Source: an uncultured Actinomycetota bacterium
GTDB taxonomy: Bacteria; Actinomycetota; Actinomycetes; Mycobacteriales; Jatrophihabitantaceae
Direction: 5' to 3'
DNA: 24,000 nt
Assembly: GCA_963785425.1 (NCBI GenBank)
Contig: CAWAVG010000002.1
Location: 495,731 to 519,730 of the forward strand
The notes beneath the pieces were generated by a model. That model saw only the letters and a program-made list of their open reading frames with translations, made no database searches and was not told the origin of the DNA. Below are positions 1 to 24,000 of this stretch, one piece after another (the stretch's first letter is position 1; every line of letters begins with the position of its first letter). A program made the position numbers and the translations under genes.

Positions 1-584
1 TCGTCGAGGATCTGTCCGTCAAGCAGGCACTGTTCTCGAATCTCGACGACATCTGCGCCCCGAACACGGTGCTGGCCACCACCACGTCCAGCCTGCCGGT
101 GATCGAGTGCGCCTCGGCGACCTCGCGCCCGTCCGAGGTCATCGGGATGCACTTCTTCAACCCCGCCGCGATCATGAAGCTGGTCGAGGTGGTCTCGACG
201 GTGTCGACGACCCACGACGTCGAGGCGACCGTGCTCGACGTGACCCGCAAGATCGGCAAGCACGCCGTGCGCTGCGGCGACCGGGCCGGGTTCATCGTCA
301 ACGCCCTGCTGTTCCCGTACCTCAACGACGCGATCAAGATGCTCGAGGCGCACTACGCGACCGCCGACGACATCGACTCGGCGATGAAGGTCGGCTGCGG
401 TTATCCGATGGGCCCGTTCGAGCTGCTGGACGTGGTCGGCAACGACGTGTCGCTGGCCATCGAGCGCGAGCTGTTCGAGGAGTTCCGCGAGCCCGGGTTC
501 GCGCCGGCGCCGCTGCTCGAGCACCTCGTCACGGCGGGCCGCCTCGGCCGCAAGACCGGCAAGGGCTTCCGCGACTACAGCTGA
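1..584 (+). CDS. hbd: 3-hydroxybutyryl-CoA dehydrogenase (3-hydroxyacyl-CoA dehydrogenase family), 5'-truncated at the window edge
   Basis: Frame 3 is open from nt 3 (VEDLSVKQALFSNLDDICAPNTVLATTTSSL...) with stop TGA at 582-584. Motifs IGMHFFNPAAIMKLVEVV, GFIVNALLFPYLNDAIKMLE, GCGYPMGPFELLD and GRKTGKGF are typical of the C-terminal half of Hbd/FadB2-type enzymes. Confidence 0.9.
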   Translation, partial: VEDLSVKQALFSNLDDICAPNTVLATTTSSLPVIECASATSRPSEVIGMHFFNPAAIMKLVEVVSTVSTTHDVEATVLDVTRKIGKHAVRCGDRAGFIVNALLFPYLNDAIKMLEAHYATADDIDSAMKVGCGYPMGPFELLDVVGNDVSLAIERELFEEFREPGFAPAPLLEHLVTAGRLGRKTGKGFRDYS

Positions 585-599
585 GCAGCGCGCGTCCGT

Positions 600-669
600 C
601 GCGAGTGGTCACTTGTGGCGCGAGTGGTCAGCTATAAGTGACCACTCGGTGCATAAGTGACCACTCGCG
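600..669. repeat. Nested double-palindrome intergenic repeat, copy 1 (GAGTGGTCA x2 direct, then TGACCACTC x2 inverted); possible bidirectional terminator
   Basis: GCGAGTGGTCAC (601-612) pairs perfectly with GTGACCACTCGC (657-668). CGAGTGGTCA (621-630) pairs perfectly with TGACCACTCG (639-648). The apical loop is 8 nt. The element lies between the convergent hbd stop (584) and the DivIVA-like stop (681). Confidence 0.9.
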
Positions 670-680
670 GGACAAAGAGG

Positions 681-1598
681 TCAGTCGGCGGGGAGGGCGG
701 GCGCCTCGGCCTCGGAGCGCTCGATCTCGGCCCCGAGATTCGCGTGCAGTTCGCGCAGGTGCGCGTGCGAGCGGTCGCGCAGTTCTGCCAGCCGCTTGAC
801 CTCGGCCTGGGCCGTCGCGATGAGTTCCGCGGCGAGCGCCTTCGACTCGGTGCGGCGCTGCTCGATCTCGCGGTACGCGTCACTGCGGCGCCGGCGCAGC
901 GTCATCTCGAAGTCCTCGTTCGCCCGGTCGCGGCGCACCCGCGCCTCGGCATCGAGCCGGTCGCGCTCGGCCTCGGCCTCGGCGTCGAGACGTGTGCGCT
1001 CGGCGTCGGCGGCCTTCGTCAGCGACGCCTCTTGCGACTCCATGCGTTCACGCGTCTCGGCGAGTTCGGCCTCGACCTCGCTGCGGTGCTTGTCGACCTC
1101 GGCCATCTTGGCGCGGAACATCTCGTCGGCCTGCGCCTTGCGTTGGGTGGCCTCGCCGGTGATGCGCTCGGCCTCGGTCTGCGCAGCCGCGCGGGTACGC
1201 GCGGACGCGTCGGCCGCGCCGTTGCGGATGCGCTCGGCCTCCTCGTGGGCGTTCGAACGCAGCAGCGCCGCCTCGTTCTGCGCGGCCCGCAGGATCGCGG
1301 TGACGTGCGAGTCGACGTTGTCGGCCGTGACCTCTTCGGAGGCAGCGCGCAGTTGCCTGCGCAACGACTCGGCTTGAGCCTGAGAGCTCGCCAACTGGGC
1401 CGCGAGGTCGGCCGTCCGTGCGGCCGCGGCGTCGCGTTCGGCATTGGCGGCCCGGACGTCGGCATCGAGCCGCGCCAGGTACGAATCAACCTGCGCGCGG
1501 TCGTATCCGCGCATGACCGAGTCGAATCCGGGGTTCGCGTCGGTCAGCATGGGCAGGACATCGGTGTTCGAGCTGGTGTCTGCACGTCGATCGACCAT
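681..1598 (-). CDS. DivIVA-domain coiled-coil protein
   Basis: 305-aa ORF. The N-terminal FDSVMRGYDRAQVDSYLARLDADV matches the DivIVA-domain signature. The remainder is Ala/Glu/Arg-rich heptad-like coiled coil. An alternative start is Met at 1550. Confidence 0.75.
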   Translation of the reverse strand: MVDRRADTSSNTDVLPMLTDANPGFDSVMRGYDRAQVDSYLARLDADVRAANAERDAAAARTADLAAQLASSQAQAESLRRQLRAASEEVTADNVDSHVTAILRAAQNEAALLRSNAHEEAERIRNGAADASARTRAAAQTEAERITGEATQRKAQADEMFRAKMAEVDKHRSEVEAELAETRERMESQEASLTKAADAERTRLDAEAEAERDRLDAEARVRRDRANEDFEMTLRRRRSDAYREIEQRRTESKALAAELIATAQAEVKRLAELRDRSHAHLRELHANLGAEIERSEAEAPALPAD

Positions 1599-1651
1599 GG
1601 CTCGATTGTCCCACTGCTACCCCTGGCGAGACCAACCTGGGAGGCGGACTT

Positions 1652-2980
1652 TCAGACTCCTCGGAACCGGTTGATCGCGTCGATGTGCTCGGCCCGCAAC
1701 GCGGAGTCACGAACACCCAGACCCTCTTCCGGCGCCAGGCACAGCACTCCGACCTTGCCCTGGTGCATGTTGCGGTGCACGTCGTAGGCGGCCTGGCCGG
1801 TTTCGGCGAGCGGGTAGACCCGCGACAGCGTGGGGTGGATGGCGCCCTTGGCGATGAGCCGGTTCGCCTCCCACGACTCGCGGTAGTTCGCGAAGTGCGA
1901 CCCGATGATCCGCTTGAGCGTCATCCACAGGTAGCGGTTGTCGTACTCGTGCATGTAGCCCGACGTCGAGGCGCACGTCGTGATGGTGCCGCCCCGCCGC
2001 GTGACGAACACGCTCGCGCCGAAGGTCTCCCGTCCCGGGTGCTCGAACACGATGTCGATGTCGTCGCCGCCGGTGAGCTCGCGGATCTTCTTGCCGAACC
2101 GCTTCCACTCGGACGGCTGCTGCTCGCCGTCCTTCCAGAACTGGTACCCCTCCGCCGACCGGTCGATGATCAGCTCGGCGCCCATCGCCCGGCAGATCTC
2201 GGCCTTCTCCGGCGACGAGACGACGCACACCGGGATGGCCCCGCCGTTGAGCGCGTACTGCGTGGCGTAGCCGCCGAGACCGCCCGACGCGCCCCAGATC
2301 AGGACGGTGTCGCCCTGCTTCATGTTCGCGCCGTGGTGGCTGACGAGCTGGCGGTAGGCGGTCGAGTTGACCAGGCCGGGGGCGGCGGCTTCCTCCCAGG
2401 TCAGGTGCCCCGGCTTGGGCATGAGCTGGTTCGACTTCACCAAGGCCAGCTCGGCCAGCCCGCCGAAGTTCGTCTCGAAGCCCCAGATGCGCTGCTGGGG
2501 ATCCATCATCGTGTCGTCGTGGCCCTGCGGGTCCTCGAGCTCGACGGACAGGCAGTGGGCGACGACCTCGTCGCCGGCCTTCCAGCGGGTGACGCCCGGC
2601 CCCACGCGCAGCACGACGCCGGACAGGTCGGAACCGACCACGTGGTAGGGCAGATCGTGCTTGGCCGCCAGCGAGGACGAGGCGCCGTAGCGCTTGAGGA
2701 ACCCGAACGTCGACACCGGCTCGAAGATGGACGTCCAGACGGTGTTGTAGTTGATCGCGCTCGCCATGACGGCGACGATCGCCTCGCCCGGGCCGAGCTC
2801 GGGCGTGGGCACCTCCTGCAGGTGCAGGCTCTTGCGCGGGTCCTTGTCGCGGCTGGGGATGCCCTCGAACATGCCGACCTCGTCGGCGCGGACCACCTGT
2901 GCCTGGTAGGTGCCGGGGACGGGCAGCTCGGCGATCGAGTCGAGCTGATCGGTCAGGATCGCGGTGCGGATGTCATCCAC
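1652..2980 (-). CDS. ccr: Crotonyl-CoA carboxylase/reductase
   Basis: 442 aa, near-collinear with my recollection of Streptomyces Ccr. Shared blocks: KDPRKSLHLQEVPTPELGPGEA, NYNTVWTSIFEPVSTF, RIWGFETNFGGLAE, IWGASGGLGGYATQ, TCASTSGYMHEYDNRYLWM, HQGKVGVLCLAPEEGLGV and IDAINRFR. Confidence 0.93.
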   Translation of the reverse strand: MDDIRTAILTDQLDSIAELPVPGTYQAQVVRADEVGMFEGIPSRDKDPRKSLHLQEVPTPELGPGEAIVAVMASAINYNTVWTSIFEPVSTFGFLKRYGASSSLAAKHDLPYHVVGSDLSGVVLRVGPGVTRWKAGDEVVAHCLSVELEDPQGHDDTMMDPQQRIWGFETNFGGLAELALVKSNQLMPKPGHLTWEEAAAPGLVNSTAYRQLVSHHGANMKQGDTVLIWGASGGLGGYATQYALNGGAIPVCVVSSPEKAEICRAMGAELIIDRSAEGYQFWKDGEQQPSEWKRFGKKIRELTGGDDIDIVFEHPGRETFGASVFVTRRGGTITTCASTSGYMHEYDNRYLWMTLKRIIGSHFANYRESWEANRLIAKGAIHPTLSRVYPLAETGQAAYDVHRNMHQGKVGVLCLAPEEGLGVRDSALRAEHIDAINRFRGV

Positions 2981-3029
2981 GTCGAAGGCCTTTCACGTCG
3001 GTCGCGGTCGGTCGTGGGGGACGATGTTA

Positions 3030-3461
3030 CTAGACGGTAACTTGTTCCGCCGGTTGAACCAGCTCGACCAGGACTCCGCCGGCGTCCTTCGGGTGGATGA
3101 AGTTCACCCGCGAGTCGGACGTCCCCCGCCGGGGCTCGTCGTAGAGCAGCCGCAGGCCGCGCTCGCGCAGCGTCGCCGACACCGCATCGACGTCCTCGAC
3201 GGTGTAGGCGACCTGCTGCACACCGGGCCCGTTGCGGTCGAGGAACTTCGCGATCGTGCTCTGCGGTGACAACGGCGCGAGCAACTGGATGCGCGTTGTG
3301 CCGTCCCCGACGGCGAGCATCGCCTCGCGCACGCCCTGCTCCTCGTTGACCTCCTCGTGGACGCTCACGATCCCGAACGTCTCGCGGTAGAACGCGATCG
3401 CGTCGTCGAGGTCCGGCACCGCGATTCCGACATGGTCGATCTTCGTGAACAGGCCATCCAT
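3030..3461 (-). CDS. mce: Methylmalonyl-CoA (ethylmalonyl-CoA) epimerase, VOC/glyoxalase fold
   Basis: 143 aa. [40 protein letters not shown] and [16 protein letters not shown] are typical of Mce. It lies immediately upstream of ccr on the same strand. Confidence 0.88.
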
Positions 3462-3574
3462 CGCCTCATCGTGGCAACTGCAAGCGCTGTAGGTCCTGTC
3501 CGCGTGCCACCGGTCACAGCCGAGCCAGCCTCGTCCTGGCTAAGGTTGACGCAATTCCTGCGAGGAGGTCGCTC

Positions 3575-4759
3575 ATGGCTGGATCGGTCATCGTCAACGG
3601 CGCACGCACGCCGATGGGCCGGTTGATGGGATCGCTGAAGGACTTCTCCGGCGCCGACCTCGGCGGCTTCGCCATCACGGCTGCGCTGGAGCGTTCGGGC
3701 GTCGCGCCCGAGCAGGTGCAGTACGTGATCATGGGTCAGGTGCTGCAGGCCGGCGCGGGGCAGATCCCGGCGCGTCAGGCCGCGCACAAGGCGGGCATCC
3801 CGCTGAACGTCCCGGCGCTCACCATCAACAAGGTGTGCCTGTCGGGCCTGGACGCGATCGCGCTTGCCGACCAGCTGATCCGCGCCGGCGAGTTCGACAT
3901 CGTCGTGGCCGGTGGACAGGAGTCGATGACCAACGCGCCGCACCTGCTGCCGAAGTCGCGTGCCGGGTACAAGTACGGCTCGATCGAGATGCTCGATGCG
4001 ATGGCCTTCGACGGCCTCACCGACATCTTCGAGAACATCCCGATGGGCGAGTCGACCGACAACGTCAACAAGAAGCTGTCGATCGGACGCGAGGAGCAGG
4101 ACGAGTTCGCGGCACGTTCGCACCAGCGCGCTGCGATCGCCGCGAAGAACGGCGCCTTCGACGACGAGATCACGCCGGTGCTGATCCCGCAGCGCAAGGG
4201 TGACCCGATCGAGTTCCGCGACGACGAGGGCATTCGGGCCGACACGACCGCCGAGTCGCTGGCCAAGCTGCGTCCCGCGTTCAACAAGGACGGCACGATC
4301 ACCGCCGGGTCGGCGTCCCAGATCTCGGACGGGGCCGCCGCGGTCGTCGTCATGAGCAAGGCCAAGGCCGAGGAGCTCGGGCTGACCTGGATCGCCGAGA
4401 TCGGTGCACACGGCAATGTCGCCGGTCCTGACAACTCGCTGCAGTCGCAGCCGTCCAACGCGATCAAGGATGCATTGCGCAAGGAGAACCTCTCCGTCTC
4501 CGATCTCGACCTGATCGAGATCAACGAGGCGTTCGCAGCAGTCGGCATCCAGTCGATGAAGGACCTCGGCGTCAACGAGGACATCGTCAACGTCAACGGC
4601 GGTGCGATCGCGCTCGGCCACCCCATCGGCATGTCCGGCGCGCGGCTCGCGCTCACCCTCGCCTACGAGCTCAAGCGGCGCGGTGGCGGCACGGGTGCGG
4701 CCGCGCTGTGTGGCGGCGGTGGCCAGGGCGACGCGCTCATCCTGCACGTGCCGGCCTGA
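3575..4759 (+). CDS. Acetyl-CoA C-acetyltransferase (thiolase II)
   Basis: 394 aa. Contains the active-site Cys context [12 protein letters not shown], plus [20 protein letters not shown] and the C-terminal CGGGGQG thiolase signatures. RBS GAGGAGG at 3563-3569. Confidence 0.93.
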
Positions 4760-4777
4760 TCTGCCGGCTGCCACCGC

Positions 4778-5749
4778 GTGCCCCGTCGCAACGTCGACCA
4801 AGCCGCGATCGACGACCTGGTCGAACGCACTCGCAAGTCCGAACCGCGGGCAGTAGCGCGACTGATCTCGCTCGTCGAGAACGATTCGCCGCGGCTGCGC
4901 GACGTCGCCGCCGCGCTCGCCCCACACGCCGGTCATGCCCAGTTCGTCGGGCTCACCGGCGCGCCGGGCGTGGGGAAGTCGACGACCACGTCCGCGCTGG
5001 TGACCACCCTGCGCGCGGCCGGCAAGACGGTCGGTGTGCTCGCGGTCGACCCGTCCTCGCCGTTCTCGGGCGGCGCCCTGCTCGGCGACCGCGTGCGGAT
5101 GCAGGACCATGCCACCGACACCGGGGTGTTCATCCGGTCGATGGCTTCGCGCGGGCAACTGGGCGGGCTCTCGGGAGCGGTACCGCAGGCATTGCGGGTG
5201 TTGGACGTGGCCGGCTGCGACGTCGTGCTCGTCGAGACCGTGGGCGTCGGCCAGGCCGAGGTCGAGATCGCCTCGCTGGCCGACACGACGCTCCTGGTGC
5301 TCGCGCCGGGGATGGGTGACGGCATCCAGGCCGCGAAGGCCGGCATCATCGAGGTCGCTGACGTGTTCGTCGTCAACAAGGCCGATCGCGACGGCGCCGA
5401 TCAGGTGGCGCGCGACCTGCGGTACATGCAGTCGCTGGGCGGGCGGCACAGCGACGCGGGCGCGTGGCGACCGCCGATCGTGAAGACGTCGGCCGCCCGC
5501 AACGAGGGCATCGACGAGGTCGTCGCCGCGATCGAGAAGCACCGCACGTGGATGGAGGAGCACGGCGAACTCGAACGCCGCCGCCGCGCCCGGGCGGCCA
5601 CCGAGATCGAGGCGATCGCCGTGGGGGAGGTGCGGCAGCGCTTCGCAGCGGTTCACGGATCGAAGGCGCTCGACGCGGCAGCAGCGCGCGTCGTGGCCGG
5701 CGAGACCGATCCCTACGCCGCCGCCGAGGACCTCATCGCGACGCTCTAG
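4778..5749 (+). CDS. meaB: Methylmalonyl-CoA mutase-associated GTPase MeaB/ArgK (G3E family)
   Basis: 323 aa with a GTG start. Walker A GAPGVGKST; G3E blocks VLAVDPSSPFSGGALLGDR, ETVGVGQ and VVNKADRD. Confidence 0.9.
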   Translation: MPRRNVDQAAIDDLVERTRKSEPRAVARLISLVENDSPRLRDVAAALAPHAGHAQFVGLTGAPGVGKSTTTSALVTTLRAAGKTVGVLAVDPSSPFSGGALLGDRVRMQDHATDTGVFIRSMASRGQLGGLSGAVPQALRVLDVAGCDVVLVETVGVGQAEVEIASLADTTLLVLAPGMGDGIQAAKAGIIEVADVFVVNKADRDGADQVARDLRYMQSLGGRHSDAGAWRPPIVKTSAARNEGIDEVVAAIEKHRTWMEEHGELERRRRARAATEIEAIAVGEVRQRFAAVHGSKALDAAAARVVAGETDPYAAAEDLIATL

Positions 5750-6948
5750 GTCGGCAACGACTCGATGAACTGCATCGTGTACTTCAAGGTCAGCTCGGGG
5801 TGTTCGAACTGGGGTACGTGACCGCAGTCGTCGAGCACGATGGATCGCGCGTCCGGCAGGGCCTCGGTGACGAACCGCGCGAATCCCGACGGCACGAGCA
5901 CGTCGCGGTCGCCCCACAGGAACAGCGCGGGCGGTTTCAGCTCGGGCAACCGGTCCCAGAATCCGTCCGCGCCGAAGGGTTCGTCGAGATACACGTGCCG
6001 TAGCGCCGAGAAGGTGGCCAACCGGTTGGCGCGGATGCCCAGTACCCGCGCGAACTCGTCGATGGCCGAGTCGTACCAGGTGTCGGGCAGGCGCGACGGG
6101 TCGGCGAACAGGTTGCGCAGGCCGCGCATCGCGAGTGCGCGGGGTAGCCGCAGCGGCAGTGACACCACCTGATCGGGCACGAGACGCACGAACGGGACGA
6201 GCTGGCGCAGCTTGCGGAACGCGACGGCCGGGCACAGCAGCACCAGCCCGCGTACCGCGTCCGGCGCATCGAGCGCCGCCTGCAGGGCGGTCCGTCCACC
6301 GAGGCTGTTGCCGACGAGGACGGCGGGCTGCGAGCAGGTCTCGCGCAGGAAGGCCGCGAGCCACTTCCCGAGGTACGCCGCCCGGTGGGGCGAGGTCGTC
6401 GCCTGGGTGCCGCCGTGGCCGGGCAGGTCGGGCGCGAGCACGCGGTACGAGCGGGCGAGCGCCGGGATCATCGGCAGCATCGAGGCATTCGTGGCCGACA
6501 GCCCGTGCACGAGCACCACCGGCGGGGCATCGTGCGGGCCCGACTCGAGGTAGAACGTCTCGATCCCGTCGGCGTGCACCGACCGGGTCAGCGTGCGCGA
6601 GTCGTCGGCGGGATCGCCCGGGAACAACCCGTCCAGCTGCAGCGCCAGCGCGAGGTTGCCACGCACGGTCAGGTCGCCGGCGAGGAACGCCTCGATACCG
6701 CTGCGCCGTCCGGACACGACATCGGTCAGGACGGGCATCGGCGCGCGAACGGTCGTCGTTGGCACGATGGGCATGCCGACGCGTGCCGAGGCCCGCCCGC
6801 GGTCGATGTCGACCGTCCAGCTCGCCAGGCCACCCGCCGTGAACAGGATCGTGGCATTCGTGTCGGCCAGCAGTGGGGAGTAGAGCCCGATCAGCCGATC
6901 GCGCAGCAACGGCAGCAGATCGGTATCGGACACGTGTCCATCTTGCAT
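5746..6948 (-). CDS. SCP2-like N-terminal domain fused to an alpha/beta-fold hydrolase
   Basis: 400 aa. The N-terminal region with FLAGDLTVRGNLALALQLDGLF resembles an SCP2 sterol-carrier fold. It has HG-type VVLVHGLSA, the nucleophile elbow GNSLGG, and a C-terminal DDCGHVPQFEHPE catalytic His context. Its stop overlaps the meaB stop in the palindrome CTAG (5746-5749). Confidence 0.75.
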   Translation of the reverse strand: MQDGHVSDTDLLPLLRDRLIGLYSPLLADTNATILFTAGGLASWTVDIDRGRASARVGMPIVPTTTVRAPMPVLTDVVSGRRSGIEAFLAGDLTVRGNLALALQLDGLFPGDPADDSRTLTRSVHADGIETFYLESGPHDAPPVVLVHGLSATNASMLPMIPALARSYRVLAPDLPGHGGTQATTSPHRAAYLGKWLAAFLRETCSQPAVLVGNSLGGRTALQAALDAPDAVRGLVLLCPAVAFRKLRQLVPFVRLVPDQVVSLPLRLPRALAMRGLRNLFADPSRLPDTWYDSAIDEFARVLGIRANRLATFSALRHVYLDEPFGADGFWDRLPELKPPALFLWGDRDVLVPSGFARFVTEALPDARSIVLDDCGHVPQFEHPELTLKYTMQFIESLPT

Positions 6949-6963
6949 CAGTACGATTCGCGG

Positions 6964-7635
6964 ATGCCCAGCCTGGACCGCGACGGAGAGGTCTTTCTAC
7001 TCGACCTCGGCGATACCGAGAACCGCTTCCATCCCGACTGGCTCAAGGAGGTGCAGCAGCATCTCACCGAGATCGACGCCGCCGAGGGCGACCGCGCACT
7101 CGTCACGACCGCCACTGGGAAGTTCTTCTCGAACGGGCTCGATCTCGAGTGGCTGTCGCAGAACGGCGAACGGTTCCTCGACTACGTCATCGACGTGCAC
7201 GCAGTGCTCGCGCGGCTGCTGGCGCTGCCGGCGCCGACGGTCGCCGCTGTGCAGGGACACGCGTTCGCCGGCGGCGGCATGCTCGCCCTCGCGCACGACT
7301 TCCGGGTGATGCGCGCCGACCGGGGGTTCTTCTGCCTGCCCGAGGTCGACATCAACATCCCGTTCACCCGAGGCATGTCGGGGTTGATCCAGGGCAAGCT
7401 CTCGCACAAGGCGGCGCACGAGGCGATGACGACCGGACGGCGTTACGGGGGCACCGACGCGCTCGCCGCGGAAATCGTCGACGCGGTCGCGCACGAGGAC
7501 GACGTGGTGTCCTCGGCGATCGAGCTGGCCCGTCCGCTCGCCGGGAAAGCGGGCACGACACTCGGGACGATCAAGGAGCGCATGTACGCGGACGCTCTCG
7601 CGGCGCTGCGAGACACCGACCACCCGATCGACTGA
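6964..7635 (+). CDS. Enoyl-CoA hydratase/isomerase (crotonase) family protein
   Basis: Only the last 223 aa of track ORF 6385..7635 look like protein (MPSLDRDGEVFLLDLG...GKFFSNGLDLEW...AVQGHAFAGGGMLALAHDFRVM). ATG at 6964. The upstream part of that ORF is antisense shadow of the hydrolase gene. Confidence 0.8.
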   Translation: MPSLDRDGEVFLLDLGDTENRFHPDWLKEVQQHLTEIDAAEGDRALVTTATGKFFSNGLDLEWLSQNGERFLDYVIDVHAVLARLLALPAPTVAAVQGHAFAGGGMLALAHDFRVMRADRGFFCLPEVDINIPFTRGMSGLIQGKLSHKAAHEAMTTGRRYGGTDALAAEIVDAVAHEDDVVSSAIELARPLAGKAGTTLGTIKERMYADALAALRDTDHPID

Positions 7636-7699
7636 CAGTGGTCAGTTCGGGCCTCAGTGGTCAGCTAGGACCGACCACTGGGGCCGAAACTAACCACTG
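7636..7699. repeat. Nested double-palindrome repeat, copy 2 (decayed: CAGTGGTCA x2 / CGACCACTG, TAACCACTG)
   Basis: Same two-direct, two-inverted layout as copy 1, with cores at 7636, 7655, 7672 and 7691. The 29-nt arms (7636-7664 and 7671-7699) pair with 4 mismatches and 1 wobble. It starts directly after the crotonase stop (7635) and overlaps the last codons and stop of the DUF2127 gene (7690). Confidence 0.8.
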
Positions 7700-8472
7700 T
7701 GGGGCGGGGCGGTGGGGGAGGAGCCGGCCGAGGATTCCTCGACCTCGAGCAGGGACGCCTCGTGCAGGGATTCCTCGTACGCCTTGTGGCCCCCGCGGAT
7801 GCCGAACAGCCGCTTCGACAGCAGCAGGTAGACGACTGCAGCCACGTTGATGATCAGGATGACAATCTTGAGCCAGCTGATCTTGTCGACGAGCTCGTAG
7901 ATCTCGAGCGGGATGAACGCCGTCGTCCCGACCACGGCCACGTATTCGCCCCACCGCTTGAGCGACCACAGGCCGATGCCCTCGGCGATCTGCAGGGCGG
8001 CGTAGAGGATCAGCGCGATGCCGATGCCGGTCAGCGTCGACGACTTCGCATGCAGGATCTTCTCGATCGAGGTCACCGTGCTCGAGTCGGACACCTTGAA
8101 GTGGATCTGTCGGAAGAACGGGTCGAGCGATGTCAGGTCTCTCTTGAAGACGTCCTGCAGGCTCACCTGCGTCGTCTTCAGCTCGAGCACTCCGATGCCG
8201 AGCAGGGCCAGCACCAAACCGCGGAACCACCGCTCGATGGCCAGGGCCCGGAGGATGAACGCGCTGCGCAGGGCCTTGCCCCTGAGCAGTACGGGAGCGT
8301 CGTCGGCCGGCCCGGCGCCGTTCGGCTCGCCGAGCACGTAGGTGCCGCACCGCAGGCACCGCCACGCACTACCCAGCGGAGTCCCCGCCTCGAGCTTCGC
8401 GCGGTACTCGGGCTCGTCCGGCGCGTAGGTCACGTGCCCCTTGCGGGAGCAGGTGCGCAGGTTCCAGTCCAT
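7690..8472 (-). CDS. DUF2127-like integral membrane protein with an N-terminal Cys-rich (zinc-ribbon-like) segment
   Basis: Start chosen at MDWNLRTCSRKGH...CLRCGTYV (ATG at 8472). It is followed by several hydrophobic helices (FRGLVLALLGIGVLEL, GIGIALILYAALQIAEGIGLW, YVAVVGTTAFIPLEIYEL, IVILIINVAAVVYLLL). The N-terminal 55 codons of the track ORF have no support. Confidence 0.65.
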   Translation of the reverse strand: MDWNLRTCSRKGHVTYAPDEPEYRAKLEAGTPLGSAWRCLRCGTYVLGEPNGAGPADDAPVLLRGKALRSAFILRALAIERWFRGLVLALLGIGVLELKTTQVSLQDVFKRDLTSLDPFFRQIHFKVSDSSTVTSIEKILHAKSSTLTGIGIALILYAALQIAEGIGLWSLKRWGEYVAVVGTTAFIPLEIYELVDKISWLKIVILIINVAAVVYLLLSKRLFGIRGGHKAYEESLHEASLLEVEESSAGSSPTAPPHSG

Positions 8473-8563
8473 GGTTCGACGAGAGTAGTCACCGCATGGA
8501 ATCGCCTGGAAAGGGTGGCGATTCCGCGGGGATCCCGACTTGCCCGCCCGACCGGCCATCGAT

Positions 8564-8590
8564 TGTCGATACGGTCGGGGCACGCTCGTC
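8564..8590 (+). promoter_or_regulatory. Candidate ECF-type promoter for the DGPF-ECF42 operon (TGTCGA, 17-nt spacer, CGTC)
   Basis: TGTCGA at 8564-8569 and CGTC at 8587-8590, about 50 nt upstream of the yciI-like ATG. It resembles the ECF -35/-10 architecture. My recollection is that ECF42 target promoters upstream of DGPF genes carry a TGTCGA-like -35; this is unverified. Confidence 0.3.
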
Positions 8591-8639
8591 GGATAATTGA
8601 CCGGCCCGACAGGCGGGCCGCGAAGCGAGGGGACCAACG

Positions 8640-8987
8640 ATGTCGCAGTTCCTCATCCTCATCTACGACGACGAGAAGGCCTACGAGAGCGCCGGCGAGG
8701 CCGGGATGCAGGCGATCATGGAAGGCCACAGCACCTTCGGCGAGAAGAACGGCGCCGCGCTCCTGGGCGGCAACGCGCTGCAGACCGTGTCGACCGCAAC
8801 CACCGTCCGTCCCGACGGCAACGGCGGGTTCAGTGTCACCGACGGCCCGTTCGTCGAGACCAAGGAAGCCCTCGGCGGGTACTACCTGGTCGAGGCCGCC
8901 GACCTCGACGAGGCGATCGACATGGCCAAGCAGATCCCGGTCATCAGCGGCGGCCTCGAGGTGCGGCCGATCATGGTCTTCAACTGA
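8640..8987 (+). CDS. YciI-like / DGPF-domain protein
   Basis: 115 aa. FLILIYDDE at the N-terminus and DGPFVETKEALGGYYLVEAADLDEAI match the DGPFAETKE family signature. Confidence 0.85.
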   Translation: MSQFLILIYDDEKAYESAGEAGMQAIMEGHSTFGEKNGAALLGGNALQTVSTATTVRPDGNGGFSVTDGPFVETKEALGGYYLVEAADLDEAIDMAKQIPVISGGLEVRPIMVFN

Positions 8988-9022
8988 GCAGCAGCACCGC
9001 CGGCGCAGCCGTCGCTGCGGCT

Positions 9023-10240
9023 GTGGCGGACGCGCACCGTCGCGAGTGGGGCCTCGTCCTCGCCGCGACGGTGCGCGTCACCCGCGATCTCGATCTGGCC
9101 GAGGAATGCGTGCAGGACGCCTACGCGCGAGCGCTGACGAGGTGGTCCGAGGACGGCATCCCGGCACGGCCGGCAGCGTGGTTGACGACGACCGCGCGTA
9201 ACCGGGCTCTCGACCTGTTCCGCCGCGACGCGCTGTTCCGGCGCGCGATGCCCGAGCTGGTGATGGACGACGTGGTGCCCGACCTCGACCTCGACGAACA
9301 CGATGCCATCGCCGATGACCGGCTGCGCCTGATCTGCACCTGCTGCCACCCCGCGCTGTCGCGCGAGGCGCAGGTCGCGCTCACTCTCCGCCTGCTCTGC
9401 GGGCTTTCGACTGCGGACGTGGCGCGCGCCTTCCTCGTGAGTGAGCCCACTATGGCCGCGCGCATCACCCGCGCGAAGAAGAAGATCGCGGCTGCGCGCA
9501 TCCCGTACCGCGTGCCGGCGGCGAGCGAACTCCCGGAGCGCATCGCCGCAGTCGCCGAGGTCGTGCACCTGCTGTTCACGACCGGCCACACCGCCCCGGC
9601 CGGCGCCTCGCTGGTGCGCCGCGATCTGGTCGAGCGGGCGATCGACCTGGCCCGCATGCTGCATCTGCTCGTGCCCGACGCCGCCGATGTCACCGGGCTG
9701 CTCGCGCTCTTGCTGCTGACCGACGCGCGGCGCGGCACACGTCTCGATGCCCACGGCCGGCTGGTGCTGCTCGAGCACCAGGACCGTAGCCGGTGGGATG
9801 TGGCGGCGATCACCGAAGGCATGACGCTGGTGCGCGAGGCGCTGCGGCACAGGCCGCCGAGCCGCTACGCGCTGCAGGCGGCCATCGCCGCCGTGCATGC
9901 CGGCGCGCCGAGCTGGGACGAGACCGACTGGCACGAGGTGGTCGCGCTGTACGGCGTCCTCGGTGAGATCTGGCCCTCACCCGTCGTGGCGCTGAACCGC
10001 GCCGTCGCGGTCGGTTTCGCCGACGGCCCGGCCGCGGGACTCGCGGCGTTGGACCAGCTCGGCACGGACCCCCAGCTGGCAGGCTACGGGTACCTCGCCG
10101 CGGCCCGTGCCGAGTTCCTGCACCGCCTCGGGCGCGACCGGGAGGCCCGGATCGCCTACACCGAGGCGCTGCACCTCACGTCCAACGAGGTCGAGCGCGA
10201 GTTCCTGCAGGGCCGGCTCGAGGCCGTGCCCGGGTCGTGA
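9023..10240 (+). CDS. ECF sigma factor, ECF42-like, with a long C-terminal TPR-like extension
   Basis: Sigma-2-like region WGLVLAATVRVTRDLDLAEECVQDAYARAL and sigma-4-like LRLLCGLSTADVARAFLVSEPTMAARITRAKKKI, then about 230 aa of helical extension. It lies immediately downstream of a DGPF gene, which is the ECF42 context. GTG at 9023 was chosen as the first plausible start after the yciI-like stop; the start is uncertain. Confidence 0.8.
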   Translation: MADAHRREWGLVLAATVRVTRDLDLAEECVQDAYARALTRWSEDGIPARPAAWLTTTARNRALDLFRRDALFRRAMPELVMDDVVPDLDLDEHDAIADDRLRLICTCCHPALSREAQVALTLRLLCGLSTADVARAFLVSEPTMAARITRAKKKIAAARIPYRVPAASELPERIAAVAEVVHLLFTTGHTAPAGASLVRRDLVERAIDLARMLHLLVPDAADVTGLLALLLLTDARRGTRLDAHGRLVLLEHQDRSRWDVAAITEGMTLVREALRHRPPSRYALQAAIAAVHAGAPSWDETDWHEVVALYGVLGEIWPSPVVALNRAVAVGFADGPAAGLAALDQLGTDPQLAGYGYLAAARAEFLHRLGRDREARIAYTEALHLTSNEVEREFLQGRLEAVPGS

Positions 10241-10245
10241 ACGAC

Positions 10246-10261
10246 GGCGTCATCTGACGCC
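10246..10261 (+). terminator. Short GC hairpin after the sigma factor stop (GGCGTC atct GACGCC), weak terminator candidate
   Basis: 6-bp perfect stem with a 4-nt loop, 6 nt after the TGA at 10238-10240. There is no U-tract. Confidence 0.2.
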
Positions 10262-10365
10262 CGAATCGCCCCGTTCGGTGGGCATTTGTCGTCCCCTCCC
10301 GCGTGTCCGTCCCGTGTCGCGTTTTGGTCAATGGCGGTGGCGTCGCTTACGGTGGCTCGTCGTAA

Positions 10366-11079
<714 letters not shown>

Positions 11080-11099
11080 TCCGGTTCCCCCGCGCGGTT

Positions 11100-11164
11100 G
11101 AGTGGCGCGTTCTGCCCGTAGGTGGCGCGATATCTCGCGCCACTCACCACGAAACGCGCCACTC
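11100..11164. repeat. Nested double-palindrome repeat, variant subfamily (GAGTGGCGCG / AGGTGGCGCGA, then TCGCGCCACT / CGCGCCACTC)
   Basis: The outer 10-mers (11100-11109 and 11155-11164) pair perfectly. The inner stem 11121-11130 with 11135-11144 has 9 bp plus one G-T, with loop TATC. It has the same layout and about 19-21 nt phasing as the GAGTGGTCA family, and lies between the convergent rpf and gcdH stops. Confidence 0.8.
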
Positions 11165-11184
11165 GATGGGACGGGGACGGGGTG

Positions 11185-12360
11185 TCAGCGAAAGGCGTCG
11201 ATGCCGGTGAGCCGACCGCCGATCACGAGCGTATGCACCTCGTGCGTGCCCTCGTAGGTGTAGACGGTCTCGAGGTTCACCGCGTGCCGCAGCACCGGGT
11301 ACTCGGTGGTGATGCCGCTGCCGCCGAGCACCGAGCGCGCCTCCCGGCAGATCTCGAGGGCGCCGCGCACGTTGGCGAACTTGCCGAAGCTGATCTGGTG
11401 CGGCGCGATCCGGCCCGCGTCCTTGAGTTCGCCGAGGCGGCGCGCGGTGAGCTGCATCTGCTGCAGTCGCACGGCGAGGTCGGCGAACTTCTTCTGGGTG
11501 AGCTGGAACGACGCGATCGGCTTGCCGAACTGGCTGCGGGTGCCGGCGTAGTCGAGGGTCGCGGCCAGCGCGTCGCGTGCTGCCCCGGTGACGCCCCAGA
11601 TGATGCCGAACCGGGCCTCGGTCAGGCAGCCGAGCGGACCCTTGAGCCCGCGCACCTCGGGCAGCATCGCCGAGTTCGGGACGCGCACCTCGTCCAGGAT
11701 CAGCTCGCTGGTGATCGACGCGCGTAACGAGATCTTGTGGTGCACGTCCTGCGCGGTGAACCCCGGCGTGCCCTTCTCGACGAGGAAGCCGCGGATGCCC
11801 TCCTCCTCGGTGCGCGCCCACACGACTGCGACATCGGCGATCGACCCGTTGGTGATCCACATCTTGTTGCCCGACAGCACCCAGTCGTCGCCGTCGCGGC
11901 GCGCGCGGGTACGCATCGATCCGGGGTCCGAGCCGGAATCCGGCTCGGTCAGTCCGAAGCACCCGATGGCCTCGCCATTGGCCATGCGCGGCAGCCACTG
12001 CTGCTTCTGCTCCTCGCTGCCGTAGGCGTGGATCGCGTACATCGCGAGGGAGCCCTGCACGCTGACCAGGGAGCGCAGCCCGGAGTCGATCGCCTCGATC
12101 TCGGCGCACACGAGGCCGTACTGCGAGGCCTTCGCCCCCTGGCACCCGTAGCCCTCGAGGTGCATGCCGAGCACGCCGAGATCGCCGAACTCGCGGGCCA
12201 GGTCGCGCGCCGGCAGAGTGCCGTCCTCGAACCACTGCTGGATGTGCGGGCGCAACCGGTCGTCGGCGAACTTGCGCACGGTGTCGCGCAGCAGGCGGTC
12301 GTCACCGTCGAGATCGTCGTCGAGGTCGAGCAGGTCGAGGCGGTCGAGAGCGTCACTCAT
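11185..12360 (-). CDS. gcdH: Glutaryl-CoA dehydrogenase-type acyl-CoA dehydrogenase
   Basis: 391 aa from ATG at 12360 (MSDALDRLDLLDLDDDL). Blocks GCFGLTEPDSGSDPGSM, WITNGSIADVAVVWA, FQLTQKKFADL, GRIAPHQISFGKFANVRGALEI and NLETVYTYEGTHEVHTLVIGGRLTG fit GCDH-like ACADs. Confidence 0.85.
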   Translation of the reverse strand: MSDALDRLDLLDLDDDLDGDDRLLRDTVRKFADDRLRPHIQQWFEDGTLPARDLAREFGDLGVLGMHLEGYGCQGAKASQYGLVCAEIEAIDSGLRSLVSVQGSLAMYAIHAYGSEEQKQQWLPRMANGEAIGCFGLTEPDSGSDPGSMRTRARRDGDDWVLSGNKMWITNGSIADVAVVWARTEEEGIRGFLVEKGTPGFTAQDVHHKISLRASITSELILDEVRVPNSAMLPEVRGLKGPLGCLTEARFGIIWGVTGAARDALAATLDYAGTRSQFGKPIASFQLTQKKFADLAVRLQQMQLTARRLGELKDAGRIAPHQISFGKFANVRGALEICREARSVLGGSGITTEYPVLRHAVNLETVYTYEGTHEVHTLVIGGRLTGIDAFR

Positions 12361-12370
12361 GAGATGGACG

Positions 12371-14401
12371 TTACTGCCACGCCAGACCCGTGTAGTAGGA
12401 GATGAAGCGCAGCACGTCCGTGCGTTCGGCGACGAGCGCGTCGTGCGAGCGGCCGTAGCCGTGGCCACTCGCGCTGTCGACCCGTAGCAGCGCGACGGCC
12501 TCGGGAGGTGACACGGCCTGCAGTCGGGCGGCGAACTTGAGACTGTGTGCCGGGACGACGCGGTCGTCGTGGTCGCTGGTCATGACCATGACGGGCGGGT
12601 AGCCGGCGCCGTCGCGCAGGTTGTGGAGCGGCGAGTAGGCATGGATCGTCGCGAACTGCTCGGCGTCGCCGAACGGGTCGCCGAAATCGGACGTCCACGC
12701 CCAGCCGATCGTCCAGAGCGGGAATCGCAACCCGTCCAGCACGCCCACCTCGGGGACCACCGCGGCGAACAGATCCGGCCGTTGCGTCAGCACAGCTCCT
12801 GCGAGCAAGCCACCGTTCGAGCGGCCGGTGAGCGCGAGGTGCTCACGGTCGGTCCACCCCTCGGCGACGAGGTGCTGGGCACAGGCGATCGCGTCGTCGA
12901 AGACGTTCTGCTTGTTGGCGAGTCGACCTGCGTCGTGCCAGGACGCGCCGTATTCGCCGCCGCCGCGCAGGCACGCGACGGCCACGACGCCACCGGCCGA
13001 GGCGAAGACGAATCGCGTGGCGTCGAAGGTCGGCGTCATCGCGATGCGGAAGCCGCCGTACCCGTACAGCCACGCCGGATGCGGACCGCCGATGGCGCTG
13101 ACGTCGGGACGGTGCACGAGGAACAGCGGCACGCGCGTGCCGTCTCTGCTCGTCACGAAGACCTGATCGGTGACGAGGTCGCTGTCGAGCGGGGTCTCGA
13201 AGACCGTCGTCAGTTCGCCGGTGTCGACGCCGTACTCGAGCACGGCCGGTGGTGCGGTGAACGTCGTCCACGCCAGGTGCAGCACGGTGTCGTCGGCGTT
13301 CGCCTCGAGCTCGGTGACGCTGCCGAGCCCGGGAAGGCCGACCTCGGCCCGCAGTGCGCCGTCGACGGCGTGGACGGTCAACCGCGCGGCAGCGTCGTGC
13401 AACCACTGCACGACCAGTCGATCCCCGACCAGCCGGGCGGCCTCGAGCTGGTCGCCGCCCTCGGCGACGAGCTCGCGTACCGCGCCGTCGCGCGCCACGG
13501 CCACGAGGCGGCTGAGCGGCGCGTCGAGGTCGGTCAGCATGACCAGCTCGTCGCCGAGCGAACCGACGAGTTGCCAGGCCGCGTCGGCGGTGGGGATGAG
13601 CGGACGCAGTTCGGGGCCGTGCGCGAGCTCGGCGACCCAGACGCGGGCACGGTGATCGGTGCCGCGGGTGCCAAGCACGACAAGCCAGTGCCCGTCGTCG
13701 GTCACCTCGGGCCAGAAGTTCACGTCGGGCTCGTCGGGCAGCGCGAAGACCAGCTCGTCCGGCTCGGTGCCGAGGCGGTGCAGCATCAGCCGCATGCCGG
13801 CGTTGCTCGACATGAGCGCGTCGCCGGTCGGCGCGTCGAACGCACCGTAGAGGAAGCCTGAGCCGTCCGGCAGCCAGGTGGGCCAGGTGAACTTCGACCA
13901 GCGCACCTCGTCGGGCAGGTCTTCGCCGGTCTCGGTGCGGCGCACGCGCCACGTGCGCCAGTCGCTTCCGGCCTCGCTGTAGGAGTACGCGACCAGGGCC
14001 CCGTCCGGGCTAGGCCGCGCGGCGGCGAGCGAGACGGCGTCATCGCCCAGGGCGTTCGGATCGATCAGTACGCGCGGGCTGCCGAACGGCGCGTCGGCCA
14101 CCAGCAGCACGTCCTGTTGCTGCACCCCGTCGTTGCTGGTGCGGAACCAGTGCGGCCCCCTGTGCACCGGAAGGCCCGAATGCGGCAGGCGGACGGCGCG
14201 ATCGAGAGCGGCAGTGATCGGCGTGGCGTCGGGCAGGGCGTCCAGGTGCGCCCGGGTGTGCGCCGCCTGCGCGGTGAGCCACGCCGAGACCTCGGGCTCG
14301 TCGCTGTCCTCGAGCCACCGGTACGGGTCGGCAACGAGGGTGCCGAAGTAGTCGTCGGTCTGGTCGACGGTGGGGGTGTCCGGACGCGGGCGAGCGATCA
14401 T
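12371..14401 (-). CDS. Prolyl oligopeptidase (S9A serine peptidase)
   Basis: N-terminal DPYRWLED motif, a beta-propeller-length middle region, a catalytic Ser in GRSNGGLL, and a C-terminal DDRVVP and GHGYG context. The start is either ATG at 14401 or GTG at 14416. The stop is 10 nt upstream of the gcdH start. Confidence 0.87.
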   Translation of the reverse strand: MIARPRPDTPTVDQTDDYFGTLVADPYRWLEDSDEPEVSAWLTAQAAHTRAHLDALPDATPITAALDRAVRLPHSGLPVHRGPHWFRTSNDGVQQQDVLLVADAPFGSPRVLIDPNALGDDAVSLAAARPSPDGALVAYSYSEAGSDWRTWRVRRTETGEDLPDEVRWSKFTWPTWLPDGSGFLYGAFDAPTGDALMSSNAGMRLMLHRLGTEPDELVFALPDEPDVNFWPEVTDDGHWLVVLGTRGTDHRARVWVAELAHGPELRPLIPTADAAWQLVGSLGDELVMLTDLDAPLSRLVAVARDGAVRELVAEGGDQLEAARLVGDRLVVQWLHDAAARLTVHAVDGALRAEVGLPGLGSVTELEANADDTVLHLAWTTFTAPPAVLEYGVDTGELTTVFETPLDSDLVTDQVFVTSRDGTRVPLFLVHRPDVSAIGGPHPAWLYGYGGFRIAMTPTFDATRFVFASAGGVVAVACLRGGGEYGASWHDAGRLANKQNVFDDAIACAQHLVAEGWTDREHLALTGRSNGGLLAGAVLTQRPDLFAAVVPEVGVLDGLRFPLWTIGWAWTSDFGDPFGDAEQFATIHAYSPLHNLRDGAGYPPVMVMTSDHDDRVVPAHSLKFAARLQAVSPPEAVALLRVDSASGHGYGRSHDALVAERTDVLRFISYYTGLAWQ

Positions 14402-14430
14402 GCGAGCGAGTATCACCGGCGGTTGTCGAT

Positions 14431-14460
14431 CTCGATTGCGTGGGGCTCGATAGCGTGGGG
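14431..14460. repeat. Tandem 15-bp direct repeat CTCGATTGCGTGGGG / CTCGATAGCGTGGGG
   Basis: 14 of 15 positions are identical and the copies are exactly adjacent. It sits in the 62-bp divergent spacer between prolyl oligopeptidase and marR and abuts the marR ATG at 14464. Confidence 0.85.
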
Positions 14461-14463
14461 GCC

Positions 14464-14997
14464 ATGCCGCAGCCGCCGCTCGACTTCGACCCGATCGAAC
14501 GGGCCGGTGCGCTGTGGGAGCGCCATTGGCCGGACGAGCCGGCCGAGGTCTACGACTCGATGCGCGCGGTCACGTCCATCATGCGTGCGCAGCAGATTCT
14601 GATCGCCGAACTCGATGCCCGGTTGCGTCCCTACGGCATCACGTTCAGCCGGTACGAGGCGCTCGTCCTGCTGATGTATTCGCGCGGCGGTTCACTGCCG
14701 CTGTCGAAGATCGGCGAACGGCTCCAGGTGCACGCGACCTCGGTGACCAACGTGATCGACCGCCTCGAGTCGGCCGGGCTGGTGCGCCGCGAGCCCAATC
14801 CGCGCGACGGCCGCGGCACGCTCGCGGTGATCACCGACGAGGGCCGTGCCGTCGCGACGAAGGCGACCGCCGACCTGAACGCCGCGCGCTTCGGCATGTC
14901 GGCCCTGGAACGTCCGCAGCTCGCCCAGGTCTACGCGCTGCTGCGTCAGCTGCGCGCGGACGCCGGTGACTTCGGCCCGTCCCCGAGTGGTCATTAA
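14464..14997 (+). CDS. MarR-family transcriptional regulator
   Basis: Winged-helix block FSRYEALVLLMYSRGGSLPLSKIGERLQVHATSVTNVIDRLESAGLVRREPNPRDGRGTLAVITDEG. ATG at 14464; the alternative is GTG at 14440. Confidence 0.85.
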   Translation: MPQPPLDFDPIERAGALWERHWPDEPAEVYDSMRAVTSIMRAQQILIAELDARLRPYGITFSRYEALVLLMYSRGGSLPLSKIGERLQVHATSVTNVIDRLESAGLVRREPNPRDGRGTLAVITDEGRAVATKATADLNAARFGMSALERPQLAQVYALLRQLRADAGDFGPSPSGH

Positions 14998-15051
14998 TGG
15001 CCCGAGTGGTCACAAATAGCTGACCACTCGCGCCATAAGTGACCACTCGCG
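14982..15051. repeat. Nested double-palindrome repeat, copy 4
   Basis: CGAGTGGTCA at 14984 and 15003, TGACCACTCG at 15021 and 15040, with exact 19-nt phasing and an 8-nt apical loop. The first core overlaps the last codons and stop of marR (..CCGAGTGGTCATTAA). It lies between the convergent marR and sortase genes. Confidence 0.9.
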
Positions 15052-15082
15052 TGGGGTTGGGCGGCGCTTGCGCCCGGCGGGA

Positions 15083-15883
15083 TCAGGTGCGGGCGGACGT
15101 GGCCCTGGCCGAGGTCAGGAACGCGTTGACGATGATGTTGTAGTCGTAGTCGACACCGTGCAGTTCGCCGCAGGTGATGATCACGACGCGATTCTTGGTG
15201 TGTTGCGCCATGAGCGGACGTACGTAGCCGGCGTCGGCCTTCGACACCGCGAAGGCGCCGCGCACGGTGTAGCGCAGGGTGCCGGCCGGGGTGCGCAGCG
15301 TGATGACGTCACCGTCGAGACGGGTCACCGGATAGGTCGCGACGTTGCTGATCAGGTGCAGCCGGCGGTGCGCCACCTCCGGCAACACCTCACGCATCGC
15401 GGGCGCGGAGATCTTGTTCAGCACCTCGAGCCGGTCCTCGGCCCACGAGTGCCCGAGCACGTAGGTCGTGCCCCGCGCCTTGCTGCCCGGAGCGAACCCG
15501 AAGTCGTGCTGCACCCAGCACACCGTGTGGTGTTGCTCGCCGGGCGGGTCGAGCGGGCGGACGTACTCCATGCCGCACACGTTCGCTCGGATCGTGTAGT
15601 GCGGCGCCGCGTACGTGAACGAGGTCGGTGCCGCTGCGGCCACGAAATCGTGTGGCACCGCCGGCACGGCCGGCACCGCGGTAGGGGTCGCACGCACTTT
15701 CGGTGTCCGCGTGGGGCTCGGCCTGGCGACACGGGCGCCGACTATCTTGGCCGCCGGCGGACTGATGCCGCTGTCGCGGTTCAGGACCACGACCAGCGTC
15801 ACGGCCAGCGCGGCCACCACTGCGACCGAGATGCCCAGCAGCACCGGCCGCCGGCGGTTTCGCGGGGGCGTGGGTTCGGTCAT
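15083..15883 (-). CDS. Class F sortase-like transpeptidase (N-terminal membrane anchor)
   Basis: Start at MTEPTPPRNRRRPVLLGISVAVVAALAVTLVVVL (ATG at 15883), giving a TM helix and then a Pro/Ala linker. It has the His context TTYVLGHSW and the Cys context VVIITCGELHGVDYDYNIIVNAF, which resembles the class F xxTCGG...Y..N.VV motif. Confidence 0.62.
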   Translation of the reverse strand: MTEPTPPRNRRRPVLLGISVAVVAALAVTLVVVLNRDSGISPPAAKIVGARVARPSPTRTPKVRATPTAVPAVPAVPHDFVAAAAPTSFTYAAPHYTIRANVCGMEYVRPLDPPGEQHHTVCWVQHDFGFAPGSKARGTTYVLGHSWAEDRLEVLNKISAPAMREVLPEVAHRRLHLISNVATYPVTRLDGDVITLRTPAGTLRYTVRGAFAVSKADAGYVRPLMAQHTKNRVVIITCGELHGVDYDYNIIVNAFLTSARATSART

Positions 15884-15962
15884 AACCGTTCCAGGATAGG
15901 TCGCGCACACTCGGCCACGAGCGACATGACAATTACTAGGACGTCCAAGTAAATTGGGAGCC

Positions 15963-17627
15963 ATGACCGACGACACGGAGGCCGGCCGCGCGCGCTGGCA
16001 GGAGCGCTACGACGCCGCGCGCAAGCGCGACCGCGACTACACGACGCTGTCCGGGCTCGACGTCGACCCCGTGTACGGGCCGACGGGTCCGGATGACCGC
16101 ATGGAGCGCATCGGCTGGCCGGGCGAATACCCGTTCACGCGCGGGATCCACGCCACCGGCTACCGCGGCAAGCCCTGGACGATCCGTCAGTTCGCCGGCT
16201 TCGGCAACGCCCGGCAGACCAACGAGCGCTACAAGATGATTCTGGCCGAGGGCGGCGGCGGGCTGTCCGTCGCGTTCGACATGCCGACGCTGATGGGCCG
16301 CGACTCCGACGACGCGCGCTCGGTGGGCGAGGTCGGGCACTGCGGGGTCGCGATCGACTCGGCTGCAGACATGGACATCCTGTTCGACGGCATCGACCTG
16401 GCGACCACGACCACGTCCATGACGATCAGCGGGCCCGCCGTCCCGGTCTTCTGCATGTACGTGGTCGCGGCCGAGCGGCAGGGCGCCGACACGTCCGCGT
16501 TGAACGGCACCCTTCAGACCGACATCTTCAAGGAGTACATCGCGCAGAAGGAGTGGATCTATCCTCCCGAGCCGCACCTGAAGCTGATCGGCGACCTCAT
16601 GGAGTACGTCTCGACCCAGGCGCCGGCCTACAAGCCGATCTCCGTGTCGGGCTACCACATCCGCGAGGCCGGCTCGACGGCCGCGCAGGAGCTCGCGTTC
16701 ACCCTCGCCGACGGATTCGGCTACGTCGAGCTCGGCAAATCGCGCGGCCTCGACATCGACCAGTTCGCGCCCGGCCTGTCGTTCTTCTTCGACGCGCACA
16801 TCGACTTCTTCGAAGAGATCGCGAAGCTGCGTGCGGCCCGTCGCATCTGGGCCCGATGGATGCGCGACGTCTACGGCGCGAAGACCGACAAGGCGCAGTC
16901 GCTGCGTTTCCACACGCAGACGGCCGGTGTCTCGCTCACCGCCCAGCAGCCCGAGAACAATATCGTCCGCACCGCGATCGAAGCGCTGGCAGCGGTCATG
17001 GGCGGCACGAACTCGCTGCACACCAACGCCTTGGACGAGGTGCTCGCGCTGCCGTCCGAGAAAGCCGCGCAGATCGCCCTGCGCACGCAGCAGGTGATCG
17101 CCGAGGAGACCGGCGTCTTGAACGTCGCCGACCCGCTCGGCGGCTCGTGGTACGTCGAGGCCCTCACCGACAAGCTCGAAGCCGAGGCCGAGAAGATTTT
17201 CGACCGCATCAAGGACCTCGGTGGCGATGGCACGATCACGTCCGGGCTGCTGCGCGGCATCGAGGACGGCTGGTTCATCGGCGAGATCGCCGACGCGTCG
17301 TTCACCTATCAGGTCGCCTTCGAGAAGGGCGACAAGAAGGTCGTCGGGATGAACACGCTGATGGGCGACGTCGGCGAACCGTTGGAGATCCTGCGGGTGT
17401 CGCACGAGGTCGAGGTCGAGCAGCGCGACGTGGTCGCCCGGCGCCGCGCGTCGCGCGACCAGGCCACGGTCGACGAGGCGATCGCCCGCATGGTGCACGC
17501 CGCCGAGACCGGTGAGAACACCGTCCCGCCCATGCTCGACGCCGTGCGCGCCGAGGCCACCCTCGGCGAGATCTGCAACGCCTTCAAGCCGCTGTGGGGC
17601 GAATACCGCGAGCCGGTCAAGTTCTAG
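15963..17627 (+). CDS. icmA: Isobutyryl-CoA mutase large (substrate-binding) subunit, IcmA-type; no B12-binding domain
   Basis: About 554 aa and collinear with my recollection of S. cinnamonensis IcmA (WQERYD..RKRD, IGWPGEYPFTRG, WTIRQFAGFGN, GGGGLSVAFDMPTLMGRDSDD, GTLQTDIFKEYIAQKEW, FHTQTAGVSLTAQQP). It ends before any DxHxxG cobalamin domain. ATG at 15963; the alternative is TTG at 15954. Confidence 0.86.
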   Translation: MTDDTEAGRARWQERYDAARKRDRDYTTLSGLDVDPVYGPTGPDDRMERIGWPGEYPFTRGIHATGYRGKPWTIRQFAGFGNARQTNERYKMILAEGGGGLSVAFDMPTLMGRDSDDARSVGEVGHCGVAIDSAADMDILFDGIDLATTTTSMTISGPAVPVFCMYVVAAERQGADTSALNGTLQTDIFKEYIAQKEWIYPPEPHLKLIGDLMEYVSTQAPAYKPISVSGYHIREAGSTAAQELAFTLADGFGYVELGKSRGLDIDQFAPGLSFFFDAHIDFFEEIAKLRAARRIWARWMRDVYGAKTDKAQSLRFHTQTAGVSLTAQQPENNIVRTAIEALAAVMGGTNSLHTNALDEVLALPSEKAAQIALRTQQVIAEETGVLNVADPLGGSWYVEALTDKLEAEAEKIFDRIKDLGGDGTITSGLLRGIEDGWFIGEIADASFTYQVAFEKGDKKVVGMNTLMGDVGEPLEILRVSHEVEVEQRDVVARRRASRDQATVDEAIARMVHAAETGENTVPPMLDAVRAEATLGEICNAFKPLWGEYREPVKF

Positions 17628-17630
17628 TTC

Positions 17631-17700
17631 CGCGAGTGGTCATCTGTGGCGCGGGTGGTCGCTTATAGGTGACCACCCGGCGCGTAGGTGACCACTCGCG
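17631..17700. repeat. Nested double-palindrome repeat, copy 5
   Basis: CGCGAGTGGTCA (17631-17642) pairs perfectly with TGACCACTCGCG (17689-17700). The inner CGGGTGGTCG (17652-17661) pairs with TGACCACCCG (17670-17679). It fills the whole gap between the icmA stop (17627) and the crotonase stop (17701). Confidence 0.9.
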
Positions 17701-18465
17701 CTAGGTGGTGGCGGAGGTGCCGCCGTGGCGACCGGCGCCGGCCGCGAAGCGCTGCGCGCCGGCGAGGGCCCCGGCGATGACCTCGCGACCGTGGGCGAAC
17801 TCGCTCGCCAGAGCCGCGCTGGGTTCGGCGCCGAGAGCGGCATAGACCGAGCGGCGGTCCGAACGCAGGCAGTCCTGCGGCAGCTCGGCGAGTCGGGCCG
17901 CGAGTGCCTCCGCCTCGGCACGTGCGGTTCCCGGTTCGACGAGCCGGTTCGCGAGCCCGATCGCGAGAGCCTCGTCGGCCTCGACCGCACGTCCGGTCAG
18001 GATCAGGTCGAGCGCCCGGCCCAGGCCCACGATGTGGGGGAGTCGCACCGTCCCGCCGTCGATGAGCGGCACGCCCCACCTGCGGCAGAACACACCGAAC
18101 ACGGCGTCGCGGTCGACGACACGCAGGTCGCACCAGAGCGCCAGTTCCATGCCGCCGGCGACCGCATGACCGCTGACCGCCGCGATCACCGGTTTCGAGA
18201 GCTCGAGCCGGGACGGACCCATCGGGGCATCGGCATTGAGGTCGGCGTCGAGCGGGTTCGACATCTCGTGCAGGTCGGCGCCGGCGCAGAAGGTGCCACC
18301 AGCTCCCCACAGCACCGCAACCCGGGCCGCGTCGTCGGCGTCGAAGCGGCGGAACGCCTCGGCGAGCTCCGCGGCGGTCGGCCCGTCGACCGCGTTGCGG
18401 CGTTCGGGACGGTCGATGACCACCGTCCACACCGGCCCCAGCTTGTCGATCCGCACGTTGGCCAC
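17701..18465 (-). CDS. Enoyl-CoA hydratase (crotonase family)
   Basis: VWTVVIDRPERRNAVDG, WGAGGTFCAGADL, KPVIAAVSGHAVAGGMELALWCDLRV and PLIDGGTVRLP are crotonase signatures. GTG starts are possible at 18474, 18465 or 18456. The upstream part of the 406-aa track ORF is shadow. Confidence 0.85.
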   Translation of the reverse strand: MANVRIDKLGPVWTVVIDRPERRNAVDGPTAAELAEAFRRFDADDAARVAVLWGAGGTFCAGADLHEMSNPLDADLNADAPMGPSRLELSKPVIAAVSGHAVAGGMELALWCDLRVVDRDAVFGVFCRRWGVPLIDGGTVRLPHIVGLGRALDLILTGRAVEADEALAIGLANRLVEPGTARAEAEALAARLAELPQDCLRSDRRSVYAALGAEPSAALASEFAHGREVIAGALAGAQRFAAGAGRHGGTSATT

Positions 18466-18520
18466 GGCGCTCACCTCACCGGGTCGCGTTCCACGTGTCA
18501 ACGTCTGAGAAAATGACGGG

Positions 18521-19501
18521 ATGCGCCCTGGAGGACGTCCCGGTAATCCGAGCCGCGGCCAGCAACGGCCGCCGCAGCCCGATCCCGTGCTGACCGCTGC
18601 CATGTCCGGCGCGGTCGACCTGGCCGCGGTCAAGGCCCGCAACGAGGCCGCAGCGCGCGCTGCCGAGGCACCCGCGCCGGCCGCCGGCTCCTCCGTCGTA
18701 CAGGTGACCGAGGCCAACTTCCAGAGCGAGATCCTCGACCGCTCGTTCCAGGTGCCGGTGCTGCTCGTCGTCACCTCCTCGCGCGCGGCGTCGGCGGCGC
18801 CGATGGTCGAGGCCCTCGAGGCCGTCGCCGCCGAGGGCCAGGGCGCGATCGTGCTGGGCAAGGTCGACGCGGACACCGACATGCGGGTGGTGCAAGCGCT
18901 GCAGGTGCAGGCCGTACCCACCGTGTTCGCCGTGATCGGCGGCAGGCTGGTGCCGGGCTTCGAGGGTGTGCTTCCCGACGACCAGCTCCGCGAGTTCGTC
19001 GGCGCGGTGCTGCAGGCGGCCGCGCAGGCCGGTCTGCAGGGGCCGGCGACGGAGTCCGACGGGGACGAGCCGGGCCAGCCCGCCGAGCAGCAGATCCCTG
19101 AGGACCCTCGCTTCGACGCGGCCGAGTCGGCACTCGCCGAGGGCGACTACGCCACGGCCCGCGAACGGTTCGAGGCGATCCTCGCCGCCGAACCCGCCAA
19201 CGCTGCCGCAGCGCTCGCGCTGCACCAGGTCGACCTGCTCGCGCGTGTCGACGGCCTGGGCGACGTCGCCGCCGACCCTGCGCCCGACGACCTGTCCGGC
19301 CAGCTTGCCGCCGCAGACCTGTCCTTCGTCAACGGCGACGCCGACGCAGCTCTGCAGCGGCTTCTTGCTCTCCTGACCCACACGTCCGACGGCGACCGCG
19401 AGACCGTGCGGCAGCGCCTGATCGAGTACTTCGAGTTGCTCGGCCCGGACGATCCCCGGGTCGGCCCTGCGCGCCGCGAGATGGCACGAGCACTGTTCTG
19501 A
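18521..19501 (+). CDS. YbbN/CnoX-like protein: thioredoxin fold without CXXC plus a C-terminal TPR-like domain
   Basis: VQVTEANFQSEILDRSFQVPVLLVV, then TSSRAASAAP where WCGPC would sit, then GKVDADTDMRVVQALQVQAVPTVFAVIGGRLV. The C-terminus is helical and ends in the YbbN-like context RQRLIEYFELLGPDDPRV. Confidence 0.75.
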   Translation: MRPGGRPGNPSRGQQRPPQPDPVLTAAMSGAVDLAAVKARNEAAARAAEAPAPAAGSSVVQVTEANFQSEILDRSFQVPVLLVVTSSRAASAAPMVEALEAVAAEGQGAIVLGKVDADTDMRVVQALQVQAVPTVFAVIGGRLVPGFEGVLPDDQLREFVGAVLQAAAQAGLQGPATESDGDEPGQPAEQQIPEDPRFDAAESALAEGDYATARERFEAILAAEPANAAAALALHQVDLLARVDGLGDVAADPAPDDLSGQLAAADLSFVNGDADAALQRLLALLTHTSDGDRETVRQRLIEYFELLGPDDPRVGPARREMARALF

Positions 19502-19536
19502 ACCACGACGAAGCTCTTGATCGGGTCCGCGAGCTG

Positions 19537-20475
19537 GTGGCGAGCAGCGAGGCCGATCCGCTCGCTCCGTTCGCGCTGCGGCCGGACAAGCAGTACGTCT
19601 TCTCACCGGACGGCGCGGCAGCCGTCGCATATCGCGTGCGGCTGCGCACCGCGGTGGCCAGCGGCGATCCGCTCGGTGCGCACGCTTCATGGCCGGCAGC
19701 GGTCGAGGTCTTCATGGCGTTCGCGAGAACGCAGCGGCTGCGTGTCGCGGCCATCGCGATCGGCGAGCGTTCCCGCCCGATCTGGGCGGCCCACGGGCTG
19801 TGGGTCGTGCCGATCGGACGCGACGTCGTGGTGCGCTGTCGCGAGTTCGACCCGCGCGGGCGTCGCTTCCGTAACCTGCGCCAGGCCGTGCAGCGCACTC
19901 GCAACAGCGGGGTGACCGTGTCCGTCGTCCGCGAGGGCGACGTCGATGCAGCGACCGTGCTCGCCGTCCGGGCCGTGATGCGCGCGACCAAGCAGAACGA
20001 CGAGCGCGGTTTCTCGATGATCCGGGGGCACCTGTTCGACGGCACCGCTCCGGACGCCGTGCTGGCAGTCGCGCGGCACAGGGACGGACATGTCGTCGCG
20101 GCGCACCGGTACCTGTGGGCCGGGTCGAAGGACCTCTCCCTCGACGTGCCGATCCGCTCTTTCGACGCACCGAACGGTGTCGACGAGCGCCTGGTGGCCG
20201 AGATGGTCGACTGGGCCGCCGAGCACGGGGTGGAGCGGGTGTCCCTCGCCTTCGCGCCGTTCCCGGAGTTGTTCGACGACCCGCGACAGTTCGGGCGTGT
20301 CGGCGTACTGCTGTCATGGATCACCCACCTGCTCGACCCGATGATCCGCGTCGAACGGCTCTACCGGTACCTGCGCAAGTACCACGCGTTCGATCAGGAG
20401 CGGTACGTGATGCTGCGCAAGCGGCAGGTCGTCATCGTGGCGCTGACGCTGCTGCTGCTTGAATTCCGGACATGA
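19537..20475 (+). CDS. Free-standing DUF2156 (MprF/LysX C-terminal, aminoacyl-tRNA-dependent transferase-like) domain protein
   Basis: 312 aa with a GTG start. LRPDKQYVFSPDG..VAYRV....ASGDPLG, FDPRGRRFRNLRQAVQRTRNSG, ERGFSM and PNGVDERLVAEMVDWAAEHGVERVSLAFAPF fit my recollection of the LPG-synthase C-terminal domain. There is no N-terminal flippase/TM domain, only a short hydrophobic C-terminus VVIVALTLLLL. Confidence 0.7.
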   Translation: MASSEADPLAPFALRPDKQYVFSPDGAAAVAYRVRLRTAVASGDPLGAHASWPAAVEVFMAFARTQRLRVAAIAIGERSRPIWAAHGLWVVPIGRDVVVRCREFDPRGRRFRNLRQAVQRTRNSGVTVSVVREGDVDAATVLAVRAVMRATKQNDERGFSMIRGHLFDGTAPDAVLAVARHRDGHVVAAHRYLWAGSKDLSLDVPIRSFDAPNGVDERLVAEMVDWAAEHGVERVSLAFAPFPELFDDPRQFGRVGVLLSWITHLLDPMIRVERLYRYLRKYHAFDQERYVMLRKRQVVIVALTLLLLEFRT

Positions 20476-20536
20476 GCACCCCACGAAAACGCTCCGCGAA
20501 GAACGCTCCACGTTTCCGCGGGGAAGGCGCAAACCG

Positions 20537-21460
20537 ATGACCACTCACGGCACGCACGACTACGTCGAGGATCCGCGTAACGCCGACGTGCTCGTGTACG
20601 TCAACGGGGACCTTCTCCCGCGTGCGCAGGCAACGGTCTCGGTGTTCGACGCCGGGTTCGTCCTCGGCGACGGCGTCTGGGAGGGTCTGCGCGTCCACGA
20701 CGGGCACCCCGCGTTCCTCGAGCACCATCTCGACCGGCTCTACGAGGGCGCCGCGGCGATCATGCTGGACATCGGAAAATCGCGCGACGAGCTCACGTCC
20801 GAGATCTACCGCACGCTTGCAGCGAACGACATGCACGGCGACGGCGTGCACGTGCGGCTGATGGTGACCCGCGGACCGAAGTCGACGCCCTACCAGGACC
20901 CGCGCATGTCGGCCGGTCCGGCGACCATCGTGATGATCTGCGAGTACAAGGATCCGCTGCCCGCGACGGTCGAACGCGGACTGTCGCTGTTCACCGTGCA
21001 CGTGCGCCGTTCCGCTCCCGATGTGCTCGATCCGAAGCTCAACGCGCACAGCAAACTCAACGACATCACCGCGTGCATCCAGGCGTACACGGCCGGCGCC
21101 GACGAGGCACTGATGCTCGACCCGAACGGCTTCGTCGCCACCTGCAACTCGACCCACTTCTTCGTCGTCAAGCGCGGCGAGGTGTGGACGTCGTCCGGTG
21201 AGTACTGCCTGGGCGGAATCACGCGTGCCAACGTGCTGCGGGTCTGCGCCGAAGCCGGTATCCCCGCGTTCGAAAGGACATTCAGCCTCACGGACGTGTA
21301 CAGCGCGGACGAGGCGTTCGTCACCGGCACCTTCGCCGGGCTCGTACCCGTACACACCGTCGACGGGCGCACGATCGGCGGGGGATTGCGCGGGCCGGTG
21401 GTCGAACGGCTGCAGTCGCTCTACCAGAATCTCGTGCGCCGGGACGTCGCCGGCCGATGA
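20537..21460 (+). CDS. Class IV (fold type IV) PLP-dependent aminotransferase/lyase (BCAT / D-amino-acid aminotransferase / ADC lyase family)
   Basis: 307 aa from ATG at 20537, with RBS GGGAAGG 10 nt upstream. VSVFDAGFVLGDGVWEGLRV, HLDRLYEGA, VRLMVTRG, a Lys context LNAHSKLNDI, GITRANVL and ADEAFVTGT. Confidence 0.85.
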   Translation: MTTHGTHDYVEDPRNADVLVYVNGDLLPRAQATVSVFDAGFVLGDGVWEGLRVHDGHPAFLEHHLDRLYEGAAAIMLDIGKSRDELTSEIYRTLAANDMHGDGVHVRLMVTRGPKSTPYQDPRMSAGPATIVMICEYKDPLPATVERGLSLFTVHVRRSAPDVLDPKLNAHSKLNDITACIQAYTAGADEALMLDPNGFVATCNSTHFFVVKRGEVWTSSGEYCLGGITRANVLRVCAEAGIPAFERTFSLTDVYSADEAFVTGTFAGLVPVHTVDGRTIGGGLRGPVVERLQSLYQNLVRRDVAGR

Positions 21461-22173
21461 CCGGCGTCCGTCTCGCCGTGTGGTCGGGCCCGCGCAACAT
21501 CTCGACGGCCTTGATGCGGGCGTGGGAGAACCGTGCGGACACCAGGGTCGTGGACGAACCGCTGTACGGGTTCTATCTCGACCGCACCGGGCTCAACCAT
21601 CCCGGTCGCGACGAGATCATCAGGGCGATGGGCAGCGACTGGCGGCCGGTCGTCGCCGAACTCGTCGCACCGGTCGGCGCGGGCCGCGTGTTCTACCAGA
21701 AGCACATGACCCACCACCTGATCCCGGAGCTGCCCCGCGACTGGATCGCTGCACTGACCAACGTGCTGCTCATCCGCGACCCCGCCGAGGTGGTTGCTTC
21801 CTACACGCGCGAGCGCGCCGATGTCGTCGCCGCCGACATCGGGCTCGTGCAGCAGGCCGAGCTCTACGAGCAGCTCGGTGACGTGCCCGTGATCGACTCC
21901 GCCGACTTCCTGCGCAATCCCGAGGGCTATCTGCGCTGGCTGTGCGACCACGTCGACGTCCCGTTCACCGACTCGATGCTGCGCTGGCCCGCAGGACCGC
22001 GCGACTCGGACGGCGTGTGGGCCAAGTACTGGTACGACGCGGTCGTCGCGTCGACCGGGTTCGCACCGTACCGGGCGCGCGAGGTGTCGCTCGAGGGCGC
22101 GCCCCTCGCGGCCGCCGAACAGAGCCGCGAGCACTACGAGCGGCTGCACTCGGTGCGGGTCGTCATCGAATGA
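21457..22173 (+). CDS. Sulfotransferase-like P-loop-fold protein of an uncharacterised family
   Basis: 238 aa. Its start ATGA overlaps the aminotransferase stop, indicating translational coupling. VWSGPRNISTALMRAW...VVDEPLYGFYL...HPGRDEII...FYQKHMTHHL resembles proteins I recall as annotated sulfotransferase-like. The assignment is from memory only. Confidence 0.5.
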   Translation: MTGVRLAVWSGPRNISTALMRAWENRADTRVVDEPLYGFYLDRTGLNHPGRDEIIRAMGSDWRPVVAELVAPVGAGRVFYQKHMTHHLIPELPRDWIAALTNVLLIRDPAEVVASYTRERADVVAADIGLVQQAELYEQLGDVPVIDSADFLRNPEGYLRWLCDHVDVPFTDSMLRWPAGPRDSDGVWAKYWYDAVVASTGFAPYRAREVSLEGAPLAAAEQSREHYERLHSVRVVIE

Positions 22174-22186
22174 GCGGCGTCGGCAG

Positions 22187-23515
<1,329 letters not shown>

Positions 23516-23707
23516 GGCACTCACTTCAACCAGGCGGCGGGGTGGATACGCAGGCGGGGCGCAAACTAGTTGCCCCGTCAGTTGCTTCCGATACGACCAT
23601 ACCCTCTGACTTCACAAGGATTTAGCATCGACGCCGCAGATTTCGCTCAAGATCGACGAATCGCGCCGCCGAGAGGTCGTCGTCATGATCTCCCGCCGAC
23701 CTTGCCG

Positions 23708-24000
23708 TCACCCGGTGTGCGGCATCAATGCGTTCTCGGGGACGACGCCGAGCCGGCCCGCCTGGAAGTCCTCGATCGCCTGGATGAGCTCTTCCTTGGT
23801 GTTCATCACGAACGGGCCGTAGTGGGCGACCGGCTCGCCGATCGGACGTCCGCCGAGGAGCACGACCTCGAGCGCGGGCCGGTTCGAGTCCTGGCTCTTG
23901 TCGGCGGCGATCGTCAGGCGGTCGCCGGCGCCGAAGACAGCCAGCTGGCCGCCGTGGATCGGACGGTGCTCCGCGCCGACCGTCCCGTTGCCCGAGAGCA
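23708..24000 (-). CDS. Pirin-family protein, C-terminal part (5' end lies beyond the window)
   Basis: Not in the ORF track because it has no start in the window. My manual minus-strand translation gives ...GGQLAVFGAGDRLTIAADKSQDSNRPALEVVLLGGRPIGEPVAHYGPFVMNTKEELIQAIEDFQAGRLGVVPENALMPHTG*, with its stop at 23708-23710. GPFVMNT..E...A..D...G is the pirin C-terminal signature. Confidence 0.8.
   Translation of the reverse strand, partial: LSGNGTVGAEHRPIHGGQLAVFGAGDRLTIAADKSQDSNRPALEVVLLGGRPIGEPVAHYGPFVMNTKEELIQAIEDFQAGRLGVVPENALMPHTG

Follow-up and report, generated by a model that had tools for sequence, protein, structure and literature searches.

Few canonical terminators are present in high-GC actinobacteria, and how transcripts end in these bacteria is an open question. 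To our knowledge, TRIT is the one conserved motif that has been proposed so far, and it has neither a known partner nor a proven role. TRIT has been described as a sequence- and structure-conserved palindromic motif with 147 copies in Mycobacterium tuberculosis; it is mostly bidirectional, its position relative to stop codons is about −8, and it is reported only in Mycobacterium (Gardner et al., 2011, PMC3152330). Term-seq of M. tuberculosis has mapped 3′ ends of which only 2-4% coincide with predicted terminators of the TRIT or I-shaped kind (bioRxiv 10.1101/2022.06.01.494293).

The REP and BIME elements of Escherichia coli are short, GC-rich intergenic palindromes that keep a family consensus and are located at convergent junctions and between operon cistrons, and in these respects they resemble the elements described below. 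REP elements stabilise the upstream mRNA and bind proteins. The REPINs of the REPIN-RAYT systems in Pseudomonas and other bacteria are likewise long hairpins in which conserved units are inverted around a less conserved middle, and they too are non-autonomous, persist vertically and expand in particular lineages. A conserved short word, inverted pairs and hairpins at gene 3′ ends are also found in the inverted pairs of uptake signal sequences that serve as terminator stems in Haemophilus and Neisseria (PMC5217627). The Correia or NEMIS MITEs of Neisseria provide a further likeness, as they are small, non-autonomous, polymorphic between strains and co-transcribed as hairpins able to alter gene ends. 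We know of no description of TRIT, REP/BIME, REPIN, MITE or uptake sequences with a fixed layout of two boxes per arm and a 19-nt period.

Here, we describe a family of dispersed hairpin elements with this layout from a group of soil actinobacteria, five copies of which lie in a 24-kb stretch of DNA from an uncultured actinobacterium (hereafter the window). The original prediction, made from the letters alone, had called the repeat unrecognised, and within Rfam and the literature searched the family is indeed apparently undescribed. Rfam 15 contains no match at gathering thresholds, and below threshold only generic microRNA-precursor and hairpin models were hit; literature searches on the core word, on REP, RAYT and REPIN in actinobacteria, on Jatrophihabitans palindromes and on convergent-gene repeats returned no description of the family. 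A search of plasmid sequences gave no match to the element. A viral origin was rejected, as 43 pattern matches in viral contigs turned out to be an unrelated coding region of low-GC phages together with chance matches. DnaA boxes, HAIR and CIRCE operators, integron attC sites, iterons and TraB or FtsK 8-mers were set aside by inspection, because their order, spacing or context does not fit. The element is of a familiar kind, a dispersed palindromic repeat at gene ends, but it has a distinctive architecture and informative natural variation.

This architecture can be followed in the reference copy at 600-669, in which the box GAGTGGTCA is present twice in direct and twice in inverted orientation (Table 1). 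Its sequence and predicted fold bear out the original reading of four cores, an internal loop and an 8-nt apical loop: the outer stem comprises 19 bp and the inner stem 10 bp, the internal loop is 3 × 3 (618-620/649-651) and the apical loop spans 631-638. The folding energy of the RNA is −55.3 kcal/mol, compared with −23.3 kcal/mol for dinucleotide shuffles (z = −10), and the opposite strand folds almost equally well (−47.8 kcal/mol). With up to one mismatch, the box word occurs 20 times in the window against 5.6 expected, a count that is matched by none of 100 shuffles.

A repeat finder detected one 70-nt family in the window, consisting of the reference copy and the copies at 7633-7702, 14982-15051 and 17631-17700; the latter two had already been pointed out as near-identical copies in the original prediction. 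These four score 65-81 bits with a covariance model, the variant at 11097-11167 scores 40 bits, and no other site in the remaining window exceeds 13 bits. All five are predicted to form hairpins of about 30 bp on either strand, at −47 to −59 kcal/mol and z-scores of −7 to −10. A stretch at 7636-7699 that had been taken for a decayed copy is instead a member of subfamily B, in which both right-arm boxes are mutated, to CGACCACT and TAACCACT, and which overlaps both neighbouring stop codons. Its opening TGA is the stop codon of an enoyl-CoA hydratase gene (+), and the CTA at 7690-7692, within the mutated outer box TAACCACT, is that of a DUF2127 gene (−). The element noted at 11100 as a sequence variant does have the same architecture, but it is more than a variant, since it belongs to a separate subfamily with the box GAGTGGCGC that is found at the same junction in three relatives (L159, L160 and L164) and at another site in locus L104 (position 2092). 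At 14982, the MarR-family open reading frame has lost the stop codon of its relatives and extends for six additional codons to a TAA at 14995-14997, inside the element. The copy at 17631-17700 occupies the whole gap, except for 17628-17630, between the stop codons of an acyl-CoA mutase gene (17625-17627) and an enoyl-CoA hydratase gene (17701-17703).

Table 1. Elements in the window, with their boxes, neighbouring genes and state of the corresponding sites in syntenic stretches of related genomes (L handles; see text)
Feature	Coordinates	Strand	Sequence or context	Covariance-model score (bits)	Corresponding site in relatives
Subfamily A reference copy	600..669	.	CGAGTGGTCA	80.9	
Boxes of 600-669	603-611, 622-630; 639-647, 658-666	+; −	GAGTGGTCA		
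Flanks of 600-669	gene ends 584; 681	+; −	3-hydroxyacyl-CoA dehydrogenase gene (+); DivIVA-like gene (−); stop codons face the element		
Subfamily B copy	7633..7702	.	ACAGTGGTCAGTT	65	Filled: L164; empty or different: all others compared
Second-box subfamily copy	11097..11167	.	2+2 nested architecture as in the other elements	40	Filled: L164, L159, L160; empty: L163, L162, L157; unrelated 21-bp hairpin: L161
Boxes of 11097-11167	11100-11109; 11120-11129; 11136-11145, 11155-11164		GAGTGGCGCG; AGGTGGCGCG; CGCGCCACTC		
Flanks of 11097-11167		+; −	Transglycosylase/LysM gene (+); acyl-CoA dehydrogenase gene (−)		
Subfamily A copy	14982..15051	.		75.9	Filled: L164; truncated 1+2 copy: L163; none: L159, L160, L162
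Opposite flank of 14982-15051		−	Sortase-like gene		
Subfamily A copy, compensated inner stem	17631..17700	.	GGGTGGTCG / TGACCACCC	74.2	Filled: L164, L163, L160 (subfamily B in L063/L163, L160); empty: L159, L161, L162

The genes of the window were called by codon-position GC content, and Pfam agreed with these calls. All 24 are ordinary chromosomal genes, including genes of fatty-acid/propionate metabolism and genes for a MarR regulator, an ECF-type sigma factor and a ParA/MinD-like ATPase, and there are no mobile-element genes among them. They form 7 convergent, 6 divergent and 10 co-directional junctions. The gene map and Pfam support the original account of these junctions, according to which five of the seven convergent ones hold one element each and the other two have no room (in one the genes overlap by 4 bp at 5746-5749, in the other they are 13 bp apart at 22174-22186), and none of the divergent or co-directional spacers of the window contains an element. 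Equally correct was the observation that a flanking U-tract is missing, as the window copies are followed by no T-run on either strand. Canonical terminator-like sites are present in the window at chance level (6 compared with 4.6 expected); one such match at 15045-15021, internal to an element, is within the chance rate. Three isolated exact boxes, at 20538, 22597 and 23413, are situated within genes or next to them and were judged to be chance occurrences.

The existence of the family is not restricted to the window. A collection with one genome per species was scanned with the pattern AGTGGTCA-N11-AGTGGTCA, which returned at least 111 loci. Among the matches listed, at least about 55 further copies are located in Jatrophihabitantaceae-like genomes, and full elements with two direct and two inverted boxes ('++--') are found almost only in metagenome-assembled genomes (MAGs) labelled Jatrophihabitans, Jatrophihabitantaceae, 'Pseudonocardiales', 'Actinomycetes' or 'uncultured Actinomycetota'. 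For the acyl-CoA mutase of the window, the closest homologues likewise carry the labels Jatrophihabitans or Jatrophihabitantaceae, and on this basis the window belongs to the clade. One MAG labelled Acidimicrobiaceae contains a longer-looped version of the element.

An alignment of 52 copies (77 columns) shows that the 8-nt box AGTGGTCA is invariant, or nearly so, at all four box positions, although part of this conservation is an artefact of the collection scan, whose pattern fixed the boxes of one arm exactly and left only the other arm free. Each box is bordered on either side by two or three covarying pairs; in the pairs just 5′ of the boxes, for example, the alternation is between CG, AU and UA beside the outer box and between CG, UA and AU beside the inner one. 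In the test for covariation suggested with the original prediction, 17 pairs have changes on both sides across the 52 copies, mostly just outside the boxes. The specified structure has 84.5% of its cells paired, compared with 75.5% in column shuffles, none of 500 of which reach the observed value, and with 29-40% when the partner is slid. The same two nested helices are predicted by RNAalifold when no structure is supplied. The spacer middles are paired in only about half of the copies, and the outermost three to four pairs are the least conserved among the paired positions.

Several subfamilies can be distinguished. Subfamily A has the sequence cgCGAGTGGTCA(c/t)TT with the apex cTTATAAg, and subfamily B has tgACAGTGGTCAGTT (ACAGTGGTCAGTT) with GTTGCAAC or a similar sequence at the apex or loop; a TG-type subfamily is seen among the aligned copies, in addition to the subfamily with the box GAGTGGCGC. 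Distinct subfamilies coexist in single genomes. Units of 19 nt have been gained or lost, as illustrated by a 2+3 copy in L087 and a 1+2 copy in L163, and one MAG contains arrays of three to four units in the same orientation (L001, L005 and L083).

These features set the family apart from the repeats that it otherwise resembles. In contrast to REP/BIME elements, it forms one long hairpin with two direct boxes per arm and a fixed 19-nt period, and it is present as single 2+2 units, not as mosaic clusters of alternating REPs. As to the GTAG-type unpaired head of REPs, the box contains a GTGG, which lies within the paired stem, and the foot nucleotides are variable and covary. The REP/BIME elements also belong to another phylum. 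The arm of a REPIN is one palindromic REP, whereas the arm of the element consists of two direct, non-palindromic repeats. Single copies of uptake sequences abound within genes, whereas the box of the element is not enriched outside elements: the single word AGTGGTCA is found there 9 times in 382 kb, and 24% of 8-mers of equal GC content are at least as frequent. A genomic word of the uptake-signal type was therefore rejected.

Across all genomes, the positions of 66 copies, including the five of the window, were compared with those of genes, and 54 copies could be classified by junction. They comprise 24 convergent, 26 co-directional and 4 divergent cases, with none inside genes. As a background, the roomy junctions of these loci number 38 convergent, 125 co-directional and 50 divergent. 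Confinement to convergent junctions, as originally proposed, is thus a property of the window but not of the relatives, in which co-directional genes flank the elements as often as convergent ones do. The distance from the stop codon to the element has a median of 14 nt (interquartile range 0.5-31), and 18 of 71 stop-side distances are zero or negative. Stop codons are supplied or displaced by the elements at 7633, at 14982 and at position 11947 of L160, and the TAACCACT change present at 7633 also supplies a stop codon in L160. The placement rule is just behind the stop codon, and not exclusively convergent. The more general proposal of a dispersed family with a conserved nested hairpin and a link to gene tails is upheld by the covariation and by the positions of the 54 classified copies.

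Co-directional copies are informative about termination. Many of them have strong gene calls on both sides, and in 13 of 23 the element is followed by a start codon at a distance of no more than 30 nt. This leaves no room for a promoter, so that such copies lie between cistrons and have to be transcribed through, and the element is consequently unlikely to be an efficient terminator. A bidirectional intrinsic terminator that works efficiently without a U-tract had been among the roles first offered, and it would account for the occupation of every roomy convergent junction of the window, for the very stable hairpins and for the lack of canonical terminators. However, with 26 of the 54 classifiable copies in co-directional junctions, such a terminator would silence downstream genes; the U-tract missing from the element is needed by mycobacterial RNA polymerase in vitro (PMC3993855); and a pure hairpin terminator would have no need of conserved boxes. 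A strong or efficient terminator is unlikely, and one of this bidirectional, U-tract-independent type we regard as highly improbable.

Gain and loss of elements were followed in seven genomes, each represented by a syntenic stretch of about 21.7 kb that was located via a homologue of the mutase and searched with the model at full sensitivity. The mutase is about 100% identical to that of the window in L164, which is of the same species, 94% identical in L159 and L163, 92% in L160, 91% in L161, 89% in L162 and 88% in L157, the genome of Jatrophihabitans cynanchi (CP097463). The six relatives of other species have between zero and two copies per syntenic 21.7 kb, compared with five in the 24-kb window, and the J. 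cynanchi stretch has none. The original description of the family as very abundant thus applies to the window but not to its relatives. Between filled and empty orthologous sites (Table 1), the difference is a clean indel of about 70-75 nt, which starts at or beside the stop codon. The sequence GACGT flanks the L159 copy and is present once at the empty L163 site, but it is ambiguous as a target-site duplication because GACGTC forms a palindrome of its own, and the copy in L160 lacks a direct repeat.

Such dynamics could be those of a REPIN- or MITE-type repeat that is purely selfish and non-autonomous, copied by a single-copy transposase encoded elsewhere, for example a RAYT-type Y1 HUH enzyme that recognises the folded single-stranded boxes. 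The gene-tail position would then represent tolerated insertions only, and the hairpin would be the substrate of transposition. Consistent with this, elements are gained and lost between close relatives by clean indels, copies have expanded in the species of the window, distinct subfamilies share one genome, whole 19-nt units come and go, and there is no strand-specific RNA signature (see below). A number of observations point the other way. Across seven orthologous pairs, 213 of 224 box positions (95%) are identical, a figure that is partly due to ascertainment although the GAGTGGCGC trio, chosen by no pattern, behaves alike; flanking stem positions are 60% and spacer middles 61% identical. 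The coding flanks of the same pairs are 72-92% identical, and the intergenic DNA just outside the elements is unalignable. Conservation of the boxes in place next to unalignable DNA is unexpected for dead selfish copies. The RAYT partner suggested at the outset did not emerge either: a tblastn search with E. coli RayT against the window and L001-L111, about 0.5 Mb of element-bearing loci, returned nothing below E = 0.5. A RAYT gene, which in REPIN systems is flanked by the repeats, or another partner may be encoded elsewhere in the genome. Nor does a neighbouring gene family recur, since clustering of 438 neighbouring proteins brought together only ABC transporters and short-chain dehydrogenases. 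A 1.9-kb segment beside the L007 copy consists of ordinary genes and contains no transposase. Finally, the outermost termini of MITEs are conserved and their target-site duplications are clear, whereas the outermost pairs of the element vary and a duplication is ambiguous or absent, which speaks against a MITE. Taken with the evidence on both sides, a purely selfish nature is possible but rather unlikely.

Maintenance in place is also apparent at the mutase junction, where the copies of the window and of L063 have the spacer segment TGTGGCGC in common and are therefore related by descent. The pairs beside their boxes differ on both sides, with CG/CG in the window and AC/GT in L063 at the outer box, and CG/CG and TC/GA, respectively, at the inner box, which indicates that pairing has been maintained while the sequence changed.

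The reading that we tentatively prefer, with a little less than even confidence, is that the element is a REP/TRIT-like dispersed mobile hairpin module that forms mRNA 3′-end and intercistronic structures and whose boxes are recognised by a putative protein. Of the roles first offered, it is the REP/BIME-like gene-tail element that fits best, as relatives differ in whether an orthologous site is filled or empty. A role at the transcript level is argued for mainly by convergent junctions without the family. Where these are roomy, they contain unrelated perfect hairpins of −0.5 to −0.62 kcal/mol per nt, compared with −0.26 to −0.49 kcal/mol per nt in divergent and co-directional spacers, the exceptions being a tandem palindromic repeat array (−0.62) and one further spacer (−0.53). 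In L161, an unrelated hairpin is situated exactly at the junction that is filled by the element in the window. The hairpin itself therefore seems to be wanted, and the family would be a portable supply of it. Against this reading, the element has no U-tract, predicted TRIT and I-shaped terminators coincide with few of the 3′ ends mapped in M. tuberculosis, and no partner protein or mobilising gene was found in the DNA sampled.

The structure could alternatively be read at the DNA level. A test for RNA-specific pairing on the sense strand of the 26 co-directional copies, a small and partly non-independent sample, gave 19 G-U and 36 A-C mismatches, which is contrary to the prediction for selection on RNA alone, and hence no RNA signature, so that selection could be acting on DNA hairpins instead. 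The palindrome might be extruded as a cruciform, or bound as a duplex at four sites, by a chromosomal protein of the gyrase, nucleoid or translocase type, and might relieve or mark topological stress at the ends of transcription units. The binding of gyrase to E. coli BIMEs is a model for such an activity, and the position at transcription-unit ends matches that of REP/BIME elements. The perfect two-fold symmetry, the equal folding of both strands, the AT-rich or fully palindromic apices (cTTATAAg and GTTGCAAC), the lack of a bias of mismatches towards pairs tolerated in RNA and the strict conservation of the box sequence are all compatible with this. The four-site duplex module had also been among the roles first offered; however, duplex binding alone leaves the compensatory changes at non-conserved stem positions unexplained. 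Furthermore, single boxes are no more frequent elsewhere than is ordinary for such 8-mers, and a spacing of 19 bp would put the boxes on different faces of B-DNA. We consider action at the DNA level improbable but keep it among the alternatives.

In the preferred reading, that of a hairpin module at transcript ends, the observations would be connected as follows. The module would be specific to the clade around Jatrophihabitantaceae, mobile now or until recently, and would land at or just behind stop codons. It would be co-transcribed with the upstream gene as its tail and, where two genes converge, would be the tail of both, and the RNA would fold into a two-storey hairpin of about 30 bp. We infer that this hairpin acts in the RNA as a 3′-end or intercistronic barrier, which would block 3′-to-5′ exonucleases and damp read-through into the neighbouring gene, the same job that unrelated one-off hairpins may do at other convergent junctions in these genomes. 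On folding, the four boxes would pair to give two double-stranded boxes that are identical, have the same orientation and are stacked at a distance of 19 bp, and these may be docking sites for a putative sequence-specific protein. Such a protein could serve the spread of the module, its end-forming function, or both.

A more ambitious version of this concept, which we regard as doubtful, is that a protein dedicated to binding the hairpin recognises it by its twin boxes. Together, the element and this putative factor would constitute a factor-dependent, sequence-specific gene-end system in an actinobacterial lineage poor in U-tracts, in the form of a module that is portable, integrates at stop codons, is able to provide the stop itself and insulates transcription units in both directions.

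Among described systems, TRIT appears to be the closest in behaviour. Both are actinobacterial, palindromic and hence bidirectional, conserved in sequence as well as structure, and dispersed in many copies. Both also hug stop codons, TRIT at about −8 and the element at a median of +14 with many overlaps, and for both a binding factor is suspected and neither function has been proven (Gardner et al., 2011, PMC3152330). They appear to differ in sequence: the Mycobacterium motif pair CGAAA-N19-TTTCG, which from PMC5217627 we take to be part of TRIT, is present in none of the 52 element copies. The comparison is one with the description of TRIT and not with TRIT sequences, and the available part of that description makes no mention of two boxes on each arm. 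Mycobacterium is absent among the matches listed (at least 111) in the collection scan, in which the carriers are Jatrophihabitans, Jatrophihabitantaceae and allied MAGs. Judged from these descriptions, the element appears to behave like TRIT in another bacterial family and with a different sequence.

The family therefore adds a second, independent case beside TRIT to the question of how actinobacterial transcripts end. It has traits that are useful for this purpose, namely an invariant 8-nt box that is present twice per stem, clear compensatory evolution around this box, and insertions that rewrite stop codons. Very close relatives differ in copy number and include the element-free syntenic region of the cultured J. 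cynanchi, which makes both partner and function approachable. The family is also a practical marker for the annotation of gene ends in its carriers. Should it be only a selfish repeat, it would still be a new actinobacterial example of a REP-like element, in carriers known mostly from MAGs. Should the boxes indeed be bound by a dedicated hairpin-binding protein, phylogenetic profiling of element-bearing and element-free Jatrophihabitans would provide a tractable handle on the long-suspected factor for TRIT-type termination or end formation.

Within the window, the 9-nt box, the core word of the hairpin element, is also present as three isolated exact copies within or at genes. One of the three is placed at a predicted start codon (ATGACCACTCAC). 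Since single boxes are not enriched in the larger sample, these three are probably due to chance. A run of overlapping TCGTCG/TCATCG repeats falls in the N-terminal part of the ParA/MinD-like gene, a minus-strand gene, and would there be translated into a low-complexity segment that is acidic and rich in Asp.

The surroundings of the elements vary between related genomes. In several relatives the mutase and hydratase genes are separated by a small DUF1059 gene; it is absent from the window, from a second genome of the same species (L164) and from the relative L162, and the element in the window therefore directly abuts the mutase stop codon. Two genomes related to each other (L007 and L087) differ by a 1.9-kb indel that begins exactly at the outer edge of an element. 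The extra DNA in L007 holds ordinary-looking open reading frames, whose translations resemble a DNA glycosylase, a DUF3253-like protein and a lipoprotein, with no transposase evident among them.

Convergent junctions that lack the family in the syntenic relatives L157 and L160-L162 carry perfect hairpins of 13-22 bp that are unrelated to it and lack a U-tract. One such hairpin stands in place of the element at the orthologous transglycosylase/acyl-CoA dehydrogenase junction. A different repeat, seven tandem copies of a partly palindromic 15-16-nt unit (TTCTGATCAGGACTG), separates two co-directional genes in L162, and the region has a predicted folding energy of -81 kcal/mol.

Among the matches listed in the pattern scan, the box also occurs in same-orientation tandem arrays of two to four units with a strict 19-nt period, one of them (L083) at a convergent junction. 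Because these arrays exist without an inverted arm, they show that the 19-nt unit is able to amplify by itself. Tandem arrays of the heptamer (C)AGTGGT(C/T/G) were likewise matched, among the loci listed, in non-actinobacterial MAGs of Thermoanaerobaculia, Planctomycetota, Acidobacteriota, Armatimonadota and Poribacteria; they and the actinobacterial box have the word AGTGGTCA in common. At several of the loci reverse-complement arrays (TGACCAC/ACCACTG) follow 40-70 nt beyond, so that the region forms long hairpins built of heptamers. These arrays resemble the cyanobacterial STRR heptamer repeats.

Coordinates of repeats, hairpins and variable intervals in the window and in other loci
Feature	Locus	Position	MAG
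Isolated box	window	20538-20546	
Isolated box	window	22597-22605	
Isolated box	window	23413-23421	
TCGTCG/TCATCG run	window	23013-23123	
Mutase-hydratase interval	window	17628-17700	
Mutase-hydratase interval	L159	11754-11942	
Mutase-hydratase interval	L160	11753-11947	
Mutase-hydratase interval	L161	11757-11951	
Mutase-hydratase interval	L163	11718-11942	
Indel	L007	460-2335	
Indel	L087	3455-3457	
Unrelated hairpin	L161	5358-5417	
Unrelated hairpin	L161	19745-19804	
Unrelated hairpin	L157	18229-18293	
Unrelated hairpin	L160	17838-17909	
Unrelated hairpin	L162	15338-15433	
15-16-nt tandem array	L162	13530-13640	
Box array	L001	160-239	JAUHZW
Box array	L005	5902-5947	JAUHZW
Box array	L083	3758-3822	JAUHZW
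Box array	L046	2688-2714	JAUHZW
Box array	L040	1066-1130	
Heptamer array	L097	2840-3060	
Heptamer array	L030	3790-3925	
Heptamer array	L059	6176-6330	
Heptamer array	L060	7173-7271	
Heptamer array	L086	7015-7131	
Heptamer array	L045	6965-7068	
Heptamer array	L094	150-239	
92-nt version	L011	1198-1285	CAVYMU
92-nt version	L023	5055-5142	CAVYMU
92-nt version	L033	1038-1126	CAVYMU
92-nt version	L075	7079-7166	CAVYMU
92-nt version	L092	6138-6226	CAVYMU

Finally, the listed matches include a 92-nt version of the element, which has the same two boxes per arm but spacers richer in AT and a loop that spans about 28 nt, in a MAG labelled Acidimicrobiaceae (CAVYMU). Provided that this taxonomic label is correct, the range of the family extends past the class Actinomycetes.
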